Assembly (NCBI RefSeq): GCF_003334765.1
Contig: NZ_QOWT01000028.1
Source of the DNA: Escherichia coli
GTDB lineage: Bacteria > Pseudomonadota > Gammaproteobacteria > Enterobacterales > Enterobacteriaceae
Length of the DNA stretch: 52,994 nucleotides
Direction: 5' to 3' (one strand)
Shown: positions 1 through 52,994 of the stretch, piece by piece
How positions within the stretch are numbered: the first letter of the stretch is position 1
How the letters are laid out: the number at the start of each line of letters is the position of its first letter
Notes under the pieces: generated by a model
Seen by the model: the letters and a program-made list of their open reading frames with translations, nothing else
Told to the model about the DNA's origin: nothing
Databases searched by the model: none
Program-made: the position numbers and the translations under genes

Positions 1-62
1 AAATGTTCGTCTCATTCAAAAAACCTCCGCAACCCCATGTTTTCACATAACTGTTGCGTTGA

Positions 63-365
63 CCAATTGAATCTACAGCCGCGAACTTTAGCGAAGGTCA
101 CTATCTGCAGGTGGAAGTCGCCGCCCGCACCGCTGCCAGCAAGCAGCCGGAGCTGGCGCAAAAATTCCTCCAGTTTATGGTTTCTCCGGCTTTTCAGAAT
201 GCGATCCCAACCGGTAACTGGATGTATCCGGTGGCAAAGGTCACGCTGCCTGCCGGGTTTGAACAATTGACCAAACCGGCCACCACGCTGGAGTTCACAC
301 CAGCTGAAGTGGCGGCACAACGTCAGGCATGGATTAGCGAATGGCAACGCGCCGTCAGCCGTTAA
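63..365 (+). CDS. thiB: thiamine ABC transporter periplasmic binding protein, C-terminal fragment
   Basis: Translation ...[95 protein letters not shown] matches the TbpA/ThiB C-terminus; TAA stop at 363-365 overlaps the thiP start by 25 nt. The frame has stops at 48-50 and 60-62, so only 63-365 is clean. Confidence 0.8.
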   Translation, partial: PIESTAANFSEGHYLQVEVAARTAASKQPELAQKFLQFMVSPAFQNAIPTGNWMYPVAKVTLPAGFEQLTKPATTLEFTPAEVAAQRQAWISEWQRAVSR

Positions 366-1951
366 TTCCCGGCTGGTTAATTCCAGGTGTAAGCGCCGCC
401 ACGCTGGTGGTAGCGGTTGCGCTCGCGGCGTTTCTCGCCCTGTGGTGGAACGCGCCGCAGGGTAACTGGGTGGCAGTCTGGCAGGACAGCTACCTGTGGC
501 ATGTGGTGCGCTTCTCCTTCTGGCAGGCGTTTCTCTCGGCGCTACTCTCTGTCGTACCCGCGATATTCCTCGCCCGCGCCCTCTATCGCAGGCGCTTTCC
601 GGGTCGGCTGGCGCTGTTGCGTCTGTGCGCAATGACCTTGATCCTCCCGGTGCTGGTTGCTGTTTTCGGCATTCTTAGCGTCTATGGTCGCCAGGGCTGG
701 CTGGCATCGCTCTGCCAATCGCTCGGTCTGGAGTGGACCTTTTCGCCCTACGGCCTGCAAGGTATTTTGCTGGCGCACGTATTTTTTAATCTGCCGATGG
801 CGAGCCGCTTATTACTCCAGGCACTGGAAAACATTCCCGGCGAACAACGTCAGCTTGCCGCCCAGCTTGGGATGCGCGGCTGGCATTTTTTCCGCTTCGT
901 CGAATGGCCGTGGTTACGGCGACAAATCCCGCCGGTTGCTGCACTTATCTTTATGCTCTGTTTCGCCAGCTTCGCCACCGTGCTATCACTGGGCGGCGGT
1001 CCGCAGGCGACCACTATCGAGCTGGCTATTTATCAGGCGCTGAGTTACGACTACGATCCTGCCCGCGCGGCGATGCTGGCGCTGATCCAGATGGTGTGTT
1101 GCCTTGGGCTGGTACTGTTGAGTCAGCGATTGAGTAAGGCCATTGCGCCAGGCACCACGCTGCTGCAAGGCTGGCGCGACCCGGACGATCGTCTGCATAG
1201 CCGCATTTGCGACACGGTGTTAATTGTGCTGGCGCTGCTGCTGTTGCTGCCACCGTTACTGGCGGTGATCGTCGATGGCGTAAATCGCCAGTTGCCGGAA
1301 GTGCTGGCACAACCGGTGCTGTGGCAGGCGCTGTGGACCTCGTTGCGTATTGCGCTGGCGGCAGGTGTATTGTGCGTAGTGCTGACCATGATGCTGCTAT
1401 GGAGCAGTCGCGAACTTCGGGCGCGGCAAAAAATGCTGGCGGGTCAGGCGCTGGAGATGAGCGGCATGTTGATTCTCGCCATGCCGGGGATTGTGCTGGC
1501 TACCGGCTTCTTTTTACTGCTCAACAACACTACTGGCCTGCCGCAATCTGCGGACGGCATTGTGATTTTCACCAATGCGTTAATGGCGATCCCCTACGCC
1601 CTGAAAGTACTGGAAAACCCGATGCGCGATATCACCGCCCGCTACAGTATGTTGTGTCAGTCGCTGGGCATTGAAGGTTGGTCGCGCTTAAAAGTGGTCG
1701 AGCTGCGCGCCCTGAAGCGTCCGCTGGCGCAGGCGCTGGCTTTTGCCTGCGTGCTGTCGATTGGTGATTTTGGCGTGGTGGCGTTGTTCGGTAACGATGA
1801 TTTCCGTACCCTGCCGTTTTATCTCTACCAGCAAATTGGCTCCTATCGCAGCCAGGACGGCGCGGTCACCGCGTTAATTCTGCTACTACTCTGTTTTCTG
1901 CTGTTTACCGTGATTGAAAAAATACCGGGGCGAAATGTTAAAACTGACTGA
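341..1951 (+). CDS. thiP: thiamine ABC transporter permease
   Basis: 536-aa [26 protein letters not shown]..., multi-pass membrane protein; ATG at 341; position between thiB and thiQ. Confidence 0.95.
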
Positions 1952-2633
1952 TATCACCTGGCTTTACCACCATTTGCCGATGCGTTTTAGCTTAACGGTG
2001 GAACGCGGCGAGCAGGTGGCGATCCTCGGGCCAAGCGGCGCGGGTAAAAGTACCCTGCTGAATTTGATTGCCGGTTTTCTGACGCCAGCCAGCGGTTCGC
2101 TGACTATCGACAGCGTTGATCACACCACGACGCCGCCGTCACGCCGTCCGGTATCGATGCTGTTTCAGGAGAACAACCTGTTCAGCCACCTGACGGTCGC
2201 GCAGAACATCGGGCTGGGGCTTAATCCGGGATTGAAGCTGAACGCGGCGCAGCAGGAGAAAATGCACGCTATCGCCCGCCAGATGGGGATTGATAATTTA
2301 ATGGCGCGGTTACCGGGCGAGCTTTCCGGCGGTCAGCGACAGCGCGTGGCGTTAGCGCGTTGTCTGGTGCGCGAACAGCCGATTTTATTGCTCGATGAAC
2401 CGTTCTCTGCGCTCGATCCGGCGTTACGTCAGGAGATGCTGACGCTGGTGAGCACGAGCTGCCAGCAGCAAAAAATGACGCTATTGATGGTGTCGCACAG
2501 TGTGGAAGATGCGGCGCGGATCGCCACACGCTCGGTGGTGGTCGCCGACGGGCGCATCGCCTGGCAGGGTAAGACTGAAGAATTGTTGAGCGGTAAGGCG
2601 AGTGCTTCGGCAATATTGGGGATTACGGGTTAG
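1935..2633 (+). CDS. thiQ: thiamine ABC transporter ATP-binding protein
   Basis: Walker [10 protein letters not shown] and ABC signature LSGGQRQR; start taken at ATG 1935 ([13 protein letters not shown]...), overlapping the thiP stop by 17 nt, rather than the track start at 1914. Confidence 0.93.
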
Positions 2634-2643
2634 TATGCACTGT

Positions 2644-2727
2644 CAGATGCGGCGTGAACACCTTATCCGACCTACGGACAGTGCGTTTTGTAGGCCTGAT
2701 AAGACGCGGTCAGCGTCGCATCAGGCA
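2644..2727. repeat. REP/BIME palindromic units in the thiQ-yabI spacer
   Basis: Two inverted REP-like units (cagatgcggcgtgaacaccttatccgacctac / gtaggcctgataagacgcggtcagcgtcgcatcaggca). Confidence 0.75.
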
Positions 2728-2746
2728 ACCCGCACAAGACAATCCC

Positions 2747-3511
2747 CTAAACCCCAACCACTTTACGCAAAATATCGATATACACCGGCATCAACGGGTG
2801 GCGAATTAACACCACCAGCGCCACCACGCCGATGGCAGAAATCAACGGCGTCAGCCACAACAAACGGCCGCGCGACAAATAATGACTTAAACGATCGGTT
2901 GCTTTACCGCTGCGCCATAACCGCCAGCACAGCCAGCCACCAACCCACAAAAATACCGCCGTCGCCAGCAGCAACCATTTAAACTCGCCGCTCTGCATTC
3001 CGGCTGGAATATCGATCGCCGCGCCCGCCAGAATCCCAGGCAGGAAGTAAAACGGTGGCCACAGCAGGCAGCCGATAATATTCGGCGTAATGAATTTTGC
3101 CACCGGCAGATCCAGCATTCCCGCCACCATTGGCACCAGCGGACGCGTCGGGCCAACAAAGCGACCGACCAGAATGGTGAACATGCTGTGTTGATGCAAC
3201 GCATGTTCAGTTTTATCGAGTAATGCTTTGTTTTTCTTCAGAAATGACCAGCGATGCAACGGCTTTTTAAAACGCCAGCCCAGCCAGAAGGAGATCCAGT
3301 CGCCCAGCAGACAACCGACAATCCCTGCCAGCCAGGCGTGCCAGAAACTTAACTCGCCGCTGCCAATCAGCGCTCCTAGCCCCGCCATCAGCACCGTACC
3401 GGGTAGAATCAAACCGACCAGCGCCAGCGACTCCAGAAAGGCCACCAACACCACCGCCATCAATGAATACACGGTAGATTGGGTAATAAAGTGTTCCAGC
3501 AATGCTTGCAT
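2747..3511 (-). CDS. yabI: DedA-family inner membrane protein
   Basis: 254-aa hydrophobic ORF MQALLEHFITQSTVYSLMAVVLVAFLESLALVGLILPG... matching YabI. Confidence 0.9.
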   Translation of the reverse strand: MQALLEHFITQSTVYSLMAVVLVAFLESLALVGLILPGTVLMAGLGALIGSGELSFWHAWLAGIVGCLLGDWISFWLGWRFKKPLHRWSFLKKNKALLDKTEHALHQHSMFTILVGRFVGPTRPLVPMVAGMLDLPVAKFITPNIIGCLLWPPFYFLPGILAGAAIDIPAGMQSGEFKWLLLATAVFLWVGGWLCWRLWRSGKATDRLSHYLSRGRLLWLTPLISAIGVVALVVLIRHPLMPVYIDILRKVVGV

Positions 3512-3596
3512 AATGTGCCTGTCAAATGGACGAAGCAGGGATTCTGCAAACCCTATGCTACTCCGTCAAGCCGTCAATTGTCTGATTCGTTACCAA

Positions 3597-4475
3597 TTAT
3601 GACAACTTGACGGCTACATCATTCACTTTTTCTTCACAACCGGCTCGGAACTCGCTCGGGCTGGCCCCGGTGCATTTTTTAAATACTCGCGAGAAATAGA
3701 GTTGATCGTCAAAACCAACATTGCGACCGACGGTGGCGATAGGCATCCGGGTGGTGCTCAAAAGCAGCTTCGCCTGACTAATGCGTTGGTCCTCGCGCCA
3801 GCTTAAGACGCTAATCCCTAACTGCTGGCGGAAAAGATGTGACAGACGCGACGGCGACAAGCAAACATGCTGTGCGACGCTGGCGATATCAAAATTGCTG
3901 TCTGCCAGGTGATCGCTGATGTACTGACAAGCCTCGCGTACACGATTATCCATCGGTGGATGGAGCGACTCGTTAATCGCTTCCATGCGCCGCAGTAACA
4001 ATTGCTCAAGCAGATTTATCGCCAGCAGCTCCGAATAGCGCCCTTCCCCTTGCCCGGCGTTAATGATTTGCCCAAACAGGTCGCTGAAATGCGGCTGGTG
4101 CGCTTCATCCGGGCGAAAGAAACCCGTATTGGCAAATATTGACGGCCAGTTAAGCCATTCATGCCAGTAGGCGCGCGGACGAAAGTAAACCCACTGGTGA
4201 TACCATTCGCGAGCCTCCGGATGACGACCGTAGTGATGAATCTCTCCTGGCGGGAACAGCAAAATATCACCCGGTCGGCAAACAAATTCTCGTCCCTGAT
4301 TTTTCACCACCCCCTGACCGCGAATGGTGAGATTGAGAATATAACCTTTCATTCCCAGCGGTCGGTCGATAAAAAAATCGAGATAACCGTTGGCCTCAAT
4401 CGGCGTTAAACCCGCCACCAGATGGGCATTAAACGAGTATCCCGGCAGCAGGGGATCATTTTGCGCTTCAGCCAT
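3597..4475 (-). CDS. araC: arabinose operon regulator AraC
   Basis: 292-aa protein starting [22 protein letters not shown]... with C-terminal AraC-type HTH; start ATG at 4475 (internal to the 309-aa track ORF). Confidence 0.95.
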
Positions 4476-4714
4476 ACTTTTCATACTCCCGCCATTCAGA
4501 GAAGAAACCAATTGTCCATATTGCATCAGACATTGCCGTCACTGCGTCTTTTACTGGCTCTTCTCGCTAACCCAACCGGTAACCCCGCTTATTAAAAGCA
4601 TTCTGTAACAAAGCGGGACCAAAGCCATGACAAAAACGCGTAACAAAAGTGTCTATAATCACGGCAGAAAAGTCCACATTGATTATTTGCACGGCGTCAC
4701 ACTTTGCTATGCCA

Positions 4715-6514
<1,800 letters not shown>

Positions 6515-6524
6515 GGACACGATA

Positions 6525-8027
6525 ATGACGATTTTTGATAATTATGAAGTGTGGTTTGTCATTGGCAGCCAGCATCTGTATGGCCCGGAAACCCTGCGTC
6601 AGGTCACCCAACATGCCGAGCACGTTGTTAATGCGCTGAATACGGAAGCGAAACTGCCCTGCAAACTGGTGTTGAAACCGCTGGGCACCACGCCGGATGA
6701 AATCACCGCTATTTGCCGCGACGCGAATTACGACGATCGTTGCGCTGGTCTGGTGGTGTGGCTGCACACTTTCTCCCCGGCCAAAATGTGGATCAACGGC
6801 CTGACCATGCTCAACAAACCGTTGCTGCAATTCCACACCCAGTTTAACGCGGCGCTGCCGTGGGACAGTATCGATATGGACTTTATGAACCTGAACCAGA
6901 CTGCACATGGCGGTCGCGAGTTCGGCTTCATTGGCGCGCGTATGCGTCAGCAACATGCCGTGGTTACCGGTCACTGGCAGGATAAACAAGCCCATGAGCG
7001 TATCGGTTCCTGGATGCGCCAGGCGGTCTCTAAACAGGATACCCGTCATCTGAAAGTCTGCCGTTTTGGCGATAACATGCGTGAAGTAGCGGTCACCGAT
7101 GGTGATAAAGTTGCCGCACAGATCAAGTTCGGTTTCTCCGTCAATACCTGGGCGGTTGGCGATCTGGTGCAGGTGGTGAACTCCATCAGCGACGGCGATG
7201 TTAACGCGCTGGTCGATGAGTACGAAAGCTGCTACACCATGACGCCTGCCACACAAATCCACGGCGAAAAACGACAGAACGTGCTGGAAGCGGCGCGTAT
7301 TGAGCTGGGGATGAAGCGTTTCCTGGAACAAGGTGGCTTCCACGCGTTCACCACCACCTTTGAAGATTTGCACGGTCTGAAACAGCTTCCAGGTCTGGCC
7401 GTACAGCGTCTGATGCAGCAGGGTTACGGCTTTGCGGGCGAAGGCGACTGGAAAACCGCCGCCCTGCTTCGCATCATGAAGGTGATGTCAACCGGTCTGC
7501 AGGGCGGCACCTCCTTTATGGAGGACTACACCTATCACTTCGAGAAAGGTAATGACCTGGTGCTCGGCTCCCATATGCTGGAAGTCTGCCCGTCGATTGC
7601 CGTAGAAGAGAAACCGATCCTCGACGTTCAGCATCTCGGTATTGGTGGTAAGGACGATCCTGCCCGACTGATCTTCAATACCCAAACCGGTCCAGCGATT
7701 GTCGCCAGCCTGATTGATCTCGGCGATCGTTACCGTCTGCTGGTTAACTGTATCGACACGGTGAAAACACCGCACTCCCTGCCGAAACTGCCGGTGGCGA
7801 ATGCGCTGTGGAAAGCGCAACCGGATCTGCCAACTGCTTCCGAAGCGTGGATCCTCGCTGGTGGCGCGCACCATACCGTCTTCAGCCATGCGCTGAACCT
7901 CAACGATATGCGCCAGTTCGCCGAGATGCACGACATTGAAATCACGGTGATTGATAACGACACCCGCCTGCCAGCGTTTAAAGACGCACTGCGCTGGAAC
8001 GAAGTGTATTACGGATTTCGTCGCTAA
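6525..8027 (+). CDS. araA: L-arabinose isomerase
   Basis: 500-aa protein [24 protein letters not shown]...; start ATG 6525, 10 nt after the araB stop. Confidence 0.96.
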
Positions 8028-8050
8028 GTAGCCACATCAGGTATGTAACG

Positions 8051-8128
8051 CCTGATGCGACGCTGACGCGTCTTATCTGGCCTACACGCTGCGATTTTGT
8101 AGGCCGGATAAGCAAAGCGCATCCGGCA
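8051..8128. repeat. REP pair (BIME) in the araA-araD spacer
   Basis: gcctgatgcgacgctgacgcgtcttatctggcctac and inverted gtaggccggataagcaaagcgcatccggca. Confidence 0.75.
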
Positions 8129-8135
8129 TTGTTTT

Positions 8136-8173
8136 CCCCCTCGCCCCTTTGGGGAGAGGGCCGGGGTGAGGGG
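8136..8173. repeat. GC-rich imperfect palindrome just upstream of the araD RBS
   Basis: cccctcgcccctttggggagagggccggggtgagggg; the arms CCCTCGCCCC / GGGGAGAGGG can pair with one mismatch. Confidence 0.5.
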
Positions 8174-8195
8174 AAACGACCTCTCAGGAGTCAAC

Positions 8196-8891
8196 ATGTT
8201 AGAAGATCTCAAACGCCAGGTATTAGAAGCCAACCTGGCGCTGCCAAAACACAACCTGGTCACGCTCACATGGGGCAACGTCAGCGCCGTTGATCGCGAG
8301 CGCGGCGTCTTTGTGATCAAACCTTCCGGCGTCGATTACAGCGTCATGACCGCTGACGATATGGTCGTGGTTAGCATCGAAACCGGTGAAGTGGTTGAAG
8401 GTACGAAAAAGCCCTCCTCCGACACGCCAACTCACCGGCTGCTCTATCAGGCATTCCCCTCCATTGGCGGCATTGTGCATACGCACTCGCGCCACGCCAC
8501 CATCTGGGCGCAGGCGGGTCAGTCGATTCCAGCAACCGGCACCACCCACGCCGACTATTTCTACGGCACCATTCCCTGCACCCGCAAAATGACCGACGCA
8601 GAAATCAACGGCGAATATGAGTGGGAAACCGGTAACGTCATCGTAGAAACCTTTGAAAAACAGGGTATCGATGCAGCGCAAATGCCCGGCGTTCTGGTCC
8701 ATTCCCACGGCCCGTTTGCATGGGGCAAAAATGCCGAAGATGCGGTGCATAACGCCATCGTGCTGGAAGAGGTCGCTTATATGGGGATATTCTGCCGTCA
8801 GTTAGCGCCGCAGTTACCGGATATGCAGCAAACGCTGCTGGATAAACACTATCTGCGTAAGCATGGCGCGAAGGCATATTACGGGCAGTAA
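8196..8891 (+). CDS. araD: L-ribulose-5-phosphate 4-epimerase
   Basis: 231-aa protein [32 protein letters not shown]...; class II aldolase/epimerase; start ATG 8196. Confidence 0.95.
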
Positions 8892-8894
8892 TGA

Positions 8895-8910
8895 CTGTAT
8901 AAAACCACAG
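8895..8910 (+). promoter_or_regulatory. LexA (SOS) box of polB
   Basis: CTGTATAAAACCACAG matches the CTGT-N8-ACAG consensus, 56 nt upstream of the polB GTG start. Confidence 0.8.
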
Positions 8911-8924
8911 CCAATCAAACGAAA

Positions 8925-8951
8925 CCAGGCTATACTCAAGCCTGGTTTTTT
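8925..8951 (+). terminator. intrinsic terminator after araBAD
   Basis: Hairpin CCAGGCT-atactca-AGCCTGG followed by TTTTTT. Confidence 0.6.
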
Positions 8952-8965
8952 GATGGATTTTCAGC

Positions 8966-11317
8966 GTGGCGCAGGCAGGTTTTATCTTAACCCGACACTG
9001 GCGGGACACCCCGCAAGGGACAGAAGTCTCCTTCTGGCTGGCGACGGACAACGGGCCGTTGCAGGTTACGCTTGCACCGCAAGAGTCCGTGGCGTTTATT
9101 CCCGCCGATCAGGTTCCCCGCGCTCAGCATATTTTGCAGGGTGAACAAGGCTTTCGCCTGACACCGCTGGCGTTAAAGGATTTTCACCGCCAGCCGGTGT
9201 ATGGCCTTTACTGTCGCGCCCATCGCCAATTGATGAATTACGAAAAGCGCCTGCGTGAAGGTGGCGTTACCGTCTACGAGGCCGATGTGCGCCCGCCAGA
9301 ACGCTATCTGATGGAGCGGTTTATCACCTCACCGGTGTGGGTCGAGGGTGATATGCACAATGGCACTATCGTTAATGCCCGTCTGAAACCGCATCCCGAC
9401 TATCGTCCGCCGCTCAAGTGGGTTTCTATAGATATTGAAACCACCCGCCACGGTGAGCTGTACTGCATCGGCCTGGAAGGCTGCGGGCAGCGCATCGTTT
9501 ATATGCTGGGGCCGGAGAATGGCGACGCCTCCTCGCTTGATTTCGAACTGGAATACGTCGCCAGCCGCCCGCTGCTGCTGGAAAAACTCAACGCCTGGTT
9601 TGCAAACCACGATCCCGATGTGATCATCGGCTGGAACGTGGTGCAGTTCGATCTGCGAATGCTGCAAAAACATGCCGAGCGTTACCGTCTTCCGCTGCGT
9701 CTTGGGCGCGATAATAGCGAGCTGGAGTGGCGCGAGCACGGCTTTAAAAACGGCGTCTTTTTTGCCCAGGCTAAAGGTCGGCTAATTATCGACGGTATCG
9801 AGGCGCTGAAATCCGCGTTCTGGAATTTCTCTTCATTCTCGCTGGAAACTGTCGCTCAGGAGCTATTAGGCGAAGGAAAATCTATCGATAACCCGTGGGA
9901 TCGAATGGACGAAATTGACCGCCGTTTCGCCGAAGATAAACCTGCGCTGGCAACTTATAACCTGAAAGATTGCGAGCTGGTGACGCAGATCTTCCACAAA
10001 ACTGAAATCATGCCATTTTTACTCGAACGAGCAACGGTGAACGGCCTGCCGGTGGATCGGCACGGCGGTTCGGTGGCAGCGTTTGGTCATCTCTATTTTC
10101 CGCGAATGCATCGCGCTGGTTATGTCGCGCCTAATCTCGGCGAAGTGCCGCCGCACGCCAGCCCTGGCGGCTACGTGATGGATTCACGGCCAGGGCTTTA
10201 TGATTCAGTGCTGGTGCTGGACTATAAAAGCCTGTACCCGTCGATCATCCGCACCTTTCTGATTGATCCCGTCGGGCTGGTTGAAGGCATGGCGCAACCT
10301 GATCCAGAGCCCAGTACCGAAGGTTTTCTCGATGCCTGGTTCTCACGGGAGAAACATTGCCTGCCGGAGATTGTGACTAACATCTGGCATGGGCGCGATG
10401 AAGCCAAACGTCAGGGTAATAAGCCGCTTTCGCAGGCGCTGAAGATCATTATGAATGCCTTTTATGGCGTGCTCGGCACCACCGCCTGCCGCTTCTTCGA
10501 TCCGCGCCTGGCATCGTCGATCACCATGCGTGGTCATCAGATCATGCGGCAGACCAAAGCATTGATTGAAGCGCAGGGCTACGACGTTATCTACGGAGAT
10601 ACCGACTCGACTTTTGTCTGGCTAAAAGGTGCACATTCGGAAGAAGAGGCGGCGAAAATCGGTCGTGCACTGGTGCAGCACGTTAACGCCTGGTGGGCGG
10701 AAACGCTGCAAAAACAACGGCTGACCAGCGCATTAGAACTGGAGTATGAAACTCATTTCTGCCGTTTTCTTATGCCAACCATTCGCGGAGCTGATACCGG
10801 CAGTAAAAAGCGCTACGCCGGGCTGATTCAGGAGGGCGACAAGCAGCGGATGGTGTTTAAAGGGCTGGAAACCGTGCGCACCGACTGGACGCCGCTGGCC
10901 CAGCAGTTTCAGCAGGAGCTGTACCTGCGTATCTTCCGCAACGAGCCATATCAGGAGTACGTCCGCCAAACCATCGACAAACTGATGGCGGGTGAACTGG
11001 ATGCGCGGCTGGTTTACCGTAAACGCCTTCGCCGTCCGCTGAGCGAATATCAGCGTAATGTTCCGCCTCATGTACGCGCCGCTCGCCTTGCCGATGAAGA
11101 AAATCAAAAGCGCGGTCGCCCCTTGCAATATCAGAATCGCGGCACCATTAAGTACGTATGGACCACCAACGGCCCGGAGCCGCTGGACTACCAACGTTCA
11201 CCACTGGATTACGAACACTATCTGACCCGCCAGCTACAACCCGTGGCGGAGGGAATACTCCCTTTTATTGAGGATAATTTTGCTACACTTATGACCGGGC
11301 AACTTGGGCTATTTTGA
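8966..11317 (+). CDS. polB: DNA polymerase II (B family)
   Basis: 783-aa ORF beginning at GTG 8966 ([17 protein letters not shown]...); exonuclease and polymerase motifs (YGDTDS). Confidence 0.95.
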
Positions 11318-11481
11318 GCAAAAAAAAGAGTTCGCCAGATACCATTTTGATGCGTGACGAATGCTTTGCCATCCAGTACCATAGCGCCCTTTCCATTCCT
11401 GGACCTGAATAACACCACTACCTCATAAGCACGGTAGCGGGTGGTTATTGCCTGCAATTAAAGATATAGAGCCGAACACAT

Positions 11482-29227: not shown

Positions 29228-30169
29228 TCAACGCGCTAAAGCTGCGGTCAGCGCCGGAAGGATCTTCACGGCGTCGCCAACAATGCCGTAATCCGCGTAC
29301 TGGAAGATCGGCGCATTTTTATCTTTATTGATGGCGAAAATGGTTTGCGACGCGTTAGCGCCAACCATGTGCTGGATCTGCCCGGAGATCCCCACCGCCA
29401 GGTACAGTTCAGGTTTCAGCATCAGGTTGGAGATACCGACATAGCGTTCGTGCTCCATCCATTTTTCGTTTTCCGCCACCGGACGAGAACAGGCCAACTC
29501 CGCACCTATCGCCTTGCAAAGCTGTTCTGCCAGCGCAATGTTCTCTTTGCTGCCAATACCGCGACCGACGCTGACCACCAGACGGGCTTTGTCGAGATCG
29601 ACGCTGTTGCTCTGGCGCGCCTGGGTTGCCGTGCGGGTAATCGCCACAGCCGGAGCCTGCCACTCCACGGTGTGCGTTTCGCCAGTGCGTGACGCGTCTG
29701 GCTGAGCCGCATCGAACGTGCCGCTGCTGATGGTCAGTACCGCATACGGCGTGGCAATGCGTTCTTCGCCAATCGCCAGACCACCGTAAACCATGTGTTT
29801 CACTGTCGCTTTACCGTCCTGTACGCTGACGGTGCTGGCATCGTTAGACACCGCCGCTTTAAGGCGATAACCCAGTTTTGCCGCCAGTAATTTGCCGCGA
29901 CGGGTGTTTGGCAGCAGCACCAGGCCGTCTGCGCCGTGCTGGCGAATAGTGTCAGCCATGACACCGGCGTAATCTTCGATCATCCGATCGTCCGGTTTGC
30001 CGTTTAATTTCCAGACATGATTAGCGCCGAGCTGGATTGCCTGTGCGCCGTCGGCATCATTGAGGACAAAGGTGTTGATTTGATTAGCTAAAGCCTGCGC
30101 ACCGTTCATCAGTTCCGGCAGACGAGAAGGGGTATCGCTGAATACCCAGACTTGAGAAAACGTGTTCAT
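29228..30169 (-). CDS. fixB: electron transfer flavoprotein alpha subunit homolog FixB
   Basis: 313-aa [33 protein letters not shown]... Confidence 0.94.
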
Positions 30170-30183
30170 AGCATCCCCTGTAA

Positions 30184-30954
30184 TTAAATGACTTTGCGAA
30201 GATTTTCAGCAAATGCGGCGATCTGTTCTTCGCCGTCGCCTTCAATCACGATGCGCTGACGTTCGCGCTGTTTCGGCGCGGCAACCTGTTGTTCTGACCA
30301 GGCTGCCTCTGCGTTAAAACCAATATCCGCCGCCGACCATACCTGGACGGGCTTTTTCGCCGCGCCGAGAATGGCTTTCATCGAAGGAATTTGTGGGGAA
30401 TTGATATCAGTGGAAACAGCAACAACCGCAGGCAGCGGAATGCTTAAGGTTTCGGTTTCATCTTCCAGTTCGCGCTCAACGGTGAGGGTATCTGCCGTCA
30501 GGGAGATAATTTTGCTGACGCCGTTAACTGCCGGAATATTGAGGATTTCGCCCACCAGCAGACCAACCTGCTGGGCATAAAGGTCGGAAGAACCATCGCC
30601 ACAGAGGATCAAATCAAAGCCTGCTTTCTGGGCGGCTGCAGCCAGTGCGCTCGCCGTTTGTTGCGGCAGTGCCTGCTCGAACTGGTCATCAATCACCACA
30701 ATCAGTTCATCCGGGCCGCGCGATAGCACATCTTTACGCCCTTTGGCGTTGGTCAGGGCTTTACCGCCCACACTTAAGGCCGTCACCTGCGCCTCTGCTG
30801 CCTGTTGCTTTAGCTGGCAAGCCGCTTCAATAGCGTTCAGATCGTATTGGCTTATTTTGGCATCGGCTTTGCTGAAGTCTAATGAACCATCAGCATTATT
30901 GACCGCAATATCCTGTTCATCAGGCACGCACTTATAGCAAGTAATAATCTTCAT
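30184..30954 (-). CDS. fixA: electron transfer flavoprotein beta subunit homolog FixA
   Basis: 256-aa protein [35 protein letters not shown]...; start ATG 30954 (the track ORF is N-extended). Confidence 0.93.
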
Positions 30955-31045
30955 TGCATCTCCAGAAATCATGAAGGAAACGTCATTCATATCGGTGGTG
31001 TTAATTACAGATATCACGCCCTTTAATTTGGAAATAAAACTTTAA

Positions 31046-31176
31046 TCACCAATATTGAAAATGTCACACGCAGATAAATCCAACTTTCAATATTGTTAAG
31101 TTCCTCACCAATATTGAAAACATGGCGTAGAAAAAAGAAATTTTCAATATTGCTTTATGGATCACCAATATTGAAA
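31046..31176. promoter_or_regulatory. array of repeated CAATATTGAAA half-sites in the fixA/caiT divergent control region
   Basis: TCACCAATATTGAAA is present three times in direct orientation (31046-31060, 31105-31119, 31162-31176), with the inverse TTTCAATATTG at 31085-31095 and 31142-31152. Confidence 0.6.
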
Positions 31177-31272
31177 GTCAGATGCTATTTTTTTACTCAC
31201 AACACAACATAACAAACTGATTAATAATCAAAATTAACGAGAAAAGCGCCCTCTATTCACCCGAAACAAAAA

Positions 31273-31288
31273 TGTGATAACAATCACA
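31273..31288. promoter_or_regulatory. consensus CRP binding site upstream of caiT
   Basis: TGTGATAACAATCACA matches TGTGA-N6-TCACA perfectly, about 155 nt upstream of the caiT ATG. Confidence 0.65.
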
Positions 31289-31424
31289 GAATGCAGCTTA
31301 TTGAATACCCATTATGAGTTAGCCATTAACGCGTCCACGAGGTTAATAATAATTATATCAAATGTTAACAAAAATAAAACAAACGGGAACGCAAAATAAA
31401 TATTCGTTTTCACAGTGGAATTAA

Positions 31425-32942
<1,518 letters not shown>

Positions 32943-32972
32943 TTAACCCCCAAAATATCAAGAGGTTGAAAG

Positions 32973-34115
32973 ATGGATTTTAATTTAAATGATGAGCAGG
33001 AACTGTTTGTCGCCGGTATCCGCGAACTAATGGCCAGCGAAAACTGGGAGGCCTATTTTGCCGAGTGCGACCGTGACAGCGTCTACCCGGAACGTTTTGT
33101 CAAAGCACTGGCGGATATGGGTATCGACAGTCTGCTGATCCCTGAAGAGCACGGTGGTCTGGACGCGGGGTTTGTTACTCTCGCCGCCGTGTGGATGGAG
33201 CTGGGACGTCTGGGGGCACCAACCTATGTGCTGTACCAGTTGCCGGGCGGGTTCAACACCTTCCTGCGCGAAGGCACACAAGAGCAGATCGACAAGATTA
33301 TGGCTTTCCGCGGCACCGGTAAGCAGATGTGGAACTCAGCGATTACCGAACCGGGCGCGGGCTCCGACGTGGGTAGCCTGAAAACGACTTATACCCGTAG
33401 AAATGGTAAGATTTATCTTAATGGTAGTAAGTGTTTTATTACCAGCAGCGCCTACACCCCGTACATCGTGGTGATGGCGCGCGACGGGGCTTCTCCGGAC
33501 AAACCTGTCTACACCGAATGGTTTGTTGATATGAGCAAACCGGGCATCAAAGTGACCAAACTTGAAAAGCTCGGTCTGCGTATGGATAGCTGCTGTGAAA
33601 TCACCTTTGACGACGTGGAACTGGACGAGAAAGACATGTTCGGTCGGGAAGGTAACGGCTTTAACCGCGTCAAAGAAGAGTTCGACCATGAACGTTTCCT
33701 GGTAGCCCTCACCAACTACGGTACGGCGATGTGCGCCTTTGAAGATGCGGCGCGCTACGCCAACCAGCGCGTGCAGTTTGGCGAGGCTATTGGTCGTTTC
33801 CAGTTGATTCAGGAAAAATTCGCCCACATGGCGATCAAATTAAACTCCATGAAAAACATGCTGTATGAAGCAGCGTGGAAAGCAGACAACGGCACCATCA
33901 CCTCTGGCGATGCAGCGATGTGCAAATACTTCTGCGCCAATGCGGCATTTGAAGTTGTGGATAGCGCAATGCAGGTGCTGGGCGGTGTCGGGATTGCGGG
34001 CAACCACCGCATCAGCCGCTTCTGGCGTGACCTGCGTGTAGACCGCGTCTCCGGGGGATCTGACGAAATGCAGATCCTGACGCTGGGTCGCGCGGTGCTG
34101 AAGCAATACCGCTAA
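32973..34115 (+). CDS. caiA: crotonobetainyl-CoA reductase (acyl-CoA dehydrogenase family)
   Basis: 380-aa [45 protein letters not shown]... Confidence 0.95.
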
Positions 34116-34126
34116 GTCCGTGCGCT

Positions 34127-34209
34127 GCCTGATGCGACGCTAATGCGTCTTATCAGGCCTACGGGAGCACGAATGTAGGCCGGATAAAGCGTTTACGCCG
34201 CATCCGGCA
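34127..34209. repeat. REP pair (BIME) in the caiA-caiB spacer
   Basis: gcctgatgcgacgctaatgcgtcttatcaggcctac and gtaggccggataaagcgtttacgccgcatccggca. Confidence 0.75.
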
Positions 34210-34225
34210 GTCATGCGCTACATAA

Positions 34226-35461
<1,236 letters not shown>

Positions 35462-35534
35462 ACGCGTGGCGTCAGTCGGCTTGCCTGACTAGCGCCCGCC
35501 CAATAACAAACGAACAAAAATGGATAGAGGTGCA

Positions 35535-37088
35535 ATGGATATCATTGGCGGACAACATCTACGTCAAATGTGGGACGATCTTGCGGACGTTTACGGTCAT
35601 AAAACGGCGCTGATTTGTGAATCCAGCGGCGGAGTCGTTAACCGGTATAGTTATCTTGAGTTAAATCAGGAGATTAACCGCACGGCAAACCTGTTTTATA
35701 CGCTGGGGATTCGCAAAGGCGACAAGGTTGCACTACATCTCGACAACTGCCCGGAATTTATCTTTTGCTGGTTCGGGCTGGCAAAAATTGGCGCGATTAT
35801 GGTGCCGATTAACGCCCGCCTGTTACGCGAGGAAAGCGCGTGGATCCTGCAAAATAGCCAGGCGTGCCTGCTGGTGACCAGTGCGCAATTCTATCCTATG
35901 TATCAACAGATTCAGCAGGAAGATGCCACTCAATTGCGGCACATTTGCCTGACAGATGTGGCACTTCCCGCTGATGATGGCGTGAGTTCGTTTACTCAAC
36001 TGAAAAATCAACAACCTGCCACCTTGTGCTATGCACCGCCGCTATCGACTGACGATACGGCGGAAATTCTCTTCACCTCCGGCACCACCTCCCGACCGAA
36101 AGGTGTGGTGATTACCCATTACAACCTGCGCTTCGCTGGATATTACTCCGCCTGGCAGTGTGCACTGCGTGACGATGACGTCTACCTGACGGTAATGCCT
36201 GCGTTTCATATCGATTGCCAGTGTACTGCGGCGATGGCGGCGTTTTCTGCCGGGGCCACCTTTGTGCTGGTCGAGAAATACAGCGCCCGCGCCTTCTGGG
36301 GACAGGTACAGAAGTACCGCGCCACCGTTACCGAATGTATTCCGATGATGATCCGTACCTTGATGGTGCAGCCGCCTTCAGCGAACGATCGGCAACACCG
36401 CCTGCGGGAAGTGATGTTTTATCTCAACTTGTCGGAGCAGGAAAAAGATGCGTTTTGTGAACGCTTCGGCGTTCGCTTGCTGACGTCTTATGGGATGACG
36501 GAAACCATTGTTGGCATTATCGGCAATCGCCCTGGCGATAAACGACGCTGGCCGTCGATTGGTCGGGCGGGGTTTTGCTACGAAGCGGAGATCCGCGACG
36601 ATCACAATCGCCCGCTCCCGGCAGGTGAGATCGGTGAAATCTGTATTAAAGGCGTACCAGGGAAAACCATCTTCAAAGAGTATTTTCTCAACCCGAAAGC
36701 CACTGCGAAAGTGCTGGAAGCCGACGGCTGGCTACATACCGGCGATACCGGATACTGCGACGAAGAGGGCTTTTTTTATTTCGTCGATCGCCGCTGCAAT
36801 ATGATCAAACGCGGTGGCGAGAATGTCTCCTGCGTGGAGCTGGAAAATATCATCGCCACCCATCCAAAAATTCAGGATATCGTGGTTGTGGGTATTAAAG
36901 ATTCGATTCGCGATGAAGCCATCAAAGCATTTGTGGTGCTGAATGAAGGTGAAACATTGAGCGAAGAGGAATTTTTCCGCTTCTGCGAACAAAATATGGC
37001 GAAATTTAAAGTGCCCTCTTATCTGGAGATCAGAAAAGATCTGCCACGTAATTGCTCGGGGAAAATAATTAGAAAGAATCTGAAATAA
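35535..37088 (+). CDS. caiC: carnitine/crotonobetaine/betaine-CoA ligase
   Basis: 517-aa protein [33 protein letters not shown]... with AMP-binding motif [10 protein letters not shown]; start ATG 35535 preferred (SD gaggtg 6 nt upstream) over 35520. Confidence 0.9.
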
Positions 37089-37196
37089 ATGAAACAGCAG
37101 GGAACTACCCTGCCAGCTAATAATCACGCTATAAAACAATATGCATTTTTTGCAGGGATGTTGTCGTCCCTGAAAAAGCAAAAATGGAGAAAAGGA

Positions 37197-37982
37197 ATGA
37201 GTGAATCATTACATCTGACCCGCAATGGATCAATTCTGGAAATTACCCTTGATCGTCCAAAAGCGAATGCTATTGATGCAAAAACCAGCTTTGAAATGGG
37301 CGAAGTATTTCTAAATTTCCGTGACGATCCGCAATTACGTGTCGCCATTATTACCGGTGCCGGAGAGAAGTTCTTTTCCGCGGGCTGGGATTTAAAAGCG
37401 GCAGCAGAAGGCGAAGCACCGGATGCTGACTTTGGCCCGGGTGGATTTGCGGGATTAACCGAAATTTTCAATCTCGACAAACCGGTTATCGCAGCTGTGA
37501 ACGGCTATGCCTTTGGCGGCGGTTTCGAACTGGCGCTGGCGGCAGATTTTATTGTTTGTGCCGATAACGCCAGCTTCGCCCTGCCGGAAGCCAAGCTGGG
37601 CATCGTTCCTGACAGCGGCGGCGTGCTGCGTCTACCGAAGATCCTGCCGCCTGCCATCGTCAATGAAATGGTGATGACCGGCAGACGAATGGGCGCAGAA
37701 GAGGCGCTGCGTTGGGGGATAGTCAACCGCGTGGTTAGCCAGGCGGAACTGATGGATAACGCCCGCGAACTGGCGCAGCAGCTGGTTAACAGCGCCCCGC
37801 TGGCGATTGCGGCGCTGAAAGAGATCTTCCGCACCACCAGCGAAATGCCGGTAGAAGAAGCGTATCGCTATATTCGCAGCGGCGTGTTGAAACACTATCC
37901 GTCGGTTCTGCATTCGGAGGATGCCATTGAAGGGCCGCTGGCGTTTGCCGAGAAGCGCGATCCGGTGTGGAAAGGACGTTAA
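37197..37982 (+). CDS. caiD: carnitinyl-CoA dehydratase (crotonase family)
   Basis: 261-aa protein [27 protein letters not shown]...; start ATG 37197 with RBS aaaggaa; the track ORF extends 36 codons further upstream. Confidence 0.9.
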
Positions 37983-37987
37983 CAACC

Positions 37988-38578
37988 GTGAGCTATTACG
38001 CCTTTGAGGGGTTAATTCCGGTGGTTCACCCGACGGCGTTTGTCCATCCCAGTGCCGTCTTGATTGGCGATGTGATTGTGGGAGCCGGTGTCTACATCGG
38101 CCCACTCGCCTCACTGCGTGGTGACTACGGGCGGTTGATCGTGCAAGCGGGAGCCAATATTCAGGATGGCTGCATTATGCATGGCTACTGCGACACTGAC
38201 ACCATCGTTGGGGAAAACGGCCATATCGGGCACGGAGCGATCCTGCATGGTTGTGTGATTGGTCGCGATGCATTGGTCGGGATGAACAGCGTGATTATGG
38301 ATGGCGCGGTCATTGGCGAAGAGAGCATTGTTGCCGCCATGAGCTTTGTCAAAGCAGGCTTTCACGGCGAGAAACGCCAGTTGTTGATGGGTACGCCAGC
38401 CCGCGCTGTACGCAGTGTTAGTGACGACGAGTTACACTGGAAACGGTTGAATACCAAAGAGTATCAGGATCTTGTCGGGCGCTGTCATGCATCGTTACAT
38501 GAAACGCAGCCGTTGAGGCAAATGGAGGAAAATCGCCCCCGTTTGCAGGGGACGACGGATGTGACGCCGAAACGGTGA
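37988..38578 (+). CDS. caiE: carnitine operon protein CaiE (hexapeptide-repeat / gamma-carbonic-anhydrase-like)
   Basis: 196-aa protein starting at GTG 37988 ([33 protein letters not shown]...); hexapeptide repeats. Confidence 0.85.
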
Positions 38579-38582
38579 TCTT

Positions 38583-38757
38583 GCCGGATGCGGCGTAAAC
38601 GCCTTATCCAACTCTGCTGGAGAGCAACCGTAGGCCGGATAAGATGCGCCAGCATCGCATCCGGCGATAGCTGTCGGATGCGGCATAAACGCCTTATCCA
38701 ACCCGGCTGGAGAGCAACCGTAAGCCGGATAAGATGCGCCAGCATCGCATCCGGCGA
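38583..38757. repeat. tandem duplication of an 85-bp REP-pair (BIME) unit, period about 90 bp
   Basis: Copy A 38583-38667 and copy B 38673-38757 are near-identical (gccggatgcggcgtaaacgccttatccaac...gccggataagatgcgccagcatcgcatccggcga) with a few substitutions. Confidence 0.8.
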
Positions 38758-38786
38758 CCAGGTCGCACGGTATCATCGAAATGACA

Positions 38787-39182
38787 TTAACGACGCATAC
38801 TCTTTGACAACATCATCTGCCACTTCTGCTCGCGGTTAAGTTCCGTGAGCGGAACGGCAGGAATACGCGGTGTCTTTCTTACGCCGACTAATTTTTCCCG
38901 ACTGTTATTGCGCAGGCGCGCGTAAATTTGCTCATCGATATCGACCACTTTAACCAGTCGCTGACACTGGCATCCCCGCCCTTCCAGCTTATTAGGGATC
39001 ATCTTAACTTCGCAGCTTATTTCTGTGACTTCCGACAGAATATAAGTCAGGGTATTAACCGCCTTGCTGTGTTCAATATCGAAATGAATAGAGATCTCTC
39101 TTGCTATCACCCACCGATTTTCAGCCATCATCCATTCGGCGATTAACAAGTAGAGTGGTTTTTCAACATATCCTTCACACAT
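38787..39182 (-). CDS. caiF: transcriptional activator of the cai/fix operons
   Basis: 131-aa protein MCEGYVEKPLYLLIAEWMMAENRWVIAREISIHFDIEHSKAVNTL...; start ATG 39182 (the track ORF is N-extended). Confidence 0.9.
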   Translation of the reverse strand: MCEGYVEKPLYLLIAEWMMAENRWVIAREISIHFDIEHSKAVNTLTYILSEVTEISCEVKMIPNKLEGRGCQCQRLVKVVDIDEQIYARLRNNSREKLVGVRKTPRIPAVPLTELNREQKWQMMLSKSMRR

Positions 39183-39361
39183 ACGAACTCCAGTTTCACA
39201 AATTAAAAGTCTGGCTATGACTCGTTTTGAAGCAATTAAACAAGGCCATATTAAAATTGTGGATATATCGATAGTATGCAACTTCACCGTCGATAAGTGT
39301 GAGCTAAATCCTGCTTATGTCATCAAAAATATCGATTCCCCAAAAGATTTACTTAATGGGC

Positions 39362-39390
39362 AAAAAAAAACGGTCCTCATCAGAGAACCG
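39362..39390 (-). terminator. intrinsic terminator downstream of carB
   Basis: On the minus strand, hairpin CGGUUCUC-UGAU-GAGGACCG followed by U9 (plus-strand A9 at 39362-39370). Confidence 0.7.
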
Positions 39391-39443
39391 TATTAGTTAT
39401 TCGATCAAATTAGCGGATGAAAAATATCTGCCATGACACGCTA

Positions 39444-42665
<3,222 letters not shown>

Positions 42666-42682
42666 GGCTCTTTTACTCCTGA

Positions 42683-43831
42683 TTACTTAGCGGTTTTACG
42701 GTACTGCTCAATTAACTCGATAAAGTGGTCGAACAACGGCGCTGCGTCGTGTGGCCCAGGGCTGGCTTCCGGGTGACCCTGGAAGCTGAACGCCGGTTTA
42801 TCAGTGCGATGAATGCCCTGTAACGTACCGTCGAACAGGGATTTATGCGTGACACGCAGGTTTGCAGGTAATGTTGCTTCATCCACCGCAAAACCGTGGT
42901 TCTGGGCGGTGATCATCACCACGTTTTTCTCCACATCTTTAACCGGATGGTTGCCGCCGTGGTGACCAAATTTCATTTTGACAGTCTTCGCACCGCTCGC
43001 CAGCGCCAGCAGCTGATGACCGAGGCAGATGCCGAATACCGGAATATCGGTTTCGAGGAATTTCTGGATGGCGGTAATGGCGTAATCGCACGGGGCCGGG
43101 TCGCCAGGACCGTTGGAGAGGAAGATACCGTCTGGATTCATTTTCAGCACATCTTCCGCAGAAGTTTGCGCCGGAACGATGGTCAGGCGACAGCCTCTAT
43201 CCACCAGCATCCGCAGGATGTTGCGTTTGGCACCAAAATCATAAGCCACGACGTGGAACGGCAGCTCGTCTTCTTTTTTCGCTTCTGGCATGCCGCCGGT
43301 CAACGTCCAGCTCCCTTGTGTCCAGCTATAGGCTTCTGCGGTGGTCACTTCTTTTGCCAGATCCATGCCGTTCAGACCTGGGAACGCGCGGGCTTTTTCT
43401 AACGCCAGCGCCGCATCCGGGTTATCGCCCGCGATAATGCAGCCATTCTGTGCGCCTTTCTCGCGCAGTAAACGCGTCAGCTTACGGGTATCGATATCGG
43501 CAATCGCCACGATGTTATGGCGTTTCAGGTAAGAAGAGAGGTCTTCGGTATTACGGAAGTTGCTGGCAATCAGCGGCAGGTCGCGAATCACCAGACCTTG
43601 TGCATGTACCTGAGAAGATTCTTCATCGGCGTCATTAGTGCCGACATTGCCAATATGGGGATAAGTAAGAGTAACGATTTGACGAGAATAGGAAGGATCA
43701 GTGAGGATTTCTTGATAACCGGTCATTGAAGTATTGAAAACGACTTCCCCAACCGCCGAACCTGTTGCCCCTATGGCCCGACCGTGAAACTGGGTTCCGT
43801 CTTCCAGAACCAATAGCGCTGACTTAATCAA
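42683..43831 (-). CDS. carA: carbamoyl-phosphate synthase small (glutamine amidotransferase) subunit
   Basis: 382-aa protein from a UUG start at 43831 ([23 protein letters not shown]...); the track ORF begins 9 codons upstream at a GTG. Confidence 0.95.
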
Positions 43832-43841
43832 AACACCCTCC

Positions 43842-43878
43842 AGAGAATATTCACTCACTTTATTTGCATATTAATTCA
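43842..43878 (-). promoter_or_regulatory. tandem ARG boxes (ArgR operator) at carAB P2
   Basis: Minus-strand reading TGAATTAATATGCAAATA-A-AGTGAGTGAATATTCTCT: two 18-bp ARG boxes immediately upstream of the carA start. Confidence 0.75.
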
Positions 43879-44052
43879 CAATGATGACGTAAATCAATGC
43901 AAATCTGCTTACCGACGAATTTCTGGCAAACGGCGGCATTCTGGAGATATGGGCGCTAAAAGTCAACTTAATGGCGGGATTTTTTATATTATTTTGTGGC
44001 TCATGCATGTTTTACATGCATTAAGCGACAAAAAGATCATATAACCTGTTCT

Positions 44053-44068
44053 GGAAAACGCTTGCGCA
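44053..44068 (-). promoter_or_regulatory. candidate PurR box in the carAB upstream region
   Basis: ggaaaacgcttgcgca resembles the PUR box core (A-G-AA-CG-TT-C); assignment is tentative. Confidence 0.4.
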
Positions 44069-44106
44069 GCAAGAAGATTGCATGAAATAAAAACGAGCAG
44101 GGAAAA

Positions 44107-44123
44107 TTGGACCAAATGGTCAA
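44107..44123. promoter_or_regulatory. RutR-type palindrome upstream of carAB P1
   Basis: ttggaccaaatggtcaa (minus strand TTGACCATTTGGTCCAA) fits the TTGACCA-N2-TGGTCAA consensus. Confidence 0.6.
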
Positions 44124-44199
44124 AATTTACATTAAAACAACAAAAACCGAAGACAAAACATGTAATTTTTGGCGCTTATAGATAATTTAAAAACATAAC

Positions 44200-44234
44200 A
44201 CTAAAAATAAAAGGGCCAAAAATTAAAGCCCTTT
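44200..44234 (-). terminator. putative intrinsic terminator downstream of dapB
   Basis: Perfect 7-bp stem AAAGGGC / GCCCTTT with an 11-nt loop; on the minus strand it is followed by UUAUUUUUAG. Confidence 0.5.
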
Positions 44235-44286
44235 ATAATCAATAAATTAAATATGTTATTTTTGCACCATAAAAAATATTTTGTGG

Positions 44287-45123
<837 letters not shown>

Positions 45124-45274
45124 TTAATTTGCATAGACCGTTTTCAGAGTAACCAGCGCATCGCTACGCCGCCAGCCAAAAACGCTGATAATTAGAAATT
45201 AATGATAAACAGGGAGGGATATCAGTGAAAGGCATGAGTCGATGAATGACTGCATGCCAATAACATGTGACAGG

Positions 45275-46189
45275 TTACGGCGCCAGAGCCAGCACCTCAG
45301 CCACCCACTGCTGGAAGCCTTTTACATCCAGATCCAATGCTACCTGTACATTGGCTGGTTTGCCCAGGCAACCGTCGATATCAACCATCGTCGTGCCTGA
45401 GGTAAATTCGCCTTGAGTTTCTACCGCGACAAAACACGGCTTGAGGGTGAATAAGTCCGGGCGCACCAGCCAGGCGATGGCGCAGAGATCGTGCATTCGC
45501 AGACCGCTTTGCATACTGCCGCTACGGTAGTGGCTAAACAGGGCGTGGAGCATTTTTCCGGTGCGATTCAACTCCGGCAAAGTAGCGAGATAGTCAGGGG
45601 TTAATATTGCCTGATTGGTGACATCCAGACCGCACATGACGATTTCGATTCCGCTACGGAAGACACAGGCAGCCGCTTCTGGATCGGCAGCGATATTAAA
45701 CTCGGCATTTGGTGTACAGTTGCCGCGACCAGAAGAACCGCCCATGATCACCAGACGACGAATATACGGTTTACATTCCGGGCATTGTGAAAGTAACAGC
45801 GCAATATTGGTTAACGGGCCAATGGCCACCAGGGTAACAGGCTCTGGTGCACGCATCAGGGCATCACGAATCGCCAGAAACGCTGGTATCCCGATTGGCT
45901 TTCGGTTGTGCTCAACAAAGTCGTAGCCAGCCATTCCCGATTCGCCGTGCACAGATGCTGCATCACGCGGTGCGCGTACCAGCGGCACAGCGGCTCCCTG
46001 GGCGAGCGGAATCTCCGCATTCCAGAAATGCAGCAGTTGCAGGGCGTTGCGGGTGGTTTTCTCAACCGAGACATTACCCGCGACGGTGGTCATCAGTTGC
46101 AGGTCGAGTTCGGGGGCAAAAATCGCAGCGGCAATGGCGACGGCATCGTCAATGCCGGGGTCAGTATCGAGGAAGATAGGTAAACGCAT
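45275..46189 (-). CDS. rihC: non-specific ribonucleoside hydrolase
   Basis: 304-aa [53 protein letters not shown]...; DTDPGIDD nucleoside-hydrolase motif. Confidence 0.93.
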
Positions 46190-46200
46190 GTTTTCTCCAT

Positions 46201-46226
46201 AAAAAATGCCGGTAACAAGACCGGCA
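46201..46226 (-). terminator. intrinsic terminator after ispH (end of the ribF-ileS-lspA-fkpB-ispH operon)
   Basis: Hairpin TGCCGGT-aacaag-ACCGGCA; on the minus strand it is followed by UUUUUU, then directly by the rihC RBS (AUGGAG) and ATG. Confidence 0.6.
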
Positions 46227-46254
46227 TTTTCGCATAACTTAGGCTGCTAATGAC

Positions 46255-52994: not shown

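Follow-up and report, generated by a model that had tools for sequence, protein, structure and literature searches.

The window, that is, the whole stretch of 52,994 nt that was analysed, opens with the end of an IS30 element, which is followed by the 3′ part of thiB and by thiP and thiQ. The junction between IS30 and thiB lies at nt 77/78, and the 5′ end of the window reads AAATGTTCGTCTCATTCAAAAAACCTCCGCAACCCCATGTTTTCACATAACTGTTGCGTTGACCAATTGAATCTACA up to the junction and GCCGCGAACTTTAGC... beyond it. From nt 78 onward many genomes with an intact thiB matched the sequence at 100% identity, and by homology and translation nt 78–365 (plus strand) were assigned to a 3′ fragment of thiB (nt 697–984, codons 233–327 and the stop), a pseudogene remnant. 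The permease gene thiP (341–1951, plus strand) is intact according to its open reading frame and the RefSeq annotation, and its first 25 nt are shared with the end of thiB. The ATPase gene thiQ (1935–2633, plus strand) is likewise intact, as judged from its open reading frame and from the RefSeq coordinates of strain BS74R-D mapped to the window; an upstream TTG at 1914 was also listed as an ORF start. ThiB is the periplasmic thiamine-binding protein of the ThiBPQ ABC importer, which takes up thiamine and TPP.

Inspection of nt 1–77 indicated that they are the left end of IS30 on the minus strand; the element of 1221 bp runs off the window edge after its first 77 nt. The reverse complement of nt 1–77 agreed at every position with the initial 77 nt of the IS30 copies found in thiB of strains BS74R-D, G3/10 and CAVP776, where RefSeq labels the matching position 'IS30-like element IS30 family transposase'. 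The stretch is multicopy across E. coli genomes and plasmids. The 26-bp left terminal inverted repeat (IRL, TGTAGATTCAATTGGTCAACGCAACA) was found as an exact match at nt 52–77 on the minus strand; it was the single exact match in the window, where 0 would be expected by chance, and it is the same as the IRL of annotated IS30 copies. At the far end of the element it is partnered by an imperfect right repeat (IRR) in the carrier loci (L001, L002, L004 and L005), the tip of which reads TGTAGATTCAATCTGTCAATGCAACA. The transposase gene insI starts just inside the IRL, and translation of nt 1–15 (minus strand) gave its first five codons, ATG AGA CGA ACA TTT, encoding MRRTF (ATGAGACGAACATTT). The full protein could be read from the near-clone BS74R-D: it has 383 aa, begins with MRRTFTAEEK and scored 276 bits against the NCBIfam model NF033563 (IS30 family transposase), for which the cut-off is 80 bits. 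The complete 1221-bp element, from IRL to IRR, was present in all four carrier genomes, and the window stops 77 nt into it. IS30 of E. coli has a length of 1221 bp, 26-bp inverted repeats, the InsI transposase, copy-out-paste-in transposition and hot-spot targeting. The carriers agree with it in element length, inverted repeats, transposase, 2-bp duplication and target type, and nt 1–77 of the window are identical to its left end, with no difference of substance. It was also observed that an IS30 copy on plasmid CP148533.1 (H77) matched window nt 1–96 at 94.8%, that is, 19 nt past the IS30 tip into the thiB flank, which probably reflects the likeness of preferred targets and not common ancestry.

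Nt 1–400 of the window were compared with 5,426 complete E. coli genomes. In 5,233 of them the match began only at nt 78, where an intact thiB precedes thiP; within the plasmid set, records that looked like chromosomes also began to match at this position. All 400 nt were matched by three genomes, G3/10 (NZ_CP060075), BS74R-D (NZ_CP063332) and CAVP776 (NZ_CM176338), which come from different laboratories and countries; in a fourth carrier, FMU073332 (NZ_CP017844), the match began at window nt 52. RefSeq annotates an IS30 between two thiB pseudogene fragments in G3/10, BS74R-D and CAVP776, where the element is 1221 bp long with its transposase antisense to thiB, and the 3′ fragment in carriers is tagged 'incomplete; missing N-terminus'. 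The gene order in the carriers was sgrR, the TPP riboswitch, thiB nt 1–698, IS30, thiB nt 697–984, thiP, thiQ and yabI.

The insertion point lies after thiB nt 698 of 984. Intact thiB reads ...GATAACTACGCC GC CGCGAACTTT... at the target, and the carrier junctions read ...TACGCCGC before IS30 and GCCGCGAAC... after it; the thiB 5′ half that borders the element ends in ...GATAACTACGCCGC, followed by the IRR tip. The length sum of the two parts, 698 + 288 – 2 = 984 nt, equals that of intact thiB. Nt 78–79 of the window were assigned to the right-hand copy of a 2-bp target duplication, GC, corresponding to thiB nt 697–698 (...TACGCC GC CGCGAAC... in intact thiB); the left-hand copy falls outside the window. 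The duplication was perfect in G3/10 and FMU073332 (...GCCGC-IS30-GCCGCG...) and carried one mismatch in BS74R-D (GC...AC) and CAVP776 (GC...GT). Target duplications of 2 bp are usual for IS30 (PMC9333248).

Over 28,000 aligned positions the window and BS74R-D showed just 2 differences and are thus clonal relatives. What lies to the left of the window is best modelled on the simple insertion in BS74R-D. One of the two differences concerns window nt 78, which is G in the window and A in the BS74R-D allele. The sole other difference in 28 kb is at window nt 21654 (G versus A in BS74R-D), within rsmA (ksgA), and the RsmA accession of BS74R-D, WP_203037252.1, is high-numbered, i.e. recently issued. 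Other genomes that were ~100% identical over nt 78–25000 keep an intact thiB, and the insertion is thus recent in the lineage of the window. Among the thiB::IS30 alleles of the four RefSeq genomes, all share the insertion point of the window; those of G3/10, BS74R-D and CAVP776 also share its orientation, whereas that of FMU073332 has the opposite one. The thiBPQ allele of G3/10 and CAVP776 is ~2.5% divergent from that of the window. A metagenome scan for either IS30 end at the thiB site, with the duplicated bases left free, returned no further copy, which was taken to indicate a rare allele and adds no evidence on prevalence or on the bases at the junction. A literature search for thiB together with IS30 returned nothing relevant, the ISCompare paper dealing with simulated insertions.

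These results account for the broken start of thiB that had been noted in the sequence-only reading. A phase check of the window letters confirmed that TAA at 48–50 and TGA at 60–62 are in frame with the TAA at 363–365 that ends thiB, and a frame check that frame 1 has no stop from nt 1 until 268–270. The reading of the phase was sound, in that no reference thiB with an identical sequence and an open frame was found. It had also been stated that the translation is clean ThiB past nt 63; this applies from nt 78 (AANFSEGHYLQVEV...), but the residues at nt 63–77 (PIEST) belong to the IS30 inverted repeat. The two stops are statistically unremarkable, because nt 3–77 are non-thiB sequence read in an arbitrary frame, for which ~1.3 stops would be expected by chance in the 25 codons from base composition. 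Both are sequence of the IS30 left end, made up of the inverted repeat and the leader of the transposase gene, that happens to be read in the phase of thiB. A frame-1 ORF at 37–270 crosses the IS30/thiB junction out of frame with thiB; since it straddles the junction and nothing examined points to a gene, it was treated as a chance ORF.

The position of the window edge has an explanation of its own. At the opposite end, an IS1 copy beside rpsT begins at nt 52919 (plus strand) and runs off the window edge after 76 nt, at nt 52994; it is not part of the thiB event. Records lacking IS1 at this place matched only up to window nt 52918, and IS1 beside rpsT is common to K-12 and thousands of genomes. 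The window thus ends 77 nt into IS30 and 76 nt into IS1, both of which are multicopy, and is most likely one entire short-read contig whose two ends are breaks at repeats. From the edge lengths of 77 and 76 nt, a de Bruijn-graph short-read assembly with a largest k-mer of ~77 may be deduced. The thiB edge is therefore assembly-related, not an error.

We consider that the window begins 77 nt inside an IS30 that transposed into thiB, and that this explains the apparently broken start of the gene; a probability of about 0.93 was assigned to this reading. IS30 would have entered between thiB nt 698 and 699 and doubled the GC at 697–698, with its transposase gene facing away from thiP, on the minus strand of the window. 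thiB would thereby have been split into a 5′ part beyond the window and the 3′ remnant at 78–365, and the remainder of IS30 and the thiB 5′ half in the source genome would be as they are in the near-clone BS74R-D. thiB is accordingly a pseudogene, made so by insertion. The rearrangement junction that had been suspected in the first 60–75 nt was essentially right, and is the edge of the IS30 insertion at 77/78.

The other explanations fared much worse against the same data. A frameshift or pseudogenising indel in an otherwise continuous thiB had been put forward for the stops, and the in-phase stops themselves are all that speaks for it. Intact thiB, however, reads ...GAAGAGAAAAAAGATAACTACGCC upstream of the junction, without similarity to window nt 1–77, which are identical to IS30 and have no thiB homology, and the genomes with intact thiB all cease to align at nt 78, the 5,233 matching from this position only. 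Alignment to reference thiB, as had been proposed, gave a breakpoint at 77/78 and no indel. The thiB homology ends at nt 78 and does not continue past the stops, as a small indel would require, and this explanation is refuted. An assembly artefact, in which a chimeric join or a collapsed repeat put an IS30 end onto intact thiB at the contig edge, would agree with the location of the junction at the extreme edge of an apparent short-read contig. Nevertheless, the base-exact junction was present in three independently assembled complete genomes, together with the 2-bp duplication and the full element, and the join falls precisely where the IS30 inverted repeat ends, on a high-scoring IS30 target. 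Such an artefact is thus highly improbable. The sequencing or assembly error that had been considered was rejected for the same reason, that the junction is not absent from independent assemblies (three complete genomes), and only the assembly-related position of the edge was retained from it. There is no frameshift and no sequencing error at the window start.

Somewhat less remote, but still improbable, is that IS30 does lie at the thiB site and that the source genome underwent a larger rearrangement, so that the element is bordered on its far side by DNA other than the thiB 5′ half. IS30 produces deletions, inversions and cointegrates through IR-IR junction intermediates (PMC9333248), and the far side of the element is beyond the window. 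Besides, the left and right flanks of several IS30 copies in viral contigs came from different targets and did not repeat each other directly, a pattern suggestive of exchange or rearrangement among IS30 copies. On the other hand, BS74R-D, at a distance of 2 SNPs in 28 kb, has a simple insertion with sgrR, the TPP riboswitch and the thiB 5′ part directly across the element, and a simple insertion was also observed in G3/10, CAVP776 and FMU073332. The simple transposition of IS30 into thiB was therefore preferred.

The same thiB dinucleotide has been used repeatedly. In FMU073332, IS30 (L002, 1806–3026) was found at the identical dinucleotide, again flanked by a duplicated GC, yet inserted the other way round, and by this arrangement it must be an independent event. 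The pair G3/10 and CAVP776 is set apart from the pair BS74R-D and window by SNPs that come as close to the element as 156 nt on its left and 162 nt on its right, and 2–3 positions differ between the IS30 copies of the two lineages. Separate insertions would be more parsimonious than the transfer of a tract of <1.6 kb. The opposite orientation in FMU073332 and the divergence of the carrier lineages thus imply at least three hits on the thiB site.

In its choice of targets IS30 is known to favour near-palindromic hot spots, for which a symmetric consensus of 24 bp has been described (PMC9333248; Olasz 1998, cited in PMC12445084). An empirical weight matrix built from unrelated IS30 copies was used in place of this published consensus. 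The target profile was obtained from 34 IS30 left ends in 32 viral or prophage contigs and a further one from Pantoea, giving 17 unique half-sites; among species-representative genomes, the 45-nt IS30 left-end pattern was found at one locus only (Pantoea), which gave one half-site. The half-site pattern consists of an A-rich arm, GC, N, the 2-bp duplication, N, GC and a T-rich arm. On this empirical matrix the thiB site ranked 3rd of 54,389 positions (window and intact thiB region), with a score of 12.9 bits compared with a mean of –22.9 and an SD of 9.4, i.e. ~3.8 SD above the mean. The core of the site, GCC GC CGC, is an exact fit to GC N NN N GC, and the A/T arms fit less well. The high rank fits the known hot-spot preference of IS30. 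Other top scores in the window were at 22136, 11115 and 21828 (14.4, 14.3 and 12.2 bits, respectively), and none of these positions is occupied. The target GACATATTAAAAAAAGCC GC GGCGTACTTCGCAAAGCT was observed to hold IS30 in both orientations in two viral contigs (L009 at 3214 and L039 at 8090).

The thiB site resembles natural hot spots such as the phage lambda LHS (Olasz et al. 1998, cited in PMC9333248 and PMC12445084) in being a recurrent, partly symmetric target. Like them, it has a GC N [NN] N GC core between an A-run and a T-run and is used in both orientations. Its A/T arms are weaker than those of the strongest sites (ATATTAAAAAAAGC...) and are offset relative to them. In a by-eye comparison with lambda LHS, the symmetry scores were unremarkable.

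Variation was also observed in the two bases at the IRL tip. These bases (window 78–79, corresponding to 3078–3079 in both L004 and L005) are GC in the window, G3/10 and FMU073332, AC in BS74R-D and GT in CAVP776, and the dinucleotide on the IRR side is GC in all four carriers. The window and BS74R-D differ only twice in 28 kb, once at the IRL-tip bases, and one of just four differences in the ~5 kb flanks between G3/10 and CAVP776 falls there too. The variation could reflect a retained or partly repaired 2-bp spacer of an IS30 circle or dimer junction, and heteroduplex segregation or later nicking or activity at the IS end could also be its source. Consensus errors of long-read assemblies at IS boundaries could produce it as well. 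The wider proposal, that thiB nt 697–698 is an undescribed natural chromosomal IS30 hot spot with the variable IRL-side dinucleotide as a footprint of the transposition chemistry, is tentative, and we regard it as rather doubtful. If the footprint were true, it would provide a natural read-out of a step that has so far been studied on plasmids only.

With regard to the gene products, ThiB should be non-functional when split at residue 233 of 327. In BS74R-D, the thiB 5′ fragment would encode residues 1–233 of ThiB with a 27-residue tail, the stop being located inside IS30. The expression of thiPQ is probably poor, because the promoter and the TPP riboswitch are placed ~1.2 kb further off and behind an antisense IS30; moreover, as thiP and thiB overlap by 25 nt, the translational coupling of thiP to thiB would be lost. 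IS30 is said to be polar, and Dalrymple and Arber reportedly described transcription terminators on it in 1986. A consensus scan of both strands of the BS74R-D insertion gave no promoter-like or terminator-like sites, and an outward promoter able to drive thiPQ was likewise not found in it, so read-through was neither supported nor excluded by the scan. E. coli makes thiamine de novo, and for a thiamine prototroph the loss of ThiB or of the importer is tolerable.

The event itself is a standard IS30 insertion that is already known, since the allele is annotated as a pseudogene in four RefSeq genomes; only the recurrent, two-orientation use of the thiB dinucleotide and the variable junction bases are mildly new. 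The stops at the contig edge mark an insertion-sequence boundary and no sequencing problem, which has little import beyond correct annotation. That one thiB dinucleotide was hit repeatedly and both ways round is a neat illustration from nature of how IS30 targets hot spots, and those working on the mechanism of transposition may find the variable junction bases of minor interest. As for the organism, the source strain is very probably without functional ThiB, and perhaps without the whole ThiBPQ high-affinity importer of thiamine and TPP.

Follow-up and report, generated by a model that had tools for sequence, protein, structure and literature searches.

BIME-2 elements consist of tandem pairs of y and z2 REP sequences joined by short linkers, and the number of their units is variable among strains (Bachellier 1997/1999; Ton-Hoang et al. 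2012, PMC3333891). Strain-to-strain variation of BIME number at one locus has been published (PMC3333891). Gyrase, Pol I and IHF reportedly bind REPs, for which a role as topological insulators has also been described (PMC3333891), and binding or cleavage of REP and BIME-2 sequences by gyrase, Pol I and TnpA-REP is known from the literature (PMC3333891). When located between two cistrons, REPs stabilise the upstream mRNA (summarised in PMC3333891).

The repeat called TMECO is the one named BoxC in the 1990s and later PIT, for potential intrastrand triplex (PMC4666352); it has been described in Bachellier et al. 1999, Hoyne et al. 2000 and Holder et al. 2015 (PMC4666352). K-12 has 23 listed TMECO copies (Table S8, PMC4666352), and an earlier survey cites a published BoxC length of 56 bp, its own model having 50 bp (PMC2267715). 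Distances from BoxC copies to ORFs range over 10-310 nt without a preferred value, and the copies are tied to no gene class (PMC4666352). PIT elements were found to have neither promoter nor terminator activity nor an effect on RNA polymerase, according to work of the Maher laboratory (reference 41) as summarised in PMC4666352. In vitro, CD and NMR showed the G-rich strand of type B TMECO oligonucleotides folding into an intrastrand purine-motif triplex (PMC4666352). When the complementary strand is present a duplex forms, and DMS footprinting in vivo did not bear out a stable DNA triplex (PMC4666352). Purine-motif triplexes do not form in RNA, according to Holder et al. (PMC4666352). TMECO loci are also associated with intergenic variability (PMC4666352).

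Both repeat families are found in the araA-araD spacer of the window analysed here, a stretch of 52,994 nucleotides from Escherichia coli (contig NZ_QOWT01000028.1). The ara region lies on the + strand of the window, with araB at 4814-6514 and polB starting at 8966. The araA stop codon TAA (8025-8027, + strand) and the araD start codon ATG (8196-8198, + strand) delimit a spacer of 168 bp (8028-8195), the length given in the first-pass annotation; the araD Shine-Dalgarno (SD) sequence AGGAG (8186-8190, + strand) lies 5 nt upstream of the ATG. A 371-bp query across the spacer matched many complete E. coli genomes at 100% identity, and in strain E2865, whose sequence is 100% identical, araA and araD have exactly the window's positions in the RefSeq annotation, both codons included. 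We consider it probable that the spacer as a whole is a REP/BIME and BoxC mosaic subject to a four-allele length polymorphism, in which the REP pair would act as a barrier and BoxC would be a near-neutral passenger. The mosaic begins right after the araA stop with a truncated REP tail and one BIME-2-type unit, followed by a BoxC of type B before the araD ribosome-binding site (RBS).

The two inverted REP units reported in the first-pass annotation are indeed present, arranged head to head. Following the definition of Ton-Hoang et al. 2012 (PMC3333891), a y-type REP in inverse orientation occupies 8050-8085 (- strand) with CTAC at its end (8082-8085), and a z-type REP occupies 8099-8128 (+ strand) with GTAG at its start (8099-8102). 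Both 8099-8128 and the inverted 8050-8085 are imperfect palindromes of the 30-40 nt REP type with GTAG 5' of the stem foot, and a 13-nt linker, ACGCTGCGATTTT (8086-8098), lies between them. Based on these sequence features, the y and z REPs together are one BIME-2-type unit. We counted 12 copies of the REP core GTAGGCCKGATAAG across the 53-kb window versus 0.01 expected, as befits the high-copy REP and BIME-2 repeats. GTAG-headed imperfect palindromes, inverse orientation and a short linker thus liken the spacer to BIME-2, as does the presence at this locus of one, two or three 85-bp units in tandem, depending on the strain. It differs in that the window holds a single unit and no tandem array, while other alleles of the locus carry 2 or 3.1 units, and in that its z REP is called z-type without a split into z1 and z2. 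Further REP cores in the window lie at 2662-2703, 15152-15165, 22992-23005, 34149-34188, 38630-38733 and 47707-47750, several of them forming head-to-head pairs (BIMEs).

Upstream of the pair, comparison with the 85-bp unit of multi-unit alleles delineated a truncated z-type REP tail, AGCCACATCAGGT (8030-8042, + strand; compare AGCGCATCCGGCA at 8116-8128), which went unmentioned in the first-pass annotation. This tail and the first bases of the y REP (8050-8057) make up a predicted 8-bp hairpin (-11.8 kcal/mol, z -3.0), the first base of which is 7 nt past the araA stop. REPs located no more than about 15 nt from a stop codon are said, by Liang, Rudd and Deutscher in 2015, to stall terminating ribosomes and to reduce the output of the upstream gene. 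Within the literature searched, nothing specific to the araA-araD REPs came up. An Rfam search of the spacer gave no family above threshold and returned only naRNA4 (RF02564), membership of which was rejected as the best hits reached 28.9 and 23.4 bits versus a gathering threshold of 59.5. The naRNA4 family, from the REP325 cluster, has REP sequence and structure in common with the spacer, and the sub-threshold hit reflects this REP content.

As the first-pass annotation suggested, the region folds stably as RNA: 8028-8200 reaches -75.5 kcal/mol (z -4.08), a value that none of 200 shuffles equalled. Most of this signal comes from the REP pair, which is predicted to form a single long hairpin of -40.9 kcal/mol (z -5.0). 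The BoxC RNA hairpin, whose stem joins the C block to the third block, is predicted at -27.2 kcal/mol with a z of only -1.9, modest because any sequence so rich in G and C runs folds well; as DNA the same hairpin is worth -12.7 kcal/mol. An RNA G-quadruplex in the G-rich half was considered and discarded, being worth -12.6 kcal/mol in isolation and beaten by the C-block hairpin in every context. The REP pair and BoxC are each predicted to form a stable stem-loop on the polycistronic araBAD transcript. The REP pair is also the sole feature kept in all alleles of the locus. Intercistronic REPs at malE-malF and hisJ-hisQ were reportedly characterised as mRNA stabilisers by Newbury et al. in 1987. 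Like these, the araA-araD spacer has a REP pair between two cistrons with a very stable predicted mRNA stem-loop; unlike these, the stabilising function at araBAD is one we infer by analogy. By that analogy, the most likely role of the REP pair in ara mRNA is that of a 3'-to-5' exonuclease barrier, which would stabilise the upstream araB-araA message relative to araD.

The GC-rich imperfect palindrome that the first-pass annotation placed at 8136-8173 is real, but it is made of three blocks rather than two and its core is 8138-8173. On the + strand, this core comprises CCCTCGCCC (8138-8146), a loop CTTTG, GGGAGAGGG (8152-8160), a loop CCG, GGGTGAGGG (8164-8172) and a final G. Positions 8138-8172 fit the TMECO consensus CCCTCNCCC-N3-6-GGGNGAGGG-N3-GGGNGAGGG, quoted from Holder et al., NAR 2015 (PMC4666352), with zero mismatches, and the motif has 1 match in the window versus 0.00 expected from shuffles. 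The second loop, CCG, is that of type B, type A having TTA. We fetched the K-12 BoxC copies by their coordinates in Table S8 (PMC4666352) and compared the flanks of 17 of them, from 12 loci: type B copies are preceded by TTTTC[CT] and often followed by AAA(A), and type A copies are preceded by cGGTC. Because of these subtype-specific flanks, we set the limits of the whole element, including its family-typical TTTTCC...AAA flanks, at about 8132-8176 (45 bp, + strand). Thus, by every feature that can be read from its sequence, 8138-8173 is a BoxC/PIT/TMECO element of type B. It is close to the SD, as first reported, although the gap is 12 nt and not about 15 (end at 8173, SD from 8186).

Other copies of the element are readily found. 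The 36-mer of the window is identical to K-12 TMECO copy #3 (282101-282136, yagA-yagE), and in a K-12 derivative without an ara match the query matched only over 8132-8173, which is this yagA-yagE copy. The 36-mer is equally identical to row 63 of Table S8, E. coli HS 68479-68444 (PMC4666352). These coordinates fall within the HS araD-araA spacer, which is 168 bp long and identical to that of the window. Since row 63 sits in an identical spacer, the BoxC at araA-araD had already been catalogued; we found the HS locus by position, as the Holder supplement gives coordinates and no araD, araA or polB names. The element is intergenic and dispersed, occurring at 21 places in the window-like genome of E2865 and with a median of 12 per genome. 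Consequently, the view of the palindrome as a structure specific to the araD locus is not tenable, and it belongs instead to a dispersed family with about 20 copies per A/B1-type genome.

The araA-araD copy has all the traits of the family, with an exact consensus, the type B loop CCG, an intergenic position, multiple genomic copies and a locus listed in HS. Nothing essential sets it apart, except that it lies inside an operon, 12 nt from an SD and beside a REP pair, and that K-12, the main strain of BoxC characterisation, is without a copy at this locus. A K-12 counterpart is BoxC #19 (TMECO #19, pstA-pstB, region 3908340-3908680), which is likewise intercistronic inside an operon, pst. That copy differs, however, in being of type A and in reverse orientation to transcription, so that the mRNA carries the C-rich complement, and in having no adjoining REP pair. 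The K-12 BoxC copies downstream of adk and at frlR-yhfS have 3' flanks that enter REP-like sequence (…CAGGCCGGAT and …GCCGGATGC) within about 40 nt. Since these two copies run into REP-like sequence, BoxC beside REP is not peculiar to araA-araD.

The figure given in the first-pass annotation, a K-12 spacer about 116 bp longer, proved exact: in MG1655, araD lies at 65855-66550 and araA starts at 66835, leaving a spacer of 284 bp. Its attribution of the difference to REP copy number was right as far as it went, since BIME number does vary (3.1 units in K-12 versus 1 in the window), but it is an incomplete account of the 116 bp, which is a net value. The difference of 284 - 168 bp arises because K-12 gains 170 bp from two additional BIME units but is short of the 54-bp BoxC segment. 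Alignment of the spacer across strains, here the window against K-12 plus 11 further loci, yields four length classes. The 114-bp allele has one 85-bp BIME unit (e.g., IAI39); the 168-bp allele has one unit plus BoxC (e.g., the window, E2865 and HS); the 199-bp allele has two units (e.g., O157:H7); and the 284-bp allele has three (e.g., K-12 and the B2-type strains F11 and APEC O2:K1). Tandem Repeats Finder detected 3.1 copies of the 85-bp unit in the K-12 spacer and no tandem array in the window.

In 11 of the 11 non-BoxC loci and in K-12, including IAI39 and the B2-type strains, the REP is joined to the SD by a common junction, GGCA-CGA-AGGAG. The window reads GGCA-TTG-[45-bp BoxC]-CGA-CCTCTC-AGGAG. 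Of its 54 allele-specific bp, 45 match the family consensus and the other nine are TTG and CCTCTC. The bases TTG lie at 8129-8131 and are absent in the 114-bp allele; their TT matches the inter-unit linker GGCATTCAAC of multi-unit alleles. CGA (8177-8179) corresponds to the bases found between REP and SD in every non-BoxC allele, and CCTCTC (8180-8185, + strand) comprises six bases that are restricted to the BoxC allele and lie outside the BoxC consensus. Neither a target-site duplication nor a clear donor was recognised for the 54-bp segment. CCTCTC resembles the first block, CCCTCTCCC, of the other BoxC subtype. It might be the remnant of a second, inverted BoxC, comparable to the paired copies at hrpB-mrcB, six bases being too few to tell.

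With a 141-bp query running from the z REP through BoxC to the araD start, the BoxC allele was detected at a coverage of at least 80% in 1569 of 5426 complete genomes, about 29% of E. coli; an independent 63-bp BoxC query returned 1566 genomes at the same minimum coverage. About 1300 records, counted over all records, have a best match of at least 99% identity to the 63-bp query, and such strong conservation of the allele could stem from recent spread or from constraint. The 371-bp query was covered to at least 80% in 2844 genomes. As a rough estimate from coverage classes and evenly spaced sampling, about 1275 genomes have the 114- or 199-bp alleles, and the remaining 2580 or so mostly have the 284-bp one. 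All 12 evenly sampled rows of the BoxC allele have the same 371-bp span, which suggests that BoxC goes together with just one BIME unit. A version of this allele longer by 2 bp (143 versus 141 bp, 98.6% identity) was observed at NZ_CP028772.1 4173461-4173603, in E. coli strain A2 from a platypus.

As to how these alleles arose, BIME units may have been gained and lost through slippage or unequal recombination among tandem copies. BoxC would be a derived insertion in an A/B1-type lineage. The number of TMECOs per genome is 1-7 in B2 and F versus 19-30 in A/B1 (Table S7, PMC4666352). Because TMECOs are few in B2 and F, and because diverse backgrounds share the GGCA-CGA-AGGAG junction, insertion is favoured over repeated loss and is, judging from the sequences, the most likely history.

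The first-pass annotation further proposed that stable structure this near the RBS could modulate araD, for which our computations give no support. In the predicted fold the araD SD is outside the BoxC stem. Its opening energy in the window is 2.4-3.3 kcal/mol, versus 0.2-3.5 kcal/mol in six other alleles over three sequence contexts, and for footprints of -15..+5 and -20..+15 the ranges overlap fully between alleles. The SD of the BoxC allele is nonetheless consistently harder to open, by about 1 kcal/mol, than those of the 114- and 284-bp alleles, an excess that we ascribe to the ability of the extra CCTCTC to pair with GGAG. Together with CGA and GTC, CCTCTC is predicted to form a weak 5-bp hairpin over the GGAG of the SD, of -3.7 kcal/mol and z +0.6, no better than shuffles. 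In non-BoxC alleles, the stem of the z REP ends 3 nt from the SD, nearer than BoxC does in the window. Consequently, stable structure beside the araD RBS is the rule at this locus and not a novelty of the BoxC allele. A translational operator sequestering the RBS was rejected, as the SD lies outside the stem and its opening energies overlap with those of the other alleles across the three contexts. An intrinsic terminator was rejected as well, with 0 terminator-like sites on either strand of 7700-8500 and a stem followed by AAACGACC; nor were promoter-like sites found on either strand.

Three other explanations deserve weighing against the mosaic of BIME-2-type unit and BoxC passenger. That the palindrome arose by chance in a spacer rich in G and C might be argued from the z of just -1.9 of the isolated BoxC hairpin, but this has next to no probability and we discard it: the motif is expected 0.00 times in shuffles, it matches the 36-nt family consensus exactly and it is identical to other genomic copies. 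Action at the DNA level, by a BoxC triplex or by gyrase binding to BIME-2, could lead to replication pausing, topological insulation, or an instability driving the length polymorphism. The in vitro triplex of type B, the greater variation of TMECO loci between strains relative to control intergenic sites (PMC4666352), the reported binding of gyrase, Pol I and IHF to REPs (PMC3333891) and the four alleles at araA-araD itself all point in this direction. Yet type B DNA is a duplex when its complementary strand is present and the in vivo DMS data lend no support to a stable triplex (PMC4666352), the length variation is accounted for by the 85-bp tandem BIME unit and is seen in genomes without BoxC at the locus, and the BoxC allele looks stable, given the constant span of the 12 sampled rows. 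We regard such DNA-level action as very improbable.

The third alternative takes the BoxC hairpin and CCTCTC as a cis modulator of araD, lowering or tuning translation initiation through a changed standby site or partial pairing of the SD, or else creating an RNase processing or stabilising site that alters the AraA:AraD ratio. In its favour, 9-12 nt separate the -27.2 kcal/mol hairpin from the SD, pairing of CGACCTCTCAGGAGTC over GGAG is possible, opening the SD costs about 1 kcal/mol more than in the 114- and 284-bp alleles, and the allele is both frequent and well conserved. Moreover, L-ribulose-5-phosphate is toxic, as assayed in PMC7269641, and AraD dosage would matter for that reason. 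Against this, the SD-proximal hairpin does no better than shuffles, the opening energies of the ribosome footprint overlap those of other alleles, in alleles devoid of BoxC a REP stem comes to within 3 nt of the SD, and BoxC copies at large lie 10-310 nt from ORFs with no gene-class link and no promoter or terminator activity (PMC4666352). While a modest effect of the BoxC allele on AraD translation is possible according to the folding models, a cis-modulator function is unlikely, and we are equally doubtful that, in the approximately 29% of E. coli concerned, BoxC and CCTCTC measurably shift the yield of AraD or the processing of araBAD mRNA compared with BIME-only alleles. If they did, a 'selfish' repeat would be a natural expression variant at a place where AraD dosage guards against toxic L-ribulose-5-phosphate, and this would be the first demonstrated gene-expression effect of any BoxC element. 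The mosaic reading is the one we retain: BoxC would leave the SD unpaired and take the place of the REP stem as the structure closest to the RBS, and in the light of the folding models it is most likely a near-neutral passenger. Nothing that we computed predicts a sizeable effect on expression.

The araA-araD repeats are thus real, correctly placed and beyond chance, but ordinary. Both repeat families, the variation of BIME number between strains and the TMECO at this exact position in HS are already known. What is gained is a corrected annotation of the spacer as one BIME-2-type unit plus a BoxC of type B, which amends the view of the K-12 length difference as simple REP copy-number variation. 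In addition, four natural alleles in a well-studied operon offer a convenient test bed for the effects of BoxC and of REP number on a downstream cistron.

Two minor observations pertain to the BoxC sequence itself. The third BoxC block contains a GTG (8166) from which araD can be read in frame without meeting a stop, so that a mechanical ORF of 8166-8891 equals araD plus 10 codons. This GTG has no SD upstream and RefSeq starts araD at the ATG; the extension is probably meaningless. Beyond the enterobacteria, the exact TMECO pattern is, among the matches listed, very abundant in Mitsuaria chitosanitabida, with dozens of sites, as well as in a Contendobacter MAG and a groundwater MAG of Methylomirabilota. 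Many of these listed sites form inverted pairs with a spacing of about 30-230 bp. Their occurrence agrees with the wide distribution described by Holder et al.

Follow-up and report, generated by a model that had tools for sequence, protein, structure and literature searches.

The window, a stretch of 52,994 nucleotides from Escherichia coli, contains the ara-polB region of this species, oriented as the reverse complement of K-12. Positions 8846-8986 are base-for-base identical to K-12 MG1655, and K-12 coordinates were obtained as 74746 minus the window coordinate. The spacer between araD and polB comprises 74 nt (8892-8965), and the GTG start of polB at 8966, as initially annotated, matches both the ORF list and the RefSeq annotation of K-12. 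A search with a 501-nt query recovered the araD-polB spacer in 5401 of 5426 complete E. coli genomes, with the genes annotated as araD and polB. Rfam models at gathering thresholds gave no match within the spacer. The genes and elements of the region are listed below.

8196..8891, plus strand: araD CDS, last gene of araBAD; ATG at 8196, stop codon TAA at 8889-8891; from the ORF list, and 696 nt in RefSeq for the identical K-12 sequence
8895..8910, no strand assigned: LexA (SOS) box CTGTATAAAACCACAG, at -48 to -33 from the polB start; from pattern match and conservation
8908..8913, plus strand: weak -35-like hexamer CAGCCA, assigned from the locations of the -10 hexamer and the mapped polB start
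8922..8948, plus strand: araBAD intrinsic-terminator hairpin, an inverted repeat with 5' arm AAACCAGGCT (8922-8931), 7-nt loop (8932-8938), and 3' arm AGCCTGGTTT (8939-8948)
8931..8936, plus strand: polB -10 hexamer TATACT, conserved, ending 7 nt upstream of the mapped start
8943, plus strand: polB transcription start, a T inside the 3' arm of the hairpin (K-12 65803, minus strand); from two independent genome-wide maps
8943..8965, plus strand: polB leader UGGUUUUUUGAUGGAUUUUCAGC, 23 nt from the mapped start to the GTG codon
8946..8951, plus strand: terminator T-run TTTTTT, at +4 to +9 of the polB leader
8966..11317, plus strand: polB CDS, DNA polymerase II, 783 aa, GTG start; from the ORF list, and annotated likewise in RefSeq for identical K-12 DNA

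LexA box and terminator hairpin

The first base of the LexA box is the fourth nucleotide past the araD stop, where an SOS box had been placed in the initial annotation. The element is a 16-mer of the form CTG-N10-CAG with an A/T-rich center. According to a review, polB belongs to the LexA regulon, and the consensus LexA box is TACTG(TA)5CAGTA (PMC6590174). The pattern CTGT-N8-ACAG occurs twice in the window compared with an expectation of 0.4, and 6 of 100 shuffled sequences reached two occurrences. The second match, CTGTGACTTCCGACAG at 39023-39038, falls within a minus-strand ORF of 166 aa (38787-39287); its center is G/C-rich, and it is probably a chance occurrence. Three base pairs are common to the LexA box of polB and the -35 position, so that the box overlaps the core promoter. 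The locus thus resembles typical SOS promoters in having a single CTG-N10-CAG box with an A/T-rich center that overlaps the -35 region. It differs from them in three respects: the right half-site, CCACAG, is not TACAG-like, the promoter is almost devoid of a -35 hexamer, and the operator begins 4 nt past the stop codon of a strongly transcribed upstream operon.

An intrinsic (Rho-independent) terminator of the araBAD operon was reportedly described by Lee et al. in 1986. The inverted repeat downstream of the LexA box agrees with such a terminator in its G+C-rich 10-bp stem, its 7-nt loop, its U-run, and its beginning 30 nt past the araD stop, but it differs in that its loop and descending arm double as the polB -10 hexamer and transcription start. 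Five of the 10 pairs are G-C, the folding energy is -14.3 kcal/mol, and the stem runs into TTTTTT. The element therefore has the stem-loop and U-run of an intrinsic terminator, and, as expected of one, it lies downstream of a co-directional gene (araD here; counts for other genomes are given below). The terminator hairpin that had been annotated between the LexA box and the polB start, at 8925-8951, corresponds to the G+C core and T-run of the full 8922-8951 element. Both arms carry Dcm sites: CCAGG at 8925-8929, in the promoter spacer, and CCTGG at 8941-8945, spanning the polB start.

The 96-nt stretch around the hairpin has a folding energy of -28.7 kcal/mol (z = -2.9). A simple terminator scan of the window showed no enrichment over shuffled sequences and reported the spacer hairpin on the minus strand only. 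The scan missed the hairpin on the plus strand because three Ts were counted as stem, which left too few in the tail; the shorter stem CCAGGCT/AGCCTGG leaves the tail TTTTTTGA. The Term-seq tables of Adams 2021 (PMC7815308), from LB cultures and glucose cultures grown without arabinose, contain no araD 3' end. The statistical evidence within this single window is modest, and conservation carries the weight.

Promoter and transcription start of polB

In the initial annotation, polB transcripts were thought to have to read through the hairpin, with a coupling of SOS induction to anti-termination, unless the polB start lay downstream of it. For this to hold, transcription would have to begin between the LexA box and position 8922. 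In favor of this, the LexA box does precede the hairpin, and a scan for consensus promoters detected none of textbook type within the spacer. The scan returned no promoter because the polB -35 is too poor: CAGCCA, at -35 to -30 and 17 bp from the -10 hexamer, matches the consensus at three of six positions and is not recognizable as a -35 element.

Mapped transcription starts, obtained by two methods in E. coli and also available for Klebsiella, lie instead within the descending (3') arm of the terminator. In Table S1 of Kim et al. 2012 (PMC3415461), the polB start is placed at K-12 65803 on the minus strand (2 reads), with a 5' UTR of 23 nt; the 51-mer given there ends ...TATACTCAAGCCT / ...GGCTATACTCAAGCCT, and its last base is the polB start. 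Supplementary Data 2 of the SMRT-Cappable-seq study (PMC6131387) reports operon b0060 with a TSS at 65803 and scores it 'same' as RegulonDB, which by this scoring contains a monocistronic polB unit with a TSS at 65803. For Klebsiella pneumoniae, the table of Kim et al. (PMC3415461) gives a polB start with 4 reads that lies one nucleotide further into the same hairpin arm. It is located downstream of CTGTATAAAACCCCAG...AAACCAGGCTATAATCAGGCCTG, with TATAAT in the hairpin loop. The read counts of these starts are low (2 in E. coli and 4 in Klebsiella), and the cultures were grown without SOS induction. The supplementary tables of Cappable-seq 2016 have no entry at K-12 65802-65804.

The hexamer TATACT, a 5/6 match to the -10 consensus, lies about 7 nt before the mapped 5'-triphosphate end at 8943. 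Its first T closes the hairpin stem, and its remaining five bases are within the terminator loop. Relative to the polB start, the LexA box occupies -48 to -33, the 5' arm -21 to -12, the -10 hexamer -12 to -7, the 3' arm -4 to +6, and the T-run +4 to +9, with the GTG codon at +24. The polB start thus lies past the 5' arm and the loop, and the hairpin is therefore absent from polB mRNA; SOS induction consequently requires no anti-termination. We consider it very probable that polB transcription starts within the far arm of the terminator, under repression by LexA through occlusion and with no anti-termination step.

The proposal that polB transcripts start upstream of the hairpin and pass through it encounters further difficulties. 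The interval 8911-8921, the least conserved part of the spacer, contains no -10-like hexamer. An invariant TATA.T occupies the loop, with a constant spacing of 20 nt to the box, and several lineages have lost the hairpin entirely and kept the box and the -10 hexamer. Such an upstream start is therefore very improbable. The anatomy described in the initial annotation is correct, but anti-termination is not supported, and the identity of the loop as the polB -10 element was missed. The annotation was also right to treat the polB start as the deciding variable; the start at 8943 is not downstream of 8951, as it had envisaged, yet the consequence is the same, since polB mRNA is unable to form the hairpin.

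A terminator hairpin between a regulatory site and a start codon is also found in leader attenuators and anti-termination systems. Attenuation entails a start upstream of the hairpin, whereas here transcription from the polB promoter begins at 8943, in the 3' arm, and does not include the 5' arm (8922-8931). The polB locus also differs from these systems in having no leader-encoded terminator and no alternative structure.

Several other features of the promoter and leader may be mentioned. The GGA at 8955-8957 may serve as a weak Shine-Dalgarno-like site for polB. An extended -10 consensus is preferred by sigma-S, and GCTATACTCAA appears to resemble it. This resemblance would fit the RpoS dependence that has been reported for polB (PMC6590174). 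The table of Kim et al. 2012 (PMC3415461) also lists a start with 2 reads inside araD, at window ~8800 (K-12 65946, minus strand), 166 nt upstream of polB. A transcript from this position would include the entire terminator, and the start is probably noise. A role in UTP-sensing reiterative transcription was considered for the U-run of the leader (+4 to +9); this idea was set aside, as the hairpin-less lineages also lack the T-run.

Conservation and genomic context in the Enterobacteriaceae

We compared 80 polB loci, one per species, from the Enterobacteriaceae, anchored on the -10 hexamer; the alignment comprised 79 loci and the window (80 sequences). TATA.T was invariant, with TATAAT in 68 sequences and TATACT in 12. 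The positions CTGTA.A.A....CAG of the LexA box were likewise invariant, and the gap between the box and the -10 hexamer was 20 nt in 77 of the 80 sequences. The GTG start of polB was kept in all aligned relatives; its last G was invariant, and the preceding G and T were at least 90% conserved. Conservation was lowest in the stretch between the LexA box and the hairpin (-32 to -22), in keeping with what a promoter spacer should show. The sole locus with a shifted operator was that of Siccibacter turicensis (L079, 1417-1494), whose LexA box precedes the -10 hexamer by 10 nt rather than 20 nt; its hairpin has the stem CCAGC/GCTGG.

The -10 hexamer is polymorphic in E. coli. The window and K-12 have TATACT; TATAAT is found in E. 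coli O157:H7 Sakai, STEC299, E94, SCU-301, and L002, and in E. albertii (L082-L085, L002, and L004). From this distribution, TATAAT is probably the ancestral form, and the K-12-type C moves the hexamer nearer to a sigma-S-type -10 element.

In the 80 sequences, 84.6% of the hairpin stem cells were paired, compared with 19-64% when the partner columns were slid. Three pairs changed on both sides, and covariation did not exceed that of shuffled controls; the aligned stem thus appears to be simply conserved. Since covariation was too rare, we relied on conserved complementarity and on a test of genomic context. A one-column shift of the stem (L081, L079, L028, and L030) leads to too low a score in the column-based pair count, and the context test was therefore repeated with folding energies for each sequence. 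The stems of Buttiauxella (AAAGTGGTC/GACCACTTT) and Siccibacter (CCAGC/GCTGG) are altered yet complementary, and another plus-strand gene precedes polB in these genera.

The context of polB varies among species. In many of them, araD abuts the LexA box as in E. coli, or only REP-like palindromes intervene; in others, genes are inserted between araD and polB. Adjacency of araD and polB with a shared hairpin is the majority state in the Enterobacteriaceae. The hairpin was intact in 58 of 60 loci in which no separate terminator follows the co-directional gene upstream, compared with 3 of 15 in which araD has its own hairpin and T-run directly past its stop codon. The latter group comprised Salmonella, several Citrobacter, Pseudocitrobacter, Phytobacter, a Kosakonia species, and an uncultured Enterobacteriaceae genome (L014). 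Median folding energies were -14.95 kcal/mol without a separate terminator and -6.4 kcal/mol where araD has one. The association of hairpin and context (Fisher p = 1.4e-9) is not corrected for phylogeny and represents perhaps four to five independent lineages. The LexA box and the -10 hexamer persisted in all loci of both context classes. Because the 3' arm and the T-run depend on context in this way, we conclude that the hairpin serves the upstream unit and that the box and the -10 hexamer serve polB.

There were exceptions to this association. Pluralibacter gergoviae (L068) lacks the hairpin despite an adjacent araD, two Citrobacter loci (L006 and L007) keep it alongside a separate araD terminator, and four loci (L027, L038, L047, and L050) have lost it despite a plus-strand upstream gene. 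In P. gergoviae (~1409-1486), araD is 81 nt from polB and the residual fold is -2.4 kcal/mol; loss of the hairpin predicts strong read-through from araBAD into polB in this species.

The inverted repeat could alternatively belong to polB itself, as a cruciform, a part of the promoter architecture, or a leader structure, with its likeness to a terminator being incidental. In loci that have araD and polB apart, the repeat is always found next to polB and not next to araD, and AAACCAGG of the 5' arm is conserved even in the absence of an intact 3' arm. Decay of the 3' arm and T-run is seen in Salmonella enterica subsp. diarizonae and arizonae (L013 and L018) and in L023, L034, L045, L046, L038, L047, and L050. 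Loci with a decayed 3' arm keep AAACCAGG(C/T)TATAAT and the LexA box, and in them a separate, strong hairpin terminator follows araD. The 5' arm thus shows more conservation than the hairpin needs. Its position in the promoter spacer, at -21 to -12, accounts for this conservation, however, and the 5' arm is absent from polB mRNA. Moreover, decay of the 3' arm and T-run is specific to loci with a separate terminator for the upstream gene; both persist, in some cases with compensatory changes, where a co-directional gene runs into polB. We thus regard an assignment of the repeat to polB rather than to araBAD as scarcely credible, and retain its assignment as the terminator of the upstream unit.

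In Klebsiella, Raoultella, and Enterobacter lineages (L030, L031, L035, L039, L042, L043, L051, L052, L054, L059, L061, L063, L071, and L072), REP-like and other G+C-rich palindromic repeats of 80-280 nt were inserted downstream of the araD stop and ahead of the LexA box, and the hairpin was unaffected in these loci. In E. coli SCU-301 (L085, NZ_CP051751.1 4099914-4102967), an island of three hypothetical genes on the minus strand separates araD from polB. A new terminator-like hairpin directly follows araD in this strain, and its LexA box is of the Citrobacter/Salmonella type (CTGTACAAAATATCAG). SCU-301 is similar to the window again only from the polB-proximal hairpin onward; the island and the box region were therefore exchanged as one.

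Proposed mechanism and cross-talk between araBAD and polB

The mapped start and the conservation data suggest the following model. Transcripts from the araBAD promoter would carry the entire inverted repeat (8922-8948) and the U-run, and most would end there, probably at about 8949-8953. The polB promoter is embedded in the same repeat, with its -10 hexamer in the loop and its start at 8943 in the descending arm. The polB mRNA therefore begins UGGUUUUUUGAUGG..., lacks the ascending arm, and is unable to fold the terminator. LexA bound at 8895-8910 would cover the weak -35 element and the region upstream of it and block the polymerase; repression of polB by LexA is thus likely to act by occlusion. 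Cleavage of LexA, stimulated by RecA, would free the promoter, and the weak -35 element, weak Shine-Dalgarno site, and GTG start may together hold the output of Pol II modest. We have high confidence that one stretch of spacer DNA serves both the end of the araBAD unit and the start of the polB unit as a compact module.

The individual elements are not new. The promoter and LexA operator of polB (dinA) of E. coli K-12 were reportedly described by Iwasaki et al. in 1990 and by Chen et al. at about the same time (~1990), and the locus analyzed here is the same one, identical in sequence over 8846-8986. The arrangement is thus already known, as the documented polB (dinA) promoter/operator and araBAD terminator, and constitutes no new kind of element. 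A full-text literature search on the polB promoter, LexA, the araBAD terminator, and AraC returned only strain genotypes or unrelated mentions. What is new appears to be a small comparative illustration, namely that the 3' arm degenerates once araD carries a separate terminator. The locus provides a clean, textbook-style case in which the loop of a terminator is the -10 element of the next gene, and the lineages form a natural experiment that separates the hairpin, which belongs to the upstream operon, from the LexA box and -10 hexamer, which belong to polB. The overlap is also relevant to strain engineering, as deletions in ara with an endpoint at or close to the araD stop, or with loss of the hairpin, will change the polB operator or promoter too.

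Read-through from araBAD into polB is plausible. Stringer et al. in 2014 reportedly observed that transcription unexpectedly continues past the araD and araE terminators, with higher expression of polB and ygeA on arabinose. If so, the idea of arabinose-dependent read-through in the initial annotation was correct and already published. It could further be argued that the terminator is leaky by design, such that growth on arabinose raises Pol II through read-through and possibly by knocking LexA off, and that the overlap was selected for cross-talk rather than for compactness. In addition to the increase in polB expression reported by Stringer et al., the prevalence of adjacent araD and polB with a shared hairpin would agree with this proposal, as would the fact that each polymerase from araBAD crosses the LexA box and the whole polB promoter before terminating. 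Against it, at least four lineages have split araD from polB or given araD its own terminator, with the polB promoter and box retained; coupling of araBAD to polB is therefore dispensable. In addition, a hairpin of -14 to -16 kcal/mol followed by six Us looks like a normal, efficient terminator. Selection for leakiness is accordingly unlikely, and we favor the compact module. A broader form of the idea is that transcription from araBAD over the LexA box and polB promoter could displace LexA, occlude the promoter, and leak into polB together, as a two-way cross-talk selected in most Enterobacteriaceae. We consider this quite doubtful; if true, it would amount to a damage-independent, carbon-source-dependent setting of the Pol II level.

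Other features of the window lie outside the araD-polB spacer. The 3' end of polB contains a start of rapA (hepA) with 21 reads (K-12 63588, window ~11158) and a region of Rho termination (K-12 63552, window ~11194). The main rapA-rluA start is in the polB-rapA spacer, at window ~11390 (K-12 63356). Rfam matches above the gathering score were found at 43879-43931 (minus strand), 15083-15162 (plus strand), and 38633-38703 (minus strand), and correspond to ES003 sRNA and to the nucleoid-associated RNA naRNA4, present twice.

Follow-up and report, generated by a model that had tools for sequence, protein, structure and literature searches.

An unpaired copy of the CaiF half-site in the fix core promoter of the Escherichia coli cai-fix control region

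Why does a control region with two operators carry five copies of the operator half-site? This question is raised by the intergenic region between the divergent genes fixA and caiT in the window, i.e. the whole stretch of 52,994 nucleotides of E. coli DNA that was analysed. The two genes, fixA (30184–30954, minus strand; 256 aa, MKIITCYK...) and caiT (31428–32942, plus strand; 504 aa), are separated by 473 bp between their ATGs at 30954 and 31428. A 601-bp query around the array has matches in 5397 of the 5426 complete E. coli genomes; in strain EC4, which is 100% identical to the query, the matched stretch is annotated as caiT and fixA. The regulator gene caiF (38787–39182, minus strand) codes for a protein of 131 aa that belongs to the Pfam family CaiF_GrlA (PF07180, E = 2e-6) and has GrlA (chain 4kt5_C, E = 1e-3) as its only PDB match. 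The array is thus flanked by fixA and caiT in a genome with caiF, which is the setting of a CaiF operator. Between caiE and the 3′ end of caiF, at 38582–38757, there are also two direct repeats of 86 nt, 94% identical and separated by 90 bp, of REP/BIME-like character (GCCGGATGCGGCGTAAACGCCTTATCC...), which produce spurious repetitive ORFs.

The repeat array and its two CaiF operators

An earlier note, made from the letters of the sequence, had described five half-sites in the fixA/caiT control region, three of them direct and two inverse, alternating at roughly 25–35 bp. A search of the window for the 11-mer CAATATTGAAA yielded exactly five exact copies, at 31050–31060 (plus), 31085–31095 (minus), 31109–31119 (plus), 31142–31152 (minus) and 31166–31176 (plus), which span 31050–31176 with the orientation order + − + − +. 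When up to one mismatch was tolerated, a single extra match appeared at 39074; the chance expectation at this stringency is 1.1, and among 100 dinucleotide-preserving shuffles the maximum was 4, so that none reached the six matches of the real sequence or equalled the count of five. Near matches elsewhere in the window are confined to coding regions (39074 in caiF, 41289 in a 1073-aa ORF), and the search found no copy in the caiF promoter. The three direct copies are part of a longer repeat, (A/C)TCACCAATATTGAAA, that begins at 31045, 31104 and 31161, with the spacings of 59 and 57 bp that had been noted, and the two inverse copies at 31085 and 31142 are both exact minus-strand matches. The alternation is real with respect to orientation, with start-to-start distances of 35, 24, 33 and 24 bp; an even array it is not, because the gaps between the 11-mers measure 24, 13, 22 and 13 bp. 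The array starts with one unpaired copy; the other four form two inverted repeats whose halves are 13 bp apart. A scan of the region against Rfam returned noise only (snR83, E = 0.88), so no known RNA element accounts for the repeats. We also considered strict helical phasing between the units and rejected it, as the units repeat every 57 bp in E. coli and every 59 bp in Proteus. In every copy and genus, the core CAATATTG (31050–31057 as an example from the window) is a perfect 8-bp palindrome, and the orientation of a copy is set by its flanks alone (TCAC and AAA). Each 'half-site' may therefore be a complete minimal site.

According to Buchet et al. (1998, 1999), as quoted in PMC12083890 and PMC3680233, the CaiF operator is a perfect 11-bp inverted repeat, 5′-TTTCAATATTG-N13-CAATATTGAAA-3′, that is found at two sites, F1 and F2. 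Both inverted repeats of the window, the fix-proximal one at 31085–31119 and the cai-proximal one at 31142–31176 (inverted repeat I8), match this sequence exactly, each being F1 or F2. Four of the five copies are therefore already known as published CaiF sites, and the alternation of the array comes down to two inverted repeats plus one single copy. Accordingly, the proposal in the earlier note that the copies are half-sites for CaiF holds for these four, but the fifth is unpaired and no operator; its remark that five copies exceed what the operators need was correct, since the published operators take four and leave one over. As a whole, the array is a known system, made up mostly of the CaiF operators known from textbook accounts of the carnitine regulon. 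For CaiF itself, a response to crotonobetainyl-CoA and activation of the fix promoter have been reported. The fix-proximal operator is centred at 31102, about −70 from the inferred fix start, and the cai-proximal one at 31159, about −127 from the inferred fix start and about −163 from the inferred cai start. The two are related as direct repeats of 51 nt (75% identity) at a distance of 57 bp.

The 13-bp spacers of both operators carry a CRP-like motif, TGyyA-N6-TCAC, which takes its TG from the left core and its C from the right core and which accounts for the TCAC extension of the right halves. The motif in the fix-proximal spacer (TGTTA-AGTTCC-TCACC, 31094–31109, centre 31101.5) agrees with TGTGA-N6-TCACA at 8 of 10 positions, the weaker one in the cai-proximal spacer (TGCTT-TATGGA-TCACC, 31151–31166, centre 31158.5) at 6 of 10. 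Across genera, TTA and TCAC are the sole conserved positions of the N13 spacer. Judged by these matches, the weak putative CRP motifs have the same dyads as the CaiF operators. A perfect CRP site of the cai promoter, TGTGATAACAATCACA, with a conserved GAATACCCATTATGAG block, is situated at 31273–31288 (centre 31280.5), and a conserved cai −10 hexamer, CATTAT, follows at 31310–31315, ahead of the inferred cai start at 31322. For cai, the 1998 abstract of Buchet reportedly gives a CRP site at −41.5, and for fix two sites at −69.5 and −126.5, with 289 bp between the starts. Transferred to the sequence, these positions give a cai start at 31322 and a fix start at 31032, a distance of 290 bp. The placed starts and the CRP motifs are mutually consistent, so the reported CRP figures fit the sequence. 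A different hexamer pair, TTAACG-16-AATAAT, has been given as the cai promoter (PMC3946193). Our consensus scan also yields it, at 31326–31353, i.e. downstream of the CRP box and the CATTAT hexamer. It was rejected as the carnitine-regulated cai promoter since it does not fit the conserved CRP box and −10, and it is treated here as a consensus prediction; it may be a second, constitutive promoter or a mere consensus match.

The fifth copy in the fix core promoter

The left-over copy is an exact, right-type 15-mer, TCACCAATATTGAAA, on the plus strand at 31046–31060. The consensus scan gave one sigma-70-like promoter on the minus strand, GTGACA-17-TAAAGT (31039–31067), with the −35 at 31067–31062 and the −10 at 31044–31039, and the same pair is given for fixABCX by Shimada et al. 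(PMC3946193, Table 1). On this assignment of the hexamers, by scan and literature table, the 15-mer fills the 17-nt spacer of the fix promoter. Relative to the inferred fix start at about 31032, which is derived from the reported CRP positions and the consensus scan, it occupies about −14 to −28. The earlier note had placed all five sites between the divergent promoters; this fails for the fifth, which lies inside the fix core promoter, between −35 and −10.

An inverted partner was sought at the operator distance of 13 bp, where ATTTGGAAATA (31026–31036) agrees at 4 of 11 positions, and at spacings of 8–29 bp, where the best candidate reaches 7 of 11; none is convincing. Nor was a partner for this copy found in other genera. 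The 15-mer at 31046–31060 thus lacks the pairing of a CaiF operator and is a single right-type element. Inspection by eye revealed no canonical extended −10 at this position (a TG is one base out of register) and no fit to the IHF (WATCAA-N4-TTR) or FNR (TTGAT-N4-ATCAA) consensus. Its match to the CRP consensus, TAAAA-CTTTAA-TCACC at 31035–31050, amounts to 6 of 10 positions and comprises the right half only. A conserved block, AAATAAAAC (minus strand GTTTTATTT), is located at 31032–31040, 5–6 nt from the TCAC; it covers the edge of the −10 and the start region in E. coli and aligns with the TATTAT −10 of Edwardsiella and Hafnia.

Secondary sources on Buchet et al. report CaiF footprints at F1 and F2 alone, and the literature within reach, which does not extend to the primary Buchet papers, mentions neither a third CaiF site nor start coordinates. 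We consider the fifth copy probably functional and absent from the descriptions in the reachable literature. A core change from CAATATTG to CAGTACTG, for example, would alter it while keeping the spacer length and both hexamers. Further into the fix 5′UTR, at 30994–31022 (about +10 to +38), E. coli has another strongly conserved block, GTGTTAATTACAGATATCACGCC, and a related pattern, CAATAGAAATACCATGATTCA, hardly varies among Edwardsiella, Hafnia, Serratia and Limnobaculum. This block could be a leader RNA element or the site of another protein.

Conservation and copy number in Enterobacterales

For a comparison across species we fetched CaiT-anchored loci from 80 species, among which there are 55 Enterobacterales loci with a divergent fixA; these are phylogenetically related, with many from Citrobacter and Proteus. 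An unpaired right-type copy is present in 54 of the 55 loci, from about 20 genera. In loci with at least one operator, the start of its core is found at +82 to +99 from the fixA ATG, with the exception of Providencia heimbachae (+129). Nearly all of these species fall between +93 and +99 and C. sedlakii is at +82, the genera concerned being Escherichia, Citrobacter, Salmonella, Proteus, Providencia, Pluralibacter, Yokenella, Atlantibacter and Trabulsiella. From the unpaired copy it is 38 to 40 bp to the next left half and from there 21 bp to the corresponding right half, and the general architecture may be written as R-(24-L-13-R)n. There is no operator (n = 0) in Edwardsiella, Hafnia, Serratia H1w, Limnobaculum and Leminorella, one in Pluralibacter, Yokenella, Trabulsiella, Atlantibacter and others, and two in the Escherichia, Citrobacter and Salmonella clade; Proteus has three, arranged in three 76-nt units with a period of 59 bp that begin with the unpaired copy. 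In Edwardsiella and Hafnia the unpaired copy is the sole one, and Providencia has a right-only copy at the position of the first operator. The number of full operators thus varies (0, 1, 2 or 3), while the unpaired copy stays constant. Absence of the array in close relatives, which the earlier note had put forward as a refutation, thus gives a mixed picture: the full operators vary in number among genera, and the unpaired copy is almost universal.

Several loci depart from this scheme. In Budvicia aquatica (L046), two right-type copies, atCACCAATATTGAAA, stand in direct orientation at +302 and +329 from the fixA ATG, at a distance of 27 bp, and a left-type copy is absent, which is another case of the 15-mer without an inverted partner. 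Entomohabitans teleogrylli (L036), the lone locus of the 55 without the core of the unpaired copy, has kept AAATAAAA and TCAC upstream of fixA and has CAATATTGAA swapped for CCGACGTCGC; one full operator is retained about 100 bp further on, so that this species represents a natural knock-out of the unpaired copy. In Limnobaculum (L042 and L051) and Leminorella (L021), an exact left-type aattTTCAATATTGtgaa at +28/+29 from the fixA ATG adjoins the ribosome-binding region of fixA, about 230 bp from the single right-type copy.

Within the five-copy clade, majority identity is 0.99 for the unpaired 15-mer, 0.96–0.97 for the half-sites of the fix-proximal operator, 0.96–0.99 for those of the cai-proximal one and 0.63 for the linkers. 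High values (0.92–0.93) are also reached by the fix promoter and 5′UTR next to it, so the conservation there is not specific to the motif. Among the 30 species of a deeper comparison, the 14-mer TCACCAATATTGAA hardly varies and the adjacent AAATAAAAC block is kept; the flanks diverge. The profile of the unpaired copy across the loci, TCAC-CAATATTG-AA followed by a free base, equals that of the operator right halves, which argues for the same reader, and is stricter in that TCAC is never TCAA. At the species level, a 36-mer around the unpaired copy is identical in 5315 of 5390 E. coli genomes (98.6%) and a 36-mer of the operator in 3580 of 5382 (66.5%); a control 36-mer just beyond the array is present in only 1657 of 5426.

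The genera that have the unpaired copy only share the minus-strand sequence yTTCAATATTG-GTGAT-CTAGG-TATTAT, in which a good −10 is found ten bases after the core and a −35 hexamer is not recognisable. By its sequence, this layout would be that of a promoter that depends on an activator. A caiF gene beside the cai genes is reported for E. tarda at least. In these genera an FNR-type box, TTGATTAAGATCA, which agrees with TTGAT-N4-ATCAA at 9 of 10 positions, precedes the conserved cai −10 (at about 2226 in locus L045 of Edwardsiella hoshinae, and also in L021, L042 and L047–L050), at the place where the E. coli clade has the CRP box TGTGATAACAATCACA. It is 148 bp away from the core of the unpaired copy in three loci and 134–149 bp in the rest, Budvicia apart. 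Anaerobic control may, to judge from these boxes, act directly on cai in these genera rather than via caiF.

Possible roles of the fifth copy and comparison with known systems

The explanation that we favour, with a probability of roughly 0.57, combines the two known operators and their nested CRP-type motifs with a fifth copy that CaiF genuinely contacts and that forms the ancestral core of the system, to which the operators are accessory. Its observed parts are the anatomy of the array, the match with the published operators, the position within the promoter, and the pattern of conservation and copy number; CaiF occupancy of the fifth copy and an activating role are what we infer. Through F1 and F2, CaiF, reportedly activated by crotonobetainyl-CoA, co-activates the divergent fix and cai operons; CaiF and CRP probably occupy the same 35 bp from different faces. 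With a contact of CaiF in its spacer, the fix core promoter would depend on CaiF. The operators upstream would serve as accessory modules that come and go by tandem duplication of a 57–59 bp unit (0 to 3 per lineage), reinforce the recruitment of CaiF and CRP and bring cai under control as well.

According to the 1998 abstract of Buchet, transcription of cai reportedly needs a critical stretch of 50 bp that overlaps the start of the fix mRNA, an effect attributed to CaiF signalling. A 50-bp window over 31032 can take in the fifth copy and reaches no operator. On the other side stand the footprints, reported in secondary sources at two sites only, which suggest that a single copy may bind CaiF weakly or not at all in vitro. 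A further point against activation from the fifth copy is the length of the fix spacer, 17 bp rather than the suboptimal 18 bp, and its dissimilarity to that of LEE1.

A position of −14 to −28 could equally serve to block RNA polymerase. The fifth copy might then be a negative or limiting site, at which CaiF, or CRP via the TCAC, competes with the polymerase, so that fix expression is capped or delayed when regulator levels are high. The overlap with the polymerase contacts speaks for it, as does the 6/10 match to the CRP consensus, equal to that of the weak site nested in the cai-proximal operator. However, there is essentially no CRP left half, GrlA as the precedent within the family acts from the spacer as an activator, and in the genera that have only the unpaired copy the promoter has neither a −35 nor another CaiF site, so that pure repression would leave the induction by carnitine unexplained. 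We therefore regard a limiting site as improbable, although it is the strongest of the alternatives.

Slightly less credit is due to a role of the whole array as an anti-silencing platform: starting at the fix core promoter, several CaiF molecules would cover about 130 bp of AT-rich DNA and drive H-NS off it, with the copy number tuning the strength. Shimada et al. list an H-NS site in the cai-fix spacer (PMC3946193), a review reports repression of carnitine metabolism by H-NS, copy number is free to vary among lineages (1 to 7), and helical phasing between units is not conserved (57 vs 59 bp). Yet the spacing from the unpaired copy to the first operator is tightly kept at 38 to 40 bp, and the first operator at about −70 occupies a classical activation position.

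The fifth copy could also be a non-functional relic, namely the right end of a duplicated 57–59 bp unit whose left partner decayed on the fix −10 and start. All right-type copies including the unpaired one are indeed in register (59 and 57 bp in E. coli, 59/59/59 in Proteus), the two operators share the 51-nt repeat, and the reported footprints pass the copy over. A relic should decay, however, and this copy is the best conserved of all (54 of 55 loci, 98.6% of E. coli genomes); it persists where operators are absent, and the positions that are free or fixed in it correspond to those in working right halves. On balance, a relic appears unlikely, a little more so than a platform against H-NS. 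Least probable, and scarcely credible, is that the copy owes its conservation to promoter mechanics or another factor, i.e. a spacer sequence needed by RNA polymerase or an unknown protein and not by CaiF: the adjacent AAATAAAAC block and part of the 5′UTR are conserved as well and sigma-70 is known to sense spacer sequence (PMC3130263), but such needs would not make the copy agree with the CaiF right half at 14/14 positions, down to the freedom of the third A, and canonical extended −10, IHF or FNR motifs are not discernible by eye at this copy.

What is new here is modest: an unpaired, promoter-embedded copy with near-universal conservation next to a variable number of operators, undescribed in the literature found. 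The copy for which the published model has no use is the one that is kept everywhere, and it is placed where the virulence activator GrlA is said to act. If CaiF binds it, a common mechanism would emerge for the poorly understood CaiF/GrlA family, the reported need of cai expression for DNA at the fix start would be explained, and key bases would be identified for the carnitine biosensors based on the fix promoter that are now in use (PMC12083890). A bolder generalisation, which we offer tentatively and hold to be doubtful as it stands, is that CaiF throughout the Enterobacterales has the single 15-mer inside the promoter as its primary and ancestral target, that proteins of the CaiF/GrlA family are small activators working as single units inside the core promoter (spacer/−35), and that F1 and F2 are duplicable, CRP-sandwiching accessory modules in 0 to 3 copies.

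Among the known systems, the published F1/F2 sites are the closest, since locus, regulator and sequence are the same as for four of the five copies. The fifth differs in that it is a right half only, with its TCAC and without a partner at 13 bp, and in that it lies within the fix core promoter, whereas F1 and F2 are upstream of it. The cai-fix region has also been listed among CRP-dependent divergent promoters with several CRP sites (PMC3105977). In line with these, there is a perfect CRP site upstream of cai, and two weaker TGyyA-N6-TCAC motifs coincide with the dyads of the CaiF operators; a difference is that the weak motifs are nested in the operator of another regulator and that the fifth copy has just the TCAC half.

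The third comparison is with GrlA at LEE1 P1 of EHEC/EPEC. GrlA belongs to the same Pfam family as CaiF and is its only PDB homologue; activation of LEE1 by GrlA reportedly relies on its binding to the −10/−35 spacer (Islam et al. 2011, cited after PMC10877973 and PMC3130263). The fifth copy holds the equivalent place in the fix promoter, as the 15-mer is contained in GTGACA-17-TAAAGT with the hexamers assigned as above. The LEE1 spacer has the suboptimal length of 18 bp, as in the GrlA/MerR-like case, while that of fix, with 17 bp, falls short of the at least 18 bp expected for GrlA-like activation; the missing −35 of the genera with only the unpaired copy is a different kind of promoter defect from the LEE1 spacer. 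When the LEE1 P1 spacer (checked at 100% identity in O157:H7) was compared with that of fix (TTTAATGATAATGTATTT vs TTTTCAATATTGGTGAT), no sequence similarity was found, so that the analogy is one of position. CaiF, unlike GrlA at LEE1, has paired upstream operators and a CoA-ester effector, and its presence at the spacer would be by analogy. The fifth copy is thus a candidate core-promoter target of the CaiF/GrlA family, GrlA-like in its position between −35 and −10 only.

Follow-up and report, generated by a model that had tools for sequence, protein, structure and literature searches.

A perfect CRP palindrome in the cai-fix control region of Escherichia coli as the probable class II activator site of the caiTABCDE promoter

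The stretch of Escherichia coli DNA analysed here, which we call the window, is 52,994 nucleotides long and carries the divergent fix and cai operons together with the genes that surround them. Its gene map corresponds to the 0.4-1.6 min region of K-12 in reversed orientation. Gene order in the window is thiBPQ, araC, araBAD and polB, followed further on by folA, kefFC, yaaU, fixXCBA, caiTABCDE, caiF and carAB, and later by ileS. Beyond base 77, the window differs from strain EC4 at a total of 11 positions. The genes needed to follow the argument are these:

30184-30954, minus strand: fixA, first gene of the divergent fixABCX operon (NF002888, 532 bits)
31428-32942, plus strand: caiT, the L-carnitine/gamma-butyrobetaine antiporter, first gene of caiTABCDE (NCBIfam NF002887, 939 bits)
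38787-39182, minus strand: caiF, a carnitine-specific activator that acts together with CRP on cai and fix (annotation from strain EC4; role from PMC3680233 and PMC12083890)

The CaiT protein encoded in the window is identical, save for one residue, to the crystallised E. coli CaiT (PDB 3hfx). On opposite strands, fixA and caiT diverge from a 473-bp control region that contains the inverted repeat examined in this study. A 501-bp stretch around this palindrome is 100% identical to that of strain EC4, and it was found in 5395 of 5426 complete E. coli genomes, in every case between fixA and caiT.

Several features elsewhere in the window were recorded as well. The fixC gene (27891-29177) is an intact open reading frame of 428 amino acids; the EC4 annotation treats fixC as a pseudogene, interrupted by a stop at codon 117, and the two sequences differ by a single base, at 28829. 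The first 77 bases of the window do not match thiB as it occurs in EC4, and their reverse complement is 100% identical to an IS30 end, including the transposase start, that is present in thousands of E. coli genomes. Therefore, either thiB is interrupted by IS30 or the window begins within a copy of it, and the junction is at 77/78. At the opposite end, approximately 52890-52994, the sequence (GGTGATGCTGCCAACTTACTGATTTAGTGTATGATGGTG...) resembles a terminal inverted repeat of IS1, so that the window would appear to have an IS element at each end. Gathering-level matches to Rfam families, which are unrelated to the CRP site discussed below, were found at the following positions:

15083-15162, plus strand: naRNA4 (REP-derived nucleoid-associated RNA), after rluA
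38633-38703, minus strand: naRNA4, between caiE and caiF
43879-43931, minus strand: ES003 sRNA, just upstream of carA

The palindrome, TGTGATAACAATCACA, occupies positions 31273-31288 and is centred at 31280.5; its half-sites are palindromic, so that it reads the same on both strands. It agrees with the CRP consensus TGTGA-N6-TCACA at 10/10 positions and with the extended form TGTGAT-N4-ATCACA at 12/12, and its 5' flank is AAA. The exact match claimed in the earlier note on this DNA is thus borne out by the sequence, and it is the only exact occurrence of TGTGA-N6-TCACA on either strand of the window. The same note was right to describe the surroundings as AT-rich and to put the site about 155 nt upstream of the caiT ATG (site start 31273, caiT ORF start 31428).

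The chance level for such a match was determined from 100 dinucleotide-preserving shuffles of the window, which contained a mean of 0.06 exact occurrences of TGTGA-N6-TCACA, with at least one match in 6 of the 100. Judged by this measure, a lone exact match is only modestly significant, which lends some support to the view that the palindrome arose by chance in AT-rich intergenic DNA and has no regulatory role; the conservation data given below bear on the same question. When one mismatch to the consensus was allowed, a single extra site appeared in the window, which is the chance level. This second site, TGTGATTTACGTCACT at 23703-23718, is CRP-like at 9/10 positions and is the only other near-consensus 16-mer, with 1.47 expected per window by chance. 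Its position, approximately 170 nt upstream of folA, is in the interval from the 3' end of kefC (23724) to the folA start (23532).

Toward caiT, the palindrome is followed by a hexamer that resembles a -10 element, which leads to the following assignment of promoter elements:

31273-31288, no strand assigned: putative CRP site 1 of the cai promoter, assigned from sequence, at a fixed distance from the -10 block across genera and with half-sites that are invariant in E. coli
31287-31292, plus strand: -35 position, CAGAAT, overlapped by the CRP site; 2/6 to TTGACA, with 17-bp spacing
31310-31315, plus strand: putative -10 hexamer of the caiT promoter, CATTAT, within the conserved block ATACCCATTAT (31305-31315), assigned from geometry and conservation
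31322, plus strand: predicted caiT start (G; +/-1-2 nt), from the position of the -10 hexamer

The distance from the centre of the palindrome to the first base of CATTAT (31310) is 29.5 bp, which is the spacing of class II CRP sites. With CATTAT as the -10 element (-12 to -7), transcription is predicted to start at 31322, the CRP site would be centred at -41.5, and the leader would be about 106 nt long. This start, which we infer from the sequence, agrees with the reported position of CRP motif 1, -41.5 relative to the cai start (Buchet 1998). A centre about 41.5 bp upstream of the predicted start, with overlap of the -35 region, also means that the palindrome should be regarded as an element of the promoter rather than of the leader, where the earlier note had mistakenly placed it.

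A weak or absent -35 element is a further property expected of class II promoters, and CAGAAT, with two of six consensus bases, has this character. A generic scan for sigma-70 promoters across 30900-31500 gave 3 matches, against 2.9 expected by chance, and did not call the CATTAT promoter; the scan needs a reasonable -35 element, and such an omission is to be expected where a promoter depends on an activator. Taken together, and as far as sequence can tell, the palindrome, the CATTAT hexamer and the poor -35 element have class II CRP-dependent promoter geometry. The sigma-70 scan does score another candidate downstream, TTAACG-16-AATAAT at 31326-31353 with a start near 31360, at 9/12, and the palindrome could conceivably serve this promoter from a class I-type position. 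However, promoter-like matches in the region are at the chance level just given, and outside Escherichia conservation is seen for the CATTAT block but not for TTAACG. In addition, the CRP centre would fall at approximately -79.5, off the usual class I faces (-61.5, -72.5, -82.5 and -92.5). We therefore consider service to this downstream promoter extremely improbable and retain CATTAT as the likely -10 element paired with the palindrome.

On the fixA side of the palindrome, the control region contains operators for CaiF and additional, weaker CRP-like sequences, none of them assigned a strand:

31050-31060: orphan CaiF half-site, CAATATTGAAA, near the putative fix start
31085-31119: CaiF operator nearer fixA, a perfect copy of TTTCAATATTG-N13-CAATATTGAAA, invariant within E. 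coli
31094-31109: weaker CRP-like sequence, TGTTAAGTTCCTCACC, 8/10, centred at 31101.5 in the spacer of the first CaiF operator
31142-31176: second CaiF operator, also a perfect copy of TTTCAATATTG-N13-CAATATTGAAA, with core positions relative to CRP site 1 that are kept across genera
31151-31166: weak CRP-like sequence, TGCTTTATGGATCACC, 6/10 (7/10 in K-12), centred at 31158.5 in the second CaiF operator

The sequence TTTCAATATTG-N13-CAATATTGAAA is the CaiF operator consensus quoted in PMC12083890 and PMC3680233. The CRP palindrome is located approximately 99 bp from the second operator, on its caiT side, and the operators lie 110-230 bp upstream of the CRP site. The core of the orphan half-site lies at -226/-227 from the centre of CRP site 1 in Escherichia, Citrobacter and Salmonella.

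The two CRP-like sequences within the CaiF operators are centred 69.5 and 126.5 bp from one and the same point, 31032, which would be the fix start. From there to the predicted cai start at 31322 is 290 bp, and all three candidate CRP sites fit this one pair of starts. Buchet, Eichler and Mandrand-Berthelot (J Bacteriol 1998, 180:2599) are said to have mapped two starts 289 bp apart and to have footprinted three CRP sites with DNase I. Mutagenesis in the same study reportedly showed that CRP motif 1, the perfect motif already described at -41.5 of cai, is needed for activation of cai only, and CRP sites 2 and 3 are said to lie at -69.5 and -126.5 of fix. Using these positions, we take 31094-31109 to be, probably, fix CRP site 2 (-69.5), and 31151-31166 to be, again probably, fix CRP site 3 (-126.5). 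The reported values (-41.5, -69.5, -126.5 and 289 bp) are corroborated here only in so far as the three candidate sites fit a single pair of starts.

To follow variation within the species, the window was aligned with three strains, one of them a K-12 derivative. Both TGTGA and TCACA are invariant in this alignment, and the spacer between them reads TAACAA, TACCAA or CTAACA. Very little variation is seen in the CaiF operators, the -10 block or the leader, and within the whole intergenic region variation is greatest in the roughly 70 bp directly upstream of the CRP site. Compared with most strains, the window has 1 bp more in the spacer that separates the CaiF operators from CRP site 1. This variable spacer also holds an FNR-like 14-mer at 31224-31237, which reads ATAATCAAAATTAA in the window (7/10 to the FNR consensus), shifted by 1 bp; the K-12 counterpart is TTAATCAAAATTAA (8/10), and the 14-mer is not conserved in strain EC332. 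Matched by position, it is a candidate for the FNR site that EcoCyc gives at -90.5 of caiTp.

To compare the region between genera, we sampled one genome per species with a degenerate DNA probe for the CaiT peptide WGWAFEWYM, which is common to the CaiT proteins of E. coli and Proteus mirabilis and was chosen to avoid bias toward regulatory sequence. The probe recovered 94 loci. Upstream of caiT, CaiF cores were scored as CAATATTG, and a CRP site was counted when it reached at least 9/10 and lay 100-250 nt before the caiT ATG. The outcome was as follows:

47 loci with at least two CaiF cores upstream of caiT, the window included: CRP site of at least 9/10 in 40
35 loci with fewer than two CaiF cores (Shewanella, Campylobacter, Ferrimonas, Edwardsiella, Hafnia and others): CRP site of at least 9/10 in 2
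shuffled upstream regions of the CaiF-core group: CRP site of at least 9/10 in 0.4%

When the loci were stacked on the CRP site without gaps, the pattern that emerged was TGTGA-N6-T[A/C/T]ACA-GAA, then a variable stretch, and then a conserved gAATAccCATtAT in the same columns throughout; the three columns directly 3' of the site (GAA) are at least 90% conserved across genera. Since stacking by the best CRP match makes any conservation in the columns of the site itself circular, the loci were aligned a second time with the -10 block as the sole anchor. Each of the 37 loci placed in this way has a CRP 16-mer of at least 8/10 that ends exactly 21 nt upstream of the block, and in 35 of the 37 it reaches at least 9/10. 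The -10 block was found in none of the 35 loci that lack two CaiF cores. Represented in the block-anchored set are Escherichia (coli, albertii, whittamii and others), Salmonella, many Citrobacter, Pseudocitrobacter, Phytobacter, Pluralibacter, Trabulsiella, Intestinirhabdus, Entomohabitans and Proteus. The site-anchored set (n = 43) adds Cedecea, Atlantibacter and Providencia, which gave no clean match to the -10 block pattern used.

Across the 43 site-anchored species, G2, T3, G4, T12, A14 and C15 of the site are invariant, and the six spacer columns carry only about 0.1-0.4 bits. Purifying selection thus appears to act on the half-sites and not on the 6-bp spacer, as expected of a CRP site; the pattern is seen whatever the anchoring, and it recurs within E. 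coli. These data speak against the chance origin considered above. The 21-nt distance to the -10 block is fixed in every one of the 37 loci from Escherichia to Proteus, compared with 0.4% in shuffles, and the half-sites are invariant while the adjoining bases vary, both within E. coli and between genera. Moreover, the cai promoter is already a known CRP target (PMC3105977). On the strength of the shuffles and the conservation, we reject the chance reading, to which we would assign almost no probability.

The same alignment bears on whether the inverted repeat might fold into a hairpin, in DNA or in RNA, and serve, for instance, as an attenuator or terminator within the caiT leader. In the window, TGTGA and TCACA do form perfectly complementary 5-bp arms. 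A stem of 5 bp closing a 6-nt loop would nonetheless be weak, and in at least 35 of the 43 species the arms are imperfect (TGTGA versus TAACA or TTACA), the opposite arm showing no change that would restore the pairing. The palindrome also lies upstream of the predicted start, so that it would remain untranscribed from caiTp. No terminator-like site was found in 30900-31500, and the Rfam scan of the window gave no match in the cai-fix intergenic region. With neither covariation in the stem nor a terminator-like site ending in a T-run, the hairpin is rejected as a most implausible account of the repeat.

A site for FNR, the anaerobic regulator whose consensus is TTGAT-N4-ATCAA, deserves more attention, since it could mediate anaerobic induction of cai instead of CRP or beside it. 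The inner 14-mer of the palindrome, GTGATAACAATCAC, matches the FNR consensus at 8/10 positions in the window, and cai expression is indeed induced anaerobically (PMC2131755). According to PMC3680233, EcoCyc carries two FNR sites for the cai promoter, at -41.5 and -90.5; a second regulator may therefore be annotated on the same DNA. Both mismatches, however, fall on the bases that discriminate CRP from FNR: each half-site has G at its outer position where FNR sites have T, and the discriminating G (site position 2) is the same in all 43 species. At the orthologous site, the mean match to FNR is 6.3/10, versus 9.0/10 for CRP, and the FNR score is 6 or lower in 30 of the 43. An outer T conserved among orthologues, as an FNR site would have, is thus not what was found: the discriminating bases are of the CRP type, and the FNR match is not conserved. 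Overproduction of CaiF is also reported (Buchet 1998) to restore induction in an fnr mutant, which would make the effect of FNR mainly an indirect one, through caiF. We consider an FNR site at the palindrome improbable, and CRP remains by far the better candidate for its ligand.

Thus, on present evidence the palindrome is very probably the cAMP-CRP activator site (CRP site 1) of the caiTABCDE promoter, arranged as a class II site within the cai-fix divergent control region. A CRP dimer on TGTGA-N6-TCACA, centred at -41.5 and overlapping a very poor -35 element, would recruit and activate RNA polymerase. At class II CRP promoters, this involves contacts with the alpha subunits and with region 4 of sigma-70 (Busby and Ebright 1999). 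CaiF bound to the TTTCAATATTG-N13-CAATATTGAAA operators upstream would be the second activator that the caiT promoter needs. If CRP and CaiF are both required, the operon should be on only when glucose is absent (through cAMP-CRP) and anaerobic cells are supplied with carnitine or crotonobetaine (through CaiF). Catabolite control of cai would then be exerted in two ways: directly, via the palindrome, and indirectly, via the CRP- and FNR-dependent promoter of caiF.

CRP binding at the palindrome and CRP dependence of the promoter are points that we infer or take from the literature, in which cAMP-CRP is described as an activator of cai and fix alike (PMC3105977, PMC3680233, PMC2131755) and CRP is reported to be needed for cai induction (PMC2131755, PMC3680233). 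The caiT promoter also requires CaiF (PMC3680233, PMC12083890), and the caiF promoter is itself under the control of CRP and FNR (PMC3680233). Genomic SELEX has recovered caiT, fixA and caiF as CRP targets, all of them known, and separate CRP molecules act at the divergent cai and fix promoters (PMC3105977). Sequence, geometry, cross-genus conservation and literature therefore all favour the proposal of the earlier note that a CRP site here places the carnitine operon under catabolite control. The palindrome is, in fact, the already characterised CRP site 1 of caiTp and not a new one. Mapping of the start, analysis of a crp mutant and mutation of the site at the cai promoter, the experiments that would examine this proposal, were reportedly all carried out by Buchet et al. 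in 1998.

Two details of the cross-genus comparison may be absent from the accessible literature. The first concerns the second half-site, which reads TAACA in 30 of the 43 site-anchored species and TTACA in 5, and has C at position 13 in 8; the perfect TCACA form was found only in Escherichia, Pseudocitrobacter and Intestinirhabdus. The second concerns the stretch between the CaiF operator and the CRP site (31177-31272), which shows approximately 51% ungapped identity among 21 species, compared with 76% for the segment from the CRP site to the -10 element. Its length is kept in these 21 species, with CaiF cores at -110 and -131 from the CRP centre: the stretch is 98 bp in Escherichia, Citrobacter and Phytobacter, 96-99 bp overall and 99 bp in the window. 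It is about 15 bp longer in Proteus, Pluralibacter, Trabulsiella and Entomohabitans, and measures approximately 113 bp in the first three. A fixed length despite only about 51% identity suggests a constraint of spacing or phase on the action of CaiF. We suggest, tentatively and with more doubt than conviction, that the perfect palindrome is a derived state in Escherichia, Pseudocitrobacter and Intestinirhabdus, where CRP affinity and the strength of catabolite control were perhaps tuned up in the Escherichia lineage, and that the fixed-length stretch reflects a contact, constrained by phase or by looping, that distal CaiF makes with the complex of CRP and RNA polymerase.

Some loci depart from this arrangement. 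At the Yokenella locus (L093) and at loci L020, L083 and L092 (Budvicia, Limnobaculum), CaiF-like cores are present upstream of caiT and no good CRP site occurs where one would be expected. The Yokenella locus has its best CRP match, a CRP2-like site, within a CaiF operator, and CATTAT is found further downstream. The caiT promoter may have been rearranged in Yokenella, Budvicia and Limnobaculum.

As a CRP box of textbook quality, the palindrome would account for the shut-off of anaerobic carnitine metabolism by glucose in E. coli. Its identification also has value as a positive control, in that a true regulatory site was found from sequence alone. The detail added here is modest, namely that the class II geometry is kept from Escherichia to Proteus and that the perfect second half-site occurs in few genera; this cross-genus detail is of possible use for engineering cai promoters or CaiF biosensors.

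The closest known system is CRP site 1 of caiTABCDE in K-12 (Eichler et al. 1994; Buchet et al. 1998, 1999), which shares its locus and both half-sites with the palindrome and stands in the same place with respect to caiT, fixA, the CaiF operators and the -10 block. The K-12 sequence aligns with the window without gaps through the CRP site and the leader. The two differ by one base in the spacer of the site (TAACAA in the window versus TACCAA in K-12) and by 1-2 bp in the length of the spacer between the CaiF operator and the CRP site, and neither difference touches a CRP contact position. Like galP1 and the synthetic promoter CC(-41.5), both of class II, caiTp has its CRP centre 29.5 bp upstream of the -10 element, a poor -35 element that the site overlaps, and a consensus-like core; unlike simple class II promoters, which need CRP alone, it is co-dependent on CaiF bound more than 100 bp upstream. 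Class II promoters of FNR, with TTGAT-N4-ATCAA at -41.5, share with the caiTp site its symmetry, length, promoter position and regulator family. The caiTp site differs from them in its outer base, which is G, the CRP type, in all 43 species, and in a match to the FNR consensus that is not conserved.

Follow-up and report, generated by a model that had tools for sequence, protein, structure and literature searches.

A two-unit BIME-2 array between the convergent caiE and caiF genes of Escherichia coli, very probably one allele of a common copy-number polymorphism

In the DNA analyzed here, the caiE and caiF genes of Escherichia coli converge on a spacer that holds two tandem copies of a palindromic element, which raises the questions of what kind of element this is, how widespread the second copy is, how it arose, and whether the number of copies matters to the two flanking genes. 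We addressed these questions in a stretch of 52,994 nucleotides, about 53 kb, referred to here as the window. As judged by the coordinates of the open reading frames (ORFs), whose ends fall at 38578 and 38787, the spacer extends from position 38579 to 38786 and measures 208 bp, in agreement with the original prediction. Across positions 38300 to 39100, the order is the 3′ end of caiE on the plus strand (coding sequence at 37988 to 38578, with a TGA stop codon at 38576 to 38578), the 208-bp spacer, and the 3′ end of caiF on the minus strand (38787 to 39182, with its stop codon at 38787 to 38789). The gene names are backed by the RefSeq annotation of strain 300709, in which the region is 100% identical to the window; there, caiE has 591 nt and ends at the same position as the ORF of the window, and caiF has 396 nt. 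ORFs of 83 to 93 amino acids at 38485 to 38745 (minus strand), 38495 to 38776 (minus strand), and 38588 to 38839 (plus strand) were taken as spurious, because they pass through the REP palindromes and overlap caiE or caiF, and are probably artifacts of the palindromic repeat. A literature search for REPs in the caiE-caiF intergenic spacer returned nothing relevant.

A repeat search identified one direct-repeat family in the spacer, with two copies of 86 nt each at 38582 to 38667 and 38672 to 38757, which share 94% identity and have a start-to-start spacing of 90 bp. Tandem Repeats Finder, applied to the spacer, reported a period of 90, with 1.9 copies, 95% matches, and a score of 318. Together with the alignments, these searches confirmed the presence of a tandemly duplicated BIME unit between the two convergent genes, as had been proposed, and the boundaries proposed for the units (38583 to 38667 and 38673 to 38757) lie within 1 nt of those found here. 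In each unit, a linker of 17 nt separates a y-type REP from an inverted z2-type REP. In unit 1, the reference copy of the direct repeat, the y-type REP (GCCGGATGCGGCGTAAACGCCTTATCCAAC, at 38583 to 38612 on the plus strand, in iREP orientation, found by pattern search with 0 mismatches) starts 4 nt past the caiE stop codon. It is followed by the inner linker TCTGCTGGAGAGCAACC (38613 to 38629), read from the sequence, and by the z2-type REP GTAGGCCGGATAAGATGCGCCAGCATCGCATCCGGC (38630 to 38665, plus strand), which has GTAG at its 5′ end and aligns to the naRNA4 Z2 hairpin. This first unit is identical to the lone unit of strains that carry only one, such as O157:H7 H2495. The two units are joined as GA-TAGC-T, and the 4-nt linker TAGC (38668 to 38671) with its flanks, GCGATAGCTGTCGGATG (38663 to 38679), is diagnostic of the two-unit allele. 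Unit 2 differs from unit 1 by 5 substitutions, all of them in the first 52 nt of the unit. Its y-type REP (GTCGGATGCGGCATAAACGCCTTATCCAAC, at 38673 to 38702 on the plus strand) has 2 mismatches to that of unit 1, and its z2-type REP (38720 to 38755, plus strand) carries GTAA in place of GTAG and ends 31 nt short of the caiF stop codon.

The frequency of this arrangement was determined in 5,426 complete E. coli genomes, in all of which the cai locus was found. Alleles were counted with queries across diagnostic junctions, using E-value cutoffs that only a contiguous match could pass; query coverage does not separate one-unit from two-unit genomes, since it reaches 97 to 99% in the former too. 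The junction between unit 1 and unit 2 was detected in 765 of the 5,426 genomes (14.1%; 767 by a second query), and its carriers include BL21(DE3), with a spacer of likewise exactly 208 bp, E. coli B C2566, strain C122, and many ETEC and animal isolates. That the 208-bp allele might be an assembly error is contradicted by these 765 independent complete genomes. Counted within them is strain EH10-18-47 (locus L021, positions 131 to 428), the sole carrier (0.02%) of a three-unit allele with a spacer of 298 bp; the remaining 764 (14.1%) have the two-unit allele. The one-unit allele, with a spacer of 118 bp, is found in about 2,600 genomes (about 48%), for example, in O157:H7 and many extraintestinal strains; this figure was obtained by subtracting the 765 junction carriers and 134 further genomes, described below, from the 3,499 genomes with a full y REP, linker, and z2 REP, because divergent one-unit alleles overlap in score with two-unit alleles. 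About 33 genomes (about 0.6%) were left unclassified.

The 134 subtracted genomes (2.5%) have a spacer of 205 bp, as in E. coli CNREC_004-43 (locus L003, positions 500 to 704, homologous to 38579 to 38786 of the window), in which the z2 loop is split by approximately 120 bp corresponding to the left end of IS1397, that is, the IS end and the first ∼50 nt of the transposase gene. This allele appears to retain what is left of an IS1397 copy that had inserted into the BIME. IS1397, a member of the IS3 family, inserts in REP loops, and its link with BIMEs, established in the literature, is seen at the caiE-caiF spacer as well; the window allele differs in carrying no IS1397 sequence, the fragment belonging to a neighboring allele in the population.

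The original prediction also held that the spacer of K-12 has about 85 bp and consists of one unit. The length was correct: in MG1655 (NC_000913.3), caiF occupies 34300 to 34695 and caiE 34781 to 35371, leaving a spacer of 85 bp (34696 to 34780), for which the MG1655 record has no annotated repeat feature. Its content, however, is not that of one unit. The spacer reads TCTTGCCGGATGCG-ACCTGGTT-GCTGGATAAGATGCTACAACATCGCATCTGGC..., which corresponds to the head of a y REP (its first ∼10 nt), 8 unrelated nucleotides, and a degenerate z2 REP, and it falls 33 bp below the 118 bp of a true single-unit spacer. The K-12 spacer is a decayed remnant and not one intact unit. This remnant allele accounts for 1,894 genomes (34.9%), including those of DH5alpha, O104:H4, and O103:H2, among others, and is nearly invariant, with at least 99% identity in 1,878 of the 1,894 copies. 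Two copies are therefore not universal among reference strains, but they are common, with BL21(DE3) among the 765 carriers and a divergent Escherichia lineage, described below, sharing them; the structural reading originally proposed was right, and the rarity of the arrangement was overstated.

The CaiF protein does not follow these differences. The same CaiF accession, WP_000333125.1, is common to 12 of the 15 annotated strains, with all allele types represented, and the other accessions occur in three strains that all carry one unit, indicating that CaiF variation does not go along with copy number.

With regard to its class, the element fits the structural definition of a BIME-2, namely, y and z2 REPs, a short linker, tandem units, and a copy number that varies among strains. 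BIME-2 elements are tandem copies whose number at a locus differs among strains, and their linker is short, whereas BIME-1 elements have a long L motif with an IHF site (PMC3333891). In the window, the y 27-mer is present at 38583 and 38673, and REPs of z2 length lie at 38630 to 38665 and 38720 to 38755. Both hairpins align to Y and Z2 of the REP325/naRNA4 consensus, and the y REPs alternate with z2 and not with z1. The inner linkers measure 17 nt and the outer ones 4 to 7 nt, and the number of tandem copies ranges across the genomes as counted above (one, two, and three units in ∼2,600, 764, and 1, respectively). The array thus resembles BIME-2 in the alternation of y and z2 in opposite orientations, the short inner linker, the tandem y-z2 unit, and the extragenic location at gene 3′ ends. 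It differs in its feet, since both y REPs are degenerate, with CCAAC in place of CCGGC and without CTAC (they read CCAAC TCTG and CCAAC CCGG instead of CCGGC CTAC). The GTAG tetranucleotide, which BIME-2 elements conserve 5′ of the REP foot, is present in the z2 REP of unit 1 (38630 to 38633), is changed to GTAA in that of unit 2, and is absent from both y REPs, and this partial loss of GTAG marks the element as a partly decayed member of BIME-2. The two-unit spacer is therefore an instance of an already known kind of strain polymorphism and no new feature.

An independent typing of the hairpins came from Rfam. The y and z2 hairpins that lie tail to tail across the unit junction (38633 to 38703, minus strand) matched the naRNA4 family (RF02564) with 70.7 bits, against a gathering score of 59.5, in a full-length alignment. 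The match was also obtained in BL21(DE3) and EcPNK004, and the one-unit, K-12, and IS1397 alleles gave 34 bits at most or no match. Since naRNA4 is one Y + l + Z2 repeat of REP325 (PMC4550694), the match types the hairpins of the window as y and z2. The caiE-caiF array and REP325, which lies between yjdM and yjdN, share the same dyad of y, linker, and z2, although the linker of the caiE-caiF dyad is 5 to 6 nt shorter than that of the naRNA4 model. Moreover, REP325 comprises six repeat units inside a co-directional operon, whereas the caiE-caiF array has one to three units, two of them in the window, between convergent genes.

Elsewhere in the window, four other BIME-like REP pairs were observed at approximately 8050 to 8135, 15083 to 15162, 34125 to 34210 (minus strand), and 47687 to 47773, and they represent the normal REP landscape of E. 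coli. The last of these contains, at 47687, the 27-mer of the unit 1 y REP (pattern search), together with a near-identical z2 REP and the canonical feet CCGGCCTAC and GTAGGCCGG. The z2/y REP pair at 15083 to 15162 (plus strand) gave a second match to RF02564 over the threshold, with 75.8 bits, which indicates that the family model detects ordinary BIME dyads. A match to the Rfam ES003 small RNA (RF02750) at 43879 to 43931 (minus strand), with 87.4 bits against a gathering score of 37, is unrelated to the BIME array.

The origin of the second unit can be approached through the haplotypes that carry it. In two-unit alleles of E. coli, unit 1 and the outer flanks agree with the local one-unit haplotype; thus, unit 1 of the window is the O157:H7 unit, and unit 1 of EcPNK004 is that of strain 6409. 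At the same time, the junction reads GCGATAGCTGTCGGATG in all two-unit E. coli alleles compared, and all of them carry the substitutions that mark unit 2. The occurrence of one junction and one set of unit 2 markers on several haplotypes points to a single origin of the two-unit allele, which homologous recombination would then have moved into several backgrounds.

Three informative outgroups came from a scan in which each species was represented by one genome. The divergent lineage SCPM-O-B-8794, named E. coli but a separate GTDB species representative, has a caiE 3′ end 96.8% identical to that of the window, two units, and a related junction (GCGATCACTGTCGGATG / GATCACTG); its unit 1 y REP retains the canonical CTAC. 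Two units in this lineage suggest that the two-unit state is old or was transferred. Escherichia whittamii has one unit, and its caiE stop codon and left flank, AAGCGATAGCTGTCGGATG, hold the same 17-mer, GCGATAGCTGTCGGATG, as the junction of the window. Escherichia sp. MOD1-EC7003 has a truncated form like that of K-12. We also observed that the caiE stop codon differs by lineage, being TGA in E. coli, TAA in SCPM-O-B-8794 and MOD1-EC7003, and TAG in E. whittamii, so that BIME rearrangements seem to have reshaped the stop codon itself. In the outgroup genus Pseudocitrobacter (L015 and L016), the caiE-caiF spacer has only a simple hairpin, GCCGGATGG-N7-CCATCCGGC, directly past the caiE stop codon; its arms and flanks (TGATNTTGCCGGATG ... 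CATCCGGCGA) agree with the outermost arms of the E. coli BIME unit, and it could be either an ancestral terminator hairpin or a collapsed BIME. Overall, we consider it very probable that what lies between the convergent genes caiE and caiF is a two-unit BIME-2 array, representing one allele of a common and old copy-number polymorphism.

A plain tandem duplication of 90 bp in the present-day E. coli haplotype does not account for the junction, as the TAGC linker fits neither flank; it does fit the caiE end of E. whittamii. A donor locus for the divergent left half of unit 2 was sought elsewhere in the genome, and only generic matches to the REP body, of ∼32 nt, were found. A short repeat, GCGA, occurs at the caiE end and again at the z2 end. 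The first step from one to two units, or its reversal, may have proceeded through this microhomology of only 4 nt, as either a 90-bp duplication or the opposite deletion, the outgroups being few, and homologous recombination would later have carried the two-unit allele between backgrounds. As for the three-unit allele, the left part of its middle unit shows the unit 2 markers and the right part the unit 1 marker (GTAGG), and such a chimera would be expected if units had misaligned and undergone unequal homologous exchange or slippage.

Alternatively, the REP-associated tyrosine transposase (TnpAREP/RAYT) might be the source of the extra unit, by cleaving at REP or linker sites and transferring the strand. 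In vitro, TnpAREP is able to cleave and recombine BIMEs and to append a REP together with its linker, and a published model describes how one BIME unit could be gained (PMC3333891). Unit 2 is no fresh perfect copy of unit 1, as its 5 substitutions and the TAGC linker show, which is in keeping with such a route. However, binding and cleavage by TnpAREP require GTAG (PMC3333891), and with both y REPs lacking the motif and the z2 REP of unit 2 reading GTAA, amplification driven by the transposase is the less likely route at present. In addition, homology-driven unequal exchange explains the chimeric middle unit exactly, and the junction agrees with a variant of the caiE end with GCGA microhomology. 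We therefore regard the transposase as an unlikely source of the second unit and favor microhomology and homologous recombination.

To consider what the array might do, the RNA structure of the spacer was evaluated. The plus-strand RNA (caiE sense) folds with −89.9 kcal/mol (z score of −4.19 against shuffled controls), and the minus-strand RNA (caiF sense), the more stable of the two, with −98.5 kcal/mol (z score of −4.41). As read from the sequence, the degenerate y foot produces G·U wobbles on the caiF-sense strand and C·A mismatches on the other. A consensus scan found no intrinsic terminator, that is, a GC-rich hairpin with a U-tract, on either strand of 38579 to 38786. The palindromic structure shared by two convergent 3′ ends is reminiscent of a bidirectional terminator, but the array has no U-tract on either side and hence is not a canonical intrinsic one. 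REPs act as partial Rho-dependent attenuators and mRNA stabilizers, REP325 gives rise to a ladder of hairpin-ended transcripts, and 78 REPs lie inside previously identified bidirectional terminators; about 30% of the convergent gene pairs of E. coli carry a REP, and such pairs are more highly expressed (bioRxiv 10.64898/2026.03.23.713779). Extrapolating from this literature, the hairpins on both RNA strands would serve as barriers to 3′-to-5′ exonucleases for the cai operon and caiF transcripts and as partial, Rho-assisted attenuators of both, and the array would keep antisense read-through in check between the cai operon and caiF, the gene of its activator. By analogy, the array is likely to act as a structured barrier, without a terminator, at the 3′ ends of both transcripts, plausibly with the same local attenuator or stabilizer action at 3′ ends as REP325/naRNA4.

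Whether a second unit changes this role depends on what it adds. That copy number may affect termination or mRNA stability, as originally suggested, accords with what is generally reported for REPs. The REP nearest each stop codon is unchanged between one- and two-unit alleles, which also share the first hairpin 4 nt past the caiE stop, and the second unit contributes two internal hairpins. As Liang, Rudd, and Deutscher reportedly found in 2015, REPs within ∼15 nt of a stop codon can reduce translation through ribosome stalling. Since the stop-proximal REPs are left as they were by the duplication, the extra unit would have a small effect on expression at most, and its effect is probably small.

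It might nevertheless be proposed that copy number is a selected regulatory dial, with two units shielding caiF better than one unit does against antisense transcripts that run through from the cai operon, or better stabilizing one of the mRNAs, so that lineages differ in the expression of the carnitine pathway. The folding energy roughly doubles with the second unit (from −47.0 and −51.3 kcal/mol for one unit to −89.9 and −98.5 kcal/mol for two), the two-unit allele persists at 14% and in several backgrounds, and where a REP separates convergent genes, expression of both tends to be higher, with the REP325 ladder as a further precedent (bioRxiv 10.64898/2026.03.23.713779). Against selection speak the identical hairpins nearest each stop codon and the coexistence of three very different alleles, including the decayed remnant in 35% of genomes, with an unchanged CaiF, which looks neutral; moreover, the effect depends on the presence of a REP and not on fine differences (bioRxiv 10.64898/2026.03.23.713779). 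On balance, a selected dial seems unlikely, and an effect of the extra unit that is small at most is the reading we retain.

A further proposal would make the array a binding and cleavage site for DNA gyrase, as a BIME-2, that relieves positive supercoils between the convergent units, with more units recruiting more gyrase. Positive supercoils build up between convergent genes, where the array sits, and BIME-2 elements are said, from work by Espeli and Boccard in 1997, to be gyrase targets in vivo. The y REPs are degenerate, however, and 35% of strains have only a remnant without an intact y/z2 pair, and we hold a gyrase function at this spacer to be quite improbable. Finally, that the junction gives rise to a working small RNA of the naRNA4 kind, associated with the nucleoid and binding HU, is very hard to credit, even though the RF02564 match exceeds the gathering score and is restricted to two-unit alleles, because the family in effect models a y and z2 REP pair, as the second match at 15083 to 15162 in the window illustrates, no promoter was found for a junction RNA, and REP325/naRNA4 itself is reported not to compact the nucleoid and to be a local 3′ untranslated region element (bioRxiv 10.64898/2026.03.23.713779).

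For the locus itself, a two-unit BIME-2 array belonging to a common copy-number polymorphism is of little significance beyond annotation. It does mean that the K-12 reference carries a decayed form of the spacer and not the typical one. The remnant, one-, two-, and three-unit alleles and the IS1397-fragment allele make up a natural series with an unchanged CaiF, which could serve as a test bed for the relation between REP copy number and convergent-gene expression. It is conceivable, as a long shot, that spacer copy number is a heritable, protein-neutral regulator of carnitine metabolism, in which the one-unit, two-unit, and remnant alleles set the stability of caiF mRNA and the antisense read-through from caiTABCDE; if this were true, lineages such as B/BL21 and K-12 would differ in cai induction by the spacer alone.

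Follow-up and report, generated by a model that had tools for sequence, protein, structure and literature searches.

A canonical carAB control region between dapB and carA in an Escherichia coli contig: regulatory sites and their conservation across Enterobacterales

Results

The locus and its correspondence to K-12

The stretch of DNA analysed here, referred to below as the window (52,994 nucleotides of contig NZ_QOWT01000028.1, Escherichia coli assembly GCF_003334765.1), belongs to the E. coli chromosome and is reverse-complemented with respect to K-12, positions 43832-44286 making up the entire dapB-carA intergenic region, which is read on the minus strand. The following genes and features were located in and around this interval, with positions given in window coordinates and distances, unless otherwise indicated, counted from the carP1 start:

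44287-45108, minus strand: dapB (open reading frame listing and reading of the sequence)
44289-44287, minus strand: dapB stop codon (sequence)
44218-44255, no strand assigned: IHF footprint, -324 to -287 (from PMC6245113)
44237-44249, plus strand: IHF core AATCAATAAATTA, an exact match to WATCAANNNNTTR inside the mapped footprint
44203-44234, minus strand: dapB intrinsic terminator, 8-bp stem 44234-44227 / 44217-44210 followed by a U-run
43991-44211, no strand assigned: DNA wrapped by the PepA hexamer, -280 to -60 (transferred from PMC6245113)
44108-44123, minus strand: RUT box TTGACCATTTGGTCCA, RutR site, -192 to -177
44052-44067, minus strand: PUR box GCGCAAGCGTTTTCCA, PurR site, centred at -128.5
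44035-44038, no strand assigned: Dam GATC site, methylated A at -106 (44037)
43928-43966, minus strand: carP1, promoter controlled by pyrimidines, purines and ppGpp (promoter scan, PMC6245113 and conservation)
43966-43961, minus strand: carP1 -35, TTGACT (promoter scan)
43943-43938, minus strand: carP1 -10, CAGAAT (promoter scan)
43937-43932, minus strand: carP1 discriminator GCCGCC, matching its description in PMC6245113
43931, minus strand: carP1 +1 G, 100 nt before the TTG
43930-43928, minus strand: carP1 TTT slippage tract (sequence and PMC6245113)
43879-43931, minus strand: ES003 small RNA (Rfam RF02750, full-length match)
43864-43897, minus strand: carP2, arginine-repressed promoter, start at about 43864
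43897-43892, minus strand: putative carP2 -35, TTGATT
43874-43868, minus strand: putative carP2 -10, TAATAT/TTAATA
43863-43880, minus strand: promoter-proximal ARG box TGTGAATTAATATGCAAA, 1 mismatch, over the carP2 -10 and start (about -16 to +2 of carP2)
43842-43859, minus strand: promoter-distal ARG box AGTGAGTGAATATTCTCT, 3 mismatches, in the carP2 leader (about +6 to +23 of carP2)
43837-43841, minus strand: Shine-Dalgarno sequence GGAGG, 5 nt before the UUG
43829-43831, minus strand: carA UUG (TTG) start, equal to the MG1655 carA start (K-12 29651)
42683-43831, minus strand: carA coding sequence, start aligned to the MG1655 annotation
39444-42665, minus strand: carB (open reading frame listing and reading of the sequence)

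Window positions are converted to K-12 coordinates as 29651 + (43831 - window position). The alignment of the region to MG1655 is gap-free, with 13 differences among 511 aligned bases, of which twelve are intergenic, all in the upstream half, and one (44294) is in the coding end of dapB. None of the 13 falls within a mapped core site, and from 44016 down to the carA start codon the sequence is identical to that of K-12, the part carrying P1, P2 and the ARG boxes matching MG1655 base for base. A 701-base query over the region had a match in every complete E. coli genome searched (5426/5426), each time between dapB and carA, with an identity of at least 99% in only 61 of them; the sequence variant of the upstream half is carried by about 1% of complete genomes.

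The original prediction had described this interval as the expected multi-input control region of carAB, a description borne out by the collinearity with MG1655, by the 5426 genomes and by the transfer of published coordinates. When compared with the carAB P1/P2 region, all five elements that it had named are present within 0-2 bases of where they had been put: the tandem ARG pair, described as abutting the start, extends two bases further at one edge (43842-43880, given as 43842-43878), one edge of the RutR palindrome (given as 44107-44123) is off by one base, and the PUR box lies one base away from the proposed 44053-44068. The inventory had nevertheless left out carP1, carP2, the IHF site, the PepA wrapping and the GATC site, as well as the GUUU tract of reiterative transcription, ES003 and the terminator of dapB that the AT-rich tract harbours.

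Elsewhere in the window, Rfam gave two above-threshold matches to naRNA4 (RF02564), at 15083-15162 (plus strand) and 38633-38703 (minus strand), one of which lies just downstream of carB. The naRNA4 family derives from REP elements.

Phylogenetic footprint across the order

Loci for comparison were collected by a DNA-pattern scan of species-representative genomes, which returned 120 loci, 116 of them Enterobacterales carA and the remaining four comprising three chance matches and one non-enteric MAG. The footprint alignment consists of 106 upstream regions. The core of the proximal ARG box, TGAATTAATATGC, is kept without change by 106 of the 118 non-redundant loci, and mismatches to the ARG consensus were counted in these 106.

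In this alignment the start codon, GGAGG, both ARG boxes, the area of the P2 -35 and the elements of P1 stand out as conserved islands. Further upstream, the same holds for T- and A-tracts that lie between P1 and the PUR box, for the PUR core GCAA.CGTTT, and for the terminator of dapB and the IHF core. A footprint of about 106 Enterobacterales loci thus supports the predicted ARG, PUR and IHF sites together with both promoters. This constitutes a small gain for specialists, in that the PUR box, IHF core, ARG pair, promoters and UUG are found order-wide, with the RUT box in two families only.

The carP1 promoter, its slippage tract and ES003

A promoter scan independently found TTGACT-17-CAGAAT at 43966-43938. 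In the RutR contact-mapping paper, counting from the TTG gives positions 100 higher than counting from the carP1 start, and this start was therefore placed at the G at 43931 in GTTTGCC. The GUUUGC start, the discriminator and reiterative transcription at this promoter have been described in a 2018 review (PMC6245113), and the corresponding arrangement, GCCGCC followed by GTTTGCC, is present on the non-template strand at 43937-43925. Across the order the -35, -10, discriminator and TTTGCC are conserved in the 106-locus alignment, the T3 tract being kept as GTTTGCC or AATTTGCC.

ES003 was matched over model positions 1-53 of 53 with 87.4 bits (gathering score 37) and corresponds to nucleotides 1-53 of the carP1 transcript, its 3' end meeting the border of the proximal ARG box. 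This RNA was reported at K-12 29551-29603, starting precisely at a mapped transcription start site, and its level was 133-fold lower in stationary phase (Rau 2015). It may be a fragment of the P1 leader and not an independent regulator, or may have a 3' end related to ArgR.

The carP2 promoter and the ARG boxes

The start of carP2 was put at 67 nt after that of P1 (PMC6245113). Its hexamers were assigned from the sequence, a simple promoter scan staying below its threshold at this position, and the -35 area TTTGCATTGATT is conserved across the order in the 106-locus alignment. Given a P2 start at 43864, the ARG boxes overlap the -10 and the start but not the -35.

Scanning with an 18-bp ARG consensus (WNTGAATWWWWATTCANW) places the two boxes exactly 21 bp apart centre to centre, with a 3-bp spacer. 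At no more than 3 mismatches the same scan found 6 sites in the whole window against 4.06 expected, which is not above chance, and as a bare motif match the distal box is likewise not above chance; the pair stands out by its 1-mismatch box, the 21-bp phasing and its conservation in 106 loci. Over these loci the mean number of mismatches to the consensus is 1.17 for the proximal and 3.14 for the distal box, against a mean of 9.1 for background 18-mers, only 0.12% of which reach 3 or fewer. In the distal box T3, G4, A5, T7, T11, A12, T13, T14 and C15 are near-invariant and the unspecified positions vary; such a near-invariant core with the other positions free is the signature expected of a protein-binding site. 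The predicted ArgR operator, 43880-43842 or about -16 to +23 of carP2, has the consensus, the spacing and the phylogenetic footprint in its favour. Its placement probably agrees with the published carAB ARG box sequences.

Sites acting on carP1 from upstream

The RUT box has a single mismatch to its 16-bp palindromic consensus TTGACCANNTGGTCAA and is above chance, 0.17 matches with no more than 2 mismatches being expected per window. Its position is exactly that published (-192 to -177), within a RutR footprint of -200 to -170, equivalent to window 44131-44101 (PMC6245113). Among the footprint loci, a RUT box centred at -184.5 to -187.5 was found only in Enterobacteriaceae and Erwiniaceae (Pantoea, Erwinia) and was absent from Yersinia, Serratia, Pectobacterium, Photorhabdus, Providencia, Edwardsiella and Budvicia.

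Tested against a 16-bp consensus (ACGCAAACGTTTTCNT), the PUR box shows 3 mismatches, and the 2 matches found window-wide are not above the 2.18 expected by chance. A PurR site centred at -128.5 from carP1 has been described (PMC6245113), and PurR ChIP-chip assigned to carAB the motif TGGAAAACGCTTGCGC at K-12 29415-29430 (Cho 2011), with which window 44052-44067 agrees letter for letter. The PUR box of the original prediction therefore aligns with the mapped PurR site, the comparison that had been named as its decisive check. The core GCAAnCGnTT lies at -128.5/-129.5 in most Enterobacterales families; in Providencia it was observed one helical turn further upstream (-139.5). The case for this box is made by the published site and by the constant location seen in other species, not by its motif score.

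PepA has no sequence consensus, and its wrapped coordinates were transferred from the 2018 review, according to which PepA wraps about 230 bp with PEPA1/PEPA2 protection, enclosing both the RUT and the PUR boxes, and the GATC 106 bp upstream of the P1 start is protected by PepA/IHF (PMC6245113). The TTGAT of the IHF core is at least 90% conserved across the order. Two further motifs conserved to at least 90% across Enterobacterales, ATGTTTTG at 44153-44160 (-222 to -229) and TTTTTG at 44028-44033 (-97 to -102), match no named site; they lie in the PepA-wrapped DNA and may be contact points for PepA.

A perfect palindrome with 8-bp arms, ATGCATGT-AAA-ACATGCAT, was also observed at 44003-44021 (-72 to -90 of carP1). 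The palindrome arises from an A at 44017, a position occupied by C in K-12, and the exact 45-mer is shared by just 57 of the 5426 E. coli genomes. Being imperfect in K-12, restricted to these 57 genomes and poorly conserved between genera, it was rejected as an additional operator.

The AT-rich tract and the dapB terminator

The long AT-rich tract, originally given as 44120-44290, was confirmed by the GC content, which is 0.22-0.28 from 44100 to 44300 and 0.5-0.58 in the genes on either side. Within it lie the stop codon and terminator of dapB as well as the IHF site, and it takes in the upstream end of the DNA wrapped by PepA. The terminator (fold energy -10.5 kcal/mol) was also found as an inverted repeat and is conserved across the order in the 106-locus alignment; a simple terminator scan did not pick it up because loops in that scan are limited to 8 nt, and the hairpin, whose loop exceeds this limit (9 nt in the fold), was recovered by folding. 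The terminator and the IHF footprint of carP1 overlap, and dapB transcripts therefore read through the IHF site.

Positions 44203-44258 (minus strand) align to the terminator (3') half of the Salmonella DapZ model (RF02551, model positions 21-78). An intact DapZ sRNA in this tract was rejected, as the match reaches 24.3 bits against a gathering threshold of 56 and covers the terminator half only.

The UUG start of carA

The UUG start proposed for carA in the original prediction holds, 43831 being the annotated K-12 start at 29651, and the TTG start has also been pointed out in the 2018 review (PMC6245113). At the homologous position TTG is present in all 116 other Enterobacterales carA loci (116/116), with GGAGG at a 5-nt spacing in 115 of the 116; an in-frame ATG next to the TTG was found in only one locus, that of Serratia microhaemolytica. 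The carB start is ATG in all 57 readable loci (57/57). The order-wide invariance of the UUG start and of GGAGG five bases upstream is a mildly new point.

Synonymous variation is low in the first ~60 codons of carA (43650-43831), where normalised codon entropy is 0.31-0.5, compared with 0.7-0.79 in later parts of the gene, and rare codons are kept there (GGA in 103/103, CGG in 82/103 and TCA in 98/103 loci).

The GTG at 43858, with which the longest open reading frame begins, was rejected as the true carA start: it has no Shine-Dalgarno sequence, lies inside an ARG box and is put out of frame by indels in several genera. A mini-frame, GTG-TTT-TGA, was observed at 43828-43836 (minus strand), overlapping the TTG out of frame and reading ATG-TTT-TGA in Pantoea, Erwinia and others; with its start codon touching the Shine-Dalgarno sequence, it is probably unused.

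Discussion

We regard the interval, with a probability of about 0.96, as the canonical and well-studied E. coli carAB P1/P2 control region, in which arginine, pyrimidine and purine signals are read. The identity, position and conservation of its sites were established in this analysis, and their binding and regulatory roles are taken from the literature. Under this reading carP1, starting at the G at 43931, would be controlled from a distance by PepA, IHF, RutR and PurR: IHF would bend the DNA at 44255-44218, PepA would repress the promoter by wrapping about 230 bp (44211-43991), and unliganded RutR at 44123-44108 would counteract this repression until released by uracil. Purine repression would be added by guanine- or hypoxanthine-bound PurR at 44067-44052 only within PepA-remodelled DNA, PurR being unable to repress carP1 without PepA (PMC6245113). 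At the promoter itself, high UTP would cause the polymerase to slip on the GUUU start and to produce dead-end transcripts, and the GC-rich discriminator would confer sensitivity to ppGpp. For carP2, where binding and repression by ArgR depend on arginine (PMC6245113), a single arginine-loaded ArgR hexamer occupying both ARG boxes (43880-43842) would shut the promoter off. The boxes lie over the -10, the start site and the early part of the leader, so that RNA polymerase would be excluded. Translation of carA would then begin at the UUG at 43831, behind a strong GGAGG.

Where exactly ArgR sits, and whether the upstream boxes are sites at all, are the points at which this account could be read differently. 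The operator might instead be a pair one helical repeat upstream (43901-43884 and 43880-43863), over the carP2 -35 and -10, with 43859-43842 being only leader RNA. The review describes two 18-bp imperfect palindromes with 3 bp between them that partially overlap the P2 -35 (PMC6245113), wording that suits such a pair, as does the conservation of TGCATTGATT, the first half of the upstream 18-mer. That 18-mer, however, has about 9 mismatches to the ARG consensus, with a mean of 9.65 over the 106 loci that equals background; its 3' half is not conserved, its conserved half is accounted for by the P2 -35, and it is in the downstream box, 43859-43842, that precisely the ARG core positions are retained order-wide. 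The operator was placed at 43880-43842 on the strength of the mismatch means of the two boxes and the conserved core of the distal one, set against an upstream 18-mer at background, and we consider the upstream pair very improbable and reject the in-phase 18-mer 43901-43884 as an ARG box. Still harder to credit is the view that the PUR box, RUT box and IHF core are chance matches in an AT-rich spacer that is really only the 3' end of dapB and its terminator. The tract does contain that terminator, and within the window the PUR match does not exceed chance; yet the published footprints and the ChIP-chip motif coincide with the sites to the base, the RUT match is above chance, the PUR core keeps a fixed distance from P1 in most Enterobacterales with the RUT box doing so in two families, and loss of purine or uracil control of carP1 upon mutation of the boxes has already been reported (PMC6245113).

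Somewhat less far-fetched, though we doubt it, is the idea that the invariant UUG, the fixed Shine-Dalgarno spacing and the nearly invariant first codons form a separate translational throttle or regulatory element on the carA mRNA. The counts for TTG and GGAGG and the low synonymous variation over the first ~60 codons speak for it. Against it, carB, which has an ATG start, shows similar synonymous conservation (0.39-0.67), the carA leader and 5' coding RNA are not unusually stable (z = +1.41), Rfam placed no cis-element over the 5' coding RNA, the start codon or the Shine-Dalgarno sequence and gave ES003, in the upstream P1 leader, as its sole match above threshold in the region, and no literature report of separate translational control via the carA UUG was found. 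A hidden element behind the 5' synonymous conservation is consequently unsupported as anything special, given the similar values for carB and the ordinary RNA stability. That the UUG is under order-wide purifying selection, together with GGAGG and the abutting ARG box, to set or regulate CarA translation is a speculation to which we give little weight; if true, a selected UUG could limit translation or sense the state of initiation factors or ribosomes, and would represent a post-transcriptional layer of control previously undescribed for this heavily studied operon.

In conclusion, the region read here as the canonical carAB control region is an ordinary example of one already known in detail and among the most thoroughly dissected in bacteria. 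The discovery value is small, with every mapped site intact in the sequence, and the case is of use as a calibration, a tool-free reading having put four operator types within 2 bases.

Comparison with known systems

The closest system is the carAB P1-P2 region of E. coli K-12 and Salmonella (Piette 1984; Charlier 1988-2018, PMC6245113), with which the present region shares the locus, gene order, length and the sequences of the mapped sites, differing by 12 single-base changes in the upstream half and outside the core sites. The ES003 RNA (RF02750; Rau 2015) is matched exactly and at full length, beginning at the carP1 start. As in other operators of the ArgR regulon, which consist of two 18-bp boxes with a 3-bp spacer, the same pair geometry and overlap with the promoter are seen, but the distal carAB box, with its 3 mismatches, is the weaker one and forms part of the transcribed leader beside the Shine-Dalgarno sequence. 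The PUR box is the same 16-bp GCAAnCGnTT-type site as those of the PurR regulon and is bound in vivo on addition of adenine (Cho 2011); instead of overlapping the promoter, it is located 128.5 bp upstream. Finally, the carA motif, a riboswitch candidate of beta-proteobacteria to which Rfam gave no match in this region, is likewise positioned directly upstream of carA and thought to control it, but whereas that motif is an RNA hairpin in Polynucleobacter (Brewer 2021, PMC8632094), E. coli uses protein factors instead.

Follow-up and report, generated by a model that had tools for sequence, protein, structure and literature searches.

The spacer between ispH and rihC in the Escherichia coli DNA analyzed here (a stretch of 52,994 nucleotides, hereafter the window) is probably a composite element, in which a Rho-independent terminator and an extended -10 promoter are laid over shared bases. 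A rihC promoter fits into this spacer of 65 nt (46254-46190, minus strand) because it overlaps the terminator, with the putative -10 region in the 5' flank of the stem and the transcription start in the loop. rihC transcripts made from it would escape the terminator, since a start in the loop leaves the 5' arm untranscribed. A preliminary description of this sequence had stated that there was no room for a rihC promoter in the spacer. Transcript start mapping, which is the check that the description itself had proposed, contradicts this statement: in the SMRT-Cappable-seq data of Yan 2018, a rihC start lies within the spacer (K-12 position 27263), and a conserved extended -10 motif is found in register with it. 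A hairpin that abuts a ribosome-binding site, then, need not mean that the downstream gene is without a promoter, as a promoter of the extended -10 type needs only approximately 20 bp and can sit inside a terminator.

Gene layout and the hairpin downstream from ispH

On the minus strand, the segment of the window from approximately 45.2 to 47.4 kb is the ileS-lspA-fkpB-ispH-rihC-dapB region of E. coli. A 2.2-kb query matched all of the 5426 complete E. coli genomes, in which fkpB, ispH, and rihC are annotated, and over the 181 nt that surround the spacer the window does not differ from K-12 MG1655. Coordinates were converted as K-12 = 27293 + (46189 - window position), which was verified on the K-12 sequence. 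Both flanking proteins scored well above the cut-offs of the respective NCBIfam equivalogs (IspH, 564.9 bits versus 420; RihC, 533.8 bits versus 382). The features of the junction are listed in Table 1. On direct reading of the minus strand, all the coordinates in the preliminary description were found to be correct (stem at 46207-46226, U-tract, GGAG, ATG at 46189, and spacer of 65 bp), and its observation that the hairpin directly abuts the rihC Shine-Dalgarno sequence was borne out.

Table 1. Features of the ispH-rihC junction, in window coordinates
Feature	Position	Strand	Description and basis
ispH coding sequence	46255..47205	-	316 aa; stop TAA at 46257-46255; ORF list and RefSeq annotation of identical E. 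coli loci
Putative extended -10 motif TATGc (TRTGn)	46232..46236	-	T-17, A-16, T-15, G-14, and C-13 relative to the mapped start
Putative -10 hexamer GAAAAT	46226..46231	-	4/6 matches to TATAAT, including A-11 and T-7; last two bases are the bottom pairs of the stem
Terminator hairpin	46203..46230	-	46227-46220 paired with 46213-46206 as core stem, around the loop 46219-46214; further A:U pairs can form, out to 46230 with 46203
rihC transcription start	46219 (K-12 27263)	-	C, first loop base, with the ATG 30 nt downstream; SMRT-Cappable-seq of Yan 2018 (Supplementary Data 1, Rich_TTS sheet; Supplementary Data 2)
rihC leader from the putative spacer promoter	46190..46219	-	30 nt; 3' arm and U-tract only, so that the terminator hairpin cannot form; deduced from the start position
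Terminator U-tract TTTTTT (U6)	46201..46206	-	Sequence; T columns invariant in the 19-species alignment
rihC Shine-Dalgarno GGAG	46195..46198	-	5 nt between it and the ATG; conserved in orthologous spacers
rihC coding sequence	45275..46189	-	304 aa; ATG at 46189-46187; ORF list

Two further reading frames were considered in the region. The program-made ORF of ispH begins at a TTG (344 aa, 46255-47289, minus strand), 84 nt upstream of the annotated ATG at 47205, and thereby overlaps the end of fkpB; support for the annotated start (316 aa) comes from a full-length NCBIfam match, with residues 1-314 on profile positions 1-313. A small ORF starting at the ATG at 46235 (ATGCGAAAATGC...) was rejected as a coding feature, since neither its length nor its frame is conserved in relatives: its counterpart is ATG TGA in Kluyvera and has six codons in Citrobacter.

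In the core of the hairpin, AUGCCGGU (46227-46220) pairs with ACCGGCAU (46213-46206) around the 6-nt loop CUUGUU. The 8-bp stem with five G:C pairs, the 6-nt loop and the U6 directly after the stem are the anatomy of an intrinsic terminator, and the location of the stem, which begins 28 nt past the ispH TAA and is followed by a co-directional gene, is in agreement with this function. The computed fold energies were -9.2 kcal/mol for the 6-bp core, -11.9 kcal/mol for 8 bp, and -14.6 kcal/mol for 11 bp, and the extension of the stem, formed by the upstream A-run paired with the U-tract, adds approximately 2.7 kcal/mol. The 81-nt region as a whole folded at -20.5 kcal/mol (z = -2.4, with 4 of 200 shuffled sequences equally stable), which is modest when taken alone. 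Conservation is the stronger evidence for the hairpin.

The spacer region is single-copy in 5415 of the 5426 complete E. coli genomes, 4539 of which are at least 99% identical to it over 100 nt; with one copy per genome, a REP-like repeated element was rejected. In a scan of one genome per species, ispH was located directly upstream of rihC in Escherichia, Citrobacter, Pseudocitrobacter, Kluyvera, Phytobacter, Pluralibacter, Cedecea, Dickeya, Mangrovibacter, and several other Enterobacteriaceae. All the spacers of these genera are 60-93 nt long and have the common order of hairpin, T-run, and GGAG. When 19 enterobacterial species were aligned, 94.6% of the stem cells were paired, as opposed to 23-43% with the 3' partner slid, and three of the nine stem pairs were altered in both partners (A:U to G:C, for instance). 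None of 500 shuffles reached the observed covariation score, and the hairpin is kept, with compensatory changes, from Escherichia to Dickeya. Given the stem pairing and covariation across the 19 species, we consider the hairpin to be a real, selected structure.

The preliminary description had taken the hairpin to be the ispH terminator, and both its anatomy and its position fit the intrinsic terminator of the ileS-lspA-fkpB-ispH operon. Considering the anatomy, the conservation, and the transcription unit b0027-b0029 described below, the hairpin, which is real, is almost certainly the terminator of this operon. It was missing from the terminator list of our consensus scan, which also reported no promoter for either the spacer or the 3' portion of ispH. 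By our reading of the scanner's rule, the hairpin was missed because pairing of the A-run with the T-run lets the maximal stem absorb the Ts that are required after the stem; we therefore take this result as a limit of the rule and not as counter-evidence. In published 3'-end data, the curated Term-seq tables of Adams 2021 contain no ispH 3' end and no entry for ispH or rihC, and TERMITe 2025 has no entry for either gene.

Some additional observations concern the same segment. The 3' end of ispH together with the terminator (46200-46284, minus strand) gave a match to the sRNA sroD (Rfam RF00370) of 26.6 bits (E = 0.006), below the gathering threshold of 50 bits, and membership of this family was rejected, the resemblance being probably one that is generic to terminators; the other Rfam matches were sub-threshold as well. 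Among the variants listed, the most divergent full-length E. coli spacer, from E. coli p4A, has 97% identity, with substitutions in the second codon of rihC and in the part of the spacer that is not conserved (GCAGCC to GTAGTC), and with the TG/-10 motif and the hairpin intact. In E. coli strain E423 (NZ_CM173464.1, locus L082, 2578-3660), an insertion of the IS30-family element ISApl1 lies past the U-tract and ahead of the rihC Shine-Dalgarno sequence, separating rihC from the terminator-promoter and from ispH alike. GG is present at both junctions of this insertion and may be a target duplication.

The rihC transcription start and the motif upstream of it

A primary 5' end of transcripts covering rihC was reported at K-12 position 27263, on the forward strand (Yan 2018). 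In rich medium, 59 reads start at this position, of which 38 end at 28257, just past rihC, while three pass 28257 and 13 have their ends in the next 50 bp. Two operons, b0030 (rihC) and b0030-b0031, were called from this start. The method used, SMRT-Cappable-seq, yields full-length reads after 5'-triphosphate ends are capped and enriched, and positions are kept only if enriched over an uncapped control. Since starts within 5 bp are merged, the position 46219 is good to a few bases, and it comes from this single data set. The start base, C, is less common than a purine. The transcript from 27263 to 28257 is in the rich-medium sheet only and is absent from the M9 sheet, and rihC has one transcriptional context in M9.

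The same data set includes transcripts that arrive from upstream. The unit b0027-b0028-b0029, from a start at 25013 and listed with no TTS coordinate, stops before rihC is covered, and the "extended operons" of Supplementary Data 3 include the read-through unit b0027-b0028-b0029-b0030 (lspA-fkpB-ispH-rihC). Thus, the upstream transcripts are of two kinds, ending short of rihC or continuing into it. For the rihC units, Data 2 contains no ispH-internal start. The preliminary description had deduced that rihC must be expressed by read-through or from a promoter inside ispH; read-through is indeed on record, but it is not the only route, as rihC has a start of its own in the spacer, and both routes exist. 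Our literature search for rihC together with ispH, promoter or terminator returned nothing relevant.

The sequence TATGcGAAAAT (46236-46226), upstream of the mapped start, has the features of an extended -10 promoter, i.e., TG at -15/-14, A-11, and T-7, and in this one data set the hexamer ends exactly 7 nt before position 46219. The hexamer is weak, with 4/6 matches in E. coli and 3/6 (GAAGAT) in most relatives, and the best candidate for a -35 element, GTCATT at a spacing of 17 bp, has 2/6 matches. A TGn followed by a hexamer with at least 4/6 matches occurs a single time on the minus strand between 45100 and 47400 (2.3 kb), and 62 times in the 53-kb window when both strands are counted (a frequency of 5.8e-4 per nt per strand), so that the probability of one falling by chance in the right register, to within +/-1 nt, is roughly 0.002. 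The consensus scan is blind to extended -10 promoters because it requires a -35 match. The putative promoter would presumably be used by sigma-70. The RNA from the start to +40 (CUUGUUACCGGCAUUUUUUAUGGAGAAAACAUG...) was also folded, and no hairpin formed before the U-tract, which is located at +14 to +19.

For a comparative test of the motif, the species loci were pooled with 120 metagenome contigs, retrieved by a degenerate pattern matching the 3' end of ispH, giving 42 distinct rihC-linked sequences from the stop codon to the hairpin. Conservation was expressed as the frequency of the commonest base, counted from the hairpin as anchor; since these 42 spacers are not phylogenetically independent, the values are descriptive counts and not probabilities. 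Conservation sets in sharply at -17 in these spacers, which come from many genera: positions -28 to -18 are 36-57% conserved, followed by T-17 (95%), R-16 (93%), T-15 (93%), and G-14 (90%). A-11, A-8, and T-7 are present in every spacer (42/42 each), with G or C tolerated at -9, -10, and -12. Only T-17 to A-11 count as independent evidence for a promoter, because A-8 and T-7 are also constrained by the stem.

Loci in which ispH is followed by a convergent gene served as a natural control. These encode a LysR-like regulator (L165), a response regulator (L090 and L112), or a short-chain dehydrogenase (L167 and L091). In all of them the hairpin and the T-run are present and the TG and the -10 bases are absent, and two of these cases retain the GCCGG...CCGGC base of the stem. 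The A-rich flank in E. coli is not needed for termination in the reverse direction, because both flanking genes run the same way. On one metagenome contig (L093), a different co-directional gene follows ispH, yet the TATGAGAAAAT-hairpin arrangement is retained. The gene that replaces rihC there, and also on a second contig (L194), codes for a protein of roughly 400 aa of unknown function; in L194, the hairpin downstream from ispH differs.

Proposed function of the spacer and competing explanations

If the spacer is composite, polymerases from the ileS-lspA-fkpB-ispH operon would transcribe both arms of the hairpin and the U-tract, where most presumably terminate, and a fraction would continue past the terminator into rihC. 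A sigma-70-type holoenzyme would bind TATGcGAAAAT, with no usable -35 element, over the 5' half of the terminator. The A-rich -10 region would then double as the bottom of the stem and its 5' flank, the GC-rich 5' arm as the discriminator, and the first base of the loop as +1. The rihC mRNA made from this promoter would carry the 3' arm and the U-tract only, a combination from which the terminator could not fold, and its 30-nt leader would end in GGAG-N5-AUG. As a result, the housekeeping operon would be insulated from rihC, and rihC would be separately controlled, all within 65 bp. Judging from the aligned spacers, the terminator and promoter signals are held in a fixed register across genera.

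Separate control would be in line with the catabolite repression that has been reported for rihC (Petersen and Moller 2001, cited in PMC4824794). Such repression is unlike what would be expected for an essential isoprenoid gene such as ispH, and we count it in favor of a separate regulation of rihC; an overlapping promoter would explain how a gene reported to be under catabolite repression can sit 65 bp behind an essential operon. No CRP site (TGTGA-N6-TCACA) with at least 8 of the 10 core matches was present between -200 and +40, and thus the layout of a CRP-activated class I or class II promoter, with a site near -41.5, -61.5 or a similar position, was not found there. The sole CRP-like site with 7/10 matches in this interval, centered at -190.5, corresponds to the background rate.

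The model of the preliminary description, in which the spacer holds only a terminator and a ribosome-binding site and rihC is expressed solely by read-through or from a promoter inside ispH, accounts for the lspA-fkpB-ispH-rihC transcripts of Yan 2018. It also agrees with a consensus promoter scan that is empty for the spacer and the 3' part of ispH, and with a -35 match of 2/6 at best. That scan, however, needs a -35 match and cannot detect promoters of the extended -10 type, and the model has no place for a primary 5' end in the spacer, for transcripts covering rihC alone, or for a conserved TRTGn-NANNAT motif in exact register with the start. In addition, Data 2 of the same study gives no ispH-internal start for the rihC units, and passive read-through from a housekeeping operon would not readily bring about catabolite repression of rihC; we regard this model as quite unlikely. 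The mapped end could also be an artifact or a processing product, that is, a cleavage or a cDNA stop in the loop, in which case the A-rich flank would be only the A-tract of the terminator, pairing with the U-tract. A hairpin loop is a plausible RNase site or reverse-transcriptase stop, the start is a pyrimidine in such a loop known from a single data set, pairing of the A-run with the U-run does stabilize the stem, and A-8 and T-7 are stem bases. Against this, capped 5'-triphosphate ends are what the method selects for, with an unenriched control as the reference; an A-tract leaves the conserved T-17, R-16, T-15, and G-14, as well as the G or C at -9, -10, and -12, unexplained; the ispH terminators that face convergent genes are without the motif; and a motif would seldom fall by chance so close to the right register. 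An artifact is therefore unlikely in our view.

It is most improbable that the hairpin is not mainly a terminator and is instead an attenuator or translational element of rihC, which modulates the access of ribosomes to the Shine-Dalgarno sequence in the read-through mRNA. The base of the hairpin is only 8 nt from GGAG, and the lack of an ispH 3' end in the curated tables of Adams 2021 would fit such a role, but both GGAG and AUG are outside the stem, and the computed accessibility of the Shine-Dalgarno sequence showed no clear difference between the read-through RNA and the RNA from the rihC start. Moreover, a similar hairpin with a T-run follows ispH where there is no co-directional gene, which fits a terminator. 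Within the composite reading that we prefer, the overlap might further act as a coupling device, making the output of rihC dependent on the traffic of the upstream operon without read-through, a proposal to which we give little credence. In one variant, a polymerase releasing the ispH transcript at the U-tract, 17-20 bp downstream from the rihC start, would stay on the DNA and re-initiate ("RNAP recycling"); in the other, elongating or terminating polymerases would occlude the overlapping promoter.

Relation to other terminators and promoters, and the rihC-dapB junction

The closest specific precedent known to us for the composite terminator-promoter proposed here is the overlap of the frd terminator with the ampC attenuator in E. 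coli, reportedly described by Grundstrom and Jaurin in 1982, where ampC is said to start upstream of the hairpin, so that the hairpin attenuates ampC. The two cases are alike in that a single hairpin is shared by both genes of a very short junction, where the promoter of the downstream gene would overlap the terminal part of the upstream operon. The difference is that the rihC start is in the loop, and its own transcripts would thereby escape the terminator, whereas the ampC start precedes the hairpin; a leader attenuator of the ampC/frd type was not found, since the 5' arm is not transcribed from the promoter of rihC itself.

Internal leaky terminators and secondary promoters are common in E. 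coli operons, as at the sdhCDAB-sucABCD junction (Conway 2014). The ispH-rihC spacer resembles the intrinsic and leaky terminators of this species in its GC-rich 8-bp stem, 6-nt loop, and U6, in its partial read-through, and in the presence of a secondary promoter for the downstream gene. It differs from leaky terminators such as that of sdhCDAB-sucABCD in that the secondary promoter would be inside the terminator (-10 in the stem flank, +1 in the loop) instead of beside it. With the extended -10 (TGn/TRTGn) promoters of sigma-70 (Mitchell et al. 2003; Barne et al. 1997; both as summarized in 10.64898/2026.02.12.705533), the putative rihC promoter shares TG at -15/-14, T-17, A-11, and T-7, as well as a poor -35 and a distance of 7 nt from the hexamer to the start. 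Unlike them, it has as discriminator an unusually GC-rich terminator arm (GCCGGT) and a weak hexamer (GAAAAT or GAAGAT), and it is known from sequence and a mapped start.

The term "combined terminator-promoters" was used in a 2026 preprint (10.64898/2026.02.12.705533) for T7 class II terminators (CJ and VSV) that act as E. coli promoters via TGnTA; according to its authors, combined terminator-promoters that use TGn merit attention and may permit polymerase recycling. Here too, one short sequence would be a stop for the incoming polymerase and a start via an extended -10. Those elements, however, are hairpin-less class II terminators studied with T7 RNAP in constructs, whereas the ispH-rihC element is a natural class I hairpin, served by the host polymerase and conserved across genera. 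The junction would thus be a natural, conserved class I example of a combined terminator-promoter, and a convenient model for such elements, for transcriptional interference, and for polymerase recycling. For the annotation of E. coli, this gives rihC a 30-nt leader and a putative promoter that is specific and testable. Both components are of textbook kinds, and the arrangement is a tidy but ordinary overlap of signals in a compact junction, both of which are missed by scanners that require a -35 or let the A-run absorb the T-run.

The next junction, between rihC and dapB (45195-45263, minus strand), is packed likewise. The rihC transcript end (K-12 28257, window 45225; Yan 2018) comes after a weak hairpin (about 45263-45231) whose tail is only UUU, and falls inside the -35 hexamer, TTCACT, of a promoter-like site reported by the scan at 45229-45202. 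The expected start of this site, at about 45195, is the published dapB start at 28287.
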